A stretch of DNA of 64,000 nucleotides, from sequence record PZ445511.1. One strand, 5' to 3'. Positions 1 through 64,000 of this stretch are shown piece after piece (positions within the stretch are counted from its first letter, which is position 1; every line of letters starts with the position of its first letter). The notes beneath the pieces are model-generated. The model searched no databases. It had not been told where the DNA came from and saw only the letters and a program-made list of their open reading frames with translations. This stretch comes from a phage. The position numbers and the translations under genes are program-made.

Positions 1-1317
1 ATGAAAGTCTCTAGAGACTATATTAACACCACAGATGTTATTGACTTTGGTATTGACAAACGATTCTTTCGTCTACCAGTCTCTAGCATCCTAGCACAAG
101 AGGGAATTACACCTAATGCCCCTCAAATTGCAATTATTAATGCGTTGGAAGACCCAAGACACCGTTTCGTGACCGCATGTGTATCACGTCGTGTAGGTAA
201 GTCATTCATCGCATATACACTTGGGTTCCTGAAGCTTCTGGAGCCTAATGTGAAAGTGCTAGTAGTTGCACCTAACTACTCACTGGCTAACATCGGTTGG
301 TCTCAGATTCGTGGTCTTATTAAGAAATATGGGCTACAGACTGAACGTGAGAACGCCAAAGATAAGGAGATTGAACTAGCGAATGGTTCTCTCTTTAAGC
401 TGGCTTCTGCGGCACAGGCTGACTCCGCGGTTGGTCGTTCGTATGACTTCATCATCTTTGACGAAGCAGCTATTTCCGATGTTGGTGGTGCAGCTTTCGA
501 TATTCAGTTACGTCCTACCCTAGATAAACCAAACTCTAAAGCTCTATTTATTTCTACACCTCGTGGTGGTAACTGGTTCAAAGAGTTCTACGAGAAAGGA
601 TTTAACGAAACGCTACCTAATTGGGTATCTATTCATGGTACATATCGTGATAACCCACGCGCTGACCTGAACGATATCGAAGAAGCACGTCGTACTGTTA
701 GTAAAAACTATTTTCGTCAAGAATATGAGGCTGATTTCTCCGTATTCGAAGGTCAGATCTTTGACACCTTCAATGCTATCGAACATGTTAAAGACCTCAA
801 GGGTATGCGTCACTTCTTTAAAGATGATGAGGCTTTCGAAACATTACTTGGTATCGACGTTGGTTATCGTGATCCTACAGCAGTTCTTACTATCAAGTAT
901 CACTATGATACTGATGTTTATTACGTATTAGAAGAGTATCAGCAGGCTGAAAAGACTACAGCTCAACACGCTGCTTACATACAGCACTGTATAGATCGTT
1001 ATAACGTTGATCGTATATTTGTAGACTCCGCTGCTGCTCAGTTCCGTCAGGACTTAGCATATGAACATGAAATCGCTTCCGCACCTGCTAAGAAATCTGT
1101 CCTAGATGGTCTGGCATGCCTACAAGCACTGTTCCAGCAAGGTAAGATTATCGTAGATGCTTCATGTACCTCATTGATCCACGCCCTAGCGAACTATAAG
1201 TGGGACTTCCAGGAAGGCGAAGAGAAATTATCACGTGAAAAACCACGTCATGATGCAAACTCTCACCTTTGTGACGCACTGCGTTATGGAATTTACTCAA
1301 TTTCCCGTGGGAAATAA
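1..1317 (+). CDS. Terminase large subunit (ATPase/nuclease); may begin at or before the window start
   Basis: 438-aa ORF directly upstream of the portal gene; T5-like gene order; nuclease-domain acidic residues near the C-terminus. Confidence 0.8.
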   Translation: MKVSRDYINTTDVIDFGIDKRFFRLPVSSILAQEGITPNAPQIAIINALEDPRHRFVTACVSRRVGKSFIAYTLGFLKLLEPNVKVLVVAPNYSLANIGWSQIRGLIKKYGLQTERENAKDKEIELANGSLFKLASAAQADSAVGRSYDFIIFDEAAISDVGGAAFDIQLRPTLDKPNSKALFISTPRGGNWFKEFYEKGFNETLPNWVSIHGTYRDNPRADLNDIEEARRTVSKNYFRQEYEADFSVFEGQIFDTFNAIEHVKDLKGMRHFFKDDEAFETLLGIDVGYRDPTAVLTIKYHYDTDVYYVLEEYQQAEKTTAQHAAYIQHCIDRYNVDRIFVDSAAAQFRQDLAYEHEIASAPAKKSVLDGLACLQALFQQGKIIVDASCTSLIHALANYKWDFQEGEEKLSREKPRHDANSHLCDALRYGIYSISRGK

Positions 1318-1431
1318 ATAAGTATAGGATGGGATACTACTCAGTTGGTATCCCATTCCTGCATTTTAAAATCCCCTTTACAAATTCGACATGATTATGT
1401 ATACTATATTCATACAGTTGAGGAGAATACT

Positions 1432-1869
1432 GTGGCAGGAAATGTAAAATATAAACGTGATGCTATATCACTCATGCGAGACGGTATAAAAAGTCAATAT
1501 AAAAAAGCCGATCGCTGCGAAATCTGTGGTTGTGGTGAAGAATTAGAGCTTCATCATTACCATACAGTGTCTCTACTAGTTAAAAAATTTGCTAAAGAAC
1601 TCCAATTGGATTTCACTGACGAAGAAACAGTCCTCTCAAATAGGACGGCATTCTATGAAAGATATAGGCATGAGCTAGTAGATGACACTGTTACCCTTTG
1701 TGTCCATCATCACCAACTATTACATAAGGTGTACACTAAGGAACCTCCCCTTTTTTCTGCTAATAAGCAGAAGGCATGGGTTCTTAAACAAAAGGAAAAG
1801 CTACAGAATCCTCAAGAAAAGACACAAGTTAAGACTGAAACTAAATCAGGATTCGCAAGGTTCTTATAA
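1432..1869 (+). CDS. HNH endonuclease (free-standing, between terminase and portal)
   Basis: CEICGCGEE...HHYH...CVHHHQLLH zinc-binding HNH motif; start placed at GTG 1432 after GAGGAG RBS (the ORF track's 1345 start lies inside a hairpin). Confidence 0.6.
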   Translation: MAGNVKYKRDAISLMRDGIKSQYKKADRCEICGCGEELELHHYHTVSLLVKKFAKELQLDFTDEETVLSNRTAFYERYRHELVDDTVTLCVHHHQLLHKVYTKEPPLFSANKQKAWVLKQKEKLQNPQEKTQVKTETKSGFARFL

Positions 1870-3086
1870 TGGGTTTAAAAAGCTGGATTACTGAAAAGCT
1901 AAATCCGGGTCAACGTATTATAAGAGACATGGAACCAGTTAGTCATCGCACTAACCGTAAGCCATTTACCACTGGACAAGCCTACAGTAAGATTGAGATT
2001 CTCAACCGAACTGCTAACATGGTTATCGATAGTGCGGCGGAGTGTTCTTATACTGTCGGAGATAAATATAATATTGTCACGTACGCTAACGGCGTCAAGG
2101 CAAAGACTCTAGACACTCTCTTAAATGTACGACCTAATCCATTCATGGATATAAGCACATTCCGTAGACTTGTAGTCACTGACCTACTTTTTGAGGGTTG
2201 TGCATACATCTATTGGGATGGCACAGCACTTTACCATGTCCCTGCTGCACTAATGCAAGTAGAGGCAGATGCCAATAAGTTTATCAAAAAATTCATATTT
2301 AATAACCAGATAGACTATCGCGTAGATGAGATTATCTTTATAAAGGATAACAGTTACGTGTGTGGCACAAACTCCCAAATTTCTGGACAATCTCGTGTTG
2401 CTACAGTTATTGACTCTCTTGAGAAGCGTTCTAAAATGCTTAACTTTAAAGAGAAGTTCCTCGATAACGGCACAGTGATTGGTCTTATTCTTGAGACGGA
2501 TGAAATCCTGAACAAGAAATTGCGTGAGCGTAAACAAGAAGAATTACAACTCGATTATAATCCTAGTACTGGTCAGTCTACTGTCCTGATTCTAGATGGT
2601 GGTATGAAAGCAAAACCGTACTCCCAAATATCCTCTTTTAAAGATCTAGACTTCAAGGAAGATATCGAAGGATTTAATAAATCCATCTGTCTTGCCTTTG
2701 GTGTTCCGCAAGTGTTACTTGATGGTGGTAATAATGCTAACATTCGACCAAACATCGAATTGTTCTATTACATGACTATCATTCCTATGCTGAACAAGCT
2801 GACTAGTTCTCTTACTTTCTTCTTTGGCTACAAGGTTACTCCTAATACTAAGGAAGTAGCTGCACTGACGCCAGATAAAGAAGCTGAGGCTAAACATTTA
2901 ACCTCTTTGGTTAATAACGGTATCATGACTGGTAACGAAGCTCGTGAAGAGCTTAACCTTGAACCTTTAGATGATGAGCAGATGAATAAGATTCGTATTC
3001 CTGCTAACGTTGCTGGTTCTGCAACAGGTGTATCTGGTCAAGAAGGTGGTAGACCGCAAGGCACTGCCGATGGGGATAAAGAATGA
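1869..3086 (+). CDS. Portal protein (T5 pb7-like)
   Basis: 405 aa, position after terminase and before protease and capsid genes; start overlaps the HNH stop by 1 nt. Confidence 0.8.
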   Translation: MGLKSWITEKLNPGQRIIRDMEPVSHRTNRKPFTTGQAYSKIEILNRTANMVIDSAAECSYTVGDKYNIVTYANGVKAKTLDTLLNVRPNPFMDISTFRRLVVTDLLFEGCAYIYWDGTALYHVPAALMQVEADANKFIKKFIFNNQIDYRVDEIIFIKDNSYVCGTNSQISGQSRVATVIDSLEKRSKMLNFKEKFLDNGTVIGLILETDEILNKKLRERKQEELQLDYNPSTGQSTVLILDGGMKAKPYSQISSFKDLDFKEDIEGFNKSICLAFGVPQVLLDGGNNANIRPNIELFYYMTIIPMLNKLTSSLTFFFGYKVTPNTKEVAALTPDKEAEAKHLTSLVNNGIMTGNEAREELNLEPLDDEQMNKIRIPANVAGSATGVSGQEGGRPQGTADGDKE

Positions 3087-3565
3087 TTGATTATGATGGT
3101 CTAAAGGCCATTTTTGGTGAAAAGCTGCCAGAATCTCATATCTTCTTTGCTACGGTTGCAGCACACAAGTTCGTTCCAAACTACGCTACTCTACGTAAAG
3201 AGTTTGGAATGACCACTGCACATACCAACCGCAAGGTTTGGAATAAGTTCAAAGAAGCATACGAAGTTACTGCTCCGGTTGTTCCGGCTCTAGCTTTCAC
3301 GAAGAATCTGGCTAAAACTCTAGCTGTTGATACTAGTGCAGCAATTAATCTGGGCGTAACAGTTACTGGTGGTACTGCACCATATACTTATGCTTGGACT
3401 AAAGACGGTTCTCCACTTAGTGGTGTTACTGGCCCTAATTTCAACAAAGCTACAGCTGCTGCAGAAGATGCTGGTACTTACAAAGTTGTTGTAACGGATA
3501 GTAAATCTACTTCTATTACTTCTAACGAGTGCGTAACAACTATCAACCCTGCGCCGGAGGCTTAA
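3083..3565 (+). CDS. Capsid decoration protein with C-terminal Ig-like domain (T5 pb10-like)
   Basis: 160 aa; C-terminal Ig-like segment (TGGTAPYTYAWTKDGSPLSG...AGTYKVVVTD); position between portal and protease. Confidence 0.5.
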   Translation: MIDYDGLKAIFGEKLPESHIFFATVAAHKFVPNYATLRKEFGMTTAHTNRKVWNKFKEAYEVTAPVVPALAFTKNLAKTLAVDTSAAINLGVTVTGGTAPYTYAWTKDGSPLSGVTGPNFNKATAAAEDAGTYKVVVTDSKSTSITSNECVTTINPAPEA

Positions 3566-3568
3566 TAA

Positions 3569-4201
3569 ATGACAAATGCTGCTATTGACTATAACAAGTT
3601 AAAATCAGCACCGGTTCATTTAGACGCTTACATTAAGTCTATTGATAGCGAATCCAAAGAGGGTGTTATAAAAATCCGTGGATTCGCTAATACAATTAGT
3701 AAAGATCGTGCTGGTGACGTAATTCCTGCTTCGGCATGGAAAACGTCTAATGCACTTGCTAACTACATGAAAAACCCGATTATTCTTTTCGGCCACGACC
3801 ATCGTCGTCCAATCGGCAAGTGTATTGATCTTAACCCTACTGAAATGGGTCTCGAAATTGAATGCGAGATTTATGAAAGTTCTGATCCAGCTATCTTCTC
3901 ACTAATTAAAAACGGTGTACTGAAAACCTTCAGTATCGGATTCCGCTGCCTAGACGCAGAATGGGATGAAGCTACTGACATATTTATTATTAAAGATTTA
4001 GAACTATACGAAGTTTCGGTAGTTTCTGTACCTTGTAATCAGGACTCAACGTTCAACCTCGCTAAGAGTATGAATGGCCACGATTACACTGAATGGCGCA
4101 AATCTTTTACTGCAACAAGTTCTAAGGCTGTCCCAGCTCAAGAACGTAATCTTTCTGAACTAGAAAAACTTGCGATAGCTTTAGGCTACGTTAAAGAATA
4201 A
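3569..4201 (+). CDS. Prohead maturation protease (T5 pb11-like)
   Basis: 210 aa, immediately upstream of the major capsid gene; size and position match the T5 prohead protease. Confidence 0.7.
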   Translation: MTNAAIDYNKLKSAPVHLDAYIKSIDSESKEGVIKIRGFANTISKDRAGDVIPASAWKTSNALANYMKNPIILFGHDHRRPIGKCIDLNPTEMGLEIECEIYESSDPAIFSLIKNGVLKTFSIGFRCLDAEWDEATDIFIIKDLELYEVSVVSVPCNQDSTFNLAKSMNGHDYTEWRKSFTATSSKAVPAQERNLSELEKLAIALGYVKE

Positions 4202-4218
4202 CGGAGAATTATTTAAAA

Positions 4219-5595
4219 ATGACTATTGATATTAATAAGCTGAAGGAAGAACTTGGTCTGGGTGATCTGGCTAAATCTCTGGAAGGTCTGACTGCTGCTC
4301 AGAAAGCTGCGGAAGCTAAGCGTCTGCGTGAAGAGCAGGAAGAAAAAGAACTGGCTCGTATGAACGACCTAGTATCTAAAGCTGTTGGTGAAGACCGTAA
4401 GCGTCTGGAAGAAGCTCTGGATCTGGTTAAGAACCTGGACGAGAAGTCTAAGAAGAGCGCAGAACTGTTTGCACAGACTGTAGAAAAGCAACAGGAAACC
4501 ATCGTTGGTCTTCAGGACGAAATCAAGTCTCTGTTGGCAGCTCGTGAAGGTCGTTCCTTCGTTGGTGATAGCGTAGCTAAAGCTCTTTATGGCACTCAGG
4601 ATGCTTTCGAAGATGAAGTTGAGAAACTGGTTCTTCTGTCTTATATGATGGAGAAGGACGTATTCGAAACTGAACATGGTAAGGCTCACGTTAAAGCTGT
4701 TAACGGTTCTTCTTCCGTTTCCATGTCTAGCGAAGCATACGAAACTATCTTCTCTACCCGTATTATCCGTGACCTGCAGAAGGAACTGGTAGTTGGTGCA
4801 CTATTCGATGAACTGCCAATGTCCAGCAAAATCCTTACTATGCTCGTTGAACCAGAAGCTGGTCGTGCTACTTGGGTAGATGCTTCCAAATTCGGTACTG
4901 ACGAAACTGTTGGTGACGAAGTTAAAGGTCAACTGACTGAAATCAGCTTCAAAACTTACAAGCTGGCTGCTAAGTCCTTCATCACTGATGAAACTGAAGA
5001 AGATGCAATCTTCTCCCTGCTGCCTCTACTGCGTAAGCGTCTGATCGAAGCACACGCTGTTTCTATCGAAGAAGCTTTCATGTCCGGTAATGGTACTGGT
5101 CAGCCTAAGGGTCTGCTGAAACTGGCTGCTGATGATGGTGCTAAGGTTGTTACCGAAGCTAAAGCTGACGGTTCTGTTCTGGTAACTGCTAAGACTATCT
5201 CTAAGCTGCGTCGTAAACTGGGCCGTCACGGTCTGAAACTGAGCAAACTGGTACTGATCGTATCTATGGATGCTTACTACGATCTGCTGGAAGATGAAGA
5301 ATGGCAGGATGTTGCCCAGGTTGGTAACGATGCTGTTAAACTGCAGGGTCAGGTTGGTCGTATTTACGGTCTGCCGGTTGTAGTTTCTGAGTACTTCCCA
5401 GCTAAAGCTGCTTCCGCTGAATTCGCAGTTATTGTTTATAAAGATAACTTCGTAATGCCGCGTCAGCGTGCCGTTACTGTTGAACGTGAGCGCCAAGCTG
5501 GCAAACAGCGTGACGCATACTACGTTACCCAGCGTGTTAACCTGCAACGTTACTTCGAAAACGGCGTTGTATCTGGTGCTTACGCTGCATCTTAA
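4219..5595 (+). CDS. Major capsid protein precursor with N-terminal scaffolding (delta) domain (T5 pb8-like)
   Basis: 458 aa; coiled-coil-rich N-terminal ~160 aa followed by HK97-like body; high-expression codon usage; followed by a tetraloop terminator. Confidence 0.85.
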   Translation: MTIDINKLKEELGLGDLAKSLEGLTAAQKAAEAKRLREEQEEKELARMNDLVSKAVGEDRKRLEEALDLVKNLDEKSKKSAELFAQTVEKQQETIVGLQDEIKSLLAAREGRSFVGDSVAKALYGTQDAFEDEVEKLVLLSYMMEKDVFETEHGKAHVKAVNGSSSVSMSSEAYETIFSTRIIRDLQKELVVGALFDELPMSSKILTMLVEPEAGRATWVDASKFGTDETVGDEVKGQLTEISFKTYKLAAKSFITDETEEDAIFSLLPLLRKRLIEAHAVSIEEAFMSGNGTGQPKGLLKLAADDGAKVVTEAKADGSVLVTAKTISKLRRKLGRHGLKLSKLVLIVSMDAYYDLLEDEEWQDVAQVGNDAVKLQGQVGRIYGLPVVVSEYFPAKAASAEFAVIVYKDNFVMPRQRAVTVERERQAGKQRDAYYVTQRVNLQRYFENGVVSGAYAAS

Positions 5596-5616
5596 TACAG
5601 GCTTTTCAGCCGATAA

Positions 5617-5641
5617 GGAGAGCTTCGGCTCTCCTTTTTTA
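5617..5641 (+). terminator. Rho-independent terminator after the major capsid gene
   Basis: GGAGAGC-TTCG-GCTCTCC hairpin followed by a T6 run. Confidence 0.7.
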
Positions 5642-5654
5642 TTGGGAAAAATAA

Positions 5655-6167
5655 ATGCAAATCATCACTGTTGAAGATTATAAACTATATGGGAACTTAA
5701 AACGTCCTGATATGGAAACTCAGGTTGAGATGATGATTAAAGCTGCCAATACGCTGATTACAAGCCTTCTAGGTATGGATGATGCAGACGCGGTAGATCA
5801 ATTAATCACCACAAAACCTAGCCGTAGGAAATATTTTCTGAGTTCCCCCTCAGCCACATCTATTACAAAGATGACTATTAACGAGAAAGAAATAGACCCG
5901 GAACAGTTTAAACTGTATCCTGATGGTGTTATTCTTCTTAAGTTTAATCCTCCTGAAGGGTATATGGATGTAGAGTATACTCAAGGTGGTTTCAATCCAA
6001 TGCCTGAAGATCTTAAACTGGCAGCATGTCTGTTAGTAGACCACTGGCATAAGCAAGATTATCGTCAAGCCAAGACTATTGGTGGTGAGACAGTTACGTT
6101 TAACAATACTAAGTCTGGTATTCCAGAGCATATTCGTACAATCATCGAAGTCTACAGGAGAGTATAA
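5655..6167 (+). CDS. Head completion / head-tail adaptor protein (T5 p144-like)
   Basis: 170 aa; position directly after the capsid gene in T5-like order. Confidence 0.45.
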   Translation: MQIITVEDYKLYGNLKRPDMETQVEMMIKAANTLITSLLGMDDADAVDQLITTKPSRRKYFLSSPSATSITKMTINEKEIDPEQFKLYPDGVILLKFNPPEGYMDVEYTQGGFNPMPEDLKLAACLLVDHWHKQDYRQAKTIGGETVTFNNTKSGIPEHIRTIIEVYRRV

Positions 6168-6934
6168 TGGCTCTTTCTGATCTAGCTAGACAAATTATTA
6201 AAGAGCAGCTAGATACTGCAGGACGATCTGAGAATAATAAGAATACTGTTGTGTATACAGTTGAGACAGGTTTGAAAGATCCTACAAGAGATGGTACAGT
6301 TGCACAGGTATCTTTCAAATTCTCAAAACCAGTATCTCAAGACTTATTAAATGTTAGGACAGCATCTATACTGAAGGCTGTTTCTTCTAATTTAGATCTT
6401 TCTGGTGATTTAGGCGCTCTAGAGAATTTAATTCAAGCAACAGCAGGTAAACGTTCTGCTGTTGGTAAAAAACGTTCTACCGGTAGAGTTCAGGTAAACT
6501 TTGGAGATCCTAGAGATACTGAAGATGGCTATTCTGGTGTAGTAACAGGTGCTTCCGGTCGTTTCGTATCGAACAGTAACATGCGTGCTATTCTTGAGAT
6601 AGTTGCTAAGGAATATTTAATCAAGGATATGAAAAAAGCAGGGGCACCATTGAAGTTCAGAACTGGTCGCTTTGCTAACTCCTTAAAGATTAAAGACGTT
6701 ATGCTACGTGATGCAGAAACTAGTAAAGGTGCTCCAGAGCTGAATGTGACGTATAACTATATGGTTCGTCCTTACTCTGTGTTCAACCCCGCAGTTTCTA
6801 CATATCGAAGACTTTCTCTACGACCTTACCCTGGCGCTCGAAACCCTCAAAAACTTATTGGGGAGGCAATCGCAAAAGCTGCAAGAGACCTGATTCACTC
6901 TAGATATAAAATCAAGGTTAATCAAGGAACCTAA
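6167..6934 (+). CDS. Head completion / neck protein (T5 p143-like)
   Basis: 255 aa; start overlaps previous stop (ATGA-type coupling); position. Confidence 0.4.
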   Translation: MALSDLARQIIKEQLDTAGRSENNKNTVVYTVETGLKDPTRDGTVAQVSFKFSKPVSQDLLNVRTASILKAVSSNLDLSGDLGALENLIQATAGKRSAVGKKRSTGRVQVNFGDPRDTEDGYSGVVTGASGRFVSNSNMRAILEIVAKEYLIKDMKKAGAPLKFRTGRFANSLKIKDVMLRDAETSKGAPELNVTYNYMVRPYSVFNPAVSTYRRLSLRPYPGARNPQKLIGEAIAKAARDLIHSRYKIKVNQGT

Positions 6935-6937
6935 TAA

Positions 6938-7423
6938 ATGGATCACAGAACAAGTATTGCACAAGCAGTGGTTGACCGAATCGCCACACAAATGGATGGT
7001 TCACAACCTGACGAGTATTTCAATAACCTTTATGGAAACGTTTCTCGTCAAACTTATAAATTCGAGGAAATCCGAGAATTTCCTTTCGTGGCAGTTCATA
7101 TCGGAACTGAAACTGGGCAGTATCTTCCTTCAGGCCAACAGTGGATGTTTTTAGAACTTCCAATCCTCGTGTATGACAAAGAGAAAACAGATATTCAAGA
7201 GCAACTTGAAAAACTCGTAGCTGACATAAAAACCGTCATTGACACAGGTGGAAATTTAGAATATACTGTTAGTAAACCTAATGGATCGACCTTCCCATGT
7301 GAGGCAACTGATATGAGCATCACCTCAGTAGCTACAGATGAGGGTCTACTGGCCCCATATGGTTTAGCGGAAATAAATGTAACAGTGAGGTATCAGCCAC
7401 CTCGTAGGGCACTTCGCAGATAA
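6938..7423 (+). CDS. Tail terminator / tail completion protein (T5 p142-like)
   Basis: 161 aa, immediately upstream of the tail tube gene. Confidence 0.45.
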   Translation: MDHRTSIAQAVVDRIATQMDGSQPDEYFNNLYGNVSRQTYKFEEIREFPFVAVHIGTETGQYLPSGQQWMFLELPILVYDKEKTDIQEQLEKLVADIKTVIDTGGNLEYTVSKPNGSTFPCEATDMSITSVATDEGLLAPYGLAEINVTVRYQPPRRALRR

Positions 7424-7449
7424 GTTACAGATTAGGAGAATATAAATAA

Positions 7450-8859
7450 ATGTCTTTACAACTATTACGTAATACTCGAATCTTCGTGTCTACGGTTAAG
7501 ACTGGTCACGATAAGACCAACACGCAAGAGATTCTAGTTCAAGATGATATTTCTTGGGGTCAGGACAGTAACTCAACCGATATTACTGTTAACGAAGCTG
7601 GTCCGCGTCCAACTCGTGGTTCAAAACGTTTCAACGACTCCCTGAATGCAGCTGAGTGGAGTTTCTCTACTTACATCCTGCCTTACTTAGATAAGACTAC
7701 TAGTAAGCAGATCGTTCCGGACTACATGCTGTGGCATGCTCTTTCTAGTGGTAAGCCTATCAACCTAGATGGTGATACAGGTGCTCACACTAACGAAACT
7801 AACTTCATGGTTAACTTTAAGGATAACGCATACCACGAGCTGGCAATGCTACATATTTACATCCTTACTGATAAAGCATGGAGCTACATCGATTCCTGTC
7901 AGATCAACCAGGCTGAAGTAAACGTTGATATCGAAGATATCGGTCGTGTAACTTGGTCAGGTAATGGTAACCAGCTGATCCCTCTGGACGCTGCTCCCTT
8001 TGATCCTGATACTGTGGGTATTGATGATGAAACTTACATGACTATCCAGGGTTCTTACATCAAGAACAAACTGACTATCCTCAAAATTAAGGATATGGAT
8101 ACTGGTAAGGCATATGACATTCCGATCACTGGTGGTAGCTTTACAATTAACAACAACATCACCTATCTGACTCCTAACGTCATGTCCCGTGTTAACATCC
8201 CAATCGGTTCATTTACTGGTGCATTCGAATTAACTGGTTCTCTGACCGCTTATCTTAACGATAAAGCTCTAGGTTCTATGGATCTGTATAAAGATCTGAT
8301 TAAGACCCTGAAGGTAGTTAACCGTTTCGAAATCGCTCTAGTACTTGGCGGTGAATATGATGATGAGCGCCCAGCCGCTGTTCTAGTTGCTAAGCAAGCT
8401 CACGTTAACATCCCAACTATTGAGACTGACGATGTACTTGGTACTTCTGTAGAGTTCAAAGCAATTCCTACTGATCTGGATACTGGTGATGAAGGTTATC
8501 TTGGTTTCTCTAATAAGTACACCAAAACTACTATTGCAAATCTGATTGCAACTGGTGACGGTGGTAAAGCAGCTCCGGTTAAGGTAACAGGTATTACTGT
8601 TAAATCTGCGGGCGATGCAACTTCCGTTGAGAATAGCGCAACTCTTCAGATGACTGTAGACGTTTTACCTGCTGAAGCTACTAATAAGGAAGTAACTTGG
8701 TCTATTTCCTCTGGTACTGCTGCTACTATTGATGCAACTTCTGGTTTACTGACCGCTGATGCTTCTAAGACTGGTGCAGTTACTGTGAAAGCTGTAGCTA
8801 AAGATGGTTCTGGTGTAGAAGGTACTAAGAGCATTACAGTTACTGCTTCTGGTGGCTAA
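7450..8859 (+). CDS. Major tail tube protein with C-terminal Ig-like (Big_2) domain (T5 pb6-like)
   Basis: 469 aa; C-terminal Big_2-like segment (VTGITVKSAGDAT...VTVKAVAKDGSG); position before chaperones and tape measure. Confidence 0.8.
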   Translation: MSLQLLRNTRIFVSTVKTGHDKTNTQEILVQDDISWGQDSNSTDITVNEAGPRPTRGSKRFNDSLNAAEWSFSTYILPYLDKTTSKQIVPDYMLWHALSSGKPINLDGDTGAHTNETNFMVNFKDNAYHELAMLHIYILTDKAWSYIDSCQINQAEVNVDIEDIGRVTWSGNGNQLIPLDAAPFDPDTVGIDDETYMTIQGSYIKNKLTILKIKDMDTGKAYDIPITGGSFTINNNITYLTPNVMSRVNIPIGSFTGAFELTGSLTAYLNDKALGSMDLYKDLIKTLKVVNRFEIALVLGGEYDDERPAAVLVAKQAHVNIPTIETDDVLGTSVEFKAIPTDLDTGDEGYLGFSNKYTKTTIANLIATGDGGKAAPVKVTGITVKSAGDATSVENSATLQMTVDVLPAEATNKEVTWSISSGTAATIDATSGLLTADASKTGAVTVKAVAKDGSGVEGTKSITVTASGG

Positions 8860-8863
8860 TTAA

Positions 8864-9763
8864 ATGTACTACTCTCTAATGCGAGAGTCAAAAGTTATAG
8901 TTGAGTACGATGGCAGGGCTTATCATTTTGATGCCCTGTCAAATTACGATATCAATACGTCCTATGAGGAATTTAAAACTCTTCGTAGGACTATCCATCG
9001 TAGAACCAACTATGCTGACTCTATTATTAATGCACAAACTCCATCTTCAATATCACTGGCTATAAATTTTAGTAATACCCTTACTGAAGCTAACTTCTTT
9101 GAATGGATGGGCTTTGACCGAGAGGGTAACACATTCTTACTACCACTTTATAGTACAAATATTGAGCCAACAATGTTTAATATATACATAGTTAATAAAG
9201 ATAATAACTGTGTATACTTTGAGAATTGCTATGTATCTACTGTAGACTTTTCTCTAGATAAAAGCGTTCCTATCCTAAACGTAGGAATTGAATCTGGTAA
9301 GTTCTCTGAGGTGTCTACTTTTACTCCTGCTGGTTCTATTGTTCAGGGTGAAGTTATGTCATATAGTCCTCCTAGAGTATCTACCAACAGTAATGTTTTA
9401 CCAGCTCTTTTATCCGCTTCTATGTCATTCCAGCAACAATGTTCTTGGAGAGAAGATAAAAGCGTATTTGACATAAACAAAATATATAATAATAATAGAG
9501 CTTATGTTAATGAAATGAATGCTTCGGCAACAATTGCATTTTACTACACCAAGCGATTTGCTGGTGATATATTTTATAATATTGAACCCGAAACTGACAT
9601 ACCATTAACCATCAGAAATGAACATATTTCGATTGATTTTCCTTCAGCACGTATAACAAAACGCCTACAATTCTCGGATATATACAGAGTTGAATGGGAT
9701 GTAATCCCTACTGCAGACTCTGATCCGGTAATAATCGACTTCTTTGGAGAAATAAAGAAATGA
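8864..9763 (+). CDS. Minor tail protein (T5 p140-like)
   Basis: 299 aa between tail tube and chaperone genes. Confidence 0.45.
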   Translation: MYYSLMRESKVIVEYDGRAYHFDALSNYDINTSYEEFKTLRRTIHRRTNYADSIINAQTPSSISLAINFSNTLTEANFFEWMGFDREGNTFLLPLYSTNIEPTMFNIYIVNKDNNCVYFENCYVSTVDFSLDKSVPILNVGIESGKFSEVSTFTPAGSIVQGEVMSYSPPRVSTNSNVLPALLSASMSFQQQCSWREDKSVFDINKIYNNNRAYVNEMNASATIAFYYTKRFAGDIFYNIEPETDIPLTIRNEHISIDFPSARITKRLQFSDIYRVEWDVIPTADSDPVIIDFFGEIKK

Positions 9764-10164
9764 TCAATTTAAAAGATATTACCCTTGAAACTCGTACTAT
9801 TGAGCTGGCTTACCCAGGTATGCCTAACTTCAAGCTGCAACTGAACTACATGTCTCGTGCTGCATCTAAGCGTGTTATCTCTTCCGCTAAGCGTGATGAG
9901 TGGGTTAACGGTACTATGATTCAGGTTCAGGATGATGATAAGTTTATTGAAGCTTTCGTTGATACTGCAATTGCTGGCTGGACTGGCTTGACGATTGGAG
10001 ATGTTGAGAAGCTGATGCTTATCGAAACTGAAGCTGATCCTACTACTGAAGTTCCATTTAGCCGCGATAATGCTATCATGCTTATGCAGAACTCTGCTGC
10101 GTTTGATTCTTGGATCAACCAGACAGTGTTCCACTTAGACACTTTTCGTAGCTCAAAAGCGTAA
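9760..10164 (+). CDS. Tail assembly chaperone
   Basis: 134-aa acidic protein directly upstream of the tape measure gene. Confidence 0.45.
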   Translation: MINLKDITLETRTIELAYPGMPNFKLQLNYMSRAASKRVISSAKRDEWVNGTMIQVQDDDKFIEAFVDTAIAGWTGLTIGDVEKLMLIETEADPTTEVPFSRDNAIMLMQNSAAFDSWINQTVFHLDTFRSSKA

Positions 10165-10225
10165 GCAGTTACTAGATGCTGTTGCCGATTTTGCTGATAA
10201 ATGCATTAAATCCTCAGCATCTAAA

Positions 10226-10594
10226 ATGACAAAACAACAATATTTAATGCTTTGTGAGTCTCTAGGTATTGAACCTGATCCTAAGGCAATGCCTGTTGAG
10301 CTCGAAGATTTTCCGCCTATTGTATCTACTAGTATGAATATTTATAATAGTCTTATTGATTGTTTCATACCAGGTGACTTTCCTATATTTATAGGGAAAG
10401 ACAAAAGTGCATTAGGTGTTTTATTTGATATCTACGGGATTACTGATCCTATAGAGAAAGAGTTTGTTCTACACATAGTCAATATATTTGATTCGAAAGC
10501 TGTAGATGCAGCTCGTAAGAGAGCCGAGAAGCATGGTAAACAAAATGGTCGCACTCCGAACATTAAACCGCATGCTAGATCTCGAGTTCAGTAA
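10226..10594 (+). CDS. Tail assembly chaperone (second)
   Basis: 122-aa ORF between the chaperone and the tape measure gene. Confidence 0.4.
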   Translation: MTKQQYLMLCESLGIEPDPKAMPVELEDFPPIVSTSMNIYNSLIDCFIPGDFPIFIGKDKSALGVLFDIYGITDPIEKEFVLHIVNIFDSKAVDAARKRAEKHGKQNGRTPNIKPHARSRVQ

Positions 10595-10629
10595 AAGTTT
10601 CCTCCAATGGGCGTTCCACGATGAGGCTT

Positions 10630-10660
10630 GGCTCTGGGTGATTTGCCCAGAGCCTTTTTT
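10630..10660 (+). terminator. Rho-independent terminator immediately upstream of the tape measure start
   Basis: GGCTCTGGG-TGATTTG-CCCAGAGCC hairpin followed by T6, then the same 23-nt motif seen at 5635. Confidence 0.65.
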
Positions 10661-10675
10661 ATTGGGAAAAAATAA

Positions 10676-13600
10676 ATGACTGATAAGCTAATACGAGAAC
10701 TACTTATAGATGTAAAGCAGAAAGGGGCAACCCGTACTGCAAAATCTATTGAGAACGTTTCCGATGCGTTAGAAAATGCTGCTGCCGCTTCCGAACTGAC
10801 TAATGAGCAGTTAGGAAAAATGCCCAAAACTCTTTACTCCATTGAGAGGGCGGCGGATAGAGCAGCTAAAAGTCTAACTAAAATGCAGGCTAGCAGAGGT
10901 ATGATGGGCATCACCAAATCTATGGATAGTATTGGTGCTAAGTTAGATGATCTTGCTATTGCTATGATCGAGGTATCTGATAAGCTAGAGTCTGGATTTA
11001 CACATGTTGGTAAATCTGTTAAGGCTATGGGTAACGATGTAGCTGCTGCAACTGAAAAAGTTCAAGATAGATTATATGATACTAACCGAGCACTAGGTAA
11101 TACTGCTAGAGGCTTTAATGATACAACTACCGCTGCAGGACGTGCTAGTCGTGCAATTGGTAATACTTCTGGTTCAGCACGTGGTGCAACTCGTGACTTC
11201 GCAGCTATGGCTAAAGTGGGTGGTGGTTTACCTCTTATGTACGCTGCTATCGCATCTAACGTGTTCGTTCTACAATCTGCATTCGAACAGCTTAAGATGG
11301 GTGACCAGTTAAACCGTCTTGAGAAGTTTGGTACTATTGTTGGTACTCAAACAGGTACTCCGGTACAAACGCTAGCTAGATCTCTACAAGAGGCTGCTGG
11401 TTATGCAATCTCCTTCGAAGAAGCAATGAGACAGGCATCCTCTGCTTCTGCATATGGATTCGATGCTGAACAACTTAATAAATTTGGTCTAGTAGCTCGT
11501 CGTGCTGCTGCTGTTCTTGGTGTTGATATGACTGATGCACTTAACCGTGTAATCAAGGGTGTATCTAAACAAGAAATCGAACTTCTGGACGAACTTGGTG
11601 TTACTATTCGTCTTAACGATGCTTATGCTGATTACGTTAAACAGCTAAATGCTGCTAACACAGGTATTACATATAACGTCAATAGTCTTTCTACTTTTCA
11701 GAAGCAACAAGCATATGCTAACGCAGTAATCGCTGAATCTACTAAACGTTTCGGCTACCTGGATGACGTACTTCGTGCAACTCCATGGGAACAGTTTGCT
11801 GCTAATGCTGATGCTGCATTGAGAAAGGTTCAACAGGCTGCTGCTAAGTATTTAGGGCCGGTAATTGATTCTATTAATGCAGTATTCTATACTTCTCAAG
11901 CATCTATCTCGGCTTCTGCTGCTAGAGCACAAGAAGAAACTAACCGTCAGATTGACCCAACTAACGTTGGTGCTGTAGCTTTAAGTCTTTCCGCTTCCGA
12001 GGAAGGATATAATAAAGCTCTTGATATGTATAAAGAATCTCTAGAAAAGCGTAATAAGTTAAAAGCTGATCTAGATAAGCGTATGGAACAGGCTGACTTC
12101 TTTACTGCAGGTGCAATTCGTTCTGTGGCTCAAGGTGTTCCGGTAAGTGCTGCGGCTCTTGGTGCTTCGGAGGAAAACAAGAAGTTCGTAGCTGAAACTG
12201 CGGCTATGGCACTCCAAGTAGAACGTTTGGATAAGGAAGTTACTGATTCAACCGATAACTTAGGTGCATGGAAATCTGCATATCAAGCTGCGGGTGCTGC
12301 GGCTGCTAAGGCTAATCCAGAATTTCAGAAGCAGATTAATCTGCAGAAGGATATGAATGACCCTGATGCGGTTTATGACTTTAACTCTGCGACTCTGAAA
12401 GGACTGACAGAACAGCAGAAAGCATATGATCAGGCTAAGAAAACTGCTAGTGATTTAGCTAACGATATCCAGAACATCGCTCAGAATACTAATACTGCGG
12501 CTAAAACTAGTGCATCCCTATCAGATACGATTAAAACTATTGAGTCTCTTTCTGCTGGTACTGGTAAAAATGCTGATGAATATGTTAAGAGTCTGAACTT
12601 AGGATATAATACTCTTAGTGAGATGAAGACTGCTTCACAAGCTCTTGCTGGTTACGTAAAATTAACTGGTAATGAGACTAAGAATCAGTTAGAAGTTCAG
12701 CAGAAGATTGCAGAAGTATACAACCAGACTAAGGACAAAGAGAAAGCACAGGAAGCTGGTAGACGTCTGGAAATCCAACAGTTAGAAGAACAGGAAGCAG
12801 CTCTTAAACGTGTCCTAGAAACTAACAAGGGTAATAAAGCAATCGAGAATGAAATAGCTAAGATTCAGTTAGAACGTATCAAAGTTACTAACCAGGGTAT
12901 GGAAGCCCAGAAGAAGGTTAAGGACTATACGGATAAGATTCTTGGTGTTGATCGTGAAATTGCTCTCCTGAATAACCGTACTATGACAGATACTCAGTAT
13001 CGTTTAGCTCAGTTGAACCTTGAACTGACTGTCGAGAAAGAGAAATACACATGGTATACTAAGCAAGCAGATAAGCAGAAAGAAGCAGAACAGTCAAGAC
13101 GTGCTCAGGCACAGATTGAACGTGAAATCTGGAAATTCCGTCAAGATCAGCAGATGGAAATGGCTTCTGGACGCGAAAGAGCTCTTAATATTTCACAGAC
13201 TAGCAGAAACGTTACTGGGGAATCTCAGAGACTAACTGAACAGCAAGCTCTGTACCAAAGTTTACTGGAAATTACAAAAGGAAATGCACAAGCTCAGGAA
13301 GAGTATAAGCGTAAAATCCAAGAAACTTCGGCAGCTCTAGCACAGCTTAAGATGCAACGCGATGCTCAGATGCAGCAGCAAGTCACTTCTTCTGTTGGTG
13401 GTGTTTACACTCCAACAACTGGACTGGAAGGAGATGATAAAGCAAATATGGATATGCAGAATAGAATGGCATCCTATGACCAGGCTATCTCTAAACTATC
13501 CGAGCTGAACTCTGAAGCAACTGCAGTGGCACAAAGTATGGGTAACCTAACTAATGCTATGATTCAGTTCTCTCAGGGATCTCTGGATACTACATCTTTA

Positions 13601-14356
13601 GTTGCTGCTGGTATGCAAACTGTGTCTTCAATGATTCAGTATAGTGTTGGTCAACAGGTAAGTGCTATTGATGCAGCTATTGCAGCAGAACAGAAACGTG
13701 ATGGTAAATCTGAGCAATCCAAAGCTAAGATCAAGAAGTTAGAGGCTGAAAAGCTCAAGATCCAGCAAGATGCAGCTAAGAAGCAAATCATTATCCAGAC
13801 GGCAGTAGCGGTGATGCAAGCAGCAACAGCTGTTCCATACCCATTTTCTATTCCTCTGATGGTTGCGGCTGGTTTAGCAGGTGCTATGGCTCTTGCTCAA
13901 GCATCCTCTGCATCTGGTATGTCTTCTATTGGGGACTCTGGTGCTGAGACAGCTGGTTACTTAACTCTTGGAGAGCGCCAGAAGAACGTAGACGTTTCTA
14001 TGTCGGCTAACGCAGGAGAACTTTCTTATATTCGAGGGGACCAAGGGATTGGTAATGCTAACTCTTTCGTACCTCGTGCAGAAGGTGGTAATATGTATCC
14101 TGGAGTTAGTTACCAGATGGGTGAGCATGGTACCGAAGTAATCACTCCTATGGTTCCGATGAAGGCTACTCCTACTGATGAACTCAAAGGATCTTCAAAG
14201 GGTACATCGGGTAGACCTATTGTGCTGAACATCAGTACGATGGATGCGGCTAGCTTCCGAGACTTTGCTTCGAGCAACAGTGCTGCTTTCAGGGATGCCG
14301 TGGAACAGGCTCTTAATGAGAATGGAACCACCCTGAAATCACTTGGTAATTCTTAA
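10676..14356 (+). CDS. Tape measure protein (T5 pb2-like)
   Basis: 1226 aa, largely alpha-helical/coiled-coil, Ala/Gln-rich, hydrophobic segment near the C-terminus; position. Confidence 0.9.
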   Translation: MTDKLIRELLIDVKQKGATRTAKSIENVSDALENAAAASELTNEQLGKMPKTLYSIERAADRAAKSLTKMQASRGMMGITKSMDSIGAKLDDLAIAMIEVSDKLESGFTHVGKSVKAMGNDVAAATEKVQDRLYDTNRALGNTARGFNDTTTAAGRASRAIGNTSGSARGATRDFAAMAKVGGGLPLMYAAIASNVFVLQSAFEQLKMGDQLNRLEKFGTIVGTQTGTPVQTLARSLQEAAGYAISFEEAMRQASSASAYGFDAEQLNKFGLVARRAAAVLGVDMTDALNRVIKGVSKQEIELLDELGVTIRLNDAYADYVKQLNAANTGITYNVNSLSTFQKQQAYANAVIAESTKRFGYLDDVLRATPWEQFAANADAALRKVQQAAAKYLGPVIDSINAVFYTSQASISASAARAQEETNRQIDPTNVGAVALSLSASEEGYNKALDMYKESLEKRNKLKADLDKRMEQADFFTAGAIRSVAQGVPVSAAALGASEENKKFVAETAAMALQVERLDKEVTDSTDNLGAWKSAYQAAGAAAAKANPEFQKQINLQKDMNDPDAVYDFNSATLKGLTEQQKAYDQAKKTASDLANDIQNIAQNTNTAAKTSASLSDTIKTIESLSAGTGKNADEYVKSLNLGYNTLSEMKTASQALAGYVKLTGNETKNQLEVQQKIAEVYNQTKDKEKAQEAGRRLEIQQLEEQEAALKRVLETNKGNKAIENEIAKIQLERIKVTNQGMEAQKKVKDYTDKILGVDREIALLNNRTMTDTQYRLAQLNLELTVEKEKYTWYTKQADKQKEAEQSRRAQAQIEREIWKFRQDQQMEMASGRERALNISQTSRNVTGESQRLTEQQALYQSLLEITKGNAQAQEEYKRKIQETSAALAQLKMQRDAQMQQQVTSSVGGVYTPTTGLEGDDKANMDMQNRMASYDQAISKLSELNSEATAVAQSMGNLTNAMIQFSQGSLDTTSLVAAGMQTVSSMIQYSVGQQVSAIDAAIAAEQKRDGKSEQSKAKIKKLEAEKLKIQQDAAKKQIIIQTAVAVMQAATAVPYPFSIPLMVAAGLAGAMALAQASSASGMSSIGDSGAETAGYLTLGERQKNVDVSMSANAGELSYIRGDQGIGNANSFVPRAEGGNMYPGVSYQMGEHGTEVITPMVPMKATPTDELKGSSKGTSGRPIVLNISTMDAASFRDFASSNSAAFRDAVEQALNENGTTLKSLGNS

Positions 14357-14362
14357 TACTGG

Positions 14363-14390
14363 AGGAGGACTTTATGTCCTCCTTTTCTTT
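14363..14390 (+). terminator. Rho-independent terminator after the tape measure gene
   Basis: AGGAGGAC-TTTAT-GTCCTCCT hairpin followed by a T-rich run. Confidence 0.6.
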
Positions 14391-14409
14391 ATGGAAAAAT
14401 AAAAATTTC

Positions 14410-14438
14410 TTGATAAAATTTTCCAATCCTATTATAAT
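14410..14438 (+). promoter_or_regulatory. Sigma70-type promoter upstream of the distal tail protein gene
   Basis: TTGATA, 17-nt spacer, TATAAT; GAGGAG RBS follows. Confidence 0.5.
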
Positions 14439-14464
14439 ATTGTTATTAAGAGGAGAAATTAACT

Positions 14465-15079
14465 ATGAGACTACCAGACCCATACACGAACCCAGAGCTA
14501 TCAGGGTTAGGTTTTGAAAGCGTTAACTTAGTAGACAATGACCCTATGATTCGTGATGAATTACCTAATGGTAAAGTTAGGGAGGTTAAGGTGTCTGCTC
14601 AATATTGGGGTATTAATATCTCTTATCCAGAATTATTCCCAGATGAATTTGCTAAATTAGACTCATTCATTCTAGATTATAAAAGAACAGGTAGCTATAT
14701 TGATGTGTTATTACCACAATATGAAGCTTTCCGAGTTCGTGGTGATACTAGTGCTGTAAATATTCCTGCTGGACAAAAAGGTTCAACAGTTATTATGGAC
14801 ACTAAAGGTACACTTCGTGGACTGCCTAAACCAGGCGATTTATTTAAATTGTCCAACCATCCAAAAGTGTATAAAATCACTTCTATCAACACAGCAGGAA
14901 ATACTTGGAATATAAGTGTTTATCCTGATCTATTCATTACTACTACGGGTAGTGAGAAACCGGTATTTAATGGTATTCTGTTTAGAACTAAATTAATGAA
15001 CGGAGACAGTTTTGGCTCTACGTTAAATAGTAATGGTACATATACTGGTATTTCACTTTCCTTGAGGGAAAGTCTATGA
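14465..15079 (+). CDS. Distal tail protein Dit (T5 pb9-like)
   Basis: 204 aa directly after the tape measure gene; size identical to T5 pb9. Confidence 0.7.
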   Translation: MRLPDPYTNPELSGLGFESVNLVDNDPMIRDELPNGKVREVKVSAQYWGINISYPELFPDEFAKLDSFILDYKRTGSYIDVLLPQYEAFRVRGDTSAVNIPAGQKGSTVIMDTKGTLRGLPKPGDLFKLSNHPKVYKITSINTAGNTWNISVYPDLFITTTGSEKPVFNGILFRTKLMNGDSFGSTLNSNGTYTGISLSLRESL

Positions 15080-17925
15080 AGAAAATTCTTGACAGTGCAA
15101 GAGAGTATTTAAGAACCAATAATAAAATAAAAACTGCATGCCTTATTACTCTTGAATTGCCAAGCTCTACCGGATCAAGTTCTGCGTACATTTATCTTAC
15201 AGACTATTTTAGGGATGTAATTTATAATGGTATTCTTTACACATCTGGTAAAGTTAAGTCTATAACAACACATAAACAAAATAGAAAACTTTCCATTGGT
15301 AGCCTTTCTTTTACTATCACAGGTACTGCTGAAGATGAAGTATTAAAACTAGTCCAAAATGGTGTATCCTTCCTAGATAGATCCATCTCAATCCATCAAG
15401 CGGTTATTGATGAAGAAGGTAACATTCTTACTGTAGATCCAGACACTAATGGTCCTTTACTTTACTTCCGTGGTAAAATCACTGGTGGTGGTATTAAGGA
15501 TAACATTGGTACTTCTGGAGTTAGTACATCTGTTATTACATGGAACTGTTCAAACCAATTCTATGACTTTGATAGAGTAAACGGACGTTTCACAGATGAT
15601 GCTGACCATAGGGGACTTGAGATTGTTGCTGGCCAATTAGTTCCATCTAATGGTGCTAAACGACCTGAATATCAAGAGGACTACGGATTCTTCCACGCTA
15701 ACAAGAGTATTTCTATTCTTGCTAAGTATCAGGTTCAGGAAGAACGTTATAAGTTACAATCTAAGAAAAAGTTATTTGGTCTTTCTAGAAGCTATAGCCT
15801 AAAGAAATACTATGAGACTGTAACTAAGGAAGTCGATCTTGATTTTAACTTAGCAGCTAAATTCCTTCCAGTAGTATACGGAGTTCAGAAAATTCCTGGA
15901 ATCCCAGTATTTGCAGATACTGAACTGCATAACCCTAATATCGTATATGTAGTATACGCTTTCTGTGAGGGTGAGATTGATGGATTTCTAGATTTCTACT
16001 TTAGTGATGTACCAATGATCTGTATTGATCCTAATGATAGTAAGTCTCGTACTTGTTTTGGTACTAAGAAAGTAGCTGGTGATACCATGCAACGTATTGC
16101 TTCTGGTCAACCAAGCTCTGAACCTTCTGTTCATGGACAGGAATATAAGTATAATGATGGTAATGGCGATATCCGTATCTGGACTTATCATGGTAAGGCT
16201 GATCAATCTGCTGCTGATGTTCTAGTTAACATTGCAAAAGAGAAAGGTTTCTATCTACAGAACATGAATGAGAATGGACCGGAATACTGGGACTCTCGTT
16301 ATAAACTGTTAGATACTGCTTATGCTATCGTTCGCTTTACTATTAATGAAAACAGAACAGAAATTCCAGAAGTTAGTGCTGAAGTTCAAGGTAAGAAGAT
16401 TAAGATCTATCATTCAGATGGTAGAGTAACTGCTGATAAGACCAGCTTAAATGGTATATGGCAAACTCTGGACTACCTAACCTCTGATCGCTACGGTGCT
16501 AATATCACTATCGATCAGTTCCCACTCCAGCAACTTATTCAAGAAGCAGCTATTTTGGATATCATTGATGAATCCTACCAGGTTTCTTGGCAACCCTATT
16601 GGAGATACGTTGGATGGACTGATGCTGTAGGAGAGAATAGACAAATAGTTCAAATGAACACTATTCTCGATACCTCTGAGTCCGTATTTAAAAACGTGCA
16701 GGGATTAATAGAGTCTTATGGTGGTGCTATCAACAACTTATCTGGTCAATATAGAATAACTGTTGAGAAGTTCTCAAACACCCCATTAGAGATTGACTTC
16801 TTAGATACCTACGGTGATTTGGAGCTATCAGATACCACAGGTAGAAATAAGTTCAACTCAGTACAAGCCTCCATATTAGATCCTGCATTAAGCTGGAAGA
16901 CTAACTCCATTACATTCTTTAACTCTATATTTAAGGAACAAGATAAAGGATTAGATAAAAAACTTCAGCTTTCTTTTGCAAATATCACTAACTACTATAC
17001 TGCACGTAGCTTTGCAGATAGAGAACTGAAAAAGTCTCGTTACTCACGAACTCTCACATTCTCATTACCATATCATTTCATAGGCATTGAGCCTAACGAT
17101 CCGATTGCTTTTACATATGGTCGTTATGGTTGGAATAAGAAATACTTCCTAGTTGATGAGGTTGAAAACTCTAGAGAAGGTAAGATTAATATTACACTGC
17201 AAGAGTATGGTGAGGATGTATTTATTAACTCCGAGCAGGTTGATAATAGTGGTAACGATATCCCTGATGTTAGTAATAATGTACTGCCTCCTAGAGACTT
17301 TATGTATACACCAACACCGGGTGGACAAGTAGGATCTATTGGTAAGAATGGTGAGTTATCTTGGCTTCCTAGCTTAACTAATAACGTTGTTTACTACTCC
17401 ATTGTTCATTCTGGACATGCTGATCCTTACATCGTACAGCAATTAGAAACTAATCCAAATCTACGAATGATCCAAGAAATTATTGGAGAACCTGCTGGTT
17501 TAGCAGTCTTTGAGATTAGAGCTGTAGATATTAATGGTAGACGAAGTTCTCCTGTAACACTATCGGTAGAACTTAACTCTGCTAAAAACTTAAGCGTCGT
17601 TAGTAATTTCAGGGTTACTAATACAGCTTCAGGAGATGCATCGGAGTTTGTAGGACCAGACGTTAAGTTGGCCTGGGATAGAATTCCAGAAGAAGATATC
17701 ATTGATGGAATCTTCTACACTCTCGAAATCTACGATAACCTAGATCGTTTATTAAGAAGTGTACGAATTGAAGATCAGTATGTCTACGATTATCTACTGA
17801 TATACAATAAGGCAGACTATGCTCTTCATAACGAGGATGCTCTAGGTATTAATAGGAAGTTACGCTTCCGTATAAGAGCAGAAGGTGATAATGGCGAGCA
17901 ATCTGTGGATTGGGCATCTATTTAA
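15076..17925 (+). CDS. Baseplate hub / tail tip protein (T5 pb3-like)
   Basis: 949 aa following Dit; size and position match T5 pb3. Confidence 0.75.
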   Translation: MKKILDSAREYLRTNNKIKTACLITLELPSSTGSSSAYIYLTDYFRDVIYNGILYTSGKVKSITTHKQNRKLSIGSLSFTITGTAEDEVLKLVQNGVSFLDRSISIHQAVIDEEGNILTVDPDTNGPLLYFRGKITGGGIKDNIGTSGVSTSVITWNCSNQFYDFDRVNGRFTDDADHRGLEIVAGQLVPSNGAKRPEYQEDYGFFHANKSISILAKYQVQEERYKLQSKKKLFGLSRSYSLKKYYETVTKEVDLDFNLAAKFLPVVYGVQKIPGIPVFADTELHNPNIVYVVYAFCEGEIDGFLDFYFSDVPMICIDPNDSKSRTCFGTKKVAGDTMQRIASGQPSSEPSVHGQEYKYNDGNGDIRIWTYHGKADQSAADVLVNIAKEKGFYLQNMNENGPEYWDSRYKLLDTAYAIVRFTINENRTEIPEVSAEVQGKKIKIYHSDGRVTADKTSLNGIWQTLDYLTSDRYGANITIDQFPLQQLIQEAAILDIIDESYQVSWQPYWRYVGWTDAVGENRQIVQMNTILDTSESVFKNVQGLIESYGGAINNLSGQYRITVEKFSNTPLEIDFLDTYGDLELSDTTGRNKFNSVQASILDPALSWKTNSITFFNSIFKEQDKGLDKKLQLSFANITNYYTARSFADRELKKSRYSRTLTFSLPYHFIGIEPNDPIAFTYGRYGWNKKYFLVDEVENSREGKINITLQEYGEDVFINSEQVDNSGNDIPDVSNNVLPPRDFMYTPTPGGQVGSIGKNGELSWLPSLTNNVVYYSIVHSGHADPYIVQQLETNPNLRMIQEIIGEPAGLAVFEIRAVDINGRRSSPVTLSVELNSAKNLSVVSNFRVTNTASGDASEFVGPDVKLAWDRIPEEDIIDGIFYTLEIYDNLDRLLRSVRIEDQYVYDYLLIYNKADYALHNEDALGINRKLRFRIRAEGDNGEQSVDWASI

Positions 17926-19983
17926 ATGATTTCGAATAATGCACCAGCCAAGATGGTCTTAAATAGTATTATGACTGGATATACTATGGCGTATATCCAG
18001 CATTCTATCTATACCGACTACGATGTTATCGGTAGATCATTCTGGCTTAAACTTGGCGAAGAAGTGGATAGAAGAGATTTCACTGGAATCGACACTTTCT
18101 TTGTTATGATCAATAACTTAACTCCCTCAACTACCTATCAGGTTCAGGGAGCTTTTTATGACTCAATTATTGACTCAGAACTTTTAAATGCAAAAATTGG
18201 TATTAACCTCTCTAATGAAACTAACTTTAAAACAAAAGAGAAGCCAATAATTGTTACAGCAAGGTCTGAGTCAGAACCAGTGGATGTTGGGGTGGGCGCA
18301 CCGATAGTTGTTGTGGAAACTACTGGTGAAGCAAGTTACTGTACTATTGAGTTAAAAAGTACAGCCACGGAAGATAGTCCTTGGACTAAGTATTACATTG
18401 GGGCTTTAGGTTCTACTATTAAATTTGGTGGAGTTCCTATCGGAGATTATAAGATCAGAATATCTGGTCAAGTAACTATGCCTGATGGTGTTACAGTTGA
18501 TTCTTCTGGTTACTATGAGTTCCCTAGTATTCTAACTGTAGCTTATAATTTTGTTCCTCCTACTGCACCTATCGATATTGTTTTTAAAGCTGCACGAATT
18601 GCTGATGGTAAAGAACGATATGATGTTAGAATTGAGTGGGATTGGGAACGCGGTGCTGGTGCTAATGTTCGTGAGTTCTTGGTTACTTATATAAACTCCG
18701 AAGAATACGCTAAGACTGGCTGGGCTAAAGCTCAAAAGATAAACGTGGGGGCTGCTAGAGCTGCAACGATTATATCATTCCCCTGGAAAGTTGAACATAC
18801 CTTTAAGGTTTCATCAATTGCCTGGGGACCAAATAAGCAAGATATAACAGAATCAGCTCCTGTAACATTTATTCTGAATGAGGATACTCCTCTAGATAAC
18901 AGTTTTGTCAATGAGACGGGTATTGATGTTAACTATGCCTTTATTAAGGGTAGTATGAAAGATGGGGAAATCTGGAGACAGACATTCTTAATTGATGCAG
19001 CTACTGGTGCTATTAACATTGGTCTGCTCGATGAAGAAGGAAAAGCACCTATTTCTTTCGACCCTATAAATCGTGTTGTTAACGTTGATGGTAAAGTAAT
19101 TACTAGAGATATTAATGCTGCGAACTTTATCATGACTAACTTGTCTGGTAAAGATAATCCAGCAATTTACACTCAAGGTAAATCTTGGGGAGATAATAAT
19201 TCTGGTATTTGGATGGGTATGGATAATACCTCTGCCAAAGCGAAACTAGACATTGGTAATGCTACACAATGGATACGTTATGATGGTACTACTCTGCGCA
19301 TCTCTAGTGGTGTAGTAATTGGAACGCCAAATGGTGACGTAGATATTGGAACTGGTTTACAAGGTAAGCAAACAGTATTTGTTTATAAGTTAGCAACATC
19401 TTTACCGGCCAAACCGCTAGAACAAGATTATCCGCCTCCTGGTTGGTCAAAAACTCCACCTAATCGTACAGATATGACACAAAATATCTATGCTACTACG
19501 GGTACACTTGATCCAGTTACTAACAAACTTCTTGAAGGTACTAGCTGGTCTGATGTGGTTCAGTGGAGTGGTACTGAAGGTACTATAGGGCATGATGGAC
19601 AGCGTGGTCCTGGGATGTACTCCATGGGTATTCCTGGATTAGGTGGTTGGGATGATGGACAGGCTAATGCATTCTTCCAAAATAACTTTGGAAAACCTCC
19701 AGTTAAATACGATGTCTTAACACAATTTAACAGTAATGCTCCACAAACAGCATTTACCCGCCAATGGAACGGGGGTGGATGGATTAACCCTGCAATGGTT
19801 CTTCATGGCAATATGATTGTTAATGGAACTGTTACTGCGGATAAGATTGTGGCAGGAAATGCCTTCTTATCACAAATCGGTGTTAATATAATCTACGATA
19901 GAAATGCTGCGTTATCAGGGAACCCTGAAGCATACTACAAGATGAAGATAGACCTAAATAGTGGGTATATCCATATAAGGTAA
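17926..19983 (+). CDS. Central straight fibre protein (T5 pb4-like)
   Basis: 685 aa following the hub gene. Confidence 0.65.
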
Positions 19984-19988
19984 TTATA

Positions 19989-20411
19989 ATGAGTACAGAA
20001 AACCGAGTTATTGATATTGTTGTTGATGAGAAAGTACCTTATGGTCTTATCATGCAGTTTATGGATGTTGATGACAGTGTATATCCACCAACAGAAGTTC
20101 CTGTTAACTTAACCGGATATTCACTCCGAGGAACTATTAAATCTAGTCTAGATGAGAACGCCGAGGTTCTAGCTAATTTTAAAACTCATATTATTGATGC
20201 TACTCAAGGTGCTGCTGCAATTAGTCTTTCCATTGCAGACACTACTAATATTAGTGAAAAAGCATCTAAAGAACGTGATAAGTATAACCCAAGACAACGT
20301 TTTGCTGGTTATTATGATATCATAATGACTCGTGATGTAATTGGCTCTGAAGTCAATTCTTTCCGTATTATGGAAGGTAAAGTATACATCAGCGATGGAG
20401 TAACTCAATAA
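19989..20411 (+). CDS. Collar protein (T5 p132-like)
   Basis: 140 aa immediately upstream of the L-shaped tail fibre gene. Confidence 0.55.
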
Positions 20412-22678
20412 TGGCACTTAAAACTAAAATTATTGTACAGCAGATTATGAACATAGATGACACTACAACTACTGCTAGTAAATATCCTAAGTACACAGTA
20501 GTTTTAGGTACTTCTATTAGTTCTATTACTGCTAGCGAACTAACAGCGGCTGTTGAGGTCTCTGCTGCTTCTGCTGCGGCAGCAAAAGATTCTGAAATTG
20601 CAGCAAAAGAATCTGAAATAAATGCTAAGGACTCTGAGAACCTATCTGCAAATTATGCTAACTCTTCAGAAGCTTCTGCAACTCAATCTGCTACTTCTGC
20701 TACTGAAGCGAAGAGACAAGCTGATTTATCTAAAGATAGTGCTGATGCCTCTGCTATTTCTGCTTCTCAATCTGCTGCGTCCGCTACTAAAGCTGCAGAA
20801 TCATCAGCTGCAGCAAAAACTAGTGAAACTAACGCTCTAGAATCATCAGCTGCAGCAAAAACTAGTGAGACTAATGCAAAAACTAGTGAGACTAATGCAA
20901 AAACTAGTGAGACTAATGCAGCAGCATATGCAGCAGCAGCAAAAACTAGCGAGACTAATGCTGCTGATTCCGCTGCCTCTGCTTCTGACTCCAAAGGATT
21001 CAGGGATGAAGCAGAAGCATTCGCTGCACAAGCCTCCACATCAGCATTAGCAGCAAAAAACTCAGAAACTAATACAAAGACTAGCGAAATTAACTCAAAA
21101 GCTAGTGAAGACGCTGCTAAGCTAGCTCAGCAAGGTGCATCAGATAGCGCGAACACAGCTACGCAAGCGATGACCACAATACAGGGTCTTAAGTCCGATG
21201 TTGAACAGCTTAAAGCTGACACTCAGACCATTAAAGAAGGTGCGGCGACAGAGATTAGAGCAGCTAAGACGGAGGCAGTAGGAGCAATTGACACAGCTAA
21301 GGTAAACGCAATTGCTGAAATCACCCCGTTAAAACAAGCTGCGGAAGACGCTGCCACCTTAGCTGGACAAAAGGCAGTAACGGCTACAGAACAGGCTACA
21401 GCCGCGGCTGGAAGCGCTACAACCGCAGGAGAACAAGCCGTAGCAGCATCCAGTTCCGCAACTCGAGCTGAGACCGCAGCAAACAAAGCTGAACAAACTT
21501 TGAGCATATCTTTGTTAAAGGATCAGAACCTTGCAGACTTAAGTGACAAGGTACAGGCTCGTATAAACCTAAGTGTGGATCGTCTTAAACAGAGCGCTGA
21601 TAGTTCCCGCATTTATGACCCGACAAACCGCTACAACTTAGTTGTAATGGATACAGGGTCTTGGGGTGTCTATGACGATACTAGTAATGTATTTAAACCT
21701 TTAGGAGTAGGACAGGGTGGCACGGGAGCTTGGGACGCAGAGGGTGCTCGCAACAACATCGGGGCGCTGTCCAAAGGTGGTGACACTGCGACCGCCATAA
21801 TTGCTACTAAACATTCTTATCCTGCTGGCTCAACAGGGCAAATTTTGGGTTGGTCGTGGCGATCAATTGTAGAAGGCTATGGTATCGGAACGGCGACTGC
21901 TGATTTTTACGTAAACCACACAGTAGGAAGCGTCACATATGCCTGCATTAAGCCTACTCGAGTGACCGGTGAAAGCTGGGAGTATCTTTTTAGCGACTTT
22001 GGCGAAATGTCTAATATTAGAAGCCTGATTATTAGTCGTAACACAGGTGCGGCAGGAGAGGCGTCCGGTAACATGGAGTTGAGTTATGGGGTGGGGCAGG
22101 TGACACAGTACGCCGCTCGTGTAGATTTTTACGATGGAACTGCACGATCTGTTTTAGATACCTACGATGCTACTCGCTTAACAACTCTCTTACCCTCGGC
22201 AGGTGTCATTTGCCGTAGAGGTATTGGTGGTAATTACCAAGCAAATAGCTATTCTTTCTCGTGGGAAAATCCGGGAGTAGATGTATGGATTGATAGTACT
22301 CGTATTGGGCGAGTAACGCTGGATCCTACAAGCGACATTGATTATAAAGAACAGGTTGAGCCATGGGACGGTAAGAGTGCGTTAAACAATATCAATCAGT
22401 TAGAGCTCGTGACGTTTATCTTCAAAGATGATATAAAGCGTCGGGTACGTCGTGGAATCATTGCACAGCAAGCGGCAACCATAGACCCTGAATACACACA
22501 CTCAAGCGAGGATAAGGAGGGAAATACAATTCTTTCGCTTGATACTAACGTGCTGTTACTGGATGCGCTTGCTGCTATCCAGGTGCTAAGCGCCCGTGTC
22601 AGTAAATTAGAGTCTTTGTTAGAAGATAAACCAACCACTCTACCTGAAGACCCCGCTCCAAATCAAGACCTTCCTTAA
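20411..22678 (+). CDS. L-shaped (side) tail fibre protein with C-terminal intramolecular chaperone (peptidase S74-like) domain
   Basis: 755 aa; Ala/Ser/Thr-rich repeats (KTSETNA x3) in the shaft; C-terminal auto-cleaving chaperone-like region (…DYKEQVEPWDGKSALNNINQLELVTF…GIIAQQAATIDPEY…). Confidence 0.75.
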   Translation: MALKTKIIVQQIMNIDDTTTTASKYPKYTVVLGTSISSITASELTAAVEVSAASAAAAKDSEIAAKESEINAKDSENLSANYANSSEASATQSATSATEAKRQADLSKDSADASAISASQSAASATKAAESSAAAKTSETNALESSAAAKTSETNAKTSETNAKTSETNAAAYAAAAKTSETNAADSAASASDSKGFRDEAEAFAAQASTSALAAKNSETNTKTSEINSKASEDAAKLAQQGASDSANTATQAMTTIQGLKSDVEQLKADTQTIKEGAATEIRAAKTEAVGAIDTAKVNAIAEITPLKQAAEDAATLAGQKAVTATEQATAAAGSATTAGEQAVAASSSATRAETAANKAEQTLSISLLKDQNLADLSDKVQARINLSVDRLKQSADSSRIYDPTNRYNLVVMDTGSWGVYDDTSNVFKPLGVGQGGTGAWDAEGARNNIGALSKGGDTATAIIATKHSYPAGSTGQILGWSWRSIVEGYGIGTATADFYVNHTVGSVTYACIKPTRVTGESWEYLFSDFGEMSNIRSLIISRNTGAAGEASGNMELSYGVGQVTQYAARVDFYDGTARSVLDTYDATRLTTLLPSAGVICRRGIGGNYQANSYSFSWENPGVDVWIDSTRIGRVTLDPTSDIDYKEQVEPWDGKSALNNINQLELVTFIFKDDIKRRVRRGIIAQQAATIDPEYTHSSEDKEGNTILSLDTNVLLLDALAAIQVLSARVSKLESLLEDKPTTLPEDPAPNQDLP
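20797..20960 (+). repeat. In-frame tandem repeats inside the tail fibre gene
   Basis: 21-nt unit AAAACTAGTGAGACTAATGCA x3 nested in a ~45-nt duplicated unit. Confidence 0.8.
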
Positions 22679-22683
22679 TCCTA

Positions 22684-22713
22684 AAATACGCGGCTTCGGC
22701 TGCGTATTTTTAT
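22684..22713 (+). terminator. Rho-independent terminator after the tail fibre gene
   Basis: ATACGCGGC-TTCG-GCTGCGTAT hairpin followed by TTTT. Confidence 0.65.
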
Positions 22714-22833
22714 CACTTTTAACTTTACAAAACTTTACATCAGATGCCAGGTAAACTTTTTGTTATGCACTATGCTTAACTCGTAATATGCGTGTTACAT
22801 GTGTTTAACAATCAACTCTCAGGAGTGTTTACT

Positions 22834-23163
22834 ATGTCTGACAGGACTCTTTTACCGACCAACATGGGCGGGCTCGGTGGTGACGGTGTTATGCCTGGTA
22901 TCGCTGCTTTTAGTGGTGCGCTGATTGATTCCTGGTTAGGTAATGGTGCGGGTGGTCGTGGTATTGGTGCGGGTGGTGTGGATGGCGCGGTTTCCGTTGC
23001 TAGTACTGCTGCAAACATGCTGACTACTTCACTGGTAAGCGATATCGAATCCATTCAGAGCGGACTGAACAATCTGGGCCTAACTGTTGTACAGGGTCAG
23101 GGTGCAACCAATCTGGCAATCGCTAACACAGGCGCAATGAACCTGAACGCTATTACCCAATAG
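22834..23163 (+). CDS. Glycine-rich hypothetical protein ending at an in-frame amber (TAG); the frame stays open 60 more codons to TGA at 23344-23346
   Basis: AGGAG RBS 8 nt before ATG 22834; GC-rich high-expression codon usage; coding character continues past the TAG. Confidence 0.4.
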   Translation: MSDRTLLPTNMGGLGGDGVMPGIAAFSGALIDSWLGNGAGGRGIGAGGVDGAVSVASTAANMLTTSLVSDIESIQSGLNNLGLTVVQGQGATNLAIANTGAMNLNAITQ

Positions 23164-23522
23164 AATACTCAAAACCTGTTGGCGTCTGTCCAGGGTTTTG
23201 TAGAGCTGAACACTGCGATCACCTCCAGCACTAGTACCATCGCTGGCGCGATCTCTGCTCAGTCGTTTGATCAACAGCGTACAGCATTCCAGGAGCAACT
23301 TGCCACTGAAAAAAAAATATTGCTGCGAAACAAGCCTGAATCTTGATTATCCTAGCAACGCAATGCATGTTCTACTGTATTAACAGTTCGCTGATTCTTA
23401 GGCTGTTCTTATGTACAATATGAAAACACAAAATGCAAGAGGTTCGTTTTGCACCCTCTCAGAAAAAAAAAAAAATTAATAAAATAAAGGAATTAGTAAA
23501 ACAACTCCTTACTAAATAAGAG

Positions 23523-23556
23523 AAAACCCCAGTGGATTGTTCACTGGGGTTTTTTA
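23523..23556. terminator. Bidirectional rho-independent terminator separating the late (+) and early (-) modules
   Basis: CCCCAGTG-loop-CACTGGGG hairpin flanked by A-run (23523-23526) and T-run (23550-23555). Confidence 0.7.
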
Positions 23557-23795
23557 TTACTCTTTACCTCCTGCGATAATACCTAAGTTATACACGGCAA
23601 GCATATCACTAATGGTAGGATCTTGAGACTCAGAACACAGTTTAATAAACCCTTCTTCATCCCATTGCTCTACATTGCCAAACATATCCACTTTTAGTAC
23701 TACCTTATCAAGGGTAGGGGGTGCTATAATCATATCATAGAAATTCGGGTGTTGATTAGCATCAATCTCTATTTGATTAGGATCAACAAAATTAC

Positions 23796-24242
23796 TTACT
23801 TACTTCCTGAGCTTCCAAAGCCGCCTTCTCCACGATCAGTCTCCTCTAGTTCGTCAACGATTTCAAAATGATTAATTGAGTAGTGTGGTAGTACTACTAG
23901 CTGACAAAGTCTCTCGAAATTCTCTAGAGTTTGCATTTCAGAACCGTAGTTAAACAGGTTCATCTTAATAGTACCACGGTAGTCTGAGTCGATCACTCCT
24001 GCGGTATTTGCGATCATTAGTTTACGCTTACCTAAAGAGCTGCGAGGAACTACCAAACCAAACCAACCTCGCGGAATTTCCACCGCGACACCGGTGTCTA
24101 TCATAAGGGATTTGCCTGGTGCAATAGCACGTAAATCTGCTGCAAGGTTAGTACCGAAGAATGCACGCAGATCCATACCTGCAGCATCATCAGAACCAAT
24201 CTTTGGCATGCAATCTGGATGGGTTAGTTTAATTTTAATCAT
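23796..24242 (-). CDS. dut: dUTP pyrophosphatase (dUTPase)
   Basis: 148 aa with canonical trimeric dUTPase motifs (AAGMDL, PRSSLG, GVIDSDYRG, C-terminal Gly-rich motif V). Confidence 0.85.
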   Translation of the reverse strand: MIKIKLTHPDCMPKIGSDDAAGMDLRAFFGTNLAADLRAIAPGKSLMIDTGVAVEIPRGWFGLVVPRSSLGKRKLMIANTAGVIDSDYRGTIKMNLFNYGSEMQTLENFERLCQLVVLPHYSINHFEIVDELEETDRGEGGFGSSGSK

Positions 24243-25114
24243 TGTCCTGCGATCTCCAAAATATCTTTCGTAAACTTATCTAATACGTCTTGACCTACAG
24301 CAGCAATAGCATCTATACAATAGGTCGGTAAATCAACCAGAATCAGATTTCGGAAAAGCAACTCCTCCGATGCGTTCAGATTCTGTATATATTTCTGTTT
24401 CCCAGGCAGAGGGAGTTGATCAATAATATCCAGAACATTACCAAATTCACGGATAATATTATAACCACGTTTTGCACCGATGCCTTCAACACCACGGATG
24501 TTATCACCAAGATCTCCCATAATTGCTTTCAGAGAGATAAACTGATCTACATCATCAACGTTATGATGTTCATACATATCACGAAGATGGTACTCACGAC
24601 GTGTGGTGAAGGAGAAGCGAGAAACTCGATCAGTTAATAGAGTATCCCAGTCACCATCAGTAGAGATCAGCCAAACGTGATCATATAAATGACCAATGAG
24701 CTTAACAATATAAGCTGCCATATCGTCTGCTTCTACACCACGAATAGTGAAAGTTGGGAATGTGGTTTCACACAACTCGAAAGCATCACGAAGATACTCA
24801 AAGAACTGTTCGTCTAGTGCTTTCTCTTCTTCTGTACGTTGTGCATACTTTTCGTCACGGTTCCCTTTGTAATCAGGAAGATGTTCTAAACGGAATACAG
24901 ACTTTCCTTTATCGCCTAGAACGATTGTAGTTCTAGCTGAATAGGATTTTGCTAAAGATTGAATTGTAGAAACATAACTTGAAGCGAATGGTTTCTTACT
25001 ATTATTATGTTTGAAGCGGAAGCCTAAGTTAGTTCCATCAACAATCATTAGGTTGCGACGAGAAGCCAGCTCAGCTTCTTCCTCTTCAATAAATTTTCCC
25101 CAGGATTTACTCAT
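24239..25114 (-). CDS. Flap endonuclease / 5'-3' exonuclease (T5 D15-like)
   Basis: 291 aa; 5' nuclease family motifs (MIVDGTNLGFRF, GDKGKSVFR, helix-hairpin-helix region GIGAKRG). Confidence 0.85.
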   Translation of the reverse strand: MSKSWGKFIEEEEAELASRRNLMIVDGTNLGFRFKHNNSKKPFASSYVSTIQSLAKSYSARTTIVLGDKGKSVFRLEHLPDYKGNRDEKYAQRTEEEKALDEQFFEYLRDAFELCETTFPTFTIRGVEADDMAAYIVKLIGHLYDHVWLISTDGDWDTLLTDRVSRFSFTTRREYHLRDMYEHHNVDDVDQFISLKAIMGDLGDNIRGVEGIGAKRGYNIIREFGNVLDIIDQLPLPGKQKYIQNLNASEELLFRNLILVDLPTYCIDAIAAVGQDVLDKFTKDILEIAGQ

Positions 25115-25596
25115 TATTTAATTAAGTCCTCAACAGATGCGTGATGTAACCACGGTTCGAATAACCCGATTACGATTTCCATGTCTTTCTTATTTAACAC
25201 CATATGGGTACGACTCATTAAGTTGTCAACCATCGGGTCTGAGCTATCCAAAGCAATTAACCACTGTCCTCTGTCTTTCTTGAATATTAAAGCTGGTTTG
25301 GAGTTCATCTGTTCACCCTCACGGGAACACTGCTGCCACCATTTCTCTAGAGTGGATTCACCAACGTTAAATAAATTACTTGATATGTTATCATCTTTAT
25401 ACCACTTAACTTCGAAGCAGTATTTACTAATGTGTCCGCTTTGTGGTGGAAGGTAGATGTCGCCCTTCAGTCCATGGCTCTGGCCAAAAGCACCAGAACC
25501 TGGAACACGTTCCCACTCAAGACCTGTACGTTCACGTAGTATATCTCTTACCTGATATTCACCACGTTTACCTTTCTCTCTACTATCTACGGCCAT
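25114..25596 (-). CDS. Putative PD-(D/E)XK-type nuclease (T5 D14-like)
   Basis: 160 aa; GDIYLPP...CFEVKW resembles a D...E-x-K nuclease core. Confidence 0.4.
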   Translation of the reverse strand: MAVDSREKGKRGEYQVRDILRERTGLEWERVPGSGAFGQSHGLKGDIYLPPQSGHISKYCFEVKWYKDDNISSNLFNVGESTLEKWWQQCSREGEQMNSKPALIFKKDRGQWLIALDSSDPMVDNLMSRTHMVLNKKDMEIVIGLFEPWLHHASVEDLIK

Positions 25597-25599
25597 GTT

Positions 25600-27438
25600 T
25601 TATTCTAAGTAGGAAAATCCTTCTGCATCTTTTTTGACAGTAATCTTATGAGCTAATGGATGCGTATGCCCATGAGAAACAATGATAGAATTCAGACTAT
25701 CTTCTTCATTTAATAATTCAACGAGAGTATCAAGTCCTTTCGTATCAATAAAGCTAATAACTTCGTCAAGGAACAGAAGATTAATATTAACTTTACTAAT
25801 AGATGTTAACAGCATTCGAATAGCTAACAGAGTTGCTAGGTTAATTCTACTCTGCTGACCAGTAGAGCAGTTCTCCATACTGGTGCGGTTTCCATCATTG
25901 AAGATTACTACTTGTAATTTAGTTTCATCAAGTTCAAATCCAAGTGCGAACTTACCACCAGTCATAATAGAAAGATATTTATTAATCAATTCCTCAAATA
26001 CTTTCACACTATGCTCTAGTTTATATCCTACCAGATTTTTCAATGCAGCGATCAGAATATCAAGATCAGCAACAGCTTCTGATACTCCATCCAGTTTGGA
26101 CGTTATCTCAGACATTTCTGCCTCAGCTTTTTCAATCTGTTCTAGTTTTGCTTTATATTTTGCATTGGCTAATTCGACATTTGCATTATGCTCTTTGGCA
26201 ATTGCAACTTTAGAACGGCCATCAGCGATTTCCTGTTCTAATTGTCGGATTTGCACCTGTAGGATCTGCACATTGAGTTCTTCAAAAGAAGCATCACTCA
26301 TTGAATTTTTGAACTCGTCTCTAGCTGCTACTGCCTTATCCAAAGCATCCTTAGCTCTAGTATATGCAGTGTACTCGACTTGTTCTTTCTTCAACTGCTC
26401 TAGTGTAGCTTCAAGGGATTGTTTCTCTTTAAACAGAGGATCATACTCTGTTCTAGCCATATCCATTGCTTTTTGAGCAGCAGTTGTATCAAGGTGAGTA
26501 CCACAAGTAGGACATTCAGTATTTGAAGCCTCTTGCTTGAACTTCTGATAACGTTTCTTGACTTCTCCCGCACGTGAGGTAACAATCGTTAGGTCACGCG
26601 TAACACTTGAGATCTCTTCAGATTGGTCAGTGGGCGCAGGGAAATTTTTGAAAGGCTCGAAAGATTGTTCGGCAACTTGTACAGCTTTGTCCAAATTACG
26701 AAGTTTAGTAATATTAGCCTCTTGTGACTTGGCTAATGCCGCCTTAATTTTCGATTCAGTAAGTTCTTGTGCTAACGGTTCTTCATCAAACTCTGGAACT
26801 TCGACTGGCTCCTGTAAACTTCCGAGATTACCTTTTCCATTGAGGATCTTCGTAATTACGGCCATCTGGCCTTGCAAATTACTTAACGTACTTGCCACTT
26901 CTTTACGATCAGCCTTAATAGTTTCTGACATCTCTTTATACTGTTCCTGATTGAACAGGTTAACAAGAAAAGCTTTACGTGTTGCATCAGTTGCTTTGAG
27001 GAAGTCTAGATTGGAACCGACAGATTGATAGATCAGCTTAGTGAATGTTTGGAAGTCACCACCCATAATCTCTTCAATCATCTTGTACGTTTGAGTTGCT
27101 GTGTGTCCACTGATATCTTCTCCATTCTTAATCAGTGTAACCTTAGCAGTTGATTTAACTACTTTATGTAACTCATACTCATCTTCATCTTTCGAGAAGT
27201 AAGCGTGCATATCGTACTCTTTCTTCGGAGAACCCCAAGAGAATAAGGCGTCCTTCTTGATACCACGTGAGTTCTTGTTATAAAACAATTCCTCAATAAC
27301 AGTAGCAATAGTGGACTTCCCTAGACCGTTTCCTCCGATTAACTGAGTAACTGGATTTTTATCGAAATGAATTACGATATCCTTACCATAAGACATAACG
27401 TTGCTGAATTTTAGTGTCTTAATTATAATCTTTGACAT
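25600..27438 (-). CDS. SbcC/Rad50-like recombination ATPase (T5 D13-like)
   Basis: Walker A GGNGLGKST, long coiled-coil, CPTCG zinc hook, C-terminal signature and D-loop; start placed at MSKIIIK just after the D12-like stop. Confidence 0.8.
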   Translation of the reverse strand: MSKIIIKTLKFSNVMSYGKDIVIHFDKNPVTQLIGGNGLGKSTIATVIEELFYNKNSRGIKKDALFSWGSPKKEYDMHAYFSKDEDEYELHKVVKSTAKVTLIKNGEDISGHTATQTYKMIEEIMGGDFQTFTKLIYQSVGSNLDFLKATDATRKAFLVNLFNQEQYKEMSETIKADRKEVASTLSNLQGQMAVITKILNGKGNLGSLQEPVEVPEFDEEPLAQELTESKIKAALAKSQEANITKLRNLDKAVQVAEQSFEPFKNFPAPTDQSEEISSVTRDLTIVTSRAGEVKKRYQKFKQEASNTECPTCGTHLDTTAAQKAMDMARTEYDPLFKEKQSLEATLEQLKKEQVEYTAYTRAKDALDKAVAARDEFKNSMSDASFEELNVQILQVQIRQLEQEIADGRSKVAIAKEHNANVELANAKYKAKLEQIEKAEAEMSEITSKLDGVSEAVADLDILIAALKNLVGYKLEHSVKVFEELINKYLSIMTGGKFALGFELDETKLQVVIFNDGNRTSMENCSTGQQSRINLATLLAIRMLLTSISKVNINLLFLDEVISFIDTKGLDTLVELLNEEDSLNSIIVSHGHTHPLAHKITVKKDAEGFSYLE

Positions 27439-28396
27439 ATTTAGCAGCTCTAGCCAAGATTCTATCGATGTCGTCTTGAGACAGCTTTTCAACTTCACGG
27501 AAGTAAAGTTCAAGTTCGCCTAACATATCAAGATCAACAAGATTTAACTTAGCATCTTTAGTAACTCGATGGTTAATCTTTTTATCTAAGAGATCGGAAT
27601 CTTTAATAGACTTTAACTGAACAACGTCACCAGTGACTTCATAAATTACACGGTCATAGTCACTAGGCTCCATTTCCTCACCAACTCCGATTGTTTTACG
27701 AATCAGTTGAGGTAAGTCACCAAGTTCAATCCATTCTACTTTTAATGTGTCGGTATCAATGATAAAACAACCATTTGTACCTTTTGTGCGTTCTCTATGG
27801 AACGATGTAGTTAATGGAGATCCTGGATATAGAAGTCTAGTAGAGCCAACAGTTTGACTATTAGTATAAGAATGTAAATCGCCAGCAATTACAGTGTCAT
27901 AACAGTTATACCTCGTTAGATCAATCTCTGGTTTTACATGTGGAGGGATTTCACCACGAACATGCGTGAAACATAATTTTGATTCAGATGGTTTCCACTT
28001 TGGTTTGTGGATTTCATCATAGGGGATAATATCAAATTCAGGAGAACGATATGGTTTAGTAATGACTTCCCAATTTCCGTTTGTTACTTTATTAATAACT
28101 CCTGCATAATGATATAGGCATGAAATAGTTTTAGTTAACATTTCATGGTTCCCTGTGAAGATCTTGCCTGGATGGTCAAGTCTTGACATGAACTGTTCAA
28201 GAAGTTCTATTTCTTCCGACGATGGGTCGGCAACATCAAGAATATCACCACCAGCAATATGCAGATCACAGTTATGATTATGGAATATGTCATTTAACCG
28301 TTCTCCTAGCATCAGGAAGCGACGCTTCTGCCACTCCTTTGGAACTTTATCTTGTCCTAGTTTGATATGATGATCAGCACTAAATAGTATTCTCAT
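27419..28396 (-). CDS. SbcD/Mre11-like nuclease (T5 D12-like)
   Basis: Calcineurin-like phosphoesterase motifs (DHH, GDILD, GNHE). Confidence 0.85.
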   Translation of the reverse strand: MRILFSADHHIKLGQDKVPKEWQKRRFLMLGERLNDIFHNHNCDLHIAGGDILDVADPSSEEIELLEQFMSRLDHPGKIFTGNHEMLTKTISCLYHYAGVINKVTNGNWEVITKPYRSPEFDIIPYDEIHKPKWKPSESKLCFTHVRGEIPPHVKPEIDLTRYNCYDTVIAGDLHSYTNSQTVGSTRLLYPGSPLTTSFHRERTKGTNGCFIIDTDTLKVEWIELGDLPQLIRKTIGVGEEMEPSDYDRVIYEVTGDVVQLKSIKDSDLLDKKINHRVTKDAKLNLVDLDMLGELELYFREVEKLSQDDIDRILARAAKYVKDYN

Positions 28397-28435
28397 AAGT
28401 TAAAAAGAAAGGGAGCCGTAGCTCCCCTTGGTTTA

Positions 28436-29209
28436 TTAGTCGTCCAGATCGCTAGCAGCTTCAGCGTCGATGCCTTTCTGAGAACCAGCATCTCCACCAG
28501 ACTTAGCGTCACCGCCGTCTTGCTTCTCACGACCTTCCATGAAGGCGAGAATAGCTTCTTTCTGCTCTTCATAGGACGGAACCGGGTAGGTTTCTTCCAG
28601 AGAAGGAACTTTTTCGAACTTGATGAACTCACCAGTATCATCACACATAGCTTCACCGAGGATATCAACATCAGCGGCGTGCAGTTTAGACTCAGCACTG
28701 GTAGGATCTTTCAGTTTCATCTGGAACTGCATTGCTGCGATCTGCTGTACATCGTACTCAGTATCGAAGCCTTTACCTTTCTTCTCGATAGAAATATCGA
28801 TATCGAATGGATCTGCCAGTTCAAGCTGCTTCATGATAGACTGGATGCCTTTCAGGATAGTAGCTTTAACTTCCATAACTTTCAGTTTGTTATCGGAACG
28901 GTCGATAACGAAGGCGATGTAGTTTTTCTTCGGTTTCAGCGGAACACGATTACCATCTTTGTCCAGCTCTTTCTCGAAGAAGCCCATTTCGTGAATCGGG
29001 TCAGCTTTACCGCGAACGAAGCTCTCTTTAGTACGGTTGAAACGCAGACACTCAAACGGAGCTGCATTACCATCTTTGTTAGTCAGCCAGTAGACATAAC
29101 GTGGAAGAACACCAGAAACGATACGAACACGAGTTACACCGTTGTTGAATTTCAGGAAGTCGATTTTATCGTTAGAACCGCCAGTAGTTTCGCCCCAAGA
29201 CTTAGCCAT
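28436..29209 (-). CDS. Putative ssDNA-binding / replication protein with acidic C-terminal tail
   Basis: 257 aa; high-expression codon usage; acidic C-terminus (...AEAASDLDD) typical of SSB proteins. Confidence 0.4.
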   Translation of the reverse strand: MAKSWGETTGGSNDKIDFLKFNNGVTRVRIVSGVLPRYVYWLTNKDGNAAPFECLRFNRTKESFVRGKADPIHEMGFFEKELDKDGNRVPLKPKKNYIAFVIDRSDNKLKVMEVKATILKGIQSIMKQLELADPFDIDISIEKKGKGFDTEYDVQQIAAMQFQMKLKDPTSAESKLHAADVDILGEAMCDDTGEFIKFEKVPSLEETYPVPSYEEQKEAILAFMEGREKQDGGDAKSGGDAGSQKGIDAEAASDLDD

Positions 29210-29564
29210 ATTTTATTTCCTCTTTAAAGATTATCTTCGATTTATTGATTGCAATTAGTGGGTTAGTGTCGATTACAGAACGTGGTATCCATATGGGAAC
29301 ATATTGCATATCCAAACTCGGATCGTTTGTAAACTTATATTCGGCATAATTTCGTAGACTTAGAATTCCTAGATATTCTGCCAGTTGTCTATTAGACAAT
29401 TTGTAAGGGTTATCAACAATAGTTGATTCATTCAAGATGAATGAAGAACCGACCAGTAGTTGGTGAGCATCAGGCTCTGCAAGCATTCTATTAAATAGCT
29501 TGACAATCAGGTCGGAGTTTCCTCTAGCTAAGAGGTAAATTCTCTCGTAATCAAAGAATTTCAT
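29202..29564 (-). CDS. Hypothetical protein
   Basis: 120-aa ORF with upstream early promoter; overlaps the next gene by 8 nt. Confidence 0.4.
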   Translation of the reverse strand: MKFFDYERIYLLARGNSDLIVKLFNRMLAEPDAHQLLVGSSFILNESTIVDNPYKLSNRQLAEYLGILSLRNYAEYKFTNDPSLDMQYVPIWIPRSVIDTNPLIAINKSKIIFKEEIKYG

Positions 29565-29729
29565 TTTTGTCTCTCATCAATTTATGTATATATTATACAT
29601 TAAATCGGGAGGATTTGACAAGTACAATTTTTATTTTTCTGCCTCGGACTTTCTTATCAATCCGAAACTTTCTCTCTCAAATTTATGTATATATTATACA
29701 ATAATTATGAGTAGTTGCCAAATGCAATT

Positions 29730-30260
29730 TTACTTATCTAAGTCCTCACGTCGGCAAATATATCCTTTAAATAGTTCTTGCCTGGAATCCATACCTAGAT
29801 GCTGTACTCTAAGTTCATTAGCTTTATTTATAGCTAATTCTAATTCCTCATAAGGGAATAATCCACCATATATTTTAACACCTATACAGTTAGTTATTTC
29901 TACCTTCCATTTAGAAGAATTAGTATCCCAATGTACGCCTAAGTATCCAGAAGTACTTCTAGTGTTTCTATTTCTGCAGTTTTGCTGATGTGTGGTCTCT
30001 CGCAAGTTACTCCACCTATTATCCCACCTTATACGATTAATATGGTCTATCTCTTCTGGAAACCTGCCTTCCATATATAGGAAGGCAAGCCTATGTGCAG
30101 GATAAGATATTTTATCTATTTTTATATAGACATAATCATTAGAGTTACGAGATCCAGCAATACTTCCCTTTGCAGCTCTACCTTTAGCTACTCTACGAGT
30201 AAAATCACCTGTATCTGGATTATACTCGAAAAGTTCTTTGAGCTTATCTTGTGTTATCAT
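29730..30260 (-). CDS. HNH homing endonuclease (HNH_3/AP2-type)
   Basis: YPAHRLAFLYMEGRFPEEIDHINRIRWDNRWSNLR plus downstream GYLGVHWD AP2-like segment; paralog of 58830-59342. Confidence 0.75.
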   Translation of the reverse strand: MITQDKLKELFEYNPDTGDFTRRVAKGRAAKGSIAGSRNSNDYVYIKIDKISYPAHRLAFLYMEGRFPEEIDHINRIRWDNRWSNLRETTHQQNCRNRNTRSTSGYLGVHWDTNSSKWKVEITNCIGVKIYGGLFPYEELELAINKANELRVQHLGMDSRQELFKGYICRREDLDK

Positions 30261-30261
30261 T

Positions 30262-31608
30262 TTATACCTTAAATACTTCCTGGGCTAATCTAACTGCTTT
30301 CTCCGGAGTCATAGTAATAGTTTTCCATGCGTTATTGCGATATACGGCCATACGTCCAGAAGCCTGTCTTAAACCAGTACCTCCTTTCATAATTAAATCT
30401 ACAACAATCGGATCTAGTTTTCCGTCAACAATACGTTGAACGCGACCTGCTAGCTGTTCTATTAGGGATTCATTATTAATGAGACTTCCCATTATTAAAC
30501 AAGACAGCTCATTAAGAGAAATACCTTCTGAGAAGATACTCTGAGCTGCTGCAAGTACACAGGGTCCGCCCTCCGCTACATCTTTCTGGATTCTCAATCG
30601 ATCATCCAAAGGAGTTGCACCTATAATCTCATAGGTTGTAACACCACGTTGTGCGAGAGCTTCTAGTATTGTTTGAATTAGTTCTGTTCTATCACTTACA
30701 AAGAGAACCTTATGCCCCATAGACACATATAAATGAGCTAGATTTATAATAGTCTCTCGATATTCAGGATGGTTATACACATCGTTAGCACGTAATGCCC
30801 ACGGTACGTTCTGGTTTCCTGATAACTCAACAGGCACGGAGTACCTATGGATTGTGGGTGGAACAGTGTTATTGACAGGCGGACTAAAGATCTTATACCC
30901 AAAGAAGTCTTTGAACATAACTTGCAGGCCATCCTTACGCTTTAACGTACCAGATAGACCGATCTTGTAGCGAGCACACGAGATCTCTAAGAAATTAGTG
31001 AAAGTTGTAGCCACACAGTGGTGAACTTCATCAACTATAACAGTACCGAATACCTTAGAAAGATTATTCGCATGTTTGTTCACTGTTTGTATATTACTGA
31101 CCACGATTGGTGGATCAATGTTATACTTTCCAGAACCTATAATACCCGGCTCGAATCCAAACCATTTACGAACTTCTGCAGCCCACATTTCCCGTATGGA
31201 TGTGTTGGTGCAGATTACCAGAGTTTTCTGGCCAAACTTATATGCAAGAGCTAGCGCTAAGATAGTTTTACCAAATCCAGGCTTACCATTAATAATACAA
31301 GTATCATCACACTCTTCATATATAGGAAGCTGATCTTCTTCACGTAGCTTGAACTGAGGTTCTGGTATTTCTACTGGAGCTAACGTGCGTTTATCAACTA
31401 ATTCGTATTTCACTCCCTTAGCATCTAGTAAATCCAGACGCGTAATGGGGATCCACTTAATCTCTTTAGCAACAACACCACTATTCTTATACATAATAGG
31501 GTATTTACTAGTCATTGTCTCAATGTGATAAGTAGTTTGCTTACTACAATAATCCCAGAGTTCATCATCGGGCTTGAAATAGGCTTTATTAGATATAACA
31601 ACCTTCAT
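30262..31608 (-). CDS. SF2 DNA helicase (T5 D10-like)
   Basis: Walker A GKPGFGKT, DEVH box, SGT motif, C-terminal helicase domain (QLAGRVQR). Confidence 0.75.
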   Translation of the reverse strand: MKVVISNKAYFKPDDELWDYCSKQTTYHIETMTSKYPIMYKNSGVVAKEIKWIPITRLDLLDAKGVKYELVDKRTLAPVEIPEPQFKLREEDQLPIYEECDDTCIINGKPGFGKTILALALAYKFGQKTLVICTNTSIREMWAAEVRKWFGFEPGIIGSGKYNIDPPIVVSNIQTVNKHANNLSKVFGTVIVDEVHHCVATTFTNFLEISCARYKIGLSGTLKRKDGLQVMFKDFFGYKIFSPPVNNTVPPTIHRYSVPVELSGNQNVPWALRANDVYNHPEYRETIINLAHLYVSMGHKVLFVSDRTELIQTILEALAQRGVTTYEIIGATPLDDRLRIQKDVAEGGPCVLAAAQSIFSEGISLNELSCLIMGSLINNESLIEQLAGRVQRIVDGKLDPIVVDLIMKGGTGLRQASGRMAVYRNNAWKTITMTPEKAVRLAQEVFKV

Positions 31609-32102
31609 AATTTTATTCTAAGTCTAGGAATTTCAGGCTCCTCTTGATGGACTTGATAAATAACAGGGCTATTATTTACCAGAATATAGCTTATATAAGC
31701 TGGAACATAGGATAGCACGAATGGATATGGAACTTTGGCCACATAACATTGATACTTTCCATTATAAATTCTTGCAGAATGCAGAACTTTAGATGTGATA
31801 ACATCATAGAACGTAGTTTTCTTCCAGTTAATAAGATTTCCATCAGAATCTATGAACTGGCTACGCTTTGACCCAACTAATTGGGACAACATTGATATTC
31901 TACCACGAATAGGATAGAGCTTATAAGGTAATTCTTTCCGCTTCTCAAATAAGGCTAACCTACGTTGAGAGAATGTGCCAGGCAACTCCCTGTTATCTAG
32001 CACATATTTATTATATCTTGTTGTAATTACGGAATAATCACCTTCCTGCTCAATTGATACAAATGCCCGTAAAGCATATACGGGCAATTTGAAATCAAGC
32101 AC
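31605..32102 (-). CDS. Hypothetical protein
   Basis: 165-aa ORF coupled between the polymerase and helicase genes. Confidence 0.4.
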   Translation of the reverse strand: MLDFKLPVYALRAFVSIEQEGDYSVITTRYNKYVLDNRELPGTFSQRRLALFEKRKELPYKLYPIRGRISMLSQLVGSKRSQFIDSDGNLINWKKTTFYDVITSKVLHSARIYNGKYQCYVAKVPYPFVLSYVPAYISYILVNNSPVIYQVHQEEPEIPRLRIKL

Positions 32103-34662
32103 CTAAAATCCTTTTCACATTATCCAGATCTTTACATACAGCAATAAACTTATCATCCTTGTACTTGCTGTGGTCTGGATGCTCTTTATCCATTGCAGCT
32201 AACTTCTTATACTCGAAATCTGCATCGAGTAATACACCCTTAACATAACGAGTATATTCATCATCATCAATACAAGCGATTGATGGGTGTTGCTTCTTCA
32301 TTTTACCACAAGAGTAGTCACGAGAACCACCTTTTTCAGAGTCAGAATCAATACCGATTGGGCAGCCAGGGATACTAATACCACGATCCTTCTGGATGTT
32401 ACGAATCAGAATCTCGTTATACTGATCGATCAGATCTTCACGTACAATGGCAACCACGGAGTCGTGAACCAACATGACGATCTTCATCTCTTTTCCTAGA
32501 CCCAAGGACAGGATTTCTTCATCAGCATCAATAGCCCCTAACAGGAGACTATCAGAAGATGCAGACTGAATGATTGCGTTAAATCCAGAACGGATTTCTT
32601 CACCCTGAACACCACGATCTTCGGAATGGATGTTATGCAGACGACGCTTACGACCAAAGTGACTATAGATGAATCCAAAGTTCTTGATCTGATCGTGGCA
32701 CTTATCAATCCAACGCTTAAGCTGAGGGAACTGACCGAAGTAAGTTTCGATATAGTCCTTCGCATCTGCAACGGTACATTCAACAAACGGTTCGCCTGTC
32801 TTAGCGGCCTGTTCCAGAAGAGCTTCGTTAACAGAGTGAGCTACTTTCGCTGGGCCAGAACCATACAGAATACCGAAGGTAATTGCCTTAGCAGCCTGAC
32901 GCAGAGCTGGGAACAGCTTCTTAACATCACGTGGTTCACAAGTCAGTTTAAATACCATGTGCGCGATGTTTGAGTGGAAGTCAGGATATTTATCAGGCTC
33001 ATTCTTCATGTTGATAAATACTTGTTGCATATTTCTGTCACCAGACAGAACAGCAGCATAGTAAACTTCCGCAGTTGTTAAGTCCCATGCGATTACACGG
33101 TATCCAGGAGGAGCTACTACACAACCCTTGATAATAGACTCATCACGTGGTAACTGTTGCAGGTTCAGCTTACCAGAAGAACTCAGACGACCAGAAGTAG
33201 TCATGTGTTCGTGGAAGCCGGTACGAATGCAACCATCTGCATCGATGCTCAGAAGAATCTTCTCAACATAAGTAGAGATCAGCTTAGTCAGCTTACGAAT
33301 CTCTAGCAGAGTTTTAGCAATCGGGTGCTGAGTTGCTAGTTCGTTCAGAGCTTCTGCGTTTGTAGAATCTGCACCTGTATCCGTCAGTTTACCAGTTGGA
33401 GTCAAACCAACATAATCAAACAGAAGAACACGGAGTTGCTTAACAGAGTTCGGGTTAAACGCTTCGTTCTGATCCTTCTCCAGCTGAACGACTTCTGGAT
33501 AAGTATACAGCTTCTCACGAGCCATATTTAATCGATGTGTCAACTGATACTGAGCTTCTTTCAAGCGATCAACGGAAATCGGTACACCACGATCTTCAAC
33601 ACGTTGCAGGAATACACAACCAGGCATCAGAACTTCGTAGTATAGACTGCAAAGCTTTTCGTTCTTCTCAATTTTTGGTAAGAAGAAGTTATGCAGACGC
33701 AGAGTAGCATCGGTATCTTTTGCAGCATATGGCCACATAATATCAAAAGGAATCAGATCATAGCTGAAATCCTCTTTTTTGATCTTATGTGCCTTGCAAT
33801 AATCATCCTTGAACTTATCCAGTTCAAAGTCATAGTCACCCATGTCAGTGTACTTCATAGCCAGAGATTTCAAGCCGTGAGTACCACGACGTTCATCGAG
33901 AACATAGTGTTGTAACATGGTATCGTGAAGTCTACGCTCTTTATGCGCTTTCTCAAAGGAAAGTCCTAGATGATAGGAATAAAAGTGCATATCGAACTTC
34001 AAGTTATGAAAAACGATCTGATGATTCTTGCTATCCAGAATTTTCTGGAGATAATGTACAGCTACTTCGGTGATGCTGTCAGAGTCAATATAGACACCCT
34101 GATACTCTTGGTGAGACATAGAAACACCAAGAAGATAACCATCACGAGCATACAGAGCTGAGGTTTCGGAGTCGAATGCGATAGGTCCGATAACCATGTT
34201 ATACACCATCTTGATGTATTCTTCAGCTTCGTCTGGATCAGTAATAGGACGATAATCACCAGCTTTTGCAATCTTCTCACGACCATTAATAATGTCGTGA
34301 ATACTTTCAACAGTAGCATCGAAAACTGGTTTCATTTCAGGTTTAAAGTGTAGCTGAGCTGGACTAATACTTGCAATCCAGTTGGCATAGCCACCATGCT
34401 CTACACGTTTACCAGTATAATCACCGATACCTTTCTTACCTGCGAAATACAGGAAAGGTTCAGCACCGACTAGCACAACAAAATCGTAATCGTTCGGATC
34501 GAACGGGTTATCTGGAGTTCCGATTGTAATATGCTTTTTCAGCAAACGACCAGATAACTTCTCGTTACACATATGGAATACATCAACTTCCTCACCATAA
34601 AGCTGGAAGTGTTTATCATAACGAGTGTTATTTAGAGCTTTATCAACTACTGCAATTTTCAA
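32095..34662 (-). CDS. DNA polymerase (family A, with 3'-5' exonuclease domain)
   Basis: 855 aa; exonuclease motif (IAFDSETSALY), Pol A motif A (DLTTAEVYYAAVLSGD), motif B (RQAAKAITFGILYG), motif C (VHDS). Confidence 0.9.
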   Translation of the reverse strand: MKIAVVDKALNNTRYDKHFQLYGEEVDVFHMCNEKLSGRLLKKHITIGTPDNPFDPNDYDFVVLVGAEPFLYFAGKKGIGDYTGKRVEHGGYANWIASISPAQLHFKPEMKPVFDATVESIHDIINGREKIAKAGDYRPITDPDEAEEYIKMVYNMVIGPIAFDSETSALYARDGYLLGVSMSHQEYQGVYIDSDSITEVAVHYLQKILDSKNHQIVFHNLKFDMHFYSYHLGLSFEKAHKERRLHDTMLQHYVLDERRGTHGLKSLAMKYTDMGDYDFELDKFKDDYCKAHKIKKEDFSYDLIPFDIMWPYAAKDTDATLRLHNFFLPKIEKNEKLCSLYYEVLMPGCVFLQRVEDRGVPISVDRLKEAQYQLTHRLNMAREKLYTYPEVVQLEKDQNEAFNPNSVKQLRVLLFDYVGLTPTGKLTDTGADSTNAEALNELATQHPIAKTLLEIRKLTKLISTYVEKILLSIDADGCIRTGFHEHMTTSGRLSSSGKLNLQQLPRDESIIKGCVVAPPGYRVIAWDLTTAEVYYAAVLSGDRNMQQVFINMKNEPDKYPDFHSNIAHMVFKLTCEPRDVKKLFPALRQAAKAITFGILYGSGPAKVAHSVNEALLEQAAKTGEPFVECTVADAKDYIETYFGQFPQLKRWIDKCHDQIKNFGFIYSHFGRKRRLHNIHSEDRGVQGEEIRSGFNAIIQSASSDSLLLGAIDADEEILSLGLGKEMKIVMLVHDSVVAIVREDLIDQYNEILIRNIQKDRGISIPGCPIGIDSDSEKGGSRDYSCGKMKKQHPSIACIDDDEYTRYVKGVLLDADFEYKKLAAMDKEHPDHSKYKDDKFIAVCKDLDNVKRILGA

Positions 34663-34724
34663 ATTTAGTCTCCTTTTGGTAAGTAAGTATAACTTCAGTG
34701 TTTCTTCTCTAACTTACCAATATA

Positions 34725-35615
34725 TTATACCAAATCTTTGAGCGATTCGGCAACTAAAATTTCAATACGTTGAGCCAACATATCGATCTCTTCTTTATTT
34801 AAATCACCTGGGTCTTTGCCTTCTGGAAGAAGGAAGTTACCAACTATAGGTGTTAAACGTGTTTTTGTACGAATTAGCTTCGCTAGTGCTTGGGCAGCTT
34901 TATTACCAGAGGCATCATTATCTAGCAAGATAACAACTACTCTTACTCCAGCAATAATGTAAGGACTAAACTTATCCGCAATGTTATCAGATGTAAACTG
35001 ATGTGTACCAAAGCAGCAAGAAGCATAATCTACACCATTGTCTTCTAGATTTAACATATCAAAGATACCTTCAACTAGAACAAGAACTGGTGTATTATAT
35101 CGTACAGGGAAAATCGGTGGTGAAACTTGTTTTGGTTTTACTAAGTATTTAGGAGGGGCAGAACTGTTTATAGAACGTCCCAGGAATAGGATATTGCGTC
35201 CAACAGCATCTGTTATTGGGAATACAATTCTGCCTTCCCAGTCTGCTTGATGTTGGAAAGCAAAATATTTCTTCAAGGTCTTAGAACTGATACCTCGGAA
35301 ATCACCTTCGAAAAGGTAAGCAGATTCAGGAATTGCAAGATTCGTAGATCCATTCCTAATCTCTGAAATCTTTTTACGTACTTGTGACAATCTTGGGGAC
35401 TGTCTGTACTGAGTCTCATTAAAATAATGGTAAATGCTCGGTATTCCTCTACCGAAGCCACAGCTCAAGCAATGCATAATACCTGATTCAGGATCAATAC
35501 GCAAGCTTGGGTGTTTATCATCATGATCTGGATTGAGACAACAGATGAGGATGTCCCCACCTGTGTCTTTGTATTCAATGCCTTTCAGATCAAGTAGTTC
35601 TGTTATTCTACTCAT
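34725..35615 (-). CDS. DNA primase (zinc finger + Toprim)
   Basis: CxxxxH...CLSCG zinc-binding motif at N-terminus; Toprim-like EGIFD / DND acidic motifs. Confidence 0.7.
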   Translation of the reverse strand: MSRITELLDLKGIEYKDTGGDILICCLNPDHDDKHPSLRIDPESGIMHCLSCGFGRGIPSIYHYFNETQYRQSPRLSQVRKKISEIRNGSTNLAIPESAYLFEGDFRGISSKTLKKYFAFQHQADWEGRIVFPITDAVGRNILFLGRSINSSAPPKYLVKPKQVSPPIFPVRYNTPVLVLVEGIFDMLNLEDNGVDYASCCFGTHQFTSDNIADKFSPYIIAGVRVVVILLDNDASGNKAAQALAKLIRTKTRLTPIVGNFLLPEGKDPGDLNKEEIDMLAQRIEILVAESLKDLV

Positions 35616-37084
35616 ATATCGCTGGCCTGTTCACCTGTTGAATTTTCAGCTTTGTCTTTCTTAGCACGTTTAGGTTGAGCTGGTTTATCCTTTTCAATAG
35701 GAATAACGAACTCAGCTTCCATTTGCGCAATATCTTCCATTGCTAGGTTGGTAGTGTTATCCATTCGCAGAGTTTCCCAGTTCATCTTAGGCATAAACTT
35801 CACACTATCAGAGGAACGAGTCTTAACGAAGTCAAACATAATAGCACCTTGACCATTATCAGCTTTTGCAGCATTAAGATTAGCAGCCATATCTGCGGAA
35901 TCAAGAATCCCTTTAGACATACGCGTTCTACCATCTTGGTCAATCTGATAAGGAGCAACACCAGCCACGTTATGTTTCTGGCAGATAGATTTGAAAGACG
36001 AACTAACAACCATCTGTTCTTTCCAGTCATACATGTCAATGGTCTTTGAATCTGGAAGTCTTGTTTGGTTAATATAGTCTAGAAGAGCTACAGTAACCTT
36101 ATCACCATACTTAGCAACTAGTTTATTTAATTCTACGTCAACCGTCGTAATAGACAGTTCAGGATCGTAAACGATGATCATAGGAGTGTGAAGTTCATAG
36201 CTTTCAAGGAGTTTACTTTCCATATCATAGAAGTCACTCATTTTAGCCATAGTGTACTGCTTAACGAAACTATCGAAAAGCTCTTCACCACCATTAAACA
36301 TTCTAGCCCTAGTTCTGGCTAATCTCAACAGAGCAGCACCTTCAAGAGTGTTATTACGCATTGCTAATGCAGATACTCCAGCTAACATAGCCAGATTACG
36401 TCTAAACACTTCGTGCTCTTTCATCTCAATTGAGAAATATGGAGCAATGTCTCCATTCAAATATTGCTGAACCTGTATGTTTGAACAGATAATGGATTTA
36501 CCAGTACCACGCCAACCACCAAGCAGTAACGTTTCTGTGCGAGCTAAACCAATTTGAGCGTCGAACTCATTACAAATACCAAGAGCGATCAAGTTCAGTT
36601 TGGTATCTTCTTCTCTCTGGAAAATACGCATTGTGTCCGCGTTGAATACCTTTCCAGTATTCGTTACTTTCTCTTCTAATTTTAAGTGAAGGGAGGCAAC
36701 TCGATTGAGAATTTCTCCCTGATCCAGCATTGTTAAATCTTGAAGCACGTCTGTTTCTAGAAGTTTCAGGAATAGATCCTGTGTATATTCAGCTTCTAGG
36801 ACTTCAAGTGCCTGTTCCATGCTCACTTCTGGAATTTGAGTGTTAGCTAAGACGACAAGAGCTTGAGAAAGGCGGGCGTTCCTATTGGCCTCAAGCATCA
36901 GTGCGTCAATGGACGGCATTGCGTTATATTTCTTATAATAATTCTGGACGGCTTGGTAAATTGAGGAGAAAGCGTCATTAAAATGATCTTTATGCAGTTT
37001 TGAGAATGTTTCCAATGCTATTTGCTTCTGTTCAGAAGCGAGAAGCATCTTCAACACTACAGCTTGCACGTTAAACAAGGTCAT
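35612..37084 (-). CDS. DnaB-like replicative helicase
   Basis: Walker A GGWRGTGKS, RecA-like core; start placed at ATG 37084 after GGAGA RBS, downstream of a terminator hairpin. Confidence 0.7.
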   Translation of the reverse strand: MTLFNVQAVVLKMLLASEQKQIALETFSKLHKDHFNDAFSSIYQAVQNYYKKYNAMPSIDALMLEANRNARLSQALVVLANTQIPEVSMEQALEVLEAEYTQDLFLKLLETDVLQDLTMLDQGEILNRVASLHLKLEEKVTNTGKVFNADTMRIFQREEDTKLNLIALGICNEFDAQIGLARTETLLLGGWRGTGKSIICSNIQVQQYLNGDIAPYFSIEMKEHEVFRRNLAMLAGVSALAMRNNTLEGAALLRLARTRARMFNGGEELFDSFVKQYTMAKMSDFYDMESKLLESYELHTPMIIVYDPELSITTVDVELNKLVAKYGDKVTVALLDYINQTRLPDSKTIDMYDWKEQMVVSSSFKSICQKHNVAGVAPYQIDQDGRTRMSKGILDSADMAANLNAAKADNGQGAIMFDFVKTRSSDSVKFMPKMNWETLRMDNTTNLAMEDIAQMEAEFVIPIEKDKPAQPKRAKKDKAENSTGEQASDI

Positions 37085-37103
37085 TCTCCTTTGCACGCTT
37101 TCG

Positions 37104-37150
37104 TGCCTTCTAAATGCAAAAAGGGGAAGGAGCATAGCCCCCTCCCCTTA
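37104..37150 (-). terminator. Rho-independent terminator after the D5-like gene
   Basis: G/C-rich hairpin (GGGGAGGGGGC...CTCCTTCCCC) followed by TTTTT on the - strand. Confidence 0.55.
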
Positions 37151-37166
37151 GGTTTAATTTACCAGA

Positions 37167-37934
37167 TTATTCAGCAGCCGCAGCTTTTGCATCCAGTTTA
37201 GCACGCTTAGCGGCACCATCATAGTCCTTAGCAACCAGACCACGACGAGACAGCATAGATTTAACACCGCGCTCAGACTTACCAGTTTTCTCAGCGATCT
37301 CAGCAACAGTCATGTTAGCCAGATCCAGACCTTCTAACAGATCTTCACGAGTTTTAGCACTTGAAGTTTCCTGTACCGGCATAGCAGCGATACGACCTTC
37401 ACGAAGCAGGCTCAGAGCTTTACCACGGATCTGCTTAATATTGCGACCGAAGTGAGCAGCGATAGCTTCAATAGTAGCACCAGCAACAACCTGATTAACG
37501 AAATCAGTTTCTTCGTCAGGAGTGAAGGAACGAACAGCAGCAGTTTTTTCAGTTGGCTTAACAGAAGCAGTCATTTCCAGACTCAGGATCTTACCCTGTA
37601 CCTGCTTAGCACCGAACTGACCACCAGCTACAGCAGCAGCGATTTCAGCGTAAGTATACTGACCAGCATGAGCGTTCAGGAAATCAACCAGTTCAGCTTC
37701 CTGTTCAGGAGTCCACGGGGATTTCTGTACTTCGTTAGCTTTCTGTACTTCGAAACCTTCTTTACGCAGCTTAGAGCCAACAGAGCGAGCGGTAACGTCT
37801 TTACCAGTCTCGGTAGCCAGTTCAGCAGCGATAGCAGCTACTTGTTCTTGAGAGATTACAGCAACACCCAGAGCAGTGGCTTTTGCTTTCAGAGACTCGG
37901 TTACACCTTCTACGTTCCAGTTCAGTTTAGACAT
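37167..37934 (-). CDS. Abundant early DNA-binding protein (T5 D5-like)
   Basis: 255 aa, Ala-rich, repeated helix-turn-helix-like segments, high-expression codon usage. Confidence 0.45.
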   Translation of the reverse strand: MSKLNWNVEGVTESLKAKATALGVAVISQEQVAAIAAELATETGKDVTARSVGSKLRKEGFEVQKANEVQKSPWTPEQEAELVDFLNAHAGQYTYAEIAAAVAGGQFGAKQVQGKILSLEMTASVKPTEKTAAVRSFTPDEETDFVNQVVAGATIEAIAAHFGRNIKQIRGKALSLLREGRIAAMPVQETSSAKTREDLLEGLDLANMTVAEIAEKTGKSERGVKSMLSRRGLVAKDYDGAAKRAKLDAKAAAAE

Positions 37935-38709
37935 TATTATTTTTCTCCAATAGTTCTTTAATCGACAGGATTTCTATCCCATTCGTTTCGGCTTTCTTAT
38001 AAGATGAGGAAGAACGTTTTGATTCATCCTCACAGATTAGGTATTTGACGTCTTTGGTAACGGACTTCTTGACCGTATATCCTAGACTTTCTAAATAGTT
38101 TGTTGCATCCGTTCGATTTGCAAAATCTTGCAAAGATCCGGTAATACAGATCGTGATTCCATTTGGCTGGGCAACTAAATCATCTGTAATGATGATGTCA
38201 GCTTTAGCACCTCGGATACCAGTTGAGAATTTCCACGGTAATTCAATAACATCCTTGCCTTGTGGGGAATTTAGCCAGGTTTTGTAATTTTCTCCAGCCT
38301 TGCCGTCAGCCTTCACATCGTGGAAGCTAGTGCAATTTTGGGACAGTTTCTTTGCTGCAACCTCTCCAATAAGAGGAATTCCTAAAGAACCGAGAACTGA
38401 ACCAAAGTCAATGTCTCCGCGAACCTTAGTATTTAACTCGCTAATCAATTTAGCGGCAACCTTGCTACCCACAGCTCCGACCAAATCTTCTTCGGTCAGG
38501 TAAAACAGTTCTGAGATCTTAGTCAGCTCCAGCTTCTCAATAGTTTTCGGGCCAAAGCCCTTTAACTTCATTTTTGTGCAGAAGTTCTCGATTAACTTAC
38601 TTGATTGCGCTGGACAGTTGGACTTATTCCTACAGAATAATTGCCCGTTGACAAGATCTAGCTTAGAACCACAAGAGGGACATTGTGTTGGAATTTCGAT
38701 TTTCATCAA
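37927..38709 (-). CDS. NAD-dependent DNA ligase, C-terminal part (Zn finger, HhH, BRCT)
   Basis: CPSCGSKL...C...C zinc finger, helix-hairpin-helix segments, BRCT-like C-terminus (ICITGSL...). Confidence 0.7.
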   Translation of the reverse strand: MMKIEIPTQCPSCGSKLDLVNGQLFCRNKSNCPAQSSKLIENFCTKMKLKGFGPKTIEKLELTKISELFYLTEEDLVGAVGSKVAAKLISELNTKVRGDIDFGSVLGSLGIPLIGEVAAKKLSQNCTSFHDVKADGKAGENYKTWLNSPQGKDVIELPWKFSTGIRGAKADIIITDDLVAQPNGITICITGSLQDFANRTDATNYLESLGYTVKKSVTKDVKYLICEDESKRSSSSYKKAETNGIEILSIKELLEKNNNV

Positions 38710-38908
38710 ATTTCTTCCTTATCAATTTATATAAATATTATAGCAAGTATTTAAGCATTTAGCAACTACAATTTTAACTAACTTTGCTTACCCTCGCCAT
38801 AACTTTCTATCCCTCAACTGAATGATAATAGTATATACCTAAGCGGCGAAAATGTCAATAACCACTTTATAATTCCGACATGGTAAATGGGTAGCAAAGG
38901 GTTACGAA

Positions 38909-39880
38909 TTAGTCGTATACTCGCTCTACTATACAAGGGATTACACCACCAGCACGAATCACTCGAATCTGGCAACCGATCTCTAAATCGAGAGCGTTAA
39001 TATAATCAACGTTATTAAGAGTTGCTTTAACGATTGTGGCATCATCAATAATCACCGGTTCGAAATAACCAACTGGAGTTACTTTACCAGAAGCCCCTAC
39101 TTGCCATTCAACTTTAACAAGTGTGGTAATTTCGCCTTCTTCATCCTCTTTAATAGCAAATGCACCACGAGGAAATTTATTAGTCCAACCTTCACGGAAG
39201 AATTTATTGTTGTCGTTAATGCGAACAACTTTACCATCTGTCGGAATCCATTTAAAGAAGGAACGAACATTAACAACTGTCAAGAAGTTCTCATTCTCTA
39301 GCCAAAGCATATCTTTTAAATAGGCTTCTGTAATACCGACTGTTTCCGCTGAACACTGGATACCATATGCAACGAAGATTAAACCACCTTCACCAATACG
39401 TTGGATGAAATCATCGCTGTCTTTCAGGTTAATAGCACCCGAAGCGTAGTTACGTTTGTTCTCTACTTCTTTAGTAATTAGAACTTCACCAGTGATTTGA
39501 GTTGGTACTTTTTGGGAAATAGTTTTGGGGATGTTCAGCATTTTAACATTATGCGTTACATCATTCCCTAGAATACCGTTACCACGAGTTAACGCTTGAA
39601 CAAACTCACCATTAATATATAATAGAGAAATCGCACAACCATCTAACTTATCAGTTTCAACCTGACCAAGTGGGTTGAATGGAGCTTTATCACCACGATC
39701 GTAATAGACTTTCTGCAAAGAATACATACGATACAAATGAGGGATATCACCTTTCGGTCCGATTTCTTCCTCTAGTGGGAATCTTTTAATCAGACGATCA
39801 TATTCTTCGTCAGAGATTAAAGACATACCTTGATAATATGCTTCTTGACAGCGTTTAATAAATTCTTTTACATTAGTCAT
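38909..39880 (-). CDS. NAD-dependent DNA ligase, N-terminal part (adenylation + OB domains)
   Basis: KxDG adenylation motif (KLDGCAISLLY), LigA-type Ia N-terminus (EEYDRLI). Confidence 0.75.
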   Translation of the reverse strand: MTNVKEFIKRCQEAYYQGMSLISDEEYDRLIKRFPLEEEIGPKGDIPHLYRMYSLQKVYYDRGDKAPFNPLGQVETDKLDGCAISLLYINGEFVQALTRGNGILGNDVTHNVKMLNIPKTISQKVPTQITGEVLITKEVENKRNYASGAINLKDSDDFIQRIGEGGLIFVAYGIQCSAETVGITEAYLKDMLWLENENFLTVVNVRSFFKWIPTDGKVVRINDNNKFFREGWTNKFPRGAFAIKEDEEGEITTLVKVEWQVGASGKVTPVGYFEPVIIDDATIVKATLNNVDYINALDLEIGCQIRVIRAGGVIPCIVERVYD

Positions 39881-39970
39881 TTATTTATATCTCTCATCAA
39901 TTTATATAAATATTATATAACAAAACTGAGTCGAAAGCAAGTACATTTATAAAGAAAAAGCCAAGAATGC

Positions 39971-40276
39971 CTAGTTCTTGGCTTTGAGTTCTTCAGCTCG
40001 TTTCTGTACTTCATGCAATACCTCGGATTCACTGAGGATTTGCGTAAAAGCGTAAAATAGCTGTGATGTAGTTTCTAGGGTATAAGGAAAAGAGAAGCCG
40101 GATTTCGTTGGAAACCACTCTCCAGTAATATCTTGGAGCCAGTAACGAATTCCCATGTATAGATTCCCACGAAATTCAGATACGGTTAGTCTTACTTGTT
40201 CCCCCTCCTTCTCCCAAAGCATGATGGACTGGTCGTCAACGTGTCCTTCATAGTTTTGATTTACCTGATCGCTCAT
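39971..40276 (-). CDS. PC4-like ssDNA-binding protein
   Basis: RLTVSEFRGNLYMGIRYWL...PTKSGFSF matches the PC4/p15 fold signature. Confidence 0.5.
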   Translation of the reverse strand: MSDQVNQNYEGHVDDQSIMLWEKEGEQVRLTVSEFRGNLYMGIRYWLQDITGEWFPTKSGFSFPYTLETTSQLFYAFTQILSESEVLHEVQKRAEELKAKN

Positions 40277-40326
40277 TTACATATCCCAAATACACAAAAA
40301 GCCCCATATAGGGGCTAATTGGTTTC

Positions 40327-40623
40327 TTATCGGCCTACTGGAGAAGCACGATCTAACTCTGACTGGAGGCTCGTCACACGGCGAACTTTCGCAACAGGAA
40401 TAAAACGGAAGCTATCATTAGTACGAGAGAAAACGAGGATTTCATCTTCTTTCGGCTTACGGATGCGCTCACGTTTAATACGCTCAGCCAGGTATTTATC
40501 CTGAGCTGGATCAAATTCCATCGTACCCTGAAGGTACGTGGTTCCTTTCTGACGAAGTTTTTCGTAATGAAGATAAAACTCACCAAATTTTTCGCATTGA
40601 GCAATAATTTCAGCTTTGTTCAT
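40327..40623 (-). CDS. Hypothetical protein
   Basis: 98-aa ORF in the early operon. Confidence 0.4.
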   Translation of the reverse strand: MNKAEIIAQCEKFGEFYLHYEKLRQKGTTYLQGTMEFDPAQDKYLAERIKRERIRKPKEDEILVFSRTNDSFRFIPVAKVRRVTSLQSELDRASPVGR

Positions 40624-40659
40624 AACTGTATTCCTTGTATTGGTGGATTTATCTAAGAT

Positions 40660-41070
40660 TTACTTAGTGATAGCTCGGATAGCTTCTGCCAGATGAGCAG
40701 CTGCTTTACCGGTCAGCTTGTCGATGATTGCGTCGTCCAGGAAGTCCGGTGCTAAGCCAGCATCAGAGAATGCAGAGCGAAGATCGGAGTGAGCCTGAGC
40801 TTTGGAAGTACGAGAACCACCAGAAGCTTTTTCTCCAGTAGATGCGCTTGATTTAGAAGTAGAGCCAGCAGCTTTCTTGATATACAGACCTGCTTTGGTC
40901 AGCTTCATACGAAAACCGTTCGGAGTTACACCATTTTCCTGAGCAATTTCGCTAACAATTTCCATGCTAACGCCCGGACGTTCATCTTCTGGGAATTGCT
41001 CCATACGAGCGACGTAGTCGGAAGACATTTTTTCGAACAGTTCATCAGTCCACTGAGTTGGAGTAGTCAT
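40660..41070 (-). CDS. Hypothetical protein
   Basis: 136-aa ORF, high-expression codon usage, Ser/Ala-rich linker. Confidence 0.45.
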   Translation of the reverse strand: MTTPTQWTDELFEKMSSDYVARMEQFPEDERPGVSMEIVSEIAQENGVTPNGFRMKLTKAGLYIKKAAGSTSKSSASTGEKASGGSRTSKAQAHSDLRSAFSDAGLAPDFLDDAIIDKLTGKAAAHLAEAIRAITK

Positions 41071-41177
41071 ATTTTTCGATTTCCTTAATTAAGAATTAAA
41101 CAGAATAGTTCTTTCAAACTATGAGAATATTATATCAAGAATTACAGGATTAAGCAACTGAAATTTTTCAGTAACTG

Positions 41178-41411
41178 CTACACATCTAGTTCAACGATCT
41201 CCCAATCGTCGGCCAGAGCTTCTTCTAGACTAAGATTAACTACTGTTACTATCGGGCGTACGCAGTGTATACTAGGCCACTCATATAGCTTAACAGTGTC
41301 ACTATCTACATCAAATTTTAACAAGAATGTAAAGTCTCGGGTGTTCTTCCAGCTATCTCGCTGGAGATATTTTACGTCTCCAGCTTTTAACAGATCAGTT
41401 AGTTTACTCAC
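41178..41411 (-). CDS. Hypothetical protein
   Basis: 77-aa ORF preceded by an early promoter. Confidence 0.4.
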   Translation of the reverse strand: MSKLTDLLKAGDVKYLQRDSWKNTRDFTFLLKFDVDSDTVKLYEWPSIHCVRPIVTVVNLSLEEALADDWEIVELDV

Positions 41412-42108
41412 GGCGTTTTCCTTTCTCTTTATCGAGTTTCAGTGCAGCTTTAACAGCTTCATTAACCAACGTGATAACTTCTTCACGGCCCCATTTAAAG
41501 CCAAGAGCTTTAACATCAACTCCCAGCTTTTCCAGATGTTTAACAGAAGCTAATTCGTAGTGCATATAGTGAACGTTCTGTTGTTTACCTTCTGATAACA
41601 ACCAAACACGATAGCAACCAACTGGGTTAGTCATTGCTTTCTTGATTTCACCAATACACTGATAGCCAGGAACCCAAACAAGTTCACCAACTTCAAATTC
41701 CTCTGCCATTGCATCATCAGGAATCAACGGAGGATTCAATGGATCAACAATATCATTTAAACGAAGCAGAGCACCATAACGTTCCAGAACAGATTTAATC
41801 ATCGCTACAGAACGATAGTTACGATCTGCGATTTCTTCAAAAGAATCACCAGAAAGATACTGTTCAATTACGTTTGCAAGCTCAACACCTTCAATCAGTG
41901 TTCCGCGCTTCTTCTTTTTCATTTCCGCAACCTGAACCTGACGATCCCTCCATTCCTCGATCATTCGTTCCATAGTTGGGTTAGAAGAAACACCGAGCAT
42001 TTCACATGCTGCTTTCTTAGTACCACCGTTCTCCAGATGTTCAATGACCTTTTTAAAGGTTTCATCAGGGATTTCATGGATAAGTTTCTTTCTACGAGAA
42101 CCAGCCAT
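41404..42108 (-). CDS. Hypothetical protein, possible HTH DNA-binding
   Basis: 234 aa; N-terminal helix-turn-helix-like segment (GTKKAACEMLGVSSNPTMERMI). Confidence 0.45.
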   Translation of the reverse strand: MAGSRRKKLIHEIPDETFKKVIEHLENGGTKKAACEMLGVSSNPTMERMIEEWRDRQVQVAEMKKKKRGTLIEGVELANVIEQYLSGDSFEEIADRNYRSVAMIKSVLERYGALLRLNDIVDPLNPPLIPDDAMAEEFEVGELVWVPGYQCIGEIKKAMTNPVGCYRVWLLSEGKQQNVHYMHYELASVKHLEKLGVDVKALGFKWGREEVITLVNEAVKAALKLDKEKGKRRE

Positions 42109-42176
42109 ATTTAAACTCCTCTCTCAAATTTATGAATCTATTATACAGAAAATTTTTCCTGAAAGCAAATAAATTT

Positions 42177-42410
42177 TTACGATTCTTTGAGCAAAGAAGC
42201 AAGTTCAGCATAGACTTTATCTAACTCAAAGCCAATGCGAAGAGACACACGAGTCTTCCGTTGTTTAAGTAACCATATGGAGACGTTAGGGATGCCAGCG
42301 AGACGAGGTGGTACAACCCTACATAGTTTCTCCGCAGTATCGTAAACAGAAGTTTTACGTTCTTTTACGGGAAACTTCCTTGTTTCCCACTTTTTATTCT
42401 TCACTATCAT
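42177..42410 (-). CDS. Hypothetical protein
   Basis: Small ORF; start placed at ATG 42410 after GGGAG RBS. Confidence 0.35.
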   Translation of the reverse strand: MIVKNKKWETRKFPVKERKTSVYDTAEKLCRVVPPRLAGIPNVSIWLLKQRKTRVSLRIGFELDKVYAELASLLKES

Positions 42411-45183
42411 TTCTAGCTCCCAATTCAGCAAGAGCTTCCTCGTGCATCTGACGTTCTTCGTCTGTCATAAACTTAACTGGAATCGGCATACATTCGATCT
42501 TACAGTAAGTTCTGTACCAGTCCACAATCTTTTCCGTATCCAGATCTTTACCGATACCCATCATGCCAAGATACATACGAGCATATTTTGGGTTAGCACT
42601 CTGACCTGTCTTAAGGAAGAAATCCTTCTTCTTATTCTTAAGAGCTTCAATAAACGGTTTGATTGTTACGTTTGAACACTTCTTGATATCTTCCCAGAAC
42701 ATATCGTGCATCTTATGGAAAAATGCAGCTCGATCATTCGGTTTATCCTTGATATACTGTTCAACATGTTCCACTGTTACATCTTTAATAGAATCCAGAT
42801 GATAATAGCGAACCAGAAGTAACTTGGCTTCATATGCATCTGCATGACGTGGTGCGCAGTATTCAGGAGTTGAGTGCAAAATAGCTTTGATTCGCTCTTC
42901 TGTATACTCTTTGCCTGCACCTTCGATAGTTCCCCAGCTTTCACTGAAAATATCAATAGTTGCACCTTGATCGAGAAGATAATAACGCAAAGTACTGGTA
43001 TAGTTTCTAGATTCCAGCTCACGACGACGTGCGTACAGTTGCTGAGCTAACTCAATCCAACCCTCGTCAATATTATATTGCTCGGAACCCGCAGAGAATC
43101 CACTCGTAGATTTATCAATAAAATAATAAATGTTCTGAGCACCACGGTCGCGCCTGATTGCTTGGAAACGCATGTTTGGCGCTTGGTTTGAGGTTCTAGT
43201 GATTACGAATACGTTATCAAAATAGTTAAAGTCAACACCACTCGTTACAGATGGACTACATAACAAACAATCAATCTGTTGATCAATTAGCTCATTAGTT
43301 GTATAATCCAGAATACGTCGAATATCTACGTCTGATGTAGAGTTTGAGTGAATTTCTTTAACTAACGCACCAGTATTACGACGTAATGCCATTCCCTTTT
43401 CATTCAGTTCATCCGGTCCACAGTCAGATACTAGGATTGATTTCTCACCCATCTCTAGAGATGTTTGAAGTGCGACCCAAATACTGGATTCATCAGGGAA
43501 TTCATAAGCATGAGCTTTCGCCAGCATTTTACGGTGATGATTATAGAATGCAACTGGTTTATCAAAATCAATCAAAGAACCATAGGCTTCAATCGTTTCT
43601 GCACTGATATCACCATCAGATAAGATCACCGTTTTAGCAGTAATAAGAATATCGCGAAGGACCTGTATACATTCACGACGGTTTTTAACAACCGGAGCGA
43701 ATAACAGATCATTCATTACTGCGTCACATTCATCAATAAAGATCGTATCAATCTGACCCACAAAGCTCTTGAACTTATGGATAGAGTGAATAGTTGAAGA
43801 CATACGATCAATGGCACCACGTTTGAAGTTCAGCATATCAACTGACTTATCATACTGACCAGCACCGAATTTCTTCGCGTTTGAAGATACAAGTGCCCTA
43901 GTATTCGTGATTGCAATAAAGTTTCCTGGAAGAACACCTGCATCTAGCCACTTAGTTACTGCTGTGGTTTTACCTGTACCAAGACTTGCCTTAACAAATG
44001 TTAAATGTCCTTTTGGTGGTACAATGTTAATTTTCAGGTATGGAACTTCTGGCGGTGAATCTGTGTCCAGACGCTTTAGTGGTACACCTTTTAAGTTGGG
44101 TGGAATCTCACGTTTGGAGTTATTCACAAAGGCTTTTAGAGCCTGCTTACGACCGTTATTAAAGTAATCTTGAATATTACGACTATTATCTTTAGTTGCA
44201 ATATATTCAGATAAAGCTGGTTTAATCTCACGTTCTAACCACGTAAAGTCAACACCATCTTCTAACGCTCTGTGATAAAGTTTTGGGATAATACGCAGGT
44301 ACACCCCATCCTCAGCTTCTTCTAGTTCGCTGATGGTTTCTTCCACTTTATCAGATGCAGCTTTCTTGCCTTTAATTTGGTCAAGTAAGGAGTAGAATTC
44401 TTCTTTAAACTCACCTCTAGTTGTTTCAAAGTCAACTAGGTTATTGGGTAGATTCACTTTCGAACCCTTAACATACACAAGACGTGGTTTATTCTCCGCT
44501 TTAAACGGATCGACTATACCATCATCAAACAAGGGATCTGCGAAATAGTGAAGCTGAACAGAAGAATAATAAGCTAAGTCAGCAATATCAAAGCCATACT
44601 TTTGCTTACTACTGTCATTGATAGATGTAAATAAGAACTTTAACTGTCCCTGCGTTACCTTGACATTAGATTCTAGCATTAAGTGCATTCGGATACCTGG
44701 TTTTAATCCAGCCGAAGACGATGCATGGGCAATAAACCCTGCATCAAGAGGAAACATATCCTCACTAATACTATTCAACATCTTAATAATATGACGTGCC
44801 ATGCCAACAAGATTAAACTTGTCATAGCCACCAGTATCTACAATACCATCCACGTCCATAGCGATAATATGACTAGGATTGGATACGTTAAAGTTTCCTC
44901 TGGTACGACGCACATTATCTTTTGGAGCTAGACATTTACCACGAATAGCTACAATATGCGGGTCTTTGGTAAGACGACGCATGATAGGTAACATTTCAGC
45001 AAGGTTTTGCGGGTCAAGTTCTTCAAGTACATCAAATTTGAAGGGCATGGAAGCTGGTTTACCTTCTGGATGCTCTTTAGAGAATCGCTTTGCAAAGGTA
45101 TAATCTTCCACTTTGATCTCTTTCCAGATGCCAGTGGCTTTATCTCTGGAAAATCCTGCGTGACCTTGTAGGATTGAGAACAC
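42394..45183 (-). CDS. Large ATPase/helicase, putative replication initiator (T5 D2-like)
   Basis: Walker A GTGKTT, DECD Walker B; start uncertain (GTG 45183 after AGGAG; the ORF track extends to 45306). Confidence 0.6.
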   Translation of the reverse strand: MFSILQGHAGFSRDKATGIWKEIKVEDYTFAKRFSKEHPEGKPASMPFKFDVLEELDPQNLAEMLPIMRRLTKDPHIVAIRGKCLAPKDNVRRTRGNFNVSNPSHIIAMDVDGIVDTGGYDKFNLVGMARHIIKMLNSISEDMFPLDAGFIAHASSSAGLKPGIRMHLMLESNVKVTQGQLKFLFTSINDSSKQKYGFDIADLAYYSSVQLHYFADPLFDDGIVDPFKAENKPRLVYVKGSKVNLPNNLVDFETTRGEFKEEFYSLLDQIKGKKAASDKVEETISELEEAEDGVYLRIIPKLYHRALEDGVDFTWLEREIKPALSEYIATKDNSRNIQDYFNNGRKQALKAFVNNSKREIPPNLKGVPLKRLDTDSPPEVPYLKINIVPPKGHLTFVKASLGTGKTTAVTKWLDAGVLPGNFIAITNTRALVSSNAKKFGAGQYDKSVDMLNFKRGAIDRMSSTIHSIHKFKSFVGQIDTIFIDECDAVMNDLLFAPVVKNRRECIQVLRDILITAKTVILSDGDISAETIEAYGSLIDFDKPVAFYNHHRKMLAKAHAYEFPDESSIWVALQTSLEMGEKSILVSDCGPDELNEKGMALRRNTGALVKEIHSNSTSDVDIRRILDYTTNELIDQQIDCLLCSPSVTSGVDFNYFDNVFVITRTSNQAPNMRFQAIRRDRGAQNIYYFIDKSTSGFSAGSEQYNIDEGWIELAQQLYARRRELESRNYTSTLRYYLLDQGATIDIFSESWGTIEGAGKEYTEERIKAILHSTPEYCAPRHADAYEAKLLLVRYYHLDSIKDVTVEHVEQYIKDKPNDRAAFFHKMHDMFWEDIKKCSNVTIKPFIEALKNKKKDFFLKTGQSANPKYARMYLGMMGIGKDLDTEKIVDWYRTYCKIECMPIPVKFMTDEERQMHEEALAELGARNDSEE

Positions 45184-45745
45184 AACAATACTCCTATGTT
45201 GGTTATTCGAATATCTTTCTTTAGGACTATTCAAAAGAATAGAACAACTATTACTACCATTTACACAAACATTAATCATCATCAAGCAGTATGAATAAGT
45301 TATCATACCTCAGTGCTGCGCTCTCTTAACTCTTATCCAGATCAGAACCTAGGTCATTGGCCGCTAAGCCAATTCTGATTGCCCTCACTATCCTATTGGT
45401 AGGTGGCTACTGGACGTGTCACCATTCGCTGCTCTTTTCGTTCGCACCCCCATATAAAGCTCTGCCTATATAACGAGCTAAATATGCACGGTTTGGATTT
45501 ACCTTTCCGAATTCAGGGTACGCAGATCACTTAATTGATAATTAACTAATGCAGTATAAACACTAGTAATAGTTAAAACAACCCTTAATGGGGCAGCCTA
45601 ACTGTTCCGTATTGCGGACTGTAAACAAGAAAAATTAGCAAAATCAATTTTTACTAATGTCTCTCAATTCAATATAAATATTATATCAAGATTTTGAGCA
45701 TCCTGCAAGTAAAATTTTTCCGAAGGTGCTATCAGTGTCTTTGAG

Positions 45746-45777
45746 CACAGAGAAAACCGAGCCAAAATGACTCGGTA
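45746..45777 (-). terminator. Rho-independent terminator after the 131-aa paralog
   Basis: ACCGAG-loop-CTCGGT hairpin followed by TTTTCTCT on the - strand. Confidence 0.55.
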
Positions 45778-45799
45778 ATCAGGATTGGGCTAACGAAAA

Positions 45800-46195
45800 T
45801 CAATCATCATTTAGACCTGGGACATAGATCCCAATGCGATTTAATTGACCTTTAGCTTCTTCGAGAATATCTTCGGTGTACTCCCAAATATCATCTTCTA
45901 CTTGCAAAAGATAAGGGGATTCACCAGTTTCGGGGTCACGTGTAATGGCTAAGCCACGTGGATGGAATATAGAGAAGTTGAGGGCAACAATCAAGCCCAT
46001 GCTGGACAATTCATTCCAGTCAGCTTCCCAACCATCATCTTCATCTTCGTCCACAAAGACACCTACACTAGGGTCTGTTACAGAAGTAAACGGAAATGTT
46101 ACACTAACCTTGTCAACCCCCAACCAACGTGCAAGGAGCCCCTCAGCACGCTCTACCAAACTAGGATCTATCTGACGCCAAAATACTTGTTCCAT
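45800..46195 (-). CDS. Hypothetical acidic protein (tandem paralog 1)
   Basis: 131 aa; shares W-ELxxMGL-xALN...TGE-P...PGL pattern with the adjacent 142-aa ORF. Confidence 0.5.
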   Translation of the reverse strand: MEQVFWRQIDPSLVERAEGLLARWLGVDKVSVTFPFTSVTDPSVGVFVDEDEDDGWEADWNELSSMGLIVALNFSIFHPRGLAITRDPETGESPYLLQVEDDIWEYTEDILEEAKGQLNRIGIYVPGLNDD

Positions 46196-46204
46196 TCTGC
46201 CTCC

Positions 46205-46633
46205 TTAAGCAGTTAAACCTGGGATCATATACCCGAAACGACGAAGTTTCTGAATCCCCTCATTTACTTCCTCGGGCGAATATGACCAGCCCTCACTTTC
46301 ATTTACCTGGAAAGCAGGAGCTTCACCAGTGCGATAATTTACAATAAGACGGTGATTTGCAGGCATAAACAGCTTATGGTTCAAGGCAAAAACCAGACCC
46401 ATTTCATCGAGTTCTTTCCAGTCTACAATCTCTTCTACTCCCTCCCCTAAATCCACGCTAACTCCAATACACGGAGCTTCCTCTAGTGGGCCTTTAAAAG
46501 ACAGGAAGATATCGTTATTCTCACACCAAATCTTAAGCAGATTGATGGTTTCATTGTACATACCATTAGGGAGAGAACGCCAGAAGTTGAGGAGCATAGG
46601 ATTTACCTCTTTCATGAAAATATTATTGAACAT
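46205..46633 (-). CDS. Hypothetical protein (tandem paralog 2)
   Basis: 142 aa; paralog of 45800-46195. Confidence 0.5.
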   Translation of the reverse strand: MFNNIFMKEVNPMLLNFWRSLPNGMYNETINLLKIWCENNDIFLSFKGPLEEAPCIGVSVDLGEGVEEIVDWKELDEMGLVFALNHKLFMPANHRLIVNYRTGEAPAFQVNESEGWSYSPEEVNEGIQKLRRFGYMIPGLTA

Positions 46634-46635
46634 GC

Positions 46636-47176
46636 TTATACCTTAAGTTTCTGAAGAGCCTTACACATTTCAAGATCTGGACTAAATTCCAGCATATAGC
46701 TTATAGCATTTAAATCTTGAAGGTTTATTCCAGTCCTGCCATTTACAATAACAGTAGGAAATTGGTACATCATAGCACCAGCATCATCTAGGACACACCA
46801 ATGCTTGAGCTTATATTTTTTCGACGAAACGTAAAACAGAATTACCCCGAGATAAACCACCTCCAGTAAAATCTGTTGTACCAAGGAAACGATCGATCAA
46901 ACCGAGCCCGGTCATAATCTGAACGTTCTCCATCTCATTTCGTACAGAAAACCATGAAGATACCCCAACAATCATTATTGGGGATGGCTTAAGAAAGTTC
47001 TGAAAAGCCTGGAGTAATGGCTTGTAAACCCAATCACCACCAAAGAATAGCTTCTCACTATCTGGAGCATGATGGTGAGAGATGCTCGAATTGAGCACCC
47101 CATCAATATCCAGGAAAATCACAGGAGTATTACTTATTTCCACCAGTAGCATCCCACGTCCAGACTTTAACTTCAT
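46636..47176 (-). pseudogene. HAD-superfamily phosphatase (nucleotidase-like) split by an apparent frameshift at an A6 run
   Basis: N-terminal ORF has HAD motif I (IFLDIDGVLN); downstream ORF in another frame has a DD motif (CVLDDAG); the frames join at GAAAAAATA (about 46814-46822). Confidence 0.45.
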
Positions 47177-47296
47177 CAGTAAAAGGAACTGGAACCTTCA
47201 ATTCACCCTTACCCCCACATAACAGATAGGAACAGAGAATAAATGGTAATCATACCGATTAGGTTGACAAACCGTACTAGACCTTTCCAGATACCC

Positions 47297-47479
47297 TTAA
47301 AAATCTTCTTCACCATATTCTCCCTCCTTAATAAGGAACTCTTTCCATTCTGCTGTATCCTCATAGATAACGCAGAAATCATCACTCTTCCATGAGAAGT
47401 CATCAGTAGCAAATTCAAAACGGTAGCACCAACTACCGTCTGGCCATACTAAAAGATCACACATGCTTTTCTGGGACAT
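47297..47479 (-). CDS. Small hypothetical protein, translationally coupled to the Sir2-like gene
   Basis: GGAGGG RBS and ATG embedded in the last codons of the Sir2-like ORF; 60 aa. Confidence 0.35.
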   Translation of the reverse strand: MSQKSMCDLLVWPDGSWCYRFEFATDDFSWKSDDFCVIYEDTAEWKEFLIKEGEYGEEDF

Positions 47480-48308
47480 AAATATTTCCCTCCATAAAAG
47501 CTTCAACTTGATCAATAAAGTGTTTATTACCAAAAACTTCGGCAGCTCCAGCACGCCATACAGTAACACCACGTTTCTCATATTCAAGCTGTTCATCATA
47601 GCGAACTTGAGGGTTAACAACCATCATCTTAGTTCCACGACATACAGCAGGGAATAGTTCCCAGTTGAAGTCAATCACTTGGTTGCTACAACCTACTACA
47701 ATAACCATATCATTGCTAGTAAGTGTATCAAACAGGTTAATCTGACCCATATACCACGGAGCCGTCTCACCAAAGAATGTTACGTTTGGTTTTACCCATT
47801 CGTAATCTTCAGGAACAATTGCAGTGTATCCAACATCTTCGATGATTTGATTGCGACCCCGACGATAGATCACCTCTTTCAAGTACCCGTGAGCGTGAAT
47901 GATTTCATCACGAGGGATACCAGCACGTTCCAGAAGGTCATCAACGTTAGTAGTGAAGTTCTTCACGCTATCCGCACCATAACGCTGGAACCATTCTGCA
48001 ATTCGCAGATGGGCAATGTTAGGCTCAACAGTCTGTAATTCCTGACGACGCATGTTGTAGAACTCATGAGTCTTGAGATACAGATCGTTACCCTCTTCAT
48101 CAATGCCAGGGAAACGAGCACTGAAGTAGTTAGGATCATCTTCACCACAGAAGCGACGGAAGCCAGCTTCAAAGTTAGGCAAGCTACATACTTCCTCTAG
48201 ATCGTACTCATCCCACAAAGATTTTCCACTAGCAGTATCAGTACGGAAAGCACGAACACCACTATCAACACTTAAACCAGCACCACTAACAATGATTAGT
48301 CTACGCAT
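47457..48308 (-). CDS. Sir2-like (sirtuin family) NAD-dependent protein
   Basis: GAGLSVDSGVRAFR, TTNVDDL, HG, PNVTFFGE sirtuin motifs; no CxxC...CxxC zinc module. Confidence 0.7.
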   Translation of the reverse strand: MRRLIIVSGAGLSVDSGVRAFRTDTASGKSLWDEYDLEEVCSLPNFEAGFRRFCGEDDPNYFSARFPGIDEEGNDLYLKTHEFYNMRRQELQTVEPNIAHLRIAEWFQRYGADSVKNFTTNVDDLLERAGIPRDEIIHAHGYLKEVIYRRGRNQIIEDVGYTAIVPEDYEWVKPNVTFFGETAPWYMGQINLFDTLTSNDMVIVVGCSNQVIDFNWELFPAVCRGTKMMVVNPQVRYDEQLEYEKRGVTVWRAGAAEVFGNKHFIDQVEAFMEGNIYVPEKHV

Positions 48309-48502
48309 TATACGATTCCTTGCTTGAATCCTTCGATGATATTTTGGAGCAGAATTGCTTCTTCTGGGCGAACCTTCTCTTGCTTAATAAGCATATCCAA
48401 ACCAGCAATACAGGTAGCTACTCCAGCATTATACCCAGCATTCCACTGCTCCATGAGCATATTTTCTAAATTACTTTTTAGATTCTGATTCAAGAAGTCC
48501 AT
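48308..48502 (-). CDS. Small hypothetical protein
   Basis: ORF with GGAGGAAAAA RBS; start placed at MDFLNQ. Confidence 0.3.
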   Translation of the reverse strand: MDFLNQNLKSNLENMLMEQWNAGYNAGVATCIAGLDMLIKQEKVRPEEAILLQNIIEGFKQGIV

Positions 48503-48674
48503 AAAGTTTTTCCTCCAATTCCATAATACGATTTTCGTAAGAAGCACGCAGCTTCTCGATGGACAAAGCACGAACTGTAACTTCATCTGAATTGATCGCT
48601 AGCTGAGCTAGATCTTCTGTTTCCATACGTCCGTTGTAAATTAAGCGATATTTAAGATGTTTTACGTTTTTCAT
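48471..48674 (-). CDS. Small hypothetical protein
   Basis: 67-aa ORF, coiled-coil-like. Confidence 0.3.
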   Translation of the reverse strand: MKNVKHLKYRLIYNGRMETEDLAQLAINSDEVTVRALSIEKLRASYENRIMELEEKLYGLLESESKK

Positions 48675-48683
48675 TCTTGTTCC

Positions 48684-48965
48684 TTAGTTCTGTACTGTAA
48701 ATTCATTCTTATCACAGTGAGCATAATAATACCCATACATACGATAAATTTTCACAGCCTTAGTAGACCCCTTCGATTCTTCATAATCAATCCAGAGCCA
48801 CTTGTCTTTACCTACATAATGTACCCGAAACTTCTTAACTTTCTTATCATTCCATGTTGCAACAACACGACGATAATCAAATCCGCCCAACCAATCTAGA
48901 GCCTTACGTTCTTCACTAGGCTCTCCAAGATGGGAAACATCTACTTTCGGAAGCAATTCGCTCAT
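48684..48965 (-). CDS. Hypothetical protein
   Basis: 93-aa ORF preceded by an early promoter (48975-49025). Confidence 0.4.
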   Translation of the reverse strand: MSELLPKVDVSHLGEPSEERKALDWLGGFDYRRVVATWNDKKVKKFRVHYVGKDKWLWIDYEESKGSTKAVKIYRMYGYYYAHCDKNEFTVQN

Positions 48966-49063
48966 AGCTTTCTCCTCTCAAATTTATAAATCAATTATAC
49001 ATAAGTTTTAGCTCGAAAGCAAATAAAATAAAAGCCAGGTCGACTAGCAACCTGGCTGATTCA

Positions 49064-50938
49064 TTATTTAGCGCGAATGTCTTGATGTTTCACTCGACCC
49101 ATAACCTCATGTTGTTTACCTGGGTTAAACGGACGAGCACCTGGATTTCCAAGATATCCACAAACTCGACGAGTTACCTCAAGAGTCTCAGGATCATGAT
49201 TGCCACAAATTGGGCATTTGAAACCATCCTCAGAAGCTATAGTTTCACCCAAGAACCCACATTCCCCACAAGAGTCTACTGGAGTATTAATACCGAAGTA
49301 ATGAACTTTACTTGCAGCATAGTTAATAACCCATTCCAGTGCATCAGGGAATCGTTTCATATCAGGCAATTCCACATAGGAAATGCACCCACCAGAAGCA
49401 ATTGGGGTAAAGTTAGACTCATAATCGAACTTCACGTTCGGAGCAACCTTACGCTCCACATCAAGGTGATGAGAGTTAGTGTAATATCCTTTAACCAGAA
49501 TATCTTCATGCTCTGGGAAATACTCACGATCTAGACGACAGAAGCGATCACATAGAGATTCAGATGGTGTAGCATACAGACTATACCCTAATTGAGTCTC
49601 TTCCTTCTTCTGATCAGCACGATCACGCATGTATTGTAGCACACGTTGAACGAACTTGATACAGGATTCAGACATTGTATCTACATCTTTACCAAACATG
49701 AACTGTAACATTTCGTGGCAGCCAATATATCCTAGAGATACAGAAGCACGCTTGTAGAAATGATCAAATACATATTCATCTGGCCCCAGACGTAATCCAA
49801 AGGCTCCTGACATATAGAGGATGGGCGCAGCTTTAGCTTGAATGTACTTTAAGCGATCAACCCTCCACTCCAATGCTTTTAACGCGGTATCCACACGCAG
49901 CTCAAGCAGATCGAAGAATAGATCAATATTACCTTCCGCTTCGATAGCAATTCGAGGTAGGTTTACAGAAACAACGCCTAAGTTGTTACGACCAGAAGTT
50001 TCACCATCTTCCGCAGCAGCCAGGAATGAACGACAGCCCATAGAGACTTTGTAGTCTCCCGTAACTTCTACAACCTTATCATAACTGATGTAGTCAGGAT
50101 ACATACGTTCAGCAGTACATTTCATAGCTAACTTCTTGATATCATAGTTAACATCACCAGGTTTCATGTTTACGCCATCACGCAAAACAAATACCAGTTT
50201 AGGGAAGATAGCTGTACGTTTATTGATACCCAAACCATCCATACGCACTTCTAGGATTGCTTTCTGTACAAGACGTGCTTCCCAAGAAGTTCCTAGACCA
50301 AACCCAAAGGTAATAAACGGACTTTGACCATTAGAGTTGAACATCGTATTGATTTCATACTCCAGGCCCTGACAGGCATCGTAAACTTCTTTCTCAGTCA
50401 TTTCCGTAGCCATTACAGATGCTTTAGCTTCATCCTTAGTCCAACGCTTTGCAAACGCATGATTCTTATCATAAGACTTACGAACATAAGGAGCCAATAC
50501 TTCATCTAATCGGTCTACAGAAGTACCCCCATATTGATGTGAACTAACCTGAGTGATAATCTGAGCTGTGATAGCAGCCGCAGTAGTAATAGAGTTTGGT
50601 GTACTGATTTCAGCATTACCAACCTTCATACCATTCTTCAACATATCTTCCAAAGCAACCAGGCAACAGTTAGTCATACCTAACGCAGCGTAATCAGCAT
50701 CATGGAAGTGAATATCACCAATCATGTGAGCATTTCGAATCTGGATTGGCATTTCTTCCAGAATCAGATGTTTACTCAATTCCCCTGCAAGCATGTCCCT
50801 TTGTGTAGGGAAACGTTCGCTTGGTTTGTTCGCATTATTAAAGAGTAGCTCTTCATCTGCTGATCCTTCGATAATTTCTTTGCAGTTTCGAATTAAGGAC
50901 TGCACTCCTTTATACTTTAGTTCTTCATTGAGATTCAT
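49064..50938 (-). CDS. nrdD: Anaerobic ribonucleoside-triphosphate reductase (class III)
   Basis: 624 aa; C-terminal Cys4 zinc ribbon (CGECG...CPICG) and glycine-radical motif RVCGYLG. Confidence 0.9.
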   Translation of the reverse strand: MNLNEELKYKGVQSLIRNCKEIIEGSADEELLFNNANKPSERFPTQRDMLAGELSKHLILEEMPIQIRNAHMIGDIHFHDADYAALGMTNCCLVALEDMLKNGMKVGNAEISTPNSITTAAAITAQIITQVSSHQYGGTSVDRLDEVLAPYVRKSYDKNHAFAKRWTKDEAKASVMATEMTEKEVYDACQGLEYEINTMFNSNGQSPFITFGFGLGTSWEARLVQKAILEVRMDGLGINKRTAIFPKLVFVLRDGVNMKPGDVNYDIKKLAMKCTAERMYPDYISYDKVVEVTGDYKVSMGCRSFLAAAEDGETSGRNNLGVVSVNLPRIAIEAEGNIDLFFDLLELRVDTALKALEWRVDRLKYIQAKAAPILYMSGAFGLRLGPDEYVFDHFYKRASVSLGYIGCHEMLQFMFGKDVDTMSESCIKFVQRVLQYMRDRADQKKEETQLGYSLYATPSESLCDRFCRLDREYFPEHEDILVKGYYTNSHHLDVERKVAPNVKFDYESNFTPIASGGCISYVELPDMKRFPDALEWVINYAASKVHYFGINTPVDSCGECGFLGETIASEDGFKCPICGNHDPETLEVTRRVCGYLGNPGARPFNPGKQHEVMGRVKHQDIRAK

Positions 50939-50967
50939 TACACCCTCCTTCTCTAATTAAGACTACT

Positions 50968-50996
50968 ATTATAACTCATTCGAAGGCGGATGTCAA
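50968..50996 (-). promoter_or_regulatory. Consensus sigma70 promoter for nrdD
   Basis: TTGACA, 17 nt, TATAAT on the - strand; GAAGGAGGG RBS downstream. Confidence 0.6.
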
Positions 50997-51188
50997 CAAT
51001 ATTTTACCATAAAGTTCTGTAACATGATCTGAGTCAAAAAATTTTATTTGCCAACCTCTATTAAAAATAGTATAATCACACGCCCGTGTACGCGATATAA
51101 AATGATTATCTAGTACCATACATCTCCCAATAAAAGCAAGTAAATTTTTTATTTAAAAGCAATATCATGGGTTTATTTAAAATTATAC

Positions 51189-51217
51189 TTGCTTTTTGCT
51201 GTAAACCTTGTTATAAT
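51189..51217 (+). promoter_or_regulatory. T5-type early promoter upstream of phoH
   Basis: A/T-rich upstream region, TTGCTT, 17 nt, TATAAT. Confidence 0.55.
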
Positions 51218-51284
51218 ATATTTGTAAGTTGATAAACAAGATCTCTTTGTTGATCCTCTGTTAGAAGCGAAGTACACTATAGGA

Positions 51285-52046
51285 GTGTTATTTATGGGAA
51301 AAGCACGTCAAAAAAGAGAGAACCGCAATGGTTCAAGAAAGCGTGGCAACAAGTATGAGAGTAACGTAATTCAAGCAGATTTCTCTGGTGATTACGCCAA
51401 TCCAGTTGCTAAATCCCTAGTTGGTAAAAACCGTGAGCAAAAATCATATATCAATATGATCAAGAACAACACAGTGACTGTGGGTATTGGTGAACCAGGT
51501 ACTGGTAAAACCTTTATTCCGTCCGTTCTTGCAGCTCAGGAACTCGTAGACATTCACTCAGATATTGAGCAAGTGATCCTCGTGCGTCCGAACGAACCTC
51601 TAGGTAAATCTCTTGGTATGCTCCCAGGTGATCTGGCAGAAAAGCTAGAGCCTTGGTTGGAACCAATAGCCGATGGCATGAAATGGGCAATCGGTGATCA
51701 CGCCTACAAAGGATATGTCGAACGTCAGAAAATTAAATTCCTGGCTATCGAACATGCCCGTGGCCGAACTTTCAACAACTCCTATGTAATTGTCGATGAA
51801 GCTCAGAATATCTCCGTTGAAGCAATGATCTGTCTCCTGACTCGTGTAGGACAAGATTGTCGTTTAATTATCTGTGGGGATATAGCGCAGAAAGACATCA
51901 AGGGTGATTCAGGTCTAGCACTTCTTATGGAAGTCTATGAGAAGTATGAAAACTCTCCTTTCTCTATGATCGAACTGATCGACAACGTTCGCTCACCAGA
52001 GTCTAAAGCATTCTACGATATCTTTAAGGATATGGGGAAGGTGTAA
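51285..52046 (+). CDS. phoH: PhoH-like ATPase
   Basis: Walker A GEPGTGKT and Walker B IVDEAQN. Confidence 0.85.
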   Translation: MLFMGKARQKRENRNGSRKRGNKYESNVIQADFSGDYANPVAKSLVGKNREQKSYINMIKNNTVTVGIGEPGTGKTFIPSVLAAQELVDIHSDIEQVILVRPNEPLGKSLGMLPGDLAEKLEPWLEPIADGMKWAIGDHAYKGYVERQKIKFLAIEHARGRTFNNSYVIVDEAQNISVEAMICLLTRVGQDCRLIICGDIAQKDIKGDSGLALLMEVYEKYENSPFSMIELIDNVRSPESKAFYDIFKDMGKV

Positions 52047-52047
52047 T

Positions 52048-52290
52048 ATGGGAAACGTCGTACATCTGCACCGCAAAACTAAGATTCACCGTACTTCACT
52101 GAGTGCTGCTAATATGATTACACGTAAGGAAGGGGAAGAAAGTCCTAAGACTACCCTAGCGTGGAAAATTGTAGCCTCTAATCCAAATCGGCCTTTTAAT
52201 TATAACGAATTGAGTACTTCTATAGACATTCTTATGGCTAAGGAAATACGACAGAAACTAACTGATATGACCGATAAACTTAAATGGTAA
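52048..52290 (+). CDS. Hypothetical protein
   Basis: 80-aa ORF coupled to phoH, followed by a terminator. Confidence 0.4.
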   Translation: MGNVVHLHRKTKIHRTSLSAANMITRKEGEESPKTTLAWKIVASNPNRPFNYNELSTSIDILMAKEIRQKLTDMTDKLKW

Positions 52291-52297
52291 GACAGAC

Positions 52298-52331
52298 GAG
52301 CCTGGGTATGAAAATATCCGGGCTCTTTTTA
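52298..52331 (+). terminator. Rho-independent terminator
   Basis: GAGCCTGG-loop-CCGGGCTC hairpin followed by TTTTT. Confidence 0.6.
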
Positions 52332-52413
52332 TCTGTAAAATTGTACTTGCAAAATGACCCAAAACAAAGTAGAATATTTCCTAAATCCTGATAACTACAA
52401 AAAGGAAAGCCAA

Positions 52414-54744
52414 ATGAGCCATCGCATCGAAAAAGTAATTAAACGTGACGGTACTGTTCAGGACTTTGCTCCTGAAAAACTCAATGATTGGGCTGCATGG
52501 GCATGTAAAGATACTGACGTAAGTTGGTCTGCCGTAGTTATGGCTGCCCTGAAAAATCTACCCAAAGGTGTTGTAGACTCCGATACACTCCAAGATGTGT
52601 TAATTAAAGCCGCTGAAGGTCTTATCAAAGACAACCCAGCATATGATACTGTAGCAAAGGAATTACGTCTTGCGCAGATGCGTAAACGCCTATATGATTC
52701 CTTTGAACCTCCTTCTCTGCGTTTCTTCCACGATCATATGATTCGTGTTGGCGCCTGGGAAGACATGAGTGCATGGATTAGCGATGATCAGTTTGATGCT
52801 CTGAATCAAGTTATTGATCATGATCGCGATCGTTTATTCACCAGTGGTGGACTGAAACAGTTCTTCGACAAGTATTCCCGTCGTAATATTGCAACTGGTG
52901 AAATTTATGAAACCCCGCAGTTTGCCTACATGGGTATGGCAATGGCGATGTTATCTCAACCTAACTGGACAATTCTCGATGCAATCGACCTCTACAACGC
53001 AATGTCACTCCATAAAATCAACGTGCCGACTCCACCTCTCGTGGGTCTTAGGAGCAGCGACCGCGGTTTTGCTTCTTGTTGTCTTGTTGATAGTACTGAT
53101 ACCCTCGATTCAATCGACACAGCCGAGCACATCGTCTTCAAAATGGTCGCAGCCAGAGCGGGAATCGGGTATCATCTTGAAAGCCGATCAATTGCTGATC
53201 CGGTGCGAAATGGGGCATTCCCGCATTCCGGAAAACTGCCATATTATCGACACATTGACCGATCAGTAAAAGCTAACACTCAGCAAACCCGTGGTGGTTC
53301 TGCTACTGTGTCTTACCCATACTTCGATCCTGAAATCATTCAGTTGATGCAGGTTAAGCAGCAACGTGCTACAGACGAGAATAAAATCGATAAGATGGAT
53401 TACTCTCTGAGCTTTAACAACCTTCTGTTAAAACGTTACCTGAAAAATGAAGATATTACGCTAATGTCCTACTTCTACGCACCAGAAGTTCATGAAGCGT
53501 TTTATGGCGAAGATGAGGCTAAGTTTGAAGAAATCTACGTGGCAGCGGAGAAACGTGTGGCATCTCTTACAAAGATCGACCACGAAGGAAAAACAATTCC
53601 AGCAGCTCCTAGAATCTCTGCAAAAGAAATCCTAGATACTTGGTTACGTATCCGTATGGAAACAGGGCGTATGTATGCTCATCACATTGGTGAATCTAAC
53701 CGTCATGGTAACTTCCTTGACCCGATTCGTATGACCAACCTTTGTGTTGAAATTACTCAGCCAACCCGTCCATTCCATCACATTACGGAGCTGTATAAGA
53801 CCCAAGATCAGTTAGACGATATGCGTCCAGAAGATATTGGTGAAGTATCTCTGTGTAACTTAGGTGGTGTTGTACTAGGTCGTATGGAATCTCTGGCTGA
53901 ATGGGAGAAAACTTGCTACATTCTTCTGAAATTCGTTGATACAATCATCGAGATTCAGGATTACCCATTCCCAACTATGGAGTACACGGCTAAGAAACGT
54001 CGTAACGTTGGTATTGGTCTGATGAACGCAGCAGGTGCAATGGCAGCCGAAGGTTTGGCTTACGAAGGTGTTGAAGCCCGTAACTGGATTCACCGTGAAG
54101 CTGAAAAGCTGTCCTACTTCCTACATAAAGCCTCTGTACGTCTGGCTAAAGAACAAGGTGCATGTGACTGGTTTAATCGTACTAAACCATCCAAAGGAAC
54201 TCTGGTAATCGACACGTACAAGAAAACTGTTGATGAACTGGTAACTGTAGGTCTAGAAATGGATTGGGAATCTCTGCGTGCAGATATTCTGAAATATGGT
54301 ATGCGCAACTCTGTTCTGACTGCTCAGATGCCGGGTGAAAGTTCCTCTGTACTGCTAGGTGTTACTAACTCTATCGAGCCGCCTCGTAAGATTGTATCTA
54401 TCAAGGGTAGTGCAGTTAATAAAGTAATTGCAATTGCTCCAGGTGCAACCGATTGGGATACATTAATGAGTTATAAACTGGCTTATGATGTAGATCGTAT
54501 CGAGTGGATCAAATGGGTAGCAACCATGCAGAAATTCTTCAGTCAGTCTATCAGTACGAATATGTACTATGACTACACCAAGTTTGAGAATGAAATCATT
54601 CCTGGTCCAGTAGTAGTTCGTGATTTCATGACTGCTGTTAAGTACGGCTGGAAAACTTGGTACTACGCTAACTTCAACACTGAAAATGGTGGTGGAGCTG
54701 GTGAAGAAGCAGCAGGTTGTGCATCAGGTGGTTGTAACCTATAA
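52414..54744 (+). CDS. nrdA: Ribonucleoside-diphosphate reductase large subunit (class Ia)
   Basis: N-terminal ATP-cone (KVIKRDGTVQDF), active-site Cys motifs, C-terminal CxxC tail; start placed at MSHRIEK after AAGGAAA RBS. Confidence 0.9.
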   Translation: MSHRIEKVIKRDGTVQDFAPEKLNDWAAWACKDTDVSWSAVVMAALKNLPKGVVDSDTLQDVLIKAAEGLIKDNPAYDTVAKELRLAQMRKRLYDSFEPPSLRFFHDHMIRVGAWEDMSAWISDDQFDALNQVIDHDRDRLFTSGGLKQFFDKYSRRNIATGEIYETPQFAYMGMAMAMLSQPNWTILDAIDLYNAMSLHKINVPTPPLVGLRSSDRGFASCCLVDSTDTLDSIDTAEHIVFKMVAARAGIGYHLESRSIADPVRNGAFPHSGKLPYYRHIDRSVKANTQQTRGGSATVSYPYFDPEIIQLMQVKQQRATDENKIDKMDYSLSFNNLLLKRYLKNEDITLMSYFYAPEVHEAFYGEDEAKFEEIYVAAEKRVASLTKIDHEGKTIPAAPRISAKEILDTWLRIRMETGRMYAHHIGESNRHGNFLDPIRMTNLCVEITQPTRPFHHITELYKTQDQLDDMRPEDIGEVSLCNLGGVVLGRMESLAEWEKTCYILLKFVDTIIEIQDYPFPTMEYTAKKRRNVGIGLMNAAGAMAAEGLAYEGVEARNWIHREAEKLSYFLHKASVRLAKEQGACDWFNRTKPSKGTLVIDTYKKTVDELVTVGLEMDWESLRADILKYGMRNSVLTAQMPGESSSVLLGVTNSIEPPRKIVSIKGSAVNKVIAIAPGATDWDTLMSYKLAYDVDRIEWIKWVATMQKFFSQSISTNMYYDYTKFENEIIPGPVVVRDFMTAVKYGWKTWYYANFNTENGGGAGEEAAGCASGGCNL

Positions 54745-54761
54745 TAAAAACAAGGAGATCT

Positions 54762-54790
54762 TCGGGTCTCCTTTTTTCTTTGAAATTTTA
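54762..54790 (+). terminator. Rho-independent terminator after nrdA
   Basis: AAGGAGATC-TTCG-GGTCTCCTT hairpin followed by a T-run. Confidence 0.65.
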
Positions 54791-54791
54791 C

Positions 54792-54820
54792 TTGCTAATC
54801 GCTACCAGATTTGCTATAAT
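54792..54820 (+). promoter_or_regulatory. T5-type early promoter upstream of nrdB
   Basis: TTGCTA, 17 nt, TATAAT. Confidence 0.55.
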
Positions 54821-54851
54821 ATTCCTGAAATAGTGAGAAAGAGGAAAATCA

Positions 54852-55997
54852 ATGACTACTTTACTAAACCTGAATTGGGATCATACTAACGCTGACCTTT
54901 TCCTGGGCGATTCTCTTGGTATCGCAGATTACGTTCGTGTAGCACATCCTGAACTTGAGCGTCTAGCACTTCTGCAACGTTCTCAATTTTGGACTGAAAC
55001 TGAAATCAGTCTGGAAGCTGATAAGAAACAATGGCCAAACCTCCCGCGTGATATCCAGGAAATTACTCTCCTGAACTTAGCATGGCAAACTCAAACAGAT
55101 TCTTTCATTAGTCGTGCTCCTGAGGCAGCTATTATGCCACTTGTAAGCCGTCCTGAATTGGAAGGTATGCTCAAGCAGTGGAGCTACTTCGAAGATCTAC
55201 ATAGCCGTGCGTATAGTAACATTATTCGTAACGTTCTGACTGACCCAGCAGAATTTATTGATTCTGTAACTAAAAACCAAGAAGCATTTGCACGTATCGC
55301 AGATTCTGTTGAACTGTTTGATGAATTGTATCTGTTAGGTCAGTATTTCCTTGCAGTACGTGATCATCAGGGTGATAATACTTATCCAGAAACTGAGTTC
55401 CCTGAAGTTAAACGTGAAACTCAGGCTAAACTGTTAGACGCTTACTTTGCAATCTACGGTCTGGAAGCAATGCAGTTCTACGCATCCTTTGCATGTACCT
55501 TTGCTCTAGCAGAGAACGATATTCTGCAAGGTATTGCTAAGAACCTGCAATTAATCGCTAAAGATGAAGCTCTACATACTCAAATGTCTAAAGCTATCAT
55601 CCAGATTATGTTCCAGCAGTTTGATAAAGATCTGGTAGATGAAGCATTAGCTAAAGCACCAGCACAACTCCTAAAAACTCTGAAAACTGAGATTGAATGG
55701 GGCCACTTTATCTTTAAAGGCCGCAGTCTGATTGGTTTGAACGCAGAATTGCTTGAAGAATACCTTTACTTTGTAGGACGTAACGCATTTATGCACATTG
55801 GTGTAGAATGGCCAAGCCACTTACCTGTAATTACTAAGAACCCTATTCCGTGGATTATGAACTGGTTGGATACTACATCTTTACAACCTGCTCCACAAGA
55901 GATTCAGATTGGTGCAGCGTACCGTGTAGGTCAAGTAACTGAAACCTCTGCTGATACTCTGAAAGATCTTGGCAACGAATTTGAGGATATGTTCTAA
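54852..55997 (+). CDS. nrdB: Ribonucleoside-diphosphate reductase small subunit
   Basis: 381 aa; ferritin-like di-iron ligand motifs (E...EDLHS / E...EALH) and tyrosyl radical region. Confidence 0.9.
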   Translation: MTTLLNLNWDHTNADLFLGDSLGIADYVRVAHPELERLALLQRSQFWTETEISLEADKKQWPNLPRDIQEITLLNLAWQTQTDSFISRAPEAAIMPLVSRPELEGMLKQWSYFEDLHSRAYSNIIRNVLTDPAEFIDSVTKNQEAFARIADSVELFDELYLLGQYFLAVRDHQGDNTYPETEFPEVKRETQAKLLDAYFAIYGLEAMQFYASFACTFALAENDILQGIAKNLQLIAKDEALHTQMSKAIIQIMFQQFDKDLVDEALAKAPAQLLKTLKTEIEWGHFIFKGRSLIGLNAELLEEYLYFVGRNAFMHIGVEWPSHLPVITKNPIPWIMNWLDTTSLQPAPQEIQIGAAYRVGQVTETSADTLKDLGNEFEDMF

Positions 55998-56527
55998 TGA
56001 TAGCAGCAATCTATGCAACTGGGCCGAATGGGGAGTTCGGCCTCAATGGTAAGCTCCCCTGGGGTTCTTTCAAAGAAGAACTAGATATCTTCTATGCTAC
56101 ATTGGATTCTCTGGCACCTGACAATATTATTGTAGGAGCAGGAACTTGGTTAGCATTCCCTGAGACTCTGCAAAAAAGAATACTAGGAGATTCTGACCTA
56201 TTTATTTATGCAAATAGACCACTACCGAACTCTATAAGATCAGCTACACGCATAAGCAACATTGGATACCGTCTGCCTGATTTTCTCAAGGAAGAGGTAA
56301 CTGTAGTATTAGGGGGAGCAACTCTGCTTCTTGAAATGTATGTCAAAAATCATCTAGATATGGCGTATATCTCTACTGTTACTTCAGCCACACCATTATC
56401 TGCTGATGTACATCTGCATCATCATATTACTTTAACTAATTCAATGGCAACTAGAATGGACTATGTGGCAGGACAGAATGCAGATAAAACGCTTTCATTC
56501 TTACAAGAATTGGTGATATTTAAATGA
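55997..56527 (+). CDS. Dihydrofolate reductase
   Basis: 176 aa; N-terminal IAAIYA...G...LPW DHFR pattern; coupled between nrdB and thyA. Confidence 0.65.
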
Positions 56528-57378
56528 AGCAATATATTGAAACTGGAAAACGTATTCTTGAAGAGGGTGTATGGGTAACGAATCCTAGAACAGGGGTTCG
56601 TTGCCTAACCATTATTGATGCAGACTTTACCTTTAACGTAGGAGCAGGAGAACTGCCGCTAGTAACTACTCGTAAAGCATTTGCTAAACAAGCAATAATG
56701 GAAATGATCGGATATCTACGTGGGTACGACTCAGCAGCACAATTCCGCACTATTGGTGTTAATACATGGAATGCTAATGCAAATGAAAATATTGCCTGGC
56801 TAGGTAATCCATTCCGTAAAGGCGAGGATGATATGGGACGAGTCTATGGTGTTCAAGGACGTCATTGGACTAATTCTGATGGTATGGTATTTGATCAGTT
56901 AGCCAAAGTCTACCATAATTTGAAAAGAGGGATTGACGATCGTGGAGAAATTTTAACTTTTTGGAACCCTGGGGAATTTCGTAAAGGATGCCTACGTCCG
57001 TGTATGCATACCCATCAATTCTCTATTTTAGGTGATACACTATACCTAAACTCTTTCCAGAGGTCTAATGATTTCTTGCTGGGCCAAGTATTTAATATGG
57101 TGCAATGCTATGCACTTCTAGCTATTATGGCACAGATTACAGGTCTTAAGCCAGGTATTGCTCGTCAAAAGATTATTAATCTTCATATCTATGAAGATCA
57201 GTATAATGTTCTGATGGAGCACAAGCAATTCGATCGTGAACCTTTTGCACCTCCTACTTTAGAAATCAATCCAAATATTAGAACTTTGGATGATGTATTA
57301 ACGTGGGTAAGTAAGGATGATTTTACTGTTCGTGGCTATGAACACCATCCTGCTATTGCATATCCATTTACGGTGTAA
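56524..57378 (+). CDS. thyA: Thymidylate synthase
   Basis: 284 aa; catalytic Cys motif (RPCMHTHQF) and conserved [11 protein letters not shown]...YALLA region. Confidence 0.85.
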
Positions 57379-57381
57379 CAT

Positions 57382-57735
57382 ATGTTAATTATACTATTAT
57401 TTGTCATATTCTTTCTAAAACATTTTATGGCCGATTATCCACTCCAAACACCATATATGCTAAGAAAGACGCATAAAATAGGGTGGAAACTTCCATTATT
57501 AACCCATTCGCTAGTACATGCTGGATTAACATTTGCAATTCTAATCCTATTCACATCACCAGGAATGTCTATAGCTTTAGCTATTATGGAATTAATTCTA
57601 CACTTTATTATAGATTATTGGAAAGCACAACGCTGTAAATACGCTATAAGCGATGCTAAGTTTTGGATAGCTTTAGGATTTGATCAGTTACTGCATTATC
57701 TGACATACGCCCTAATAATCTTGATTATAATCTAA
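57382..57735 (+). CDS. Small integral membrane protein
   Basis: 117 aa, three to four hydrophobic helices. Confidence 0.45.
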   Translation: MLIILLFVIFFLKHFMADYPLQTPYMLRKTHKIGWKLPLLTHSLVHAGLTFAILILFTSPGMSIALAIMELILHFIIDYWKAQRCKYAISDAKFWIALGFDQLLHYLTYALIILIII

Positions 57736-57827
57736 TTCAAATAGCCCTTCGGGGCTATTATATTTAAATTTCATTTGCTTACTGAGTGAAATTCAAATAT
57801 AATATATTTTATAAATTGGAGACACTT

Positions 57828-58082
57828 ATGGGACTCTTTAAAAAGAAAGTTTATTTAACACAAAGTCAAGAACGCAGGTTCTTAGCTCTGTCTCAGTATT
57901 ACCATTTACCTTTCGATCATTTCATAGAACGGGCGTTAGAACAATTCCTAGAAAAGGAATTAAGGGCAATTAGACCTGAACCGCCAAGAGCACCAAATGA
58001 TGCACAGAGAGGTCATCCACATATCCCACCTATGCCGCCAGTTCCACCAGCGACTAGGGTCATTATAGAAGGTGAAAAATAA
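57828..58082 (+). CDS. Hypothetical protein
   Basis: Start placed at MGLFKKK after GGAGAC RBS and an early promoter; Pro-rich C-terminus. Confidence 0.4.
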   Translation: MGLFKKKVYLTQSQERRFLALSQYYHLPFDHFIERALEQFLEKELRAIRPEPPRAPNDAQRGHPHIPPMPPVPPATRVIIEGEK

Positions 58083-58351
58083 TGTCTATTCTTTTATCTG
58101 CTTTAGAAGCAAAACAAAATACTATTGCTAGTATTAAAAAGGAAGTAATTGACTTAGAGTCACTTATTGCCGTAGAGATTGACAAAGCCATCAAAGATAA
58201 AGAATTTAACTGTCACATCCAGGGATTGACTGAATATTCAGAAAATGCTAGAAATAGCGTCATGCAAAAACTTAGCAAACTAGGTTATGTTGTGGAAGCT
58301 AAGTATGAGCAACGTGAAGGTTTTTGGCTTGAAATTGATTGGAGCAAATAA
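58082..58351 (+). CDS. Hypothetical protein
   Basis: 89-aa ORF, start-stop coupled. Confidence 0.4.
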   Translation: MSILLSALEAKQNTIASIKKEVIDLESLIAVEIDKAIKDKEFNCHIQGLTEYSENARNSVMQKLSKLGYVVEAKYEQREGFWLEIDWSK

Positions 58352-58827
58352 TGTCGGTTTTCCACATATATACAGATGGTGCATGTAAGGGCAATCCTGG
58401 TTTAGGTGCGTGGGGATTCGTTGTCTATAATGATAATGATGATCGTATTGGCTCTAAATCTGGCTTCAGCCATAAAACTACTAATAACGAAATGGAACTT
58501 ACTGCAATTGTTGAAGTTCTTCGTTGGTCTACTAAGAAAGATAATCGTCCAGTAATTATCTACACTGATTCTGCTTACTGCAAAAATGGTATGGAGAGTT
58601 GGGTATTTGCCTGGCAAAAGAAAGGATGGAAAAAAGCAGATGGTGAGGCCCCTCTTAATCTAGAACTATGGAAAGAGGCATTTTCTTTACTACAGAAATA
58701 TATAAACTTCCATGACACTACGCCTACTTTTATAAAAGTCAAAGGTCACTCAGGGGACCCTAGAAATGATGAAGTAGATGCTCTATGTAACACAGTTATA
58801 ACAGAGCAAGAATTAGCTGATATATAA
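58339..58827 (+). CDS. Ribonuclease H
   Basis: RNase H1 catalytic motifs (YTDGAC, NNEMEL, TDSAY, HSGDPRNDEVDAL). Confidence 0.85.
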   Translation: MEQIMSVFHIYTDGACKGNPGLGAWGFVVYNDNDDRIGSKSGFSHKTTNNEMELTAIVEVLRWSTKKDNRPVIIYTDSAYCKNGMESWVFAWQKKGWKKADGEAPLNLELWKEAFSLLQKYINFHDTTPTFIKVKGHSGDPRNDEVDALCNTVITEQELADI

Positions 58828-58829
58828 TT

Positions 58830-59342
58830 ATGCTAACACAAGAAATTCTCAAGCAATTGCTAGATTATGATCCACTATCCGGTATTTTTACATGGAAAAC
58901 TAGAGATCCCGATAAGGGAGGATTTAATAAGCAATTTGCAGGTAAAGTAGCTGGAACCAAAAAATCTGGATATATCAGAATACAGATTAACGGAAAACCA
59001 TACGATGCCCATAGACTAGCCTTCTTATTTATGGAGGGCTATATACCAGAGCTGATAGACCATAAAGACAGAGTGGGAACAAACAACGCTTGGGACAATC
59101 TTAGAAAAGCTACTGATAGTCAAAATGCTGCAAACCAATCCGTCCGATCTACTAATATTTCTGGATATAAAAATGTATCCTGGGATAAGGCTAGAAATAA
59201 ATGGTTAGTTAATATCATGAAGGATGGTAAAACTATATATGGTGGTAGATTCTCTGAATTAGAGGATGCAGTAAATGCTGCCAATACTCTACGTTTGTCT
59301 TTATTTGGTAGCTTTGCTCTTTACGAAGAATTTATAAAATAA
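58830..59342 (+). CDS. HNH homing endonuclease (HNH_3/AP2-type)
   Basis: YDAHRLAFLFMEGYIPELIDHKDRVGTNNAWDNLR plus GYKNVSWD AP2-like segment; paralog of 29730-30260. Confidence 0.75.
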   Translation: MLTQEILKQLLDYDPLSGIFTWKTRDPDKGGFNKQFAGKVAGTKKSGYIRIQINGKPYDAHRLAFLFMEGYIPELIDHKDRVGTNNAWDNLRKATDSQNAANQSVRSTNISGYKNVSWDKARNKWLVNIMKDGKTIYGGRFSELEDAVNAANTLRLSLFGSFALYEEFIK

Positions 59343-59411
59343 ATTAAAAATTCACTTGCTTAAAGCCCTCGAATTTAGTATAATATTCGTATTGAAAGTG
59401 AGGAGGGCTTT

Positions 59412-59690
59412 ATGCGAATTTACAACTCAAATTCATTAGGATTTAAACCTTTGAGAAAACGCGCACAATCTCCGCGTCAGATCAGAAAGGCAAATATTGG
59501 TGAGCCAGAAACTAGGCTTCCACCACCTCCGGAGCAACGTCTAGTTTACTTAGACGAAGAATTAGCCGAAAGGGAACGTAAAGCTCAAGAAGAAATTGAG
59601 CGCAAGAAACTGTGTACTGCTCCTGCATATAACAAGGGTGGTTATCAGTACGTTTCCAGTGAGGAACAAGCTAAGATGATCGGCAGATAA
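59412..59690 (+). CDS. Hypothetical protein
   Basis: 92-aa ORF with early promoter and GAGGAGGG RBS. Confidence 0.4.
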   Translation: MRIYNSNSLGFKPLRKRAQSPRQIRKANIGEPETRLPPPPEQRLVYLDEELAERERKAQEEIERKKLCTAPAYNKGGYQYVSSEEQAKMIGR

Positions 59691-59773
59691 TTTTTAAAAA
59701 ATTCATTTGCTAAACGCTTCAAAATTTCGTATAATATATCTCATAAATTGATCAACAAAAAGGAAAACAAATA

Positions 59774-60289
59774 ATGGCTAAGCAGAAAAACGCAAAAACT
59801 CAGGCAGCTCCGGCAGTTAAAACTTTCGCTCAGACCGAAGCCAATCGTAAGGCTCGTCTGGAACGTCATCTGCGTGAGCATCCTACTGATGCTCAGGCTC
59901 AGACTGCCCTGAAGTCTGCGGCTCCGGTTCGCCAGAAGCCGAAGGCCAAGAACTCTACTCGCGCAACTGCTAAGCAGGTTGTGTTCATCAAGGGTGAAGG
60001 TCATAAGTCTGTACCTGTAACTCTGAGCTTTAATGGCGGTGCTGAGATGTTCGCCCGCAACGGTATGGCTCTGAAAGACTACGAAAAAGCAGTCAATCAG
60101 AAGCGTAAGCCAATGGCTGACGTAATGCGTGAATCCCGTGGACAGTTTGGCTCCGTTAAACCGAATATTTTCGGTGTAGAGTATAGCCGTGACAACGTTC
60201 GCGCTCTGTGCTACGGTATAGGTATTAAGTTTACTGGTGCTTCTGATCGTAAATCCGCTAAACCTACTCGTAAGCGTAAAGCGAAGTAA
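59774..60289 (+). CDS. Basic, probably abundant hypothetical protein (possible nucleic-acid binding)
   Basis: 171 aa, Lys/Arg-rich, strong high-expression codon bias (CGT, CTG, GCT), flanked by GNRA-tetraloop hairpins. Confidence 0.5.
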   Translation: MAKQKNAKTQAAPAVKTFAQTEANRKARLERHLREHPTDAQAQTALKSAAPVRQKPKAKNSTRATAKQVVFIKGEGHKSVPVTLSFNGGAEMFARNGMALKDYEKAVNQKRKPMADVMRESRGQFGSVKPNIFGVEYSRDNVRALCYGIGIKFTGASDRKSAKPTRKRKAK

Positions 60290-60350
60290 TGATTGATGGG
60301 GCGAAAGCCCCATATACTAACTCTTTCTCTGACTAATCAAGGATATTTTT

Positions 60351-60566
60351 ATGTTCTCTAAGAAACCACGTTCCGTTACTGAAATCGTTGCTTCCTTTAC
60401 CACTATTACTGATGAACTTCAAGCTCGTATTGAAGCTGACCAGAAAACTGCTGCTGATATTCAGAAACAGCAGGAAGAACTCGCTCTGAAACTGGCTGAA
60501 ACCAATAAGAGTGAAAAATCTGCTCAAACTATTAAGGAAAATATCCTTAAACTGCTGGGCAAGTAA
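60351..60566 (+). CDS. Hypothetical protein
   Basis: 71-aa helical ORF, AAGGA RBS. Confidence 0.4.
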   Translation: MFSKKPRSVTEIVASFTTITDELQARIEADQKTAADIQKQQEELALKLAETNKSEKSAQTIKENILKLLGK

Positions 60567-60607
60567 TTTAAATCAGGGGGCGAAAGCCCCTCTTATTTGG
60601 AGAAACT

Positions 60608-60820
60608 ATGCGTAACTTCGTTGCAAAGAATGATTTTAACCGTGCTAGCACTCACAAGTCTGCTAGAGACTACACTCGTCTTTCTAAACATGAGCTTCTA
60701 GAAGAAATCATGGAAGAAAACTGGGATGTTAGTGAAAATGGAACAGACCTGTTTGAAGAAGAGGAACTTCCTCTGAAAGACCCCAAACAGTGGGAGTCTA
60801 TTAAAGAGACAGCTCTTTAA
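60608..60820 (+). CDS. Hypothetical protein
   Basis: 70-aa acidic ORF. Confidence 0.4.
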   Translation: MRNFVAKNDFNRASTHKSARDYTRLSKHELLEEIMEENWDVSENGTDLFEEEELPLKDPKQWESIKETAL

Positions 60821-60850
60821 TAGTTTTCTACAACAATAAAGGACATAATT

Positions 60851-61552
60851 ATGAAATTCAAGCCCTTTGGTATGCTGGACATTGAATCTCTAGGTACTCC
60901 AGGAAATTGCGGTACTACTCATATTGCAATGCCTTCTTTCGCTTTTGTAGCGATGCACGGAATTGATAAAGATCCTGATCTGGTATTCGTTACTCTAGAC
61001 GTTCAAGATCAGCTTAATGCGGGTGCTAAGGTAACTGCCTCTACTATTGCATTCTGGATGGATCAAGCTAAAAACAGTCCATCTGCGCTCCATATTATGG
61101 AGGCTCTAAATGGTCGTAATCCTAAACTGATTGCCTTCCGTGATGGTAAGCATCACTGCACTAATGACGTAGGCTCTAATTATGCTGCCTTCTCTATGGC
61201 TCAGAACATTATGGAATTGTCTCTAGGAGATAATGCTCTGTATTATGGCAATGGCCCAGAGTTTGATATGACAATCTACTCTGCAAATACGTTCCATGCC
61301 GGAACCCATGAAGAAATAGTTCCGTGGAAATTCTGGAACTTAGGTAACGTTCGATCTTTCCGTAATCAGTGGATGCAAGCTGGTTATAGCTATAAAGATC
61401 TAGAAGCCGAAGGTGCTAGCTGGGCAAAAGCTAAAATGGAAAAGATGGACACCATTCGTTATGGAATCTATCCTGTGAAGCATGATCCAGCATTCGATGC
61501 TTTAGTTGAAAGTTATTGTGTAGCCGTCATGATCGAAAAAATCAAAATTTGA
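60851..61552 (+). CDS. Putative DEDDh-family 3'-5' exonuclease
   Basis: Candidate Exo I (LDIESLG), Exo II (NGPEFD) and Exo III (HDPAFDAL) motifs. Confidence 0.45.
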   Translation: MKFKPFGMLDIESLGTPGNCGTTHIAMPSFAFVAMHGIDKDPDLVFVTLDVQDQLNAGAKVTASTIAFWMDQAKNSPSALHIMEALNGRNPKLIAFRDGKHHCTNDVGSNYAAFSMAQNIMELSLGDNALYYGNGPEFDMTIYSANTFHAGTHEEIVPWKFWNLGNVRSFRNQWMQAGYSYKDLEAEGASWAKAKMEKMDTIRYGIYPVKHDPAFDALVESYCVAVMIEKIKI

Positions 61553-61622
61553 TTTGCTTTCAGCTCCAAAATTCTGTATAATATATTCATAAATTTGAGA
61601 GAACAACAAAAGGAAAATAATT

Positions 61623-61805
61623 ATGCCAGTATCTAAAAACGTCCGTAAAAATGGTAAAGTAGCAAAACGTAACCTGGGTCTGCGTCGTATGGCTGAGCGT
61701 CAGTCCGGCATCCAGAAAATCTTTAATGTGCTGAATCGCGCCAACCCGAATATTGATAACAGTTCTGATACTGTTCTGCGCACTCTGCTAGCAATCGGTC
61801 TGTAA
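61623..61805 (+). CDS. Small basic hypothetical protein
   Basis: 60-aa ORF, high-expression codon usage. Confidence 0.35.
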   Translation: MPVSKNVRKNGKVAKRNLGLRRMAERQSGIQKIFNVLNRANPNIDNSSDTVLRTLLAIGL

Positions 61806-61858
61806 TAGACCATTTTTAAAACAAATTCAAATCTCAAACTTCATATAAGGAAGAAATA

Positions 61859-62497
61859 ATGACTACTCGTATCTCTAAAACTCGTGCTCTGGCAACTATC
61901 AAGTCTCTAGAAGCTAAAATCCGTAAAGCTACTGAACAACAGCTTTTGATTGCTGTTGGTGAAGGTAAGGATAAGAACCAAGTTGTAGTTGGCGCTGCAA
62001 TCGAAGTAGATGCTCTGTCTACTCGTATTAAGACTGATTTCCAGTCTCTGTTGGATATGATGTCCCAGCGTGATCATCTGAAAGCAGCGCTGATCAAGAG
62101 CAATGCTGAAACTGTTGTAGAGATCGGTTCCCGATCTATGACTGTTGCGGAAGCAATCGAAGCTAAGCGTTCTATGGAACTCAAAGCTCAGTTGCTGGCT
62201 AACATGCGTAAGCAGTTCCATGCTGCTACTGTTAAGTTTAACACTCAGAAGGCTCAGTTTGATAACAAGTATGAGCGTTTGCAGGATACCATGGCTACCC
62301 GCGACAAGAAGACTTCTGAGGATGAAGTTAAGATGCAGCTTAACCTGCTGGAACTCAAGAACACTCCGTTCCTGATCGATCCGCTGGAGCTGGAAAAGCT
62401 GATCAAGCAACACGACGAAGAATACCAGGATTTTGCAACCAACGTTGACTTTGTTCTGTCTGAGTCCAACGCCTCTACTTTTATCGAAGTAGAGTAA
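61859..62497 (+). CDS. Hypothetical protein
   Basis: 212-aa helical ORF, high-expression codon usage. Confidence 0.45.
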   Translation: MTTRISKTRALATIKSLEAKIRKATEQQLLIAVGEGKDKNQVVVGAAIEVDALSTRIKTDFQSLLDMMSQRDHLKAALIKSNAETVVEIGSRSMTVAEAIEAKRSMELKAQLLANMRKQFHAATVKFNTQKAQFDNKYERLQDTMATRDKKTSEDEVKMQLNLLELKNTPFLIDPLELEKLIKQHDEEYQDFATNVDFVLSESNASTFIEVE

Positions 62498-62946
62498 TGA
62501 TTTAAAAGACTAGTAAATCGGTAGACGAAAGCCCAAGCATCTTACCTCGCAGCAGCGGTTGAAATACGAGGTTAAATAAGACCGCTGACCATACTATAAA
62601 GTATAATCTATTGGAGATTATCTTAATTTATTTTTCGGCAGATGTTGCATCTGTCAAAATAAAACAAGACGTCGTTGGTAGTACCAACACAACTTCAAAG
62701 ATCAACGCTCAAGTATGAAAGCTGAAAAGTTAAAAGCACTCAAACTTCTAACCTTCTAAAGCTAAAAGATGCAAAGTATTCGTTGATGATTCAAACCCTA
62801 GATCAAAGGTACATGGCTCATAAGATATGGCCTGTGGCGCCTCTAGGCTGTTTATCGGTTTACTAGTTTCACAATTTAAAAATGTATTTGCTAATTAGTT
62901 TAGTTTTCTGTATAATATATTTTTAAATTGATGAGACGAGGCTATT

Positions 62947-63210
62947 ATGATTTTTCATATTCTTATTGATGATGTGCGTAACCTTCATGGAATGGACATT
63001 ATAATTCGAACCCCCGAAGCCGCTGTTGAGTTTCTGAATAAAACCGATACCACAGGTCATTTCGTTTATATGGATAACGATCTGGCTGTAGATGATATGG
63101 AAGGTTATCAAATTCTTCGTTTACTCCTAGAATTTGGTCAGAGACCCAAGAAAGTGGTACTAGTAACCTCGAACCCTTCGTCTAAGAGACCATGCGTAAT
63201 GATCTCTTAG
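62947..63210 (+). CDS. Hypothetical protein
   Basis: 87-aa ORF after an early promoter. Confidence 0.4.
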   Translation: MIFHILIDDVRNLHGMDIIIRTPEAAVEFLNKTDTTGHFVYMDNDLAVDDMEGYQILRLLLEFGQRPKKVVLVTSNPSSKRPCVMIS

Positions 63211-63268
63211 ACGAAGGGTATCAAGAAAGCCCTAATCGTATTGAGTACGATTGGCCGGAGTAAATAAA

Positions 63269-63718
63269 ATGAAGGCAGCTTTGCTTTTAATAGCTGCCCT
63301 AACCTATAGCTTCAATAGTCATGCTACCTACGACGCTAAACAGATTGATTGCATTGCAAAAAATGTCTATTTTGAGAGCCGAGGTGAGGGCACGAAGGGA
63401 ATGGTTGCAGTTGCACAGGTCACCAAAAACCGTGTTAACTCTGGTACATTCCCGGATTCTTACTGTAAAGTAGTATATCAGTCTAACCAGTTCTCTTGGG
63501 TATCTAAGAGACCAAAAGTTGATAAAACCGATGCGGCTTGGCAAACTGCTAAGAATGTAGCTAGAGTGATATACTACGTTGATTTACCCCATGATCCAAC
63601 ATATGGAGCGTTATACTTCCATAGTGGTAAAGAAAAGCCGTACTGGACGAAAACGTTCAAGAAAACAACTAAAATTCAAGGCCACACGTTCTATAAGCCT
63701 GTGACTAAGAAAATTTAA
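63269..63718 (+). CDS. Secreted cell-wall hydrolase, SleB / Hydrolase_2 family
   Basis: N-terminal signal peptide (MKAALLLIAALTYSFNSHA), then NVYFESRGE...AVAQVTKNRV...QFSW...YFH family pattern; start placed at ATG 63269 after GGAG. Confidence 0.55.
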   Translation: MKAALLLIAALTYSFNSHATYDAKQIDCIAKNVYFESRGEGTKGMVAVAQVTKNRVNSGTFPDSYCKVVYQSNQFSWVSKRPKVDKTDAAWQTAKNVARVIYYVDLPHDPTYGALYFHSGKEKPYWTKTFKKTTKIQGHTFYKPVTKKI

Positions 63719-63766
63719 AAATTCAATTGCTTTAAGCCTTAAAATTCTGTATAATAACTGTATAAA

Positions 63767-63958
63767 TTGATGAGAGGAAAGCGAACAATGAAAACCTTAG
63801 TAATTATTGGTGTTAATACTCATGGTATTCGTACTACGAAAACAGTTAAAACTACTAACATTGCTGAAATTACTACAAATCCTAAGAAGTTTGATTTCGC
63901 CAAAGTCTCAGCAGTTATGACAGAACAATCTTTTAACCAAGCACTGGGAATTAAATAA
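63767..63958 (+). CDS. Hypothetical protein
   Basis: 63-aa ORF after an early promoter. Confidence 0.35.
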   Translation: MMRGKRTMKTLVIIGVNTHGIRTTKTVKTTNIAEITTNPKKFDFAKVSAVMTEQSFNQALGIK

Positions 63959-64000
63959 TGGAAGAGAATATTCTAGATGTTTTGCGTAGGGCTTTGCAGG

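What the first reader, a model, noticed from the sequence alone, without database searches (positions are those of the whole stretch)
22834..23346. GC-rich glycine-rich gene interrupted by an in-frame amber codon between the tail fibre and dut genes
An ORF with a good RBS (AGGAG, 8 nt, ATG at 22834) encodes a Gly-rich N-terminus (GGLGGDGV...GNGAGGRGIGAGG) followed by an Ala/Thr/Asn-rich region. It ends at TAG 23161-23163, but the same frame stays open 60 more codons with the same composition and GC-rich, high-expression codon usage, stopping at TGA 23344-23346. So the TAG looks like an internal nonsense codon in a ~170-aa gene rather than a natural end. It could be a laboratory amber mutation (classic in T5 genetics), an accessory gene being lost, a sequencing error, or stop-codon readthrough. 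The Gly-rich N-terminus loosely recalls bacteriocin or colicin-type domains, but I cannot assign a family.
Basis: seen in the sequence. Interest (0 to 1): 0.7.

Follow-up and report, generated by a model that had tools for sequence, protein, structure and literature searches.

The report
Dead tail-fibre-linked gene with amber stop
The amber codon really does cut a once-longer gene, but the gene is a decaying remnant, broken in several other places too, that came in with a swapped tail-fibre cassette in this group of T5-like Salmonella phages; this is ordinary gene decay, not recoding or a laboratory mutation.

Summary
ATG 22834 (AGGAG 8 nt upstream) opens a 109-codon ORF that ends at TAG 23161-23163, and the frame stays open to TGA 23344-23346.

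The TAG replaces an invariant Gln codon (CAG) of a conserved phage family, phrog_9288. Family members are about 230-258 aa, of unknown function, and in each small-siphovirus locus read here the gene lies directly downstream of a lateral tail fibre gene.

The gene was never about 170 aa, and TGA 23344 is not its natural end:
- An A-run (23309-23317) shifts the frame.
- The family's most conserved C-terminal half survives only as an out-of-frame, AT-rich relic (23312-23449, weakly to about 23540) with two more stops.

All 44 public phage records that carry this tail-fibre cassette have the same TAG. This rules out a sequencing error or a laboratory amber mutation.

Readthrough is not supported:
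- No CUA tRNA was found in the window or in the remainder of a close relative's genome.
- TAG ends other annotated genes.
- The A-run varies from 6 to 24 bases among relatives.
- Substitutions in the 109-codon ORF fit neutrality (pN/pS 1.14), while the adjacent fibre gene gives 0.42.

Phages with another fibre allele share only the sequence from the A-run onward. The locus is therefore a chimeric pseudogene: a younger 5' fragment joined to an older 3' relic. Interest is low.

The parts
20411..22678 (+). Lateral (L-shaped) tail fibre gene, 755 aa. From about 21181 onward it belongs to the swapped cassette. The N-terminal part (20751-21180) is shared at 97% with phages that carry another fibre allele.
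   Evidence: ORF list; relatives' annotation as 'L-shaped tail fiber'; blastn against SB13 and faergetype
22683..22710 (+). Terminator-like hairpin directly after the tail fibre gene
22821..22825 (+). Shine-Dalgarno AGGAG, 8 nt before the ATG
   Evidence: sequence
22834..23163 (+). 109-codon ORF: the 5' fragment of a phrog_9288-family gene, ending at the amber codon. Relatives annotate it as 'hypothetical protein'.
   Evidence: pN/pS 1.14
23161..23163 (+). TAG replacing the family's invariant Gln codon (CAG in the intact homologues L011, PaulSarasin and BHUENT9): a single C>T transition at 23161
   Evidence: present in 44 of 44 records
23164..23308 (+). Codons 111-158, still in the original frame and homologous to intact family members (NTQNLLASVQGF...FDQQRTAFQEQL)
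23309..23317 (+). A-run of 9 bases here and 6-24 bases in relatives. It shifts the frame in this window and marks the right-hand junction of the swapped tail-fibre cassette.
23312..23449 (+). Older 3' relic in another frame (KKYCCETSLNLDYPSNAMHVLLY*QFADS*AVLMYNMKTQ...), equivalent to family residues 152-197. It has in-frame stops at 23381-23383 (TAA) and 23399-23401 (TAG). The relic and both stops are shared with Epseptimaviruses that carry other fibre alleles.
23424..23540 (+). Weak third-frame trace of the family's C-terminus (residues about 189-233). It is AT-rich and includes a second length-variable A-run at 23463-23475.
   Evidence: weak, sum-statistics E 2e-9
23521..23555 (.). Bidirectional terminator-like hairpin between this locus and the converging minus-strand genes (58-aa ORF, dut)

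Best explanation
The locus is a chimeric pseudogene of the phrog_9288 family. In every small-siphovirus locus read here, this family's gene lies directly downstream of a lateral tail fibre gene whose product ends in an S74-type chaperone domain.

Shown:
1. The whole gene of about 236 codons can be traced from 22834 to about 23449, and weakly to about 23540.
2. Codon 110 is TAG where intact members have an invariant CAG.
3. The A-run at 23309-23317 shifts the frame.
4. The family's most conserved C-terminal half survives only as an out-of-frame relic with two further stops.
5. Epseptimaviruses with a different tail-fibre allele share the sequence only from the A-run onward, including those two stops.

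Inferred:
- An ancestral T5-like phage acquired a fibre gene together with a phrog_9288 gene, and the latter decayed.
- A later cassette exchange replaced the distal fibre and brought in a fresher 5' fragment (GC 0.52), with the right-hand crossover inside this gene. That fragment was joined to the old relic (GC 0.33).
- The fragment could therefore never have encoded a complete protein. The C>T change that created TAG, and slippage in the A-run, are unconstrained lesions.
- A 109-aa peptide may still be made from the intact RBS and ATG, but nothing suggests that it is selected or that the TAG is read through.
For: - Intact homologues read through the site: PaulSarasin bas09_0032 (236 aa), BHUENT9, and P0004 (245 aa, 70% identical, in a Drexlerviridae-like context).
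- They carry CAG at the TAG position, and the Gln is invariant in 28 of 28 aligned members.
- tblastn of the intact protein against the window gives three frames. Residues 1-153 include the TAG. Residues 152-197 lie in a second frame with two stops. Residues 189-233 lie weakly in a third frame.
- The PHROG profile is matched only at positions 1-152 of 234.
- All 44 records with this cassette have TAG.
- Among relatives, the A-run is 6-24 bases long, SE20 has a +G frameshift before TAG, KKP_3831 has a +A after it, and bux has GAA>TAA.
- Substitutions in codons 1-109 are 19 non-synonymous to 6 synonymous, pN/pS 1.14, which fits neutrality (binomial p = 1.0). The adjacent tail fibre gene in a subset of the same phages (7 sequences) gives 45 to 33, pN/pS 0.42, departing from neutrality at p = 2e-4.
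- Homology to SB13 and faergetype, which carry another fibre allele, starts at the A-run (window 23313) and includes the shared stops.
- GC content is 0.52 for the 5' fragment and 0.33 for the 3' relic.
- No tRNA with a CUA anticodon was found in the window or in PMBT36 62-111.7 kb. TAG ends other annotated genes.
- In IMG/VR, loci carrying the family's conserved C-terminal motifs were found only on contigs of 75 kb or less.
Against: - The RBS, the ATG and 109 sense codons are intact in 43 of 44 records, so a short Gly-rich peptide could be made and could have some function.
- Substitution counts are small. The direct comparison of the ORF with the fibre gene is not significant (Fisher p = 0.15).
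- The post-TAG segment gives pN/pS 0.38 from only 11 changes, which is not distinguishable from neutrality (p = 0.10).
- The order of events (TAG before or after the cassette transfer) and the donor phage are not established. The closest intact gene is only 70% identical, and its fibre gene is not the same allele.
- The tRNA set was checked in a close relative, not in the unseen remainder of this genome.
Confidence: 0.85

Rival explanations
1. The 109-aa N-terminal fragment is a functional, truncated protein in its own right, for example a Gly-zipper-like small peptide. On this view TAG is now its real stop.
For: - The RBS, the ATG and the 109-codon ORF are preserved in 43 of 44 records, and most records annotate it as a CDS.
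- The 155 bp upstream are almost invariant among relatives.
- A different truncated 5' remnant (65 aa) also persists in Tequintavirus Gostya9.
Against: - pN/pS is 1.14 (19 non-synonymous to 6 synonymous), as expected under neutrality, while the neighbouring fibre gene gives 0.42.
- SE20 has a frameshift inside the ORF, and the Gly-rich part carries in-frame indels.
- The cassette is 3.6% or less diverged, so an open 109-codon frame is expected without any selection.
- The part that is retained is the family's least conserved region.
Confidence: 0.1
2. TAG is decoded, by programmed readthrough or by a phage or host amber suppressor, to give a longer product.
For: - The frame stays open for 60 codons after TAG with family-like sequence.
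- pN/pS after TAG is nominally 0.38.
- T5-like phages carry large tRNA sets.
- No ORF of 150 aa or more in the window ends in TAG.
Against: - None of the 28 tRNAs in the remainder of the close relative PMBT36's genome has a CUA anticodon, and the window has no tRNA.
- TAG ends other annotated genes.
- The A-run length of 6-24 bases puts the downstream sequence in different frames in different relatives. KKP_3831 is frameshifted just after TAG, and bux has a further TAA.
- Any readthrough product would lack the conserved C-terminal half, which is broken by further stops in every frame.
- The value 0.38 rests on 11 changes (p = 0.10).
Confidence: 0.03
3. The TAG is an artefact: a sequencing or assembly error, or a laboratory amber mutation of the kind classically isolated in T5.
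For: Nothing beyond the historical use of amber mutants in T5 genetics (general knowledge).
Against: An identical TAG is present in all 44 independently sequenced records, wild isolates from several countries. It is also reflected in 107-110-aa protein entries from NCBI and Logan assemblies.
Confidence: 0.01

Closest known systems
phrog_9288 family, for example Escherichia phage PaulSarasin bas09_0032 (QXV83677.1, 236 aa, annotated 'putative sugar-binding protein'). Homologues occur in Drexlerviridae, Queuovirinae (Seuratvirus, Nonagvirus) and Sashavirus, and in Yersinia PY100 and Edwardsiella eiAU.
   Same: - Position directly downstream of a lateral tail fibre gene with an S74-type C-terminal chaperone domain.
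- Gly-rich N-terminus and the NTQNLLASVQGF...FDQQRTAF core.
- 57-70% identity over residues 1-153.
- Profile match E = 2.6e-38.
   Different: - The window copy has TAG at the invariant Gln and a frameshift in an A-run.
- It has no intact CCCETNLNIERQ...LICD.K...NFKLPTPPTPP(GCC) half, which is the family's most conserved part.
- It is a pseudogene, not a working member.
Other T5-like remnants of the same gene: Tequintavirus Gostya9 HOT33_gp075 (65 aa), and the 3'-only relics in Epseptimaviruses SB13 and faergetype
   Same: - Same position between the ltf and dut genes.
- Same family origin.
- The same 3' relic with shared stops in SB13 and faergetype.
   Different: The breakpoints differ. Gostya9 keeps only about 47 N-terminal residues. 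SB13 and faergetype keep only residues from about 147 onward. The window keeps residues 1-159 plus the relic.
Tail-fibre locus mosaicism in Markadamsvirinae (BASEL collection paper, PMC8594841, S3 Fig legend)
   Same: Sequence identity is high on both flanks and drops across the lateral tail fibre genes, which is the pattern expected for cassette exchange (seen here).
   Different: That paper does not describe the downstream gene remnant or a junction inside it.
Programmed stop-codon readthrough or phage-encoded suppressor tRNAs (for example Qbeta A1, or TAG-recoded phages; general knowledge)
   Same: An in-frame stop with an open, protein-like downstream frame.
   Different: There is no suppressor tRNA, the downstream frame is not conserved, TAG is used as an ordinary stop, and no complete product is possible.

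Membership tests
phrog_9288 (protein encoded downstream of the lateral tail fibre gene) | Significant match to the family profile | tested here: met
   E = 2.6e-38, but only profile positions 1-152 of 234. Residues 1-153 are 57% identical to PaulSarasin, and the 161-aa conceptual query (Q at the TAG) is 70% identical to P0004 over 99% of its length.
phrog_9288 (protein encoded downstream of the lateral tail fibre gene) | Uninterrupted ORF of about 229-258 aa | tested here: not met
   TAG at codon 110, a frameshift at 23309-23317, and further stops at 23381 and 23399.
phrog_9288 (protein encoded downstream of the lateral tail fibre gene) | Conserved C-terminal half (CCCETNLNIERQ, TR..L, LICD.K, NFKLPTPPTPP) | tested here: not met
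   Present only as an out-of-frame, 43%-identical relic with stops. The PTPPTPP and Cys tail is not recognisable.
phrog_9288 (protein encoded downstream of the lateral tail fibre gene) | Gene directly downstream of a lateral tail fibre gene with an S74-type chaperone domain | tested here: met
   The window's fibre gene (20411-22678) is followed by this locus. The same order is seen in PaulSarasin, BHUENT9 and L011, and the two are fused in KurtStettler.
Pseudogene / gene remnant | Intact homologues carry a sense codon at the stop position | tested here: met
   CAG in L011, PaulSarasin and BHUENT9; the Gln is invariant in 28 of 28 members.
Pseudogene / gene remnant | Additional independent disabling lesions | tested here: met
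   A frameshift and two more stops in the window. Relatives carry further lesions: SE20 +G, KKP_3831 +A, bux TAA.
Pseudogene / gene remnant | Substitution pattern consistent with neutrality | tested here: met
   pN/pS is 1.14 for codons 1-109, against 0.42 for the adjacent fibre gene. Power is limited.
Programmed readthrough / amber suppression | A decoding agent (tRNA with CUA anticodon), or reassignment of TAG across the genome | tested here: not met
   No tRNA in the window. 28 tRNAs in PMBT36 62-111.7 kb, none with CUA. TAG ends annotated genes. The remainder of this exact genome was not available.
Programmed readthrough / amber suppression | Downstream frame conserved and yielding a complete domain | tested here: not met
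   The A-run of 6-24 bases changes the frame among relatives. The C-terminal half is destroyed.
Programmed readthrough / amber suppression | A readthrough product detected | not testable with these tools
   Needs proteomics or ribosome profiling.
   No Pfam, NCBIfam or PDB sequence match above noise, either for the window product or for intact family members.

The most novel reading that the evidence does not exclude
The conserved phrog_9288 gene may act as the right-hand homology arm for exchange of lateral tail fibre cassettes between otherwise unrelated siphovirus families (Drexlerviridae, Queuovirinae, Demerecviridae). On this reading, T5-like phages, which evidently do not need the protein, keep its dead remnants as recombination scars or landing pads. 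The intact family would be an uncharacterised fibre-associated coiled-coil protein with a Gly-rich N-terminus, a single helix of about 140 residues and a Cys-rich tail.
Probability: 0.3. Interest if true: 0.4.

Novelty: new member of a known kind. Interest (0 to 1): 0.2.

Why it matters
Mainly as a correction.
- The 'hypothetical protein' of 107-110 aa annotated downstream of the tail fibre gene in relatives that carry this cassette is the stump of a dead gene. The small ORFs annotated after it (S126 orf22, SE20, vB_SenS-3) are pieces of the same wreck.
- The locus gives a precise map of one tail-fibre cassette swap in T5-like Salmonella phages, about 21181-23313 in this window, with the right-hand junction inside a gene shared with T1-like and Seuratvirus-like phages. 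This is useful for host-range engineering and for tracing fibre exchange between phage families.
- It implies that the phrog_9288 protein is dispensable for these T5-like phages.
- It does not bear on genetic-code variation or readthrough.

Tried and rejected
- Pfam, NCBIfam and PDB sequence searches, with the window product and with intact family members, gave only noise.
- AlphaFold2 of the closest intact homologue (P0004, 28-sequence alignment) had low confidence (pLDDT 57). It showed a disordered Gly-rich N-terminus and one long helix at residues 88-228. A fold search would have been meaningless, so none was run.
- Rfam at a permissive threshold over 22600-23800 gave only sub-threshold hits on the terminator hairpin.
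- The strict sigma-70 scan found no promoter between the two terminators.
- An exact-pattern scan of IMG/VR allowing any base at the first position of the TAG found only phage H8, which has T there.
- Two full-text literature searches and two papers found no description of this gene or its family.
- Genome-wide TAG recoding was considered because none of the 43 ORFs of 150 aa or more ends in TAG. It was rejected because TAG ends smaller annotated genes and no long gene is split by TAG.
- Co-transfer of the fibre gene and the downstream gene from the closest intact source was tested. The fibre proteins are related only in the chaperone domain (41% identity), so the donor is not in the databases searched.

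Full report
**1. Observation**

- AGGAG lies at 22821-22825, followed by an 8-nt spacer and ATG at 22834.
- The N-terminus is Gly-rich.
- TAG lies at 23161-23163, as codon 110.
- The same frame stays open for 60 more codons, to TGA 23344-23346.

The locus lies between the 755-aa lateral tail fibre gene (20411-22678, +) and the converging minus-strand genes, a 58-aa ORF and dut. Terminator-like hairpins bracket it at 22683-22710 and 23521-23555. The window is a T5-like Epseptimavirus: the 881-bp region is 99% identical to Salmonella phages SE24, RA40, gmork and PMBT36.

**2. The TAG interrupts a real, conserved gene**

A tblastn search with the conceptual read-through product found about 100 records of small siphoviruses (Drexlerviridae, Seuratvirus/Nonagvirus, Sashavirus and others). 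Their proteins align without a break across the TAG, over query residues 71-166.

The family is phrog_9288, of unknown function. An intact member matches the profile from end to end (E = 7e-123). The window product matches only profile positions 1-152 of 234 (E = 2.6e-38).

Intact members are 229-258 aa. In an alignment of 28 of them, the residue at the TAG position is an invariant Gln (Q112 of P0004). Its codon is CAG in all three intact loci read (L011, PaulSarasin, BHUENT9). The window has TAG, a single C>T change at 23161.

**3. The gene is broken in more places than the TAG**

tblastn of the intact PaulSarasin protein against 22700-23600 traces the whole gene across three frames.
- Residues 1-153 lie at 22834-23313 and include the TAG.
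- Residues 152-197 lie in a second frame at 23312-23449: KKYCCETSLNLDYPSNAMHVLLY*QFADS*AVLMYNMKTQ. This frame has stops at 23381 and 23399.
- Residues 189-233 leave a weak trace in a third frame, to about 23540.

The frame change sits in the A-run at 23309-23317. TGA 23344 is therefore not the gene's natural end. The family's most conserved half (CCCETNLNIERQ...LICD.K...NFKLPTPPTPP) is exactly the part that is wrecked.

**4. Conservation among relatives**

All 44 phage records that carry this cassette have the TAG.
- 41 share an identical 41-mer around it.
- The two KKP_3831 records match through it.
- gmork's single mismatch lies in the next codon.
- Direct alignment of 14 loci, plus a separate check of atrejo, agrees.

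This excludes a sequencing error or a laboratory amber mutation.

The same alignment shows unconstrained decay.
- The A-run is 6, 7, 8, 9, 14 or 24 bases long in different phages, so the downstream frame differs among them.
- SE20 has a +G frameshift before the TAG.
- KKP_3831 has a +A just after it.
- bux has an extra TAA.
- The Gly-rich part carries in-frame indels.

Substitution counts:

| Region | Non-synonymous | Synonymous | pN/pS | Test against neutrality |
|---|---|---|---|---|
| Codons 1-109 | 19 | 6 | 1.14 | binomial p = 1.0 (fits) |
| Adjacent fibre gene, 7 of these sequences | 45 | 33 | 0.42 | p = 2e-4 (departs) |
| Post-TAG segment | 6 | 5 | 0.38 | p = 0.10 (too few changes) |

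The direct comparison of the ORF with the fibre gene is not significant (Fisher p = 0.15).

**5. Readthrough and recoding**

- The window has no tRNA gene.
- The remainder of the genome of the close relative PMBT36 has 28 tRNAs by ARAGORN, none with a CUA anticodon.
- None of the 43 ORFs of 150 aa or more ends in TAG. However, TAG ends smaller annotated genes, for example window 39971-40276, and 2 of 18 CDS in a PMBT36 stretch.
- No long gene is split by TAG.
- Even if the TAG were read, the product would run into the frameshift and the dead relic.

**6. Origin**

Epseptimaviruses with a different fibre allele (SB13, faergetype; 984-aa fibre) match the window in two places. One is the fibre's N-terminal part (20751-21180, 97%). 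The other runs from the A-run onward (from window 23313). In those phages the relic TEKYCCETSLNIDY...LLC*QFADS* follows the fibre stop codon after a 21-nt spacer and carries the same two stops.

The swapped cassette is therefore about 21181-23313, and its right-hand junction lies inside this gene.

GC content by segment:

| Segment | GC |
|---|---|
| 5' fragment | 0.52 |
| Distal fibre | 0.47 |
| 3' relic | 0.33 |
| Whole window | 0.40 |

I infer a chimeric pseudogene: a younger 5' fragment that arrived with the cassette, joined to an older and already dead 3' relic. On that reading the fragment could never have encoded a full protein, and the TAG is one unconstrained lesion among several.

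Supporting observations:
- The cassette is 96-99.8% identical across the 44 records, so the shared TAG reflects common descent.
- Tequintavirus Gostya9 carries a different stump of the same gene (65 aa) at the same position.
- Intact copies were found only in genomes or contigs of 75 kb or less. The closest, P0004, lies in a Drexlerviridae-like context of primase, fibre, this gene, ERF and exonuclease.
- The donor was not identified. P0004's fibre is related to the window's only in the chaperone domain.

**7. The parent family**

No Pfam, NCBIfam or PDB sequence match was found. AlphaFold2 gives a low-confidence model (pLDDT 57): a disordered Gly-rich N-terminus (residues 1-63), one helix spanning residues 88-228, and a Pro- and Cys-rich tail.

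In the four small-siphovirus loci read, the gene follows an S74-type lateral fibre gene. In Seuratvirus KurtStettler it is fused in frame to the fibre protein's chaperone domain. I infer a fibre-associated, probably oligomeric coiled-coil protein. GenBank labels such as 'sugar-binding protein' and 'lateral tail fiber chaperone' are untested. The literature searched does not discuss the family.

**8. Verdict**

This is an ordinary pseudogene at a tail-fibre cassette junction, of low interest beyond correcting annotations and mapping the recombination junction.

Noticed in passing
L020 (Salmonella phage PMBT36, record 62000-111703), locus 3712-3785, + strand: ARAGORN calls a tRNA with anticodon TCA (labelled SeC; it would read UGA). 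The record does not annotate it, and it overlaps the start of a hypothetical CDS just after a homing endonuclease gene. It could be an opal-suppressor-like tRNA or a false call.
   Followed up: no
window 1-64000: None of the 43 ATG-initiated ORFs of 150 aa or more ends in TAG (33 TAA, 10 TGA). TAG does end smaller annotated genes such as 39971-40276 (-). This looks like a strong stop-codon bias rather than recoding.
   Followed up: partly
window 23309-23317 and 23463-23475: Two homopolymer A-runs vary greatly in length among otherwise 97-99% identical phages (6-24 A at the first run). The first run coincides with the tail-fibre cassette junction.
   Followed up: partly
L024 (Escherichia phage KurtStettler, Seuratvirus) 1882-3414: A 510-aa protein annotated 'putative lateral tail fiber chaperone' is an in-frame fusion. 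An S74 chaperone-domain fibre protein is joined to the body of the phrog_9288 protein, which lacks about 20 N-terminal residues. This suggests a functional link between the two.
   Followed up: partly
L023 (Escherichia phage Gostya9, Tequintavirus) 3041-3238: A 65-aa 'hypothetical protein' between ltfA and dut is another truncated 5' stump of the same family. It is joined directly to sequence resembling the terminator-proximal relic.
   Followed up: partly
window 20750-21050: The N-terminal part of the tail fibre gene contains Ala/Ser/Thr-rich tandem repeats (AAKTSETNA...). Phages with a different distal fibre share this part at 97%, so it is probably the conserved attachment region and the left-hand arm of the cassette.
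   Followed up: no
window 22680-22833: The 155 bp between the fibre gene's stop codon and the ATG are nearly invariant across 14 relatives (two variable positions), while the ORF that follows varies at about 8% of sites. The region includes the terminator hairpin and repeated TTTACA motifs. No consensus sigma-70 promoter was found.
   Followed up: no

What the first reader, a model, noticed from the sequence alone, without database searches (positions are those of the whole stretch)
45310..45660. ~350-nt untranslated region between an early promoter and the D2-like helicase gene
A T5-type promoter on the - strand (TTGCAG...TATAAT, about 45660-45715) is followed by roughly 350-470 nt with no credible ORF before the D2-like start (45183 or 45306). 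The region is GC-richer than neighbouring intergenic DNA and contains short hairpins (for example ATTGGC-CGCTAA-GCCAAT at 45355-45372). Early genes elsewhere in the window have leaders under 60 nt. It could be a structured leader or small RNA, a replication origin beside its initiator gene, or a remnant of a deleted gene.
Basis: seen in the sequence. Interest (0 to 1): 0.45.

Follow-up and report, generated by a model that had tools for sequence, protein, structure and literature searches.

The report
New structured RNA before T5 helicase gene
The "empty" 490 bases between an early promoter and the replication helicase gene of this T5-like phage encode a large, intricately folded RNA, kept in shape by compensating mutations across many T5-like phages, unannotated and in no RNA database, with unknown function.

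Summary
A T5-type early promoter (-35 45708-45703, extended -10 45688-45680, minus strand) is followed by about 490 nt with no credible ORF. The D2/obp gene then starts at GTG 45183, not at ATG 45306.

The gap is neither a decayed gene nor an iteron or DnaA-box origin. It is a structured RNA of about 440 nt (45666-45227). Its parts are a 5' hairpin, a small conserved hairpin, and a roughly 40-bp AU-rich stem that closes a GC-rich multi-helix core.

The helices covary within and between at least seven sequence-unrelated lineages of enterobacterial T5-like phages. One-sided changes go through G·U pairs, which points to RNA on the obp-sense strand. A covariance model seeded only on another core type finds the window's copy at the right place.

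Nothing matches in Rfam 15, E. coli genomes, plasmids or bacterial species genomes, and I found no paper describing it. Function is not established. My best guess is an RNA domain co-transcribed with obp, perhaps excised at the long stem, and tied to obp expression or replication initiation.

The parts
45756..45776 (-). Intrinsic terminator of the upstream DUF7415 gene. It marks the upstream boundary of the transcription unit.
   Evidence: 9-bp stem followed by a T run. The homologous site is annotated as a terminator in T5.
45680..45708 (-). Early sigma-70 promoter: -35 TTGCAG at 45708-45703, 17-nt spacer, extended -10 TGATATAAT at 45688-45680. The predicted transcription start is near 45673.
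   Evidence: for the sequence. It is homologous to T5 promoter T5P32. In some relatives a different promoter feeds the same RNA start. The transcription start is inferred, not mapped.
45627..45665 (-). P1, the 5' terminal hairpin. The outer helix GAGAGA/UUUCUU (with G·U pairs) encloses the inner helix UUAGUAAAA/UUUUGCUAA.
   Evidence: The inner helix covaries between lineages, with 42 of 43 positions paired. With only 4 lineages the partner-permutation test is weak, 201 of 5000 permutations reaching the observed value.
45578..45622 (-). P2 region. It holds the conserved motif AUACGGAACAGUUAGGCUGC (45612-45593), which contains the small hairpin CAG-UUAGG-CUG.
   Evidence: The motif is conserved in lineages A-G. 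The pair CAG/CUG becomes CGG/CCG in L085.
45535..45575 (-). P3 5' arm, one side of the long AU-rich closing stem (about 35 bp in two segments).
   Evidence: and inverted repeat I1. Cognate arms pair at -30 to -46 kcal/mol against about -20 for non-cognate arms, across 7 sequence types.
45521..45530 (-). Pa 5' strand, GUG-AU-CUGCG: a 3-bp extension, a conserved AU bulge and a 5-bp helix at the base of the core.
   Evidence: 72 of 72 positions paired in 9 lineages and 7 of 8 columns covary. None of 5000 partner permutations reached this.
45321..45520 (-). GC-rich multi-helix core. It includes the 5' subdomain, the junction GAAUGGUGA (GAGAAGUGA in most lineages), helix GUCCAG/CUGGAU, the AAUA-loop hairpin and the UUAGCG domain.
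   Evidence: The covariance models place the half-core at 45434-45323.
45341..45379 (-). UUAGCG domain.
   Evidence: CUUAGCGG is invariant in all enterobacterial lineages. The outer helix is paired at 48 of 50 positions, with 4-5 pair types per column.
45313..45320 (-). Pa 3' strand, CGCAG-CAC.
45288..45309 (-). P3a hairpin, GGUAUGA-UAACUUAU-UCAUACU, between Pa and the P3 3' arm.
   Evidence: A hairpin with a different sequence sits at the same place in other lineages.
45245..45285 (-). P3 3' arm.
45227..45242 (-). 3' hairpin CUAUUC-UUUU-GAAUAG, followed by the invariant UCCUAAAGAAA.
   Evidence: Invariant in core types A, B and C. A hairpin with a different sequence is seen at the same place in L062 and L064.
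45181..45198 (-). Translation start region of D2/obp: RBS AGGAG at 45195-45191 and GTG at 45183-45181. A small hairpin puts the Shine-Dalgarno sequence in its loop.
   Evidence: The T5 annotation uses this start.
42394..45183 (-). D2/obp, a UL9-like SF2 helicase and candidate replication initiator. It is the downstream gene of the same transcription unit.
   Evidence: Pfam Herpes_ori_bp, residues 391-533. Published work on T5 D2 is in PMC3632103.

Best explanation
Shown. The region is transcribed-strand-specific structured RNA. An early sigma-70 promoter starts a transcript whose first ~440 nt (45666-45227) fold into a conserved architecture:
- P1, a 5' hairpin
- P2, a small conserved hairpin
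- P3, a closing stem of about 35-40 bp
- Pa, the helix at the base of the core
- a 5' subdomain
- a conserved junction
- helix X1, which encloses a hairpin and the UUAGCG-loop domain
- P3a, a hairpin between Pa and the P3 3' arm
- a 3' hairpin

With no intrinsic terminator in between, the transcript runs on into the D2/obp gene. The fold is maintained by compensatory substitutions in at least seven lineages of enterobacterial T5-like phages whose core sequences are otherwise unalignable. It belongs to no Rfam family.

Inferred: how it most likely works. The RNA is an autonomous folded domain that acts as RNA. The long P3 duplex is the kind of substrate RNase III cuts in rRNA precursors and in T7 early mRNAs. 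I therefore think the ~330-nt core is excised as a stable RNA. The rest would become the mature obp mRNA, which then begins near the conserved CUAUUC/GAAUAG hairpin.

The invariant loops (UUAGCG, UNNGG) and junction nucleotides would be contacts for a phage or host protein. Because the RNA is always co-oriented with and directly upstream of the candidate replication initiator, I expect it to set the level or timing of obp, or to work with it at initiation.

Confidence is about 0.9 that this is a functional structured RNA on this strand. It is about 0.4 for the processing and obp-linked mechanism.
For: Structure and covariation:
- The MFE has z = -4.2. Sense-strand folds are 10-45 kcal/mol more stable than antisense in 7 of 8 lineages.
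- Within type B (18 sequences), 99.8% of cells are paired. 30 cells changed on both sides, against 10.4±2.4 in shuffles (0 of 500 reached it) and 0-7 in slid controls. All 14 one-sided changes pass through G·U.
- Within type A (the window's type, 16 sequences) there are 153 pairs: 6 compensatory, 11 one-sided through G·U, 3 with rare breaks.
- Between lineages, Pa is paired at 72 of 72 positions and the UUAGCG outer helix at 48 of 50. None of 5000 partner permutations reached either value. The two helices hold 7 G·U pairs and no A·C mismatch.
- P3 arms pair only with their cognate partner.

Covariance models:
- A model seeded only on type-B half-cores finds lineages G, E, C, D and the window's type-A copy, each full-length and at the right position.
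- On that alignment 21 of 24 pairs changed on both sides, and 91.4% of cells are paired against 67.9% when shuffled and 31-45% when slid.
- The second-round model also finds T5 and My1, neither of which was in its seed.

Selection. The leader is 94-98% identical between the window and T5, while the flanking genes are 67-88% identical.

Transcription:
- The T5 promoter is annotated.
- A different promoter is joined to the same RNA start in relatives that carry a homing-endonuclease insertion.
- There is no terminator before obp.

Autonomy. In L066 and L064 obp has its own strong promoter downstream of, or inside the 3' arm of, the RNA.

Duplex length fits an RNase III substrate.
Against: - No expression, 5'/3'-end or processing data were available, so the transcription start, RNase III cleavage and stability of the core are all inferred.
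- A cis-regulatory leader that is never excised would fit the synteny equally well.
- No conserved expression platform was found. There is no terminator. The small Shine-Dalgarno hairpin in types A-C is invariant apart from one G·U change, so it has no covariation support, and L062 shows no equivalent.
- The long stem could serve only to close the fold.
- The curated inter-lineage helices were chosen by eye, and the model-made alignments lean towards the model's structure.
- Homology of the long non-coding gaps in Vibrio and Aeromonas T5-like phages was not shown. The models do not hit them.
Confidence: 0.45

Rival explanations
1. A purely cis-acting regulatory leader of obp, either a protein-binding operator or a riboswitch-like sensor. 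It would stay part of the mRNA and tune translation, stability or elongation of the obp transcript, for example through autoregulation by D2.
For: The RNA is always directly upstream of obp and co-oriented with it, from Tequintavirus to Providencia phages with 55% D2 identity. No terminator or second promoter lies before obp in the window or in T5. A small hairpin presents the Shine-Dalgarno sequence and covers the start codon in types A-C.
Against: About 440 nt with ten or more helices is far larger than known bacterial cis-regulators. No conserved expression platform was found. L066 has a 12/12 consensus promoter, and L064 a 10/12 one, between the RNA and obp, so obp can be expressed without the leader there. 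T5-like genomes are collinear, so synteny alone is weak evidence.
Confidence: 0.25
2. A replication-origin element that works through its transcript. This could be a structured pre-primer or R-loop-forming RNA (like ColE1 RNA II or the T4 oriF/oriG transcripts) that starts leading-strand synthesis next to the initiator gene.
For: It lies next to the candidate initiator helicase D2 (PMC3632103). It sits at about 48.7% of the T5 genome; from memory, electron microscopy placed the first T5 origin near the middle of the molecule (Bourguignon 1976, which could not be read). It has a strong promoter followed by about 500 nt of structured untranslated RNA, flanked by AT-rich DNA.
Against: No iterons. 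No DnaA-box cluster. No GC-skew switch at the site. No antisense promoter inside the element. No match to the ColE1 RNA families in Rfam. The transcript continues into an ORF, unlike RNA II. Nothing here tests hybrid formation.
Confidence: 0.15
3. A DNA-level structure, such as a cruciform, a single-strand initiation signal or a protein-binding DNA palindrome, rather than an RNA.
For: A long inverted repeat is present at 45246-45266 / 45554-45574. Watson-Crick covariation alone does not distinguish DNA from RNA.
Against: Helices tolerate G·U but not A·C. All 14 one-sided changes in type B and all 11 in type A go through G·U. In the two best curated helices there are 7 G·U pairs and no A·C mismatch. 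Sense folds are much more stable than antisense folds. The promoter is placed exactly at the 5' end of the first helix, even when the promoter itself is replaced.
Confidence: 0.03
4. A decayed protein-coding gene, or the scar of a mobile element, with no function of its own.
For: The core differs completely between close relatives, as if it were a swapped cassette. Homing-endonuclease genes insert nearby. Some annotators call small ORFs here.
Against: No ORF is conserved in any lineage. The called ORFs have no PHROG family. Within a type the region is more conserved than the neighbouring genes. Substitutions are paired across helices. The same architecture recurs in every core type.
Confidence: 0.02

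Closest known systems
Large structured non-coding RNAs of unknown or recently glimpsed function that occur in phages and bacteria (GOLLD, ROOL, OLE, raiA, HEARO)
   Same: Size class of several hundred nucleotides. Many helices supported by covariation, with invariant loops and junctions. Phage-borne, like GOLLD and ROOL. Found by comparative analysis without a known function.
   Different: No match to any of their Rfam models, even at E = 10. The architecture is different, with a roughly 40-bp AU-rich closing stem. From memory, GOLLD and ROOL usually lie near tRNA genes, whereas this RNA is fused to the 5' end of the obp transcript. It is restricted to T5-like phages.
ColE1 RNA II pre-primer, and the R-loop origin transcripts of T4 (oriF/oriG)
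   Same: A sigma-70 promoter drives about 500 nt of highly structured, untranslated RNA, here at the start of the phage's cluster of DNA-replication genes.
   Different: No antisense RNA I-type promoter. No sequence or model similarity. The transcript reads into a gene. No evidence for a persistent hybrid or for an origin at this site.
RNase III processing stalks (E. coli rRNA precursors, T7 early mRNA sites)
   Same: A long imperfect duplex formed by sequences flanking a folded RNA, conserved as a structure but not as a sequence.
   Different: Cleavage is not shown. The stalk is AU-rich and about 35-40 bp with internal loops. No comparison with known cleavage-site rules was possible with the tools at hand.
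Structured leaders of phage replication genes (satellite phage P4 CI RNA and its leader upstream of the alpha primase-helicase; T4 gene 43 and gene 32 operators)
   Same: RNA structure upstream of a replication protein gene, transcribed from an early promoter.
   Different: Those elements are tens of nucleotides to about 100 nt long and have defined partner sequences or proteins. No repeated complementary target sites were found here. This comparison rests on my own knowledge of those systems.

Membership tests
Any Rfam 15 family (4227 models, including RNase P, tmRNA, 6S, T-box, riboswitches, GOLLD, ROOL, OLE, raiA, HEARO, ColE1 RNAI, group I/II introns, small ribozymes) | A covariance-model score at or near the family's gathering threshold | tested here: not met
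   In the window at 44500-46500 with E up to 10, there were only three chance-level hits, at 12-21 bits against thresholds of 55-127, and none lies over the core. Ten relatives' loci searched with E up to 1 gave nothing over the element.
tRNA / tmRNA | A cloverleaf or tRNA-like domain detectable by ARAGORN | tested here: not met
   No tRNA or tmRNA genes in the whole window.
Protein-coding gene or pseudogene | A conserved reading frame or protein homology | tested here: not met
   No sense-strand ORF of 25 aa or more between 45664 and 45306. The ORFs called in relatives have no PHROG family. No ORFs of note in L066. Substitutions are paired rather than codon-patterned.
Structured functional RNA (general) | Base pairs maintained by compensatory changes, more than in controls | tested here: met
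   (type B). (type A). (curated helices between lineages). (21 of 24 pairs changed on both sides; 0 of 500 shuffles reached this).
Structured functional RNA (general) | Strand specificity: G·U tolerated, A·C not | tested here: met
   Sense versus antisense MFE.
Cis-regulatory leader or riboswitch | Located in the 5' UTR of the regulated gene | tested here: met
   Promoter, then RNA, then obp, with no terminator. The same order holds in all enterobacterial lineages sampled.
Cis-regulatory leader or riboswitch | A conserved expression platform, either a terminator/antiterminator or a Shine-Dalgarno-sequestering helix | tested here: inconclusive
   No intrinsic terminator. The Shine-Dalgarno/start-codon hairpin is present in types A-C but nearly invariant, so it has no covariation support. 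L062 shows no equivalent. A second promoter lies before obp in L064 and L066.
Iteron or DnaA-box replication origin | Clustered direct repeats or DnaA boxes next to an AT-rich unwinding region | tested here: not met
   No direct-repeat family of note. One 8-of-9 DnaA-box match at 45333-45341 and no cluster, with window-wide counts at chance level. AT-rich flanks do exist.
ColE1-type RNA II / RNA I origin | An antisense RNA I promoter within the pre-primer, and persistent RNA:DNA hybrid formation | tested here: not met
   No plus-strand promoter-like site inside 45227-45666. Hybrid formation cannot be tested with these tools.
RNase III processing stalk | About 20 bp or more of duplex formed by the flanks of the excised RNA | tested here: met
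   P3 has 19 + 16 bp in the window and is conserved as a duplex in 7 sequence types.
RNase III processing stalk | Staggered double-strand cleavage that depends on rnc | not testable with these tools
   This needs Northern blots or 5'/3'-end mapping in rnc+ and rnc- hosts.

The most novel reading that the evidence does not exclude
The element is a new class of large functional RNA, either a ribozyme or the RNA subunit or cofactor of a ribonucleoprotein. It would work together with the UL9-like initiator helicase D2 in starting T5 DNA replication, for example as a structured pre-primer or origin-marking RNA. That would identify the long-sought T5 origin mechanism. The equally long non-coding gaps upstream of obp in Vibrio and Aeromonas T5-like phages would be its divergent homologues.
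Probability: 0.15. Interest if true: 0.85.

Novelty: new variant of a known kind. Interest (0 to 1): 0.68.

Why it matters
T5 is a classic model phage, and T5-like phages are widely isolated for biocontrol, with hundreds of sequenced genomes. Yet this ~440-nt element is unannotated in nearly all of the records sampled and sits at the head of the gene for the presumed replication initiator. Some annotation pipelines cover it with spurious small ORFs or a wrongly extended D2 start.

Large bacterial or phage RNAs with this many covarying helices are rare, and they have repeatedly turned out to be ribozymes or ribonucleoprotein scaffolds. A new one in a tractable phage is directly testable by deletion, compensatory mutagenesis, Northern blots in an rnc mutant and pull-downs.

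It could also bear on two open questions for T5: how obp expression is controlled, and where and how replication starts. At the least it deserves an Rfam family and corrected annotation.

Tried and rejected
Database and homology searches:
- Rfam at permissive thresholds on the window and on ten relatives gave nothing. ARAGORN found nothing.
- A pattern joining the P2 motif and CTTAGCGG at their conserved spacing gave 34 hits in IMG/VR. Of these, 31 are T5-like; three are from high-GC metagenomic contigs, and the one of them (L098) whose match includes an AT-poor non-coding stretch also shows no P1, Pa or P3, so all three are taken as chance matches. A stricter form of the pattern gave 0 hits in 185,579 bacterial and archaeal species genomes.
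- No blastn match in E. coli genomes or plasmids. This rejects a host homologue, RNA mimicry of a host RNA, or a prophage origin.
- The metagenome scan added only one new lineage, L085.

Sequence features:
- The other three CTTAGCGG sites in the window are not hairpins.
- Iterons, DnaA boxes and GC skew give no origin signature.
- The junction motif GAGAAGTGA or its complement occurs nowhere else in the window.

Alignment methods:
- MAFFT alone cannot align the cores between types, and its structure-aware modes are not installed. I therefore used curated helices, cognate versus non-cognate duplex energies, and covariance models.
- A long-range pairing of UUUUUCUU with AAAGAAA, predicted once by RNAalifold, came from a misaligned P1 and is not supported in other lineages.
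- Pairing of the UUAGG and UUAGCG loops with CCUAA and GCUAA is possible in some lineages but is not kept in D, G or C. This was judged by eye.

Downstream protein:
- The D2 N-terminal domain has no Pfam family and no PDB homologue.

Literature:
- Six searches found no description of the element.
- The T5 anti-retron factor Rad is a protein encoded in the tRNA region and is not this element.
- The BF23 paper discusses only the non-coding region between first-step and second-step DNA transfer.
- Bourguignon 1976 is not held in the library.

Full report
**Context.** The window is a T5-like phage genome segment. The 651 nt around the finding are 99.5% identical to Salmonella phage SLAM_phiST45 and 92% identical to T5. 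Everything described here is on the minus strand.

The upstream gene, a DUF7415 protein, ends at 45800. Its terminator lies at 45776-45756.

**Checking the observation.**
- The promoter is real in sequence: -35 TTGCAG at 45708-45703, a 17-nt spacer, and an extended -10 TGATATAAT at 45688-45680.
- The homologous T5 site is annotated as early promoter T5P32 in one T5 record and as a promoter in the other. Both records leave the ~470 nt down to obp empty.
- No sense ORF of 25 aa or more lies between 45664 and 45306.
- The D2/obp start is GTG 45183 with AGGAG at 45195-45191. Protein conservation across lineages starts there.
- The ATG at 45306, used by some PHANOTATE annotations, lies inside the RNA structure.
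- GC reaches 0.46-0.52 at 45300-45500, against 0.27-0.36 in the flanks.
- In T5 the other early promoters end 3-83 nt before their genes, while T5P32 ends 472 nt before obp.

The leader is about 490 nt long, and the element reaches to about 45227.

**It is a folded RNA.**
- The window sequence folds to -139 kcal/mol, z = -4.2 against dinucleotide shuffles.
- The sense strand folds much better than the antisense strand, -140.7 against -103.5 kcal/mol. The same holds in 7 of 8 lineages.
- The consensus fold of the window's own sequence type, mapped to window coordinates, is given and has these parts:
  - P1, the 5' hairpin (45665-45627)
  - the P2 region, with the motif AUACGGAACAGUUAGGCUGC (45612-45593)
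  - a long AU-rich stem P3 (45575-45535 with 45285-45245)
  - helix Pa with a conserved AU bulge (45530-45521 with 45320-45313)
  - a GC-rich multi-helix core
  - hairpin P3a (45309-45288)
  - a 3' hairpin (45242-45227)

**Relatives.** I collected the region upstream of obp from several sources:
- IMG/VR
- metagenomes
- GenBank phages

A promoter about 470-630 nt upstream of obp, with no ORF in between, is present in every lineage sampled:
- Tequintavirus and Epseptimavirus
- Klebsiella phages (73% D2 identity)
- two metagenomic lineages (69% and 66%)
- Pectobacterium phage My1 (65%)
- Providencia phages (55%)

A further lineage at 62% D2 identity, L066 (host unknown, probably a Proteus phage), has its RNA promoter about 770 nt upstream of obp.

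Between the window and T5 the leader is 94-98% identical, while the neighbouring genes are 67-88% identical. Between the window and 'type B' phages such as DT57C, the flanks of the leader stay 77-98% identical but the core drops to 40-62%, which is effectively unalignable. The core therefore exists as exchangeable sequence types set in a conserved frame.

**Covariation within types.**
- Type B (18 distinct sequences):
  - 137 predicted pairs, with 99.8% of cells paired.
  - Five pairs have double changes.
  - 30 cells changed on both sides, against 10.4±2.4 after shuffling (0 of 500 shuffles reached this) and 0-7 when partners are slid.
  - Every one of the 14 one-sided changes is a G·U intermediate.
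- Type A (16 sequences including the window):
  - 153 pairs, 6 of them compensatory.
  - 11 are one-sided through G·U.
  - 3 have rare breaks.

**Covariation between types.**
- The P3 arms of seven sequence types pair with their own partner at -30 to -46 kcal/mol. With foreign partners they reach only about -20.
- In hand-curated strands, Pa plus its 3-bp extension is paired at 72 of 72 positions in nine lineages, and 7 of 8 columns vary.
- The outer helix of the UUAGCG domain is paired at 48 of 50 positions in ten lineages, with 4-5 pair types per column.
- Permuting partners among lineages never reached the observed pairing in 5000 trials.
- These two helices contain 7 G·U pairs and no A·C mismatch.

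**An independent check with covariance models.**
- I built a model from type-B half-cores only: 118 nt, 24 pairs, 9 sequences. It found full-length matches at the expected position in other lineages:
  - lineage G: 62 bits
  - lineage E: 27 bits
  - lineage C: 24 bits
  - lineage D: 19 bits
  - the window's type A: 15.3 bits, E = 0.1, at 45434-45323, the best hit in the window
- On the resulting nine-sequence alignment, 21 of 24 pairs have changes on both sides. 91.4% of cells are paired, against 67.9% shuffled and 31-45% slid.
- This alignment is fitted to the model, which favours the structure, but the controls are far below the observed values.
- A second model built from that alignment also finds T5 (36 bits) and My1 (35 bits), which were not in its seed.
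- It gives weak full-length hits at the right place in the Proteus-like and Providencia lineages (E 0.2-1).
- It finds nothing in the Vibrio or Aeromonas phages.

**What it is not.**
- No Rfam 15 family matches, even at E = 10, and there is no tRNA or tmRNA.
- There are no iterons and no DnaA-box cluster. There is no GC-skew switch at the site and no antisense promoter inside the element.
- No homologue exists in E. coli genomes, plasmids or one-per-species bacterial genomes.
- In IMG/VR the two-motif pattern hits only T5-like contigs, apart from three matches in unrelated high-GC contigs that I take as chance.
- The small ORFs some annotators place here have no PHROG family.
- The type-A core is present in 277 GenBank phage records. 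In 13 of the 14 records sampled across the ranking, no feature is annotated under the match.
- Six literature searches found no description of it.

**Clues to function.**
1. There is no intrinsic terminator before obp, so in the window and in T5 the RNA is the 5' part of the obp transcript.
2. In relatives with a homing-endonuclease insertion, a different promoter is fused to the same RNA start. Transcription of exactly this RNA is therefore what is preserved.
3. In L066 a 12/12 consensus promoter lies 40 nt before obp, in addition to one before the RNA. In L064 a 10/12 promoter lies inside the P3 3' arm. So the RNA is not merely the way obp gets expressed.
4. P3 is a duplex of about 35-40 bp, conserved as a structure only. 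From established knowledge this is the form of RNase III processing stalks.
5. D2 is a UL9-like bipolar helicase proposed as the T5 initiator (PMC3632103). The locus lies at about 48.7% of the T5 genome.

**My reading.** I conclude, by inference, that the RNA is an autonomous folded domain. It is probably excised at P3 and is functionally tied to obp expression or to replication initiation. I give this mechanism about 0.4. I give about 0.9 to the underlying claim that this is a functional, strand-specific structured RNA.

The rival readings are:
- a pure cis-regulatory leader (0.25)
- an RNA-primed or R-loop origin (0.15)
- a DNA-level structure (0.03)
- a decayed gene or mobile-element scar (0.02)

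**Comparison with known systems.** In size and complexity it resembles the large structured RNAs GOLLD, ROOL, OLE, raiA and HEARO. In position it resembles ColE1 RNA II or structured leaders of phage replication genes. It is not a member of any of these, because the model-based membership tests fail. It is best described as a new family of large structured RNA specific to T5-like phages, with function still open.

**Limits.**
- No expression or end-mapping data were available.
- The transcription start and the processing step are inferred.
- The inter-lineage helices were partly chosen by eye.
- My models cover only a 118-nt part of the core.
- Homology with the 0.7-1.6 kb non-coding gaps upstream of obp in Vibrio and Aeromonas phages is unproven.

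Noticed in passing
L003:1629-2220, L004:1609-2202, L017, L019, L034 (insertion point corresponds to about window 45627): An optional extra domain of 89-97 nt is inserted right after P1, between two copies of TTTTTCTT. It occurs in core types A, B and C, in 51 GenBank phage records, once per genome, and is never annotated. It looks like an accessory RNA domain rather than a multicopy mobile element.
   Followed up: partly
L013, L016, L026, L083 (upstream of the RNA); L029:1888-2503: Some relatives carry an ORF that looks like a homing endonuclease upstream, together with a different promoter (TATAGTATAAT...CATAAATGAGAGAC) joined to the same RNA 5' end. L029 has both promoters and a duplicated P1 hairpin.
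   Followed up: partly
window 45184-45306; L076, L077: PHANOTATE-based GenBank records start D2 at the ATG equivalent to 45306, adding 41 residues read from the RNA's 3' part. They also-50-aa ORFs inside the RNA that have no PHROG family. These are likely annotation artefacts.
   Followed up: yes
L074:18-1609 (Aeromonas phage TS3); L071:1005-1717 and L072:628-1732 (Vibrio phages Chloris and phi 3); L073:1108-1732: Distant Demerecviridae also have 0.7-1.6 kb without credible ORFs upstream of obp. TS3 has three UUAGCG-type hairpins, one of them embedded in an ACGGAAC...GUUAGGCU context that resembles the P2 motif. The two Vibrio phages share conserved islands. My covariance models do not hit these regions, so homology is open.
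   Followed up: partly
L066:705-733 and 1435-1464: The L066 lineage has two perfect 12/12 sigma-70 consensus promoters. One starts about 700 nt of ORF-free sequence that contains a GCCUUAGCGGGU hairpin, with a second, similar GCCUUAGCCG motif near -85. The other lies 40 nt before obp.
   Followed up: partly
window 45800-46195 and 46205-46633 (minus strand); 47457-48308: Two paralogous DUF7415 proteins lie directly upstream of the element, preceded by a Sir2-like gene. Their function is unknown. DUF7415-like C-termini also precede the RNA in My1 and in the Klebsiella lineage.
   Followed up: no
window about 42000-42480, compared with T5 62388-62906: T5 has a putative HNH endonuclease gene right after obp. 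The window lacks it, and identity to T5 drops to 32-58% there.
   Followed up: no
window 45181-45198: A small hairpin, CAUAG-...-UUGUG, puts the AGGAG in its loop and the GTG start in its stem. In types A-C it varies only through one G·U change. L062 shows no equivalent.
   Followed up: partly
window 45649-45657, 45601-45597, 45367-45362, 45635-45631, 45224-45220: UUAG recurs in the P1 5' strand, in the P2 loop (UUAGG) and in the UUAGCG loop. CUAA recurs in the P1 3' strand (GCUAA) and in the 3' tail (CCUAA). Alternative or tertiary pairings are possible, but covariation in lineages C, D and G does not support them.
   Followed up: partly

What the first reader, a model, noticed from the sequence alone, without database searches (positions are those of the whole stretch)
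45800..46633. Tandem diverged paralogs of unknown function
Adjacent - strand genes of 131 and 142 aa share a conserved C-terminal pattern (W-EL--MGL--ALN...TGE-P...QV...W-Y...E...L-R-G...PGL) with divergent N-termini. Tandem duplication with divergence is typical of host-interaction or anti-defence genes. They sit next to the HAD and Sir2-like genes, forming an accessory cluster between the replication genes and nrdD.
Basis: seen in the sequence. Interest (0 to 1): 0.5.

Follow-up and report, generated by a model that had tools for sequence, protein, structure and literature searches.

The report
Paired DUF7415 genes of T5-like phage
Two neighbouring small acidic genes in this T5-like phage are real, ancient duplicates (orthologues of T5.106 and T5.107) of a catalogued but uncharacterised phage domain family, DUF7415; one copy keeps the family's conserved residues, the other has lost most of them, and their function is still unknown.

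Summary
Genes A (45800-46195, 131 aa) and B (46205-46633, 142 aa) on the minus strand are paralogues: 31% identity over 124 ungapped residues, E = 8e-21. The similarity runs the full length, not only the C-terminus. The window is an Epseptimavirus (T5-like), and the genes are orthologues of T5.107 and T5.106.

Both belong to Pfam DUF7415 and PHROG 2502, which have no assigned function and no literature. Each half of each protein matches the 53-residue Pfam model, but my independent tests of this internal repeat are weak.

The canonical domain is a 60-90 aa acidic protein found in P2-like prophages and T4-like phages, in many unrelated gene slots. AlphaFold models are confident, and nothing in the PDB resembles them.

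The B-then-A order is fixed in about 520 enterobacterial T5-like genomes and in Sugarlandvirus. A-type copies keep 11-13 of 14 family-invariant residues; B-type copies keep 5-6. Both are under purifying selection.

This is an old, fixed pair, not an arms-race expansion. My best guess, at low confidence, is a co-translated canonical/degenerate hetero-oligomer that binds a conserved host target or small ligand early in infection. An anti-defence role is neither supported nor excluded. Interest is modest.

The parts
45800..46195 (-). Gene A, 131 aa, orthologue of T5.107. It is the canonical DUF7415 paralogue, with pI 4.05 and net charge about -20.
   Evidence: ORF. Pfam DUF7415 98 bits and PHROG 2502 E = 2e-58. 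69% amino-acid identity to T5.107. Charge.
46205..46633 (-). Gene B, 142 aa, orthologue of T5.106. It is the degenerate DUF7415 paralogue, with pI 4.65. An alternative start at Met13 (130 aa) is used in some public annotations.
   Evidence: ORF. Pfam DUF7415 125 bits and PHROG 2502 E = 1e-59. 73% identity to T5.106. 393-nt annotations in KKP 3953 and PMBT36.
45899..46021 (-). C-terminal DUF7415 module of A (aa 59-99). It keeps 13 of the 14 residues that are invariant in single-domain relatives (W, S, G, L, N, H, P, G, A, R, G, S, D).
   Evidence: (57.9 bits alone).
46043..46189 (-). N-terminal module of A (aa 3-51). It matches the Pfam DUF7415 model but is very degenerate.
   Evidence: 44.4 bits, model positions 1-50. 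Independent support is weak.
46298..46429 (-). C-terminal DUF7415 module of B (aa 69-112). It keeps only 6 of the 14 invariant residues; the His, Gly, Ala, Arg and both Ser positions are replaced.
   Evidence: (56.6 bits). It scores 33-35 bits against my single-domain HMM, where A-type modules score 73-82 bits.
46439..46591 (-). N-terminal module of B (aa 15-65), which matches the Pfam DUF7415 model.
   Evidence: 73.3 bits, model positions 1-52.
46200..46204 (-). GGAGG Shine-Dalgarno sequence for gene A. It directly abuts the TAA stop of gene B, and the B-A gap is 9 nt. The stop of the HAD gene lies 2 nt before the ATG of B.
   Evidence: Read from the sequence. In Sugarlandvirus the two genes overlap by 4 nt.
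45756..45776 (-). Intrinsic-terminator-like hairpin (ACCGAGTCATTTTGGCTCGGT followed by a T-rich tail) about 24 nt after gene A; it marks the end of the operon.
   Evidence: T5 has an annotated terminator at the equivalent place.
46636..47176 (-). Context: HAD_SAK_2-type phosphatase gene (T5.105 orthologue) immediately upstream. In this window a +1 homopolymer change splits it into two ORFs.
47457..48308 (-). Context: Sir2-family gene (T5.102 orthologue) in the same transcription unit. It is present wherever DUF7415 is present at this locus in the Demerecviridae lineages inspected.
49033..49057 (-). Context: terminator-like hairpin after nrdD. It marks the upstream boundary of the accessory operon that ends with B and A.
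   Evidence: Sw2 annotates a terminator at this place.

Best explanation
Shown:
- Genes A and B are an ancient tandem duplicate of a two-module protein of the DUF7415 family (T5.107 and T5.106 orthologues).
- They are the last two genes of an early accessory operon: nrdD terminator, small ORFs, Sir2, HAD, B, A, terminator.
- They are tightly packed. The Shine-Dalgarno sequence of A abuts the stop codon of B here, and the two genes overlap by 4 nt in Sugarlandvirus.
- A keeps the conserved polar and glycine residues of the canonical roughly 55-residue DUF7415 module. B has lost most of them. The N-terminal modules of both are degenerate.

Inferred:
- The canonical module is a small acidic alpha-alpha-beta-beta unit that works as a dimer or oligomer.
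- The T5-type proteins are fused pseudo-dimers.
- A and B are made in similar amounts and assemble into a hetero-oligomer in which the C module of A carries the functional surface and B is a scaffold or pseudo-subunit.
- The complex is not an enzyme of any recognisable class. It acts early in infection by binding and sequestering or blocking a conserved host component or a small ligand. This is a host-takeover or counter-defence type of function that does not depend on its gene neighbours.
For: - Paralogy: E = 8e-21 over the full length.
- Family: Pfam DUF7415 and PHROG 2502 for both genes, and all four halves exceed the Pfam cut-off on their own.
- Canonical against degenerate: A-type C modules keep 11-13 of 14 invariant residues, B-type keep 5-6 of 14, and this holds in T5, this window and Sugarlandvirus. 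HMM scores are 73-82 bits for A-type in this lineage and T5 against 33-35 bits for B-type.
- Fixed order and coupling.
- Co-retention in about 520 genomes: 549 records, 1067 places, compared with 542 enterobacterial T5-like records found with the origin-binding protein.
- Purifying but relaxed selection.
- Strong acidity: A has net charge -20, and the family median pI is 4.8. This argues against nucleic-acid binding.
- Function independent of neighbours: single-domain relatives sit after gpA, between gpL and gpX, between Nu1 and gpA terminase genes, between nrdD and nrdG, and after rnlA.
- High conservation of polar residues (N, H, R, S, D) across hosts, which suggests a conserved target or ligand.
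- Confident compact fold with no catalytic-fold relative.
Against: - There is no experimental datum and no paper on the family.
- Hetero-oligomer formation was not modelled or measured; no multimer prediction was available.
- The internal repeat rests mainly on the Pfam model. My own single-domain HMM does not see the N halves. Profile-profile support is weak: hhalign P = 1.4e-3, and 4 of 200 column shuffles reach the same score.
- Invariant His, Ser, Asp, Asn and Arg residues in a 55-residue module could equally mark a small oligomeric enzyme or a ligand pocket.
- Near-universal retention in enterobacterial T5-like phages and dN/dS below 0.25 would also fit a housekeeping role.
- There is no hit in PADLOC, although that library holds defence proteins, not anti-defence proteins.
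Confidence: 0.35

Rival explanations
1. DUF7415 is an accessory or regulatory subunit of phage nucleotide or NAD metabolism. It binds a nucleotide or docks onto enzymes such as NrdD, Sir2, the HAD phosphatase or MazG-type pyrophosphatases. The T5 pair would then serve the Sir2/HAD/NrdD module.
For: - Fusions to the dATP/dGTP pyrophosphohydrolase domain PF04447 (2 representatives) and to thymidylate kinase (1).
- In Jiaodavirus the gene overlaps the 3' end of nrdD and precedes nrdG.
- In Slopekvirus it lies near NudE and dNMP kinase.
- In Aeromonas T4-like phages it lies near td and denA, with a HAD_SAK_2 gene 2 kb away.
- In Demerecviridae it is present at the nrdD/origin-binding locus only where Sir2 is also present.
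Against: - Most single-domain copies are in P2-like prophages, in slots with no nucleotide-metabolism genes: after gpA, between gpL and gpX, and, in a lambda-like contig, between the terminase subunit genes.
- Fusion partners are heterogeneous: ASCH/DUF3850, Cox, ClpX zinc finger, DUF551, PGDYG.
- Early regions of T4- and T5-like phages are full of nucleotide-metabolism genes, so adjacency there is weak evidence.
- The Sir2 co-occurrence rests on only five lineages.
Confidence: 0.2
2. DUF7415 is a DNA-mimic type anti-restriction protein. In this reading, the highly acidic surface of an oligomer imitates DNA and blocks restriction-modification or other DNA-binding defence enzymes.
For: - Net charge is -20 over 131 residues for A and -9 for B, and 73-76% of family members have pI below 5.
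- The genes are small, early-expressed and widespread in accessory slots.
- By eye, one representative (P0104) carries an N-terminal Cys-rich region that resembles Lar-type restriction-alleviation proteins. No family search confirmed this.
Against: - The conserved residues are mostly not acidic (W, N, H, P, G, R, S), unlike typical mimics.
- T5 is known to evade type I restriction by other means (own knowledge, not tested here).
Confidence: 0.1
3. DUF7415 is part of an RNA-repair or RNA-modification counter-defence module. It would work together with the HAD_SAK_2 phosphatase, RNA ligase or ASCH-type RNA-binding domains.
For: - The upstream gene is a HAD domain of the type found in 'Swiss Army Knife' RNA-repair proteins.
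- In Aeromonas T4-like phages the DUF7415 gene directly follows rnlA.
- DUF3850/ASCH domains are fused to DUF7415 (2 representatives) or encoded two genes away in Aeromonas P2-like prophages.
Against: - The HAD gene is absent from the Sugarlandvirus and Hongcheonvirus loci, which keep DUF7415.
- The acidic protein is unlikely to bind RNA.
- Most contexts contain no RNA-repair genes.
Confidence: 0.08
4. A and B are simply two independently acting, partly redundant paralogues. In this reading, B is drifting towards loss or towards a new, unrelated function, and no hetero-oligomer forms.
For: - B has lost most family-invariant residues.
- Hongcheonvirus manages with a single A-type copy.
- No interaction evidence exists.
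Against: - B is under stronger purifying selection than A (dN/dS 0.09 against 0.21).
- B is retained with A in essentially every enterobacterial T5-like genome and in Sugarlandvirus, in the same order and with tight coupling.
- This is not the pattern of a decaying copy.
Confidence: 0.15

Closest known systems
T5.106 and T5.107 of Escherichia phage T5 (NC_005859), both annotated as hypothetical proteins
   Same: They are direct orthologues (73% and 69% amino-acid identity). They have the same order, the same operon position between the HAD gene (T5.105) and a terminator upstream of the replication-origin-binding gene, and the same lengths (142 and 130 aa).
   Different: Nothing functional is known for the T5 genes either. 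The T5 record notes only similarity to a P2-type ORF91 and to Aeh1 ORF299c. In this window the upstream HAD gene is frameshifted.
Pfam DUF7415 (PF24187) and PHROG 2502: single-domain proteins of 60-90 aa in P2-like prophages and T4-like phages
   Same: The C-terminal module of A matches them with 13 of 14 invariant residues, and the profile-profile probability is 99.9%. The predicted secondary-structure order (helix, helix, strand, strand, helix) is the same.
   Different: The T5-type proteins carry an additional degenerate N-terminal module and occur as a canonical/degenerate gene pair. The single-domain proteins are solitary and sit in many different gene slots.
Small oligomeric phage 'sponge' proteins for immune nucleotide signals (Tad1, Tad2, Acb2); analogy only, from my own knowledge
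   Same: They are small, widespread across unrelated phages as autonomous accessory genes, have strongly conserved pocket-type polar residues, and act as oligomers.
Acidic DNA-mimic anti-restriction proteins (Ocr, ArdA); analogy only, from my own knowledge
   Same: Both are strongly acidic, small, early phage proteins.
   Different: There is no fold match. The conserved positions in DUF7415 are largely non-acidic.

Membership tests
Pfam DUF7415 (PF24187) | Score against the family HMM above the gathering cut-off (27 bits). | tested here: met
   A scores 98.2 bits and B scores 125.5 bits, each with 2 stretches. The four halves scanned separately score 44.4, 57.9, 73.3 and 56.6 bits.
Pfam DUF7415 (PF24187) | The conserved residue set of the canonical single-domain members: W, S, G, L, I, N, H, P, G, A, R, G, S, D (14 invariant columns in 51 sequences). 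| tested here: met
   The C module of A keeps 13 of 14. The feature is NOT met by the C module of B (6 of 14) or by either N module (3-5 of 14, from an unreliable alignment).
PHROG 2502 (T5-type two-module proteins) | Full-length match to the 134-position profile. | tested here: met
   A: E = 2.3e-58 over residues 1-130. B: E = 1.3e-59 over residues 11-142.
Internal tandem repeat (two DUF7415 modules per protein) | The N half is homologous to the C half or to single-domain relatives, shown independently of the Pfam model. | tested here: inconclusive
   My single-domain HMM gives 3 bits or less on N halves. hhalign of N halves against the single-domain profile gives P = 1.4e-3 over 49 in-register columns, but 4 of 200 column shuffles reach that score. 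The secondary-structure order is compatible.
Known anti-phage defence proteins (PADLOC-DB) and NCBIfam named families | Match to any profile. | tested here: not met
   No hit at E of 1 or below. Anti-defence libraries (dbAPIS, AntiDefenseFinder) were not available.
KH-type nucleic-acid-binding fold (considered because of the beta-alpha-alpha-beta-beta-alpha order) | Significant structural superposition on KH domains, and a GXXG loop. | tested here: not met
Nucleotide-signal sponges (Tad1, Tad2, Acb2) and DNA mimics (Ocr, ArdA) | Sequence or fold relationship to a solved member. | tested here: not met
Nucleotide-signal sponges and DNA mimics | Binding of a signalling nucleotide, or of a DNA-binding defence enzyme. 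| not testable with these tools
   This needs ITC or DSF with ligands, or pull-downs.

The most novel reading that the evidence does not exclude
DUF7415 is a new fold family of small oligomeric phage proteins that bind, and so neutralise, a conserved small-molecule signal or a conserved host immune or housekeeping protein in Gammaproteobacteria. In T5-like phages it would have evolved into a co-translated heteromer: one paralogue (A, T5.107) keeps the binding site, and the other (B, T5.106) together with both N-terminal modules are degenerate scaffold copies. It may act in concert with the co-inherited phage Sir2.
Probability: 0.15. Interest if true: 0.7.

Novelty: already known. Interest (0 to 1): 0.3.

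Why it matters
The pair is one of the few uncharacterised gene sets retained in essentially all enterobacterial T5-like phages. These include many therapeutic candidates against Salmonella, E. coli and Klebsiella.

Its core domain recurs in P2-like prophages and T4-like phages, with a confidently predicted fold that has no solved relative. Knowing its target would fill a gap in T5 early biology and could reveal a new host-takeover or counter-defence principle.

As it stands, the finding is a correct but unsurprising recognition of two members of a catalogued domain of unknown function. The new points from this analysis are:
- the split into a canonical and a degenerate paralogue;
- the age and fixity of the duplication;
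- the co-occurrence with Sir2 at this locus;
- the breadth of gene contexts in which single-domain relatives occur.

Tried and rejected
- **Independent proof of the internal repeat.** BLAST of the halves, an HMM of single-domain relatives and hhalign with shuffle controls gave only weak support.
- **Large proteins among the exhaustive-search hits.** These are a TIR-NACHT-WD40 protein and VCBS or cadherin-like repeat proteins. They are summed weak matches of repeats to the 'DG-W-Y' segment, not homologues.
- **PDB searches.** Single-sequence and profile searches gave nothing relevant; the LRR hits to residues 15-42 of B report no individually significant stretch ('stretches 0') and I treated them as chance matches.
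- **Foldseek against afdb50.** The library was not available. BFVD returned only other DUF7415 proteins.
- **Literature.** No paper mentions DUF7415, T5.105, T5.106 or T5.107. The HIDEN-SEQ essentiality preprint covers T4, Bas37 and Bas54 but no T5-like phage. I did not open the CRISPRi-ART paper, which mentions phage T5 four times, so it was not checked for data on these genes.
- **Public product names for these genes.** 'Tail tube protein', 'exonuclease' and 'MazG-like family protein' have no support from any profile or fold search here.
- **Guilt by association with nucleotide metabolism.** I considered this seriously but downgraded it after the census of 80 viral contigs showed mostly P2-type structural or replication slots.

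Full report
**Observation.**
The window carries two adjacent minus-strand ORFs: A at 45800..46195 (131 aa) and B at 46205..46633 (142 aa). BLASTP between them gives 31% identity over 124 ungapped residues, E = 8e-21. The alignment covers almost the whole of both proteins. The N halves alone are still significantly similar (27% over 48 residues, E = 8.6e-6), and the C halves more so (37% over 70 residues, E = 5.5e-17).

**Source and orthology.**
The region is 98-99% identical to Salmonella and Escherichia Epseptimavirus genomes and about 80% identical to Tequintavirus. The genes are the orthologues of T5.107 (A, 69% amino-acid identity) and T5.106 (B, 73%). Both are 'hypothetical protein' in the T5 reference.

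After the nrdD terminator (49033-49057) come several small ORFs, a Sir2-family gene (47457..48308), a HAD_SAK_2-type phosphatase gene (46636..47176), then B, then A. A terminator-like hairpin follows at 45756-45776, and beyond it lies the replication-origin-binding gene.

The genes are tightly packed. The HAD stop codon lies 2 nt before the ATG of B. The GGAGG Shine-Dalgarno sequence of A directly abuts the TAA stop of B.

**Family and architecture.**
Both proteins belong to Pfam DUF7415 (98 and 125 bits against a cut-off of 27) and to PHROG 2502, which has no assigned function. They have no NCBIfam or PADLOC match.

Pfam reports two stretches in each protein. When I scanned the four halves separately, each matched the whole 53-position model above the cut-off (44, 58, 73 and 57 bits). 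By Pfam's model, each gene is therefore a tandem of two DUF7415 modules.

I could not confirm this strongly by independent means:
- An HMM built from 114 single-domain relatives does not detect the N halves.
- hhalign of the N halves against that profile gives an in-register 49-column alignment at P = 1.4e-3.
- However, 4 of 200 column shuffles score as well.

The AlphaFold model of B (pLDDT 85.9, pTM 0.81) shows the same order of elements in both halves: short helix, long helix, two strands. I treat the internal repeat as probable, not proven.

**Wider family.**
An exhaustive profile search of 1.84 billion representatives found 164 hits at E of 1e-3 or better. About a dozen are large repeat proteins (WD40, VCBS-like) that match spuriously through summed weak repeats.

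The rest fall into two groups. A few are two-module proteins of about 130-160 aa. Most are single-domain proteins of 60-170 aa that match only the C-terminal module.

The consensus is IDWNELSxLGLIxRINxEILHPLGLAxxRDPETGxSPGxLVADDGxWEY. In 51 sequences that are 40-86% identical to the reference sequence, 14 positions are invariant (W, S, G, L, I, N, H, P, G, A, R, G, S, D). The family is acidic, with a median pI of 4.8. A has pI 4.05 and net charge -20; B has pI 4.65 and net charge -9.

**Evolution within T5-like phages.**
A tblastn search with B finds 549 phage records with 1067 places, so nearly every record holds two copies. The origin-binding protein finds 542 enterobacterial T5-like records at 60% identity or more. 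The pair is therefore essentially universal in that group.

The five lineages inspected at this locus are compared below.

| Lineage | DUF7415 at the nrdD / origin-binding locus | Sir2 | HAD |
|---|---|---|---|
| Markadamsvirinae (T5, this window) | B-type then A-type | present | present |
| Klebsiella Sugarlandvirus | B-type (133 aa) then A-type (131 aa), overlapping by 4 nt | present | absent |
| Pectobacterium Hongcheonvirus | single A-type gene | present | absent |
| Proteus Novosibvirus PM135 | none; an unrelated 212-aa ORF fills the slot | absent | absent |
| Vibrio T5-like phages | none | none annotated | none annotated |

A-type C modules keep 11-13 of the 14 family-invariant residues. 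B-type C modules keep only 5-6; the His, Gly, Ala, Arg and both Ser positions are replaced. This holds in T5, in this window and in Sugarlandvirus. It is also reflected in HMM scores of 73-82 bits (A-type, this lineage and T5) against 33-35 bits.

Against T5, dN/dS is 0.21 for A and 0.09 for B. Amino-acid identity of 69-73% compares with 94-98% for the adjacent replication genes. Sir2 (62%) and two small ORFs also evolve fast (dS is near saturation, so the ratios are approximate).

The picture is an old, fixed duplication in which one copy stayed canonical and the other became a conserved but degenerate partner. It is not a recent or copy-number-variable expansion.

**Gene context outside T5-like phages.**
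Single-domain genes occur in very different slots:
- P2-like prophages, downstream of replication gene A. This holds in 29 of 80 viral contigs. DUF3850/ASCH sits two genes away in Aeromonas, and RNase_T and Dam methylase genes flank it in Enterobacter.
- P2-like prophages, between head-completion gpL and tail gpX (11-13 contigs).
- Between Nu1-like and gpA terminase genes of a lambda-like contig.
- Between nrdD and nrdG in Jiaodavirus.
- Near NudE in Slopekvirus.
- Directly after rnlA in Aeromonas T4-like phages.

Fusion partners among representatives are also heterogeneous: dATP/dGTP pyrophosphohydrolase (2), DUF3850/ASCH (2), Cox, thymidylate kinase, PGDYG, DUF551 and a ClpX zinc finger. There is a nucleotide-metabolism flavour, but the dominant pattern is that of an autonomous, moron-like accessory gene.

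**Most likely mechanism (inference, low confidence).**
Four lines of evidence bear on this.
- The domain is small, acidic and confidently folded, and has a dense set of invariant polar residues conserved across phages of Aeromonas, Pseudomonas, Vibrio and enterobacteria.
- It works in many genomic contexts.
- It has no catalytic-fold relative.
- In T5-like phages it is fixed as a translationally coupled canonical/degenerate pair.

I therefore favour a non-enzymatic oligomeric binding protein. Single-domain forms would act as homo-oligomers. The T5-type proteins would be fused pseudo-dimers. A and B would assemble into a heteromer in which the C module of A supplies the functional surface. The target would be a conserved host protein or a small ligand met early in infection.

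Rivals, each with its evidence and refutation test in the structured fields, are:
- a nucleotide or NAD-metabolism accessory subunit linked to NrdD, Sir2 and HAD;
- a DNA mimic;
- an RNA-repair module partner;
- independent, partly redundant paralogues.

**Comparison with what is known, and verdict.**
The genes are members of DUF7415 and PHROG 2502 and orthologues of T5.106 and T5.107, so the feature itself is already catalogued. They fail membership tests for KH domains, for known sponges and DNA mimics, and for PADLOC and NCBIfam families.

What this analysis adds is the canonical/degenerate split, the age and fixity of the pair, the co-occurrence with Sir2 at the locus, the breadth of contexts, and the absence of any solved structural relative.

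Interest is modest (0.3): a correct observation of an uncharacterised but known family. There is a roughly 15% chance that it hides a new class of phage binding or sponge protein, and that would be considerably more interesting.

Noticed in passing
window 46811-46884 (indel at about 46816-46823): The HAD_SAK_2 gene (T5.105 orthologue) is split into two overlapping ORFs (46811..47176 and 46636..46884) by a net +1 change in an A-run on the coding strand: GAAAAAAT here against GAAAAAC in Sw2. The gene is intact (168-179 aa) in T5, Sw2 and the 98-99% identical phages KKP 3953 and PMBT36. This is either a real pseudogene or a homopolymer sequencing error.
   Followed up: partly
window 47212: There is a second single-base length difference from the nearest relatives: a C5 run here against C4. 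It falls inside the small gene upstream of HAD (T5.104 orthologue, 61 aa in KKP 3953) and changes its reading frame. Two homopolymer indels within 400 bp suggest assembly errors in the source genome.
   Followed up: partly
window 46595-46633: The start of gene B is ambiguous. Met1 (142 aa) is used in T5 and Sw2. Met13 (130 aa), preceded by AGAGG 8 nt upstream, is used in KKP 3953 and PMBT36. Residues 1-12 are conserved across genera, and T5 has Ile at position 13, which favours Met1. AlphaFold gives pLDDT below 50 for residues 1-12.
   Followed up: partly
public records matching 45800-46633 (for example JLBYU43, phiP4, GEC_vB_N5, ValerieMcCarty03) and T5.105: Public product names are inconsistent. 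'Tail tube protein', 'exonuclease' and 'MazG-like family protein' for DUF7415 proteins have no support from any profile or fold search here. 'Sir2 (NAD-dependent deacetylase)' for the T5.105 gene and for PHROG 18062 conflicts with the HAD_SAK_2 match found for its orthologue in this window. These look like propagated misannotations.
   Followed up: partly
window 47457-48308; also 41184-41411 and 47324-47458: The Sir2 gene (62% amino-acid identity to T5, dN/dS about 0.24), the T5.112 orthologue (46%) and the T5.104 orthologue (56%) evolve much faster than the surrounding replication genes (94-98%). The function of the phage Sir2 is unknown. It co-occurs with the DUF7415 genes at this locus in every Demerecviridae lineage inspected.
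   Followed up: partly
L020 3042-3680 (Proteus phage PM135); L022 2498-4432 (Vibrio phage D112): The slot between nrdD or PhoH and the origin-binding gene is a variable accessory locus in Demerecviridae. PM135 has an unannotated 212-aa ORF there in place of Sir2, HAD and DUF7415. The Vibrio T5-like phage has a different set of small ORFs.
   Followed up: no
window 45303-45306 against about 45183: The mechanical ORF of the origin-binding gene (42394..45306, 970 aa) is about 42 codons longer at its 5' end than the T5 protein (928 aa), which aligns from 45183. The N-terminal extension is probably not translated. A TG-extended -10 element (TGATATAAT, 45680-45688), with TTGCAG 17 nt upstream, sits after the gene A terminator, where T5 annotates a promoter.
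   Followed up: no
L010 17760-18041 (Aeromonas phage Aeh1 nrdA.1): In Aeh1 the HAD_SAK_2 gene is followed by a DUF4326 protein (nrdA.1), then denA, rnlA and the DUF7415 gene. HAD_SAK_2 and DUF7415 are therefore within about 2 kb of each other in a T4-like phage as well as in T5-like phages.
   Followed up: partly
L017 4492-7179; L003 7525-8422: In a lambda-like contig, a DUF7415 gene is wedged between the Nu1-like small terminase gene and the gpA large terminase gene, overlapping both. In Pseudomonas P2-like prophages it sits between gpL and gpX. These are unusual insertion points inside otherwise tightly conserved late operons.
   Followed up: no

What the first reader, a model, noticed from the sequence alone, without database searches (positions are those of the whole stretch)
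46636..47176. HAD-type phosphatase gene split by a frameshift at an A6 run
ORF 46811-47176 carries the HAD catalytic motif I (IFLDIDGVLN) at its N-terminus and stops at 46811. An overlapping ORF in another frame (46636-46884) continues with a plausible HAD C-terminal segment (CVLDDAG...). The two frames meet at GTCGAAAAAATATAA; a single-A indel would fuse them into a ~182-aa HAD nucleotidase-like protein. It is either a pseudogene, a homopolymer sequencing error, or low-level slippage.
Basis: seen in the sequence. Interest (0 to 1): 0.5.

Follow-up and report, generated by a model that had tools for sequence, protein, structure and literature searches.

The report
Frameshift-broken HAD phosphatase gene, T5-like phage
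A small accessory phosphatase gene of a T5-like Salmonella phage is cut in two by one extra A in a run of A's; hundreds of related phages have it intact, so it is an ordinary recent knock-out mutation or a sequencing error, not a new mechanism.

Summary
On the minus strand, ORF 46811-47176 (HAD motifs I-III) and the +1-frame ORF 46636-46884 (motif IV, DD) meet at an A6 run (46816-46821). Removing one A gives a 179-aa protein (171 aa from the usual start) that matches Pfam HAD_SAK_2 end to end (E 8e-18) and is 100% identical to intact proteins of several Epseptimavirus phages. The window is a T5-like phage, about 99% identical to Salmonella phages polluks and S147, and the gene is the ortholog of T5.105. 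About 440 phage records, 19/19 T5-like IMG/VR contigs and 15/15 other assemblies carry one uninterrupted gene with A5. The shift is therefore not a conserved recoding site, and there is no stimulatory RNA structure, nearby Shine-Dalgarno-like element or Rfam match. The A6 state is not unique: phages misterkot (Denmark) and PMBT26 (Germany) have it on a different haplotype. Four other relatives carry different lesions in the same gene, and DT57C has deleted it, so the gene is dispensable and repeatedly lost. The window also has two other private frame-breaking changes (47212-47216; 63176-63184). Without reads I cannot separate a genuine slippage mutation (about 0.5) from a homopolymer miscall (about 0.4). 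Interest is low.

The parts
46811..47176 (-). N-terminal fragment of the T5.105-type HAD_SAK_2 phosphatase gene. It is 121 aa from the ATG at 47176, or 113 aa from the ATG at 47152. It carries motifs I-III and ends ...VEK-I-TAA (stop at 46811-46813).
   Evidence: The exact 113-aa product also exists as misterkot_66.
47096..47110 (-). HAD motif I codons, D-I-D-G-V (nucleophile Asp and Asp+2).
   Evidence: These residues are invariant in a 22-sequence family alignment.
46816..46821 (-). The A6 homopolymer (T6 on the + strand), which is the frameshift site. Relatives have A5.
46636..46815 (-). C-terminal 59 codons plus the stop of the same gene, now in the +1 frame (YKLKHWCVLDDAG...KLKV*). As an open frame it extends upstream to the TTG at 46884.
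   Evidence: It is identical to the C-termini of intact orthologs.
46783..46788 (-). HAD motif IV codons (Asp-Asp), stranded downstream of the frameshift.
   Evidence: D122/D123 are invariant in alignment A2.
47209..47316 (-). The adjacent upstream small gene (T5.104 ortholog, phrog_11166). A second private +1 insertion, G5 at 47212-47216 where relatives have G4, cuts it to 35 aa. In relatives it is 61 aa and overlaps the HAD start.
47457..48308 (-). Context: the Sir2-family gene (T5.102 ortholog), in the same early gene block as the HAD gene.
45800..46633 (-). Context: two tandem DUF7415 paralogs (T5.106/T5.107 orthologs). The first ATG (46633) lies 2 nt after the normal HAD stop, which suggests translational coupling that the frameshift would break.
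   Evidence: The coupling is inferred.

Best explanation
This is one gene, the ortholog of phage T5 gene T5.105, and it encodes a small cap-less HAD-superfamily phosphatase (Pfam HAD_SAK_2). It carries a one-base expansion of a coding A5 run to A6. I take this to be a genuine, recent replication-slippage mutation. It shifts the frame after Lys120, adds one Ile and stops. The product is a 113/121-aa fragment with motifs I-III. It lacks the strand that carries the motif IV Asp-Asp (the Mg2+ ligands) and the C-terminal third, so it should be catalytically dead. The remaining 59 codons are left untranslated, and the abutting DUF7415 gene is probably uncoupled from upstream translation. The gene is a dispensable accessory early gene that T5-like phages lose repeatedly, so a null allele is tolerated. 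What is shown: single-gene identity, the site and direction of the indel, intactness in relatives, and recurrence of lesions. What is inferred: that the extra A exists in the phage DNA, that the fragment is inactive, and the polar effect on the downstream gene.
Against: No reads are available. The window also has two further private frame-breaking changes in conserved genes (47212-47216 and 63176-63184) and a private A5->A6 in an intergenic run (10667-10672). All three clean homopolymer changes are +1 expansions. Polluks versus S147 show no isolated coding frameshift over the same 64 kb. That pattern also fits an assembly with homopolymer and local consensus errors. Apart from the extra A, the gene encodes a protein 100% identical to intact orthologs. 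So the event is very recent or not real.
Confidence: 0.5

Rival explanations
1. Sequencing or assembly artefact. The phage really has A5 and an intact, functional HAD gene. The extra A, like the extra G at 47212-47216 and the patch at 63176-63184, is a consensus error in this particular genome record.
For: The window has three private frame-disrupting differences plus one intergenic homopolymer +1, relative to all five closest genomes (99.2-99.4% identical). None has an exact 28-mer match in 50,697 phage records. All the homopolymer changes are expansions. Two of the hits lie 400 nt apart in overlapping genes. The remainder of the gene is perfectly conserved. Nanopore-only assemblies do exist in this genus, for example KKP_3822 (PMC11641169).
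Against: The window has 175 runs of 5 or more bases. An error landing on exactly the run that is genuinely A6 in misterkot and PMBT26 would be a coincidence of roughly 1-2%. Private substitutions show a clean purifying-selection signature, 386 synonymous to 101 non-synonymous. Only 3-4 indel anomalies in 64 kb is few for an error-prone platform. The gene is demonstrably dispensable elsewhere.
Confidence: 0.4
2. Functional recoding. The A6 allele still yields some full-length enzyme, either by +1 ribosomal slippage of tRNA-Lys on A-AAA-AAU-A or by transcriptional slippage on the A6/T6 run. In the ribosomal case AAA re-pairs with AAA while the least-used Ile codon AUA, followed by UAA, waits in the A site.
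For: A +1 shift at the Lys codon would reproduce exactly the wild-type sequence ...VEK-YKLKH. ATA is the least-used Ile codon in the window's long ORFs, at 8.0 per 1000 against 36.0 and 23.5. A stop follows immediately. The allele persists in at least one natural lineage.
Against: The site is not conserved as a shift site: relatives read straight through A5 in frame. There is no downstream structure (z -0.84), no Rfam hit, and no Shine-Dalgarno-like element within about 10 nt upstream. From general knowledge, runs of 6 A/T give negligible RNA-polymerase slippage in E. coli, where runs of about 9 or more are needed. Other relatives break the gene at different places and by a nonsense codon, which fits loss rather than regulation.
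Confidence: 0.05
3. Two genuine separate genes, or a split enzyme whose halves are made independently and reassemble.
For: Misterkot, PMBT26 and NG_S8 are annotated with separate small CDSs here.
Against: No start codon with a ribosome-binding site lies upstream of the motif IV codons in the downstream frame. The only ATG-initiated piece (MMYQFP...) begins after the DD motif. In misterkot and PMBT26 the +1 frame has a stop just before KKYKLKH. More than 95% of homologs, and all distant homologs, are single polypeptides of 150-185 aa.
Confidence: 0.02

Closest known systems
Phage T5 gene T5.105 (YP_006933.1) and its orthologs in Demerecviridae (e.g. polluks_70, S147 orf51, EH4_00122)
   Same: It occupies the same position in the early block Sir2(T5.102)-T5.103-T5.104-HAD-DUF7415 x2 (T5.106/107). 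Protein identity is 86-100% once one A is removed.
   Different: Here the reading frame is broken at A6, whereas the orthologs are uninterrupted at 168-180 aa. RefSeq mislabels T5.105 and many of its orthologs 'Sir2 (NAD-dependent deacetylase)'.
Pfam PF18143 HAD_SAK_2 (HAD domain of 'Swiss Army Knife' RNA repair proteins)
   Same: The match is full-length and above the gathering score. The motif I DxDGV, the SS of motif II and the DD of motif IV are all conserved.
   Different: This is a stand-alone single-domain phage protein, not a domain of a multidomain repair protein. No RNA ligase or kinase partner was seen next to it. Its substrate is unknown, and no solved relative is detectable by sequence.
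Cap-less (C0) HAD phosphatases: MDP-1 (1u7o/1u7p), Scp1/FCP (1t9z), PNKP phosphatase domain (1yj5, 3zvl)
   Different: Sequence identity is only 12-16% and TM-score about 0.5. This shows fold-level kinship only and does not establish substrate specificity.
The A6 frameshift allele in Salmonella phages misterkot (MT074453.1, misterkot_66) and PMBT26 (PP926508.1)
   Same: They show the same A5->A6 expansion at the same codon, and misterkot has the identical 113-aa truncated product.
   Different: The surrounding haplotype differs: GTA-GAAAAAA versus GTC-GAAAAAA, with 27 differences over 1255 nt. The closest A5 relatives of each differ as well, which suggests independent origin or a very short conversion tract. 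In those two phages the neighbouring small gene is intact.
Programmed +1 frameshift sites (e.g. prfB) and transcriptional-slippage genes
   Same: There is a homopolymer or slippery codon immediately before an in-frame stop.
   Different: The shift is not conserved and there is no upstream Shine-Dalgarno-like stimulator. The run is too short for efficient RNA-polymerase slippage. The ancestral state is an ordinary in-frame gene.

Membership tests
HAD superfamily / Pfam HAD_SAK_2 (PF18143) | Profile HMM match above the curated gathering score | tested here: met
   The conceptually fused protein scores 65.5 bits against a 27.5-bit cut-off and covers model positions 1-138 of 139. The N-fragment as encoded scores 43.3 bits. 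The C-fragment alone scores 14 bits, below the cut-off.
HAD superfamily / Pfam HAD_SAK_2 (PF18143) | Motif I DxDx(T/V) with a nucleophile Asp at the end of strand 1 | tested here: met
   FLDIDGVLN lies at 47096-47110 and is invariant in 22 family members.
HAD superfamily / Pfam HAD_SAK_2 (PF18143) | Motif II Ser/Thr and motif III Lys/Arg | tested here: inconclusive
   VGVSSWF (S65/S66) and R102 are invariant or nearly so. I assigned them to motifs II and III by position only, without checking against a superposed active site.
HAD superfamily / Pfam HAD_SAK_2 (PF18143) | Motif IV acidic pair in the same polypeptide as motif I | tested here: not met
   The DD codons (46783-46788) are present but lie in the +1 frame, downstream of the stop of the motif I ORF. 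The feature is met in all intact orthologs.
HAD superfamily / Pfam HAD_SAK_2 (PF18143) | Rossmannoid HAD fold | tested here: met
HAD superfamily / Pfam HAD_SAK_2 (PF18143) | Mg2+-dependent phosphatase activity and a defined substrate | not testable with these tools
   No experimental data were found. Searches for T5.105, misterkot and PMBT26 returned no relevant papers.
T5.105 ortholog group (Demerecviridae early region) | Conserved synteny and high identity | tested here: met
   The order Sir2, two small ORFs, HAD, then two DUF7415 genes is the same as in T5, polluks, S147 and EH4. Protein identity is 86-100%.
Programmed ribosomal frameshift / transcriptional slippage site | Shifted arrangement conserved among homologs | tested here: not met
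   About 440 records and all 34 other contigs examined carry A5 and a single frame. Only misterkot and PMBT26 share A6.
Programmed ribosomal frameshift / transcriptional slippage site | Stimulatory element (Shine-Dalgarno-like sequence or RNA structure), or a run long enough for RNA-polymerase slippage | tested here: not met
   The downstream 100 nt fold with z -0.84. There was no Rfam hit at E <= 1. No GGAGG-like sequence lies within 10 nt upstream. The run is only 6 nt.
   Pfam at E <= 1 returned only HAD_SAK_2. NCBIfam returned nothing. The PHROG match is to a family of unknown function.

The most novel reading that the evidence does not exclude
The short homopolymers inside the T5.105-type HAD gene (A5, G4, T3) may act as recurrent loss-of-function hot spots under selection. 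T5-like phages would then repeatedly switch this phosphatase off, and sometimes the whole Sir2-HAD block as in DT57C. The reason could be that on some hosts the protein is costly or is sensed by a defence system. The A5/A6 run would then behave like a contingency locus. The window's simultaneous lesions in HAD_SAK_2 and in a cREC_REC 'cyclic-phosphate processing' gene would reflect co-loss of one RNA-end-processing pathway.
Probability: 0.1. Interest if true: 0.45.

Novelty: new member of a known kind. Interest (0 to 1): 0.15.

Why it matters
It matters mainly for annotation. The two ORFs should be annotated as one disrupted gene (a T5.105-type HAD_SAK_2 phosphatase), not as two hypothetical proteins. 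The widespread RefSeq/PHROG label 'Sir2 (NAD-dependent deacetylase)' for this gene is wrong. Biologically, the finding adds evidence that the Sir2-HAD early block of T5-like phages is dispensable and often lost. That is useful when choosing candidate accessory or counter-defence genes to test. It does not reveal a new mechanism.

Tried and rejected
(1) I searched for the A6 allele by exact pattern in IMG/VR, metagenome contigs and GTDB genomes, and by an exact 40-mer in the phage collection. All gave 0 hits. This first suggested a unique allele. It was misleading, because the 28-mer seeds are broken by flanking SNPs in misterkot and PMBT26, and those genomes are not in the scanned pattern collections. 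The exact-protein look-up and a tblastn with the out-of-frame leader found them.

(2) I tried to identify the window's own record through exact look-ups of its proteins. It is not in the collections, so no sequencing-platform information could be obtained.

I used a 91%-identical intact ortholog instead.

(4) A profile search against PDB sequences gave nothing significant.

(5) I looked for guilt by association in distant homologs. Sir2 lies within 2.5 kb in only 3 of 60 distant loci, and DUF7415 in none. That is too weak to assign a pathway.

(6) Literature searches for T5.105, misterkot, PMBT26 and the SAK RNA-repair paper found nothing usable. KKP_3822 is not the window.

(7) I rejected the split-enzyme idea for lack of a start codon upstream of motif IV in the downstream frame.

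Full report
**1. What is in the sequence**

On the minus strand, ORF 46811-47176 encodes 121 aa. It carries IFLDIDGVLN near its N-terminus and ends ...LRFVEKI-TAA. A second ORF in the +1 frame (46636-46884) reads ...SSKK-YKLKHWCVLDDAG...KLKV. The frames meet at GTCGAAAAAATATAA, and the A6 run is T6 at 46816-46821 on the + strand. Deleting one A gives a continuous protein of 179 aa, or 171 aa from the ATG at 47152 that most annotations of relatives use.

**2. It is one gene**

- The fused protein matches Pfam PF18143 (HAD_SAK_2) over model positions 1-138 of 139, with 65.5 bits and E 8e-18.
- The N-fragment covers model positions 1-99 and the C-fragment covers 95-138. These are two contiguous pieces of one domain.
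- PHROGs gives a full-length match to phrog_1818, a family of unknown function.
- In an alignment of 20-22 family members, the invariant residues are motif I (FLDIDGVLN), the SS-W-F of motif II, GG..R, and the motif IV pair D122/D123.
- Motif IV lies downstream of the frameshift, at 46783-46788.
- An AlphaFold2 model of a 91%-identical intact ortholog is confident (pLDDT 94.6, pTM 0.91).
- The frameshift falls at the end of helix 100-113, just before strand 118-122 that carries the Asp-Asp pair.
- As written, the product therefore lacks an essential catalytic motif and about a third of the fold. Its inactivity is an inference.

**3. Where the window comes from, and what relatives look like**

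The window is a T5-like phage (Demerecviridae, Epseptimavirus). It is about 99% identical to Salmonella phages polluks, S147, RA40, PMBT36 and vaffelhjerte. The gene is the ortholog of T5.105. It sits in the conserved early block Sir2 (T5.102), T5.103, T5.104, HAD (T5.105), then two DUF7415 genes (T5.106/107). In T5 this block is annotated with a promoter upstream and a terminator downstream.

The evidence that relatives have an intact gene is as follows:
- tblastn with the fused protein hits 467 phage records. Of these, 440 cover at least 80% of the query, and every sampled full-length row is a single uninterrupted piece of 537 nt or fewer. Six or more are 100% identical at protein level.
- Polluks_70, S147 orf51 and EH4_00122 are single CDSs.
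- All 19 T5-like IMG/VR contigs have the gene intact.
- All 15 NCBI/Logan/ENA contigs that encode a DUF7415 or Sir2 protein identical to the window's have it intact.
- Direct alignment shows that the window has one extra base at this run (A6 versus A5) relative to every one of them.

**4. The twist: the allele is not unique, and the gene is often broken**

Exact-sequence look-up showed that the 113-aa truncated product exists in GenBank as misterkot_66. The window is not misterkot: identity is 96.8% over 4.5 kb. Yet misterkot has the same A6.

I then ran tblastn with the downstream ORF including its out-of-frame leader. This picks out genomes in which that frame is contiguous. It found misterkot, PMBT26 and NG_S8, plus an odd three-piece match in MET_P1-88. 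Inspection gave the following (and for SHSML-45):

| Phage | Origin | Lesion in the HAD gene |
|---|---|---|
| PMBT26 | Germany | A6, same as the window |
| misterkot | Denmark | A6, same as the window |
| NG_S8 | Japan | A5, but G4->G5 28 nt upstream |
| MET_P1-88 | Turkey | T3->T2 60 nt downstream |
| SP_Thor | China | TGG->TAG six codons downstream |
| DT57C | not recorded | most of Sir2 through HAD deleted, leaving a fused remnant |
| SHSML-45 | not recorded | retains only the C-terminal part |

PMBT26 and misterkot differ from each other by 4 of 1255 nt. They differ from the window by 27. The nearest neighbours of each are A5 genomes. The window differs from them at two positions within 6 nt of the run. 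So A6 is a genuine heritable state in at least one lineage sequenced twice independently. The window's A6 sits on another haplotype, which points to independent origin or a very short conversion tract. Overall the gene is dispensable and recurrently lost. I could not establish whether it is lost more often than its neighbours.

**5. Genuine mutation or artefact in this window?**

No reads are available and the window's own record is absent from every collection I could query.

Points that favour an artefact:
- The window has other private anomalies relative to all close relatives.
- One is a G4->G5 expansion with an adjacent SNP at 47208-47216. It truncates the overlapping T5.104-like gene from 61 aa to 35 aa.
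- One is a scrambled patch with a net loss of one base at 63176-63184. It changes the C-terminus of a cREC_REC-domain protein (87 aa versus 105 aa).
- One is an intergenic A5->A6 at 10667-10672.
- Polluks and S147 show no isolated coding frameshift between each other over the same 64 kb.
- All three clean homopolymer changes in the window are +1 expansions.

Points that favour a real allele:
- The window has 175 runs of 5 or more bases, so an error landing on exactly the run that is truly A6 elsewhere would be a coincidence of about 1-2%.
- The 557 window-private substitutions are 79% synonymous among those in long ORFs, so base-level quality is sound.
- The gene is clearly tolerated as a null allele in other phages.

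I weigh these at about 0.5 genuine and 0.4 artefact.

**6. Recoding and split-gene rivals**

A +1 slip of tRNA-Lys (AAA to AAA), with the least-used Ile codon AUA and then UAA following, would regenerate the exact wild-type sequence. Several points count against this:
- The shifted arrangement is not conserved.
- The ancestral state is an ordinary in-frame A5.
- The downstream 100 nt show no unusual structure (z -0.84).
- There was no Rfam match.
- No Shine-Dalgarno-like element lies close upstream.
- From general knowledge, a 6-nt run is too short for efficient RNA-polymerase slippage.

At best this would be low-level leakiness (about 0.05).

Independent expression of a C-terminal half that contains motif IV is unlikely. 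No plausible start codon precedes the DD codons, and misterkot and PMBT26 even have a stop in that frame just before KKYKLKH.

**7. Likely consequences (inferred)**

The HAD stop (46636-46638) lies 2 nt from the ATG of the first DUF7415 gene (46633). In relatives, the T5.104-like gene overlaps the HAD start by 23 nt. Both arrangements suggest translational coupling. The two frameshifts would break this coupling and may lower expression of the downstream genes.

**8. Verdict**

It is an ordinary case: a homopolymer frameshift, either a recent null allele or a miscall, in a dispensable accessory gene of a well-sampled phage group. Its practical value is for annotation. The two ORFs should be merged into one disrupted HAD_SAK_2 gene, and the propagated 'Sir2' label on T5.105 orthologs should be corrected. 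The only mildly interesting possibility is selected, recurrent inactivation of this gene across T5-like phages. My data do not exclude it and do not demonstrate it.

Noticed in passing
window 47208-47216 (small gene 47209-47316, minus strand): There is a second private +1 insertion here: G5 on the minus strand where relatives have G4, with an adjacent private SNP. It truncates the T5.104-like small protein (phrog_11166) to 35 aa, against 61 aa in relatives. In relatives its 3' end overlaps the HAD start. The 40-mer spanning the site has no match in 50,697 phage records.
   Followed up: partly
window 62947-63210 (patch at 63176-63184): The gene for a cREC_REC 'cyclic-phosphate processing receiver' domain protein (PF20274) has a private scrambled patch with a net loss of one base. 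The protein is 87 aa with a different C-terminus, against 105 aa in polluks_95 and S147 orf76. Like HAD_SAK_2, this Pfam family's name links it to phosphate-end processing, so both lesions may touch related functions. The coincidence is unexplained.
   Followed up: partly
window 10667-10672: A private A5->A6 expansion lies in the intergenic stretch GGGAAAAAATAAATG, immediately upstream of the start of the large pore-forming tail tip protein gene (polluks_34, labelled tape-measure protein in S147). It changes the spacing between the ribosome-binding site and the ATG by one base.
   Followed up: no
window ~23309 and ~23463: Two intergenic poly-A tracts (A9 and A13) are longer than in polluks (A8, A7) and S147 (A6, A9). 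These tracts are hypervariable.
   Followed up: no
window 39961-39983: The terminator-like hairpin GCCAAGAA-TGCCTAG-TTCTTGGC has its 7-nt loop as the exact reverse complement of the loop in polluks and S147 (CTAGGCA). This is a hairpin-loop inversion, a template-switch type of mutation.
   Followed up: partly
window 39880-39891: A roughly 200-nt segment that holds a small gene (polluks_60, VOG7040), next to the NAD-dependent DNA ligase subunit A gene, is absent from the window.
   Followed up: no
window 12097-12158: There is a net 27-nt in-frame deletion, with a small rearranged patch, in the pore-forming tail tip protein gene (polluks_34; tape-measure protein in S147) relative to polluks and S147.
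   Followed up: no
T5 NC_005859.1 T5.105 (L012 7589-8095) and many RefSeq Demerecviridae records; phrog_18062: The HAD gene is widely annotated 'Sir2 (NAD-dependent deacetylase)', yet it has no Sir2 similarity. phrog_18062 carries the same label and is a 92-residue profile that matches only the C-terminal part (residues 80-171) of the HAD protein. The misannotation appears to have propagated from the neighbouring true Sir2 gene.
   Followed up: partly
L011 (DT57C NC_027356.1 46493-46765); L010 (SP_Thor); L015 (NG_S8); L016 (MET_P1-88): These are independent lesions of the same gene in other T5-like phages. DT57C has a Sir2-to-HAD deletion that leaves a 90-aa fusion remnant. SP_Thor has TGG->TAG. 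NG_S8 has G4->G5. MET_P1-88 has T3->T2.
   Followed up: yes
window 45800-46633: Two tandem paralogous DUF7415 genes (131 and 142 aa; phrog_2502) sit directly downstream of the HAD gene. They are conserved in all T5-like relatives and their function is unknown.
   Followed up: no
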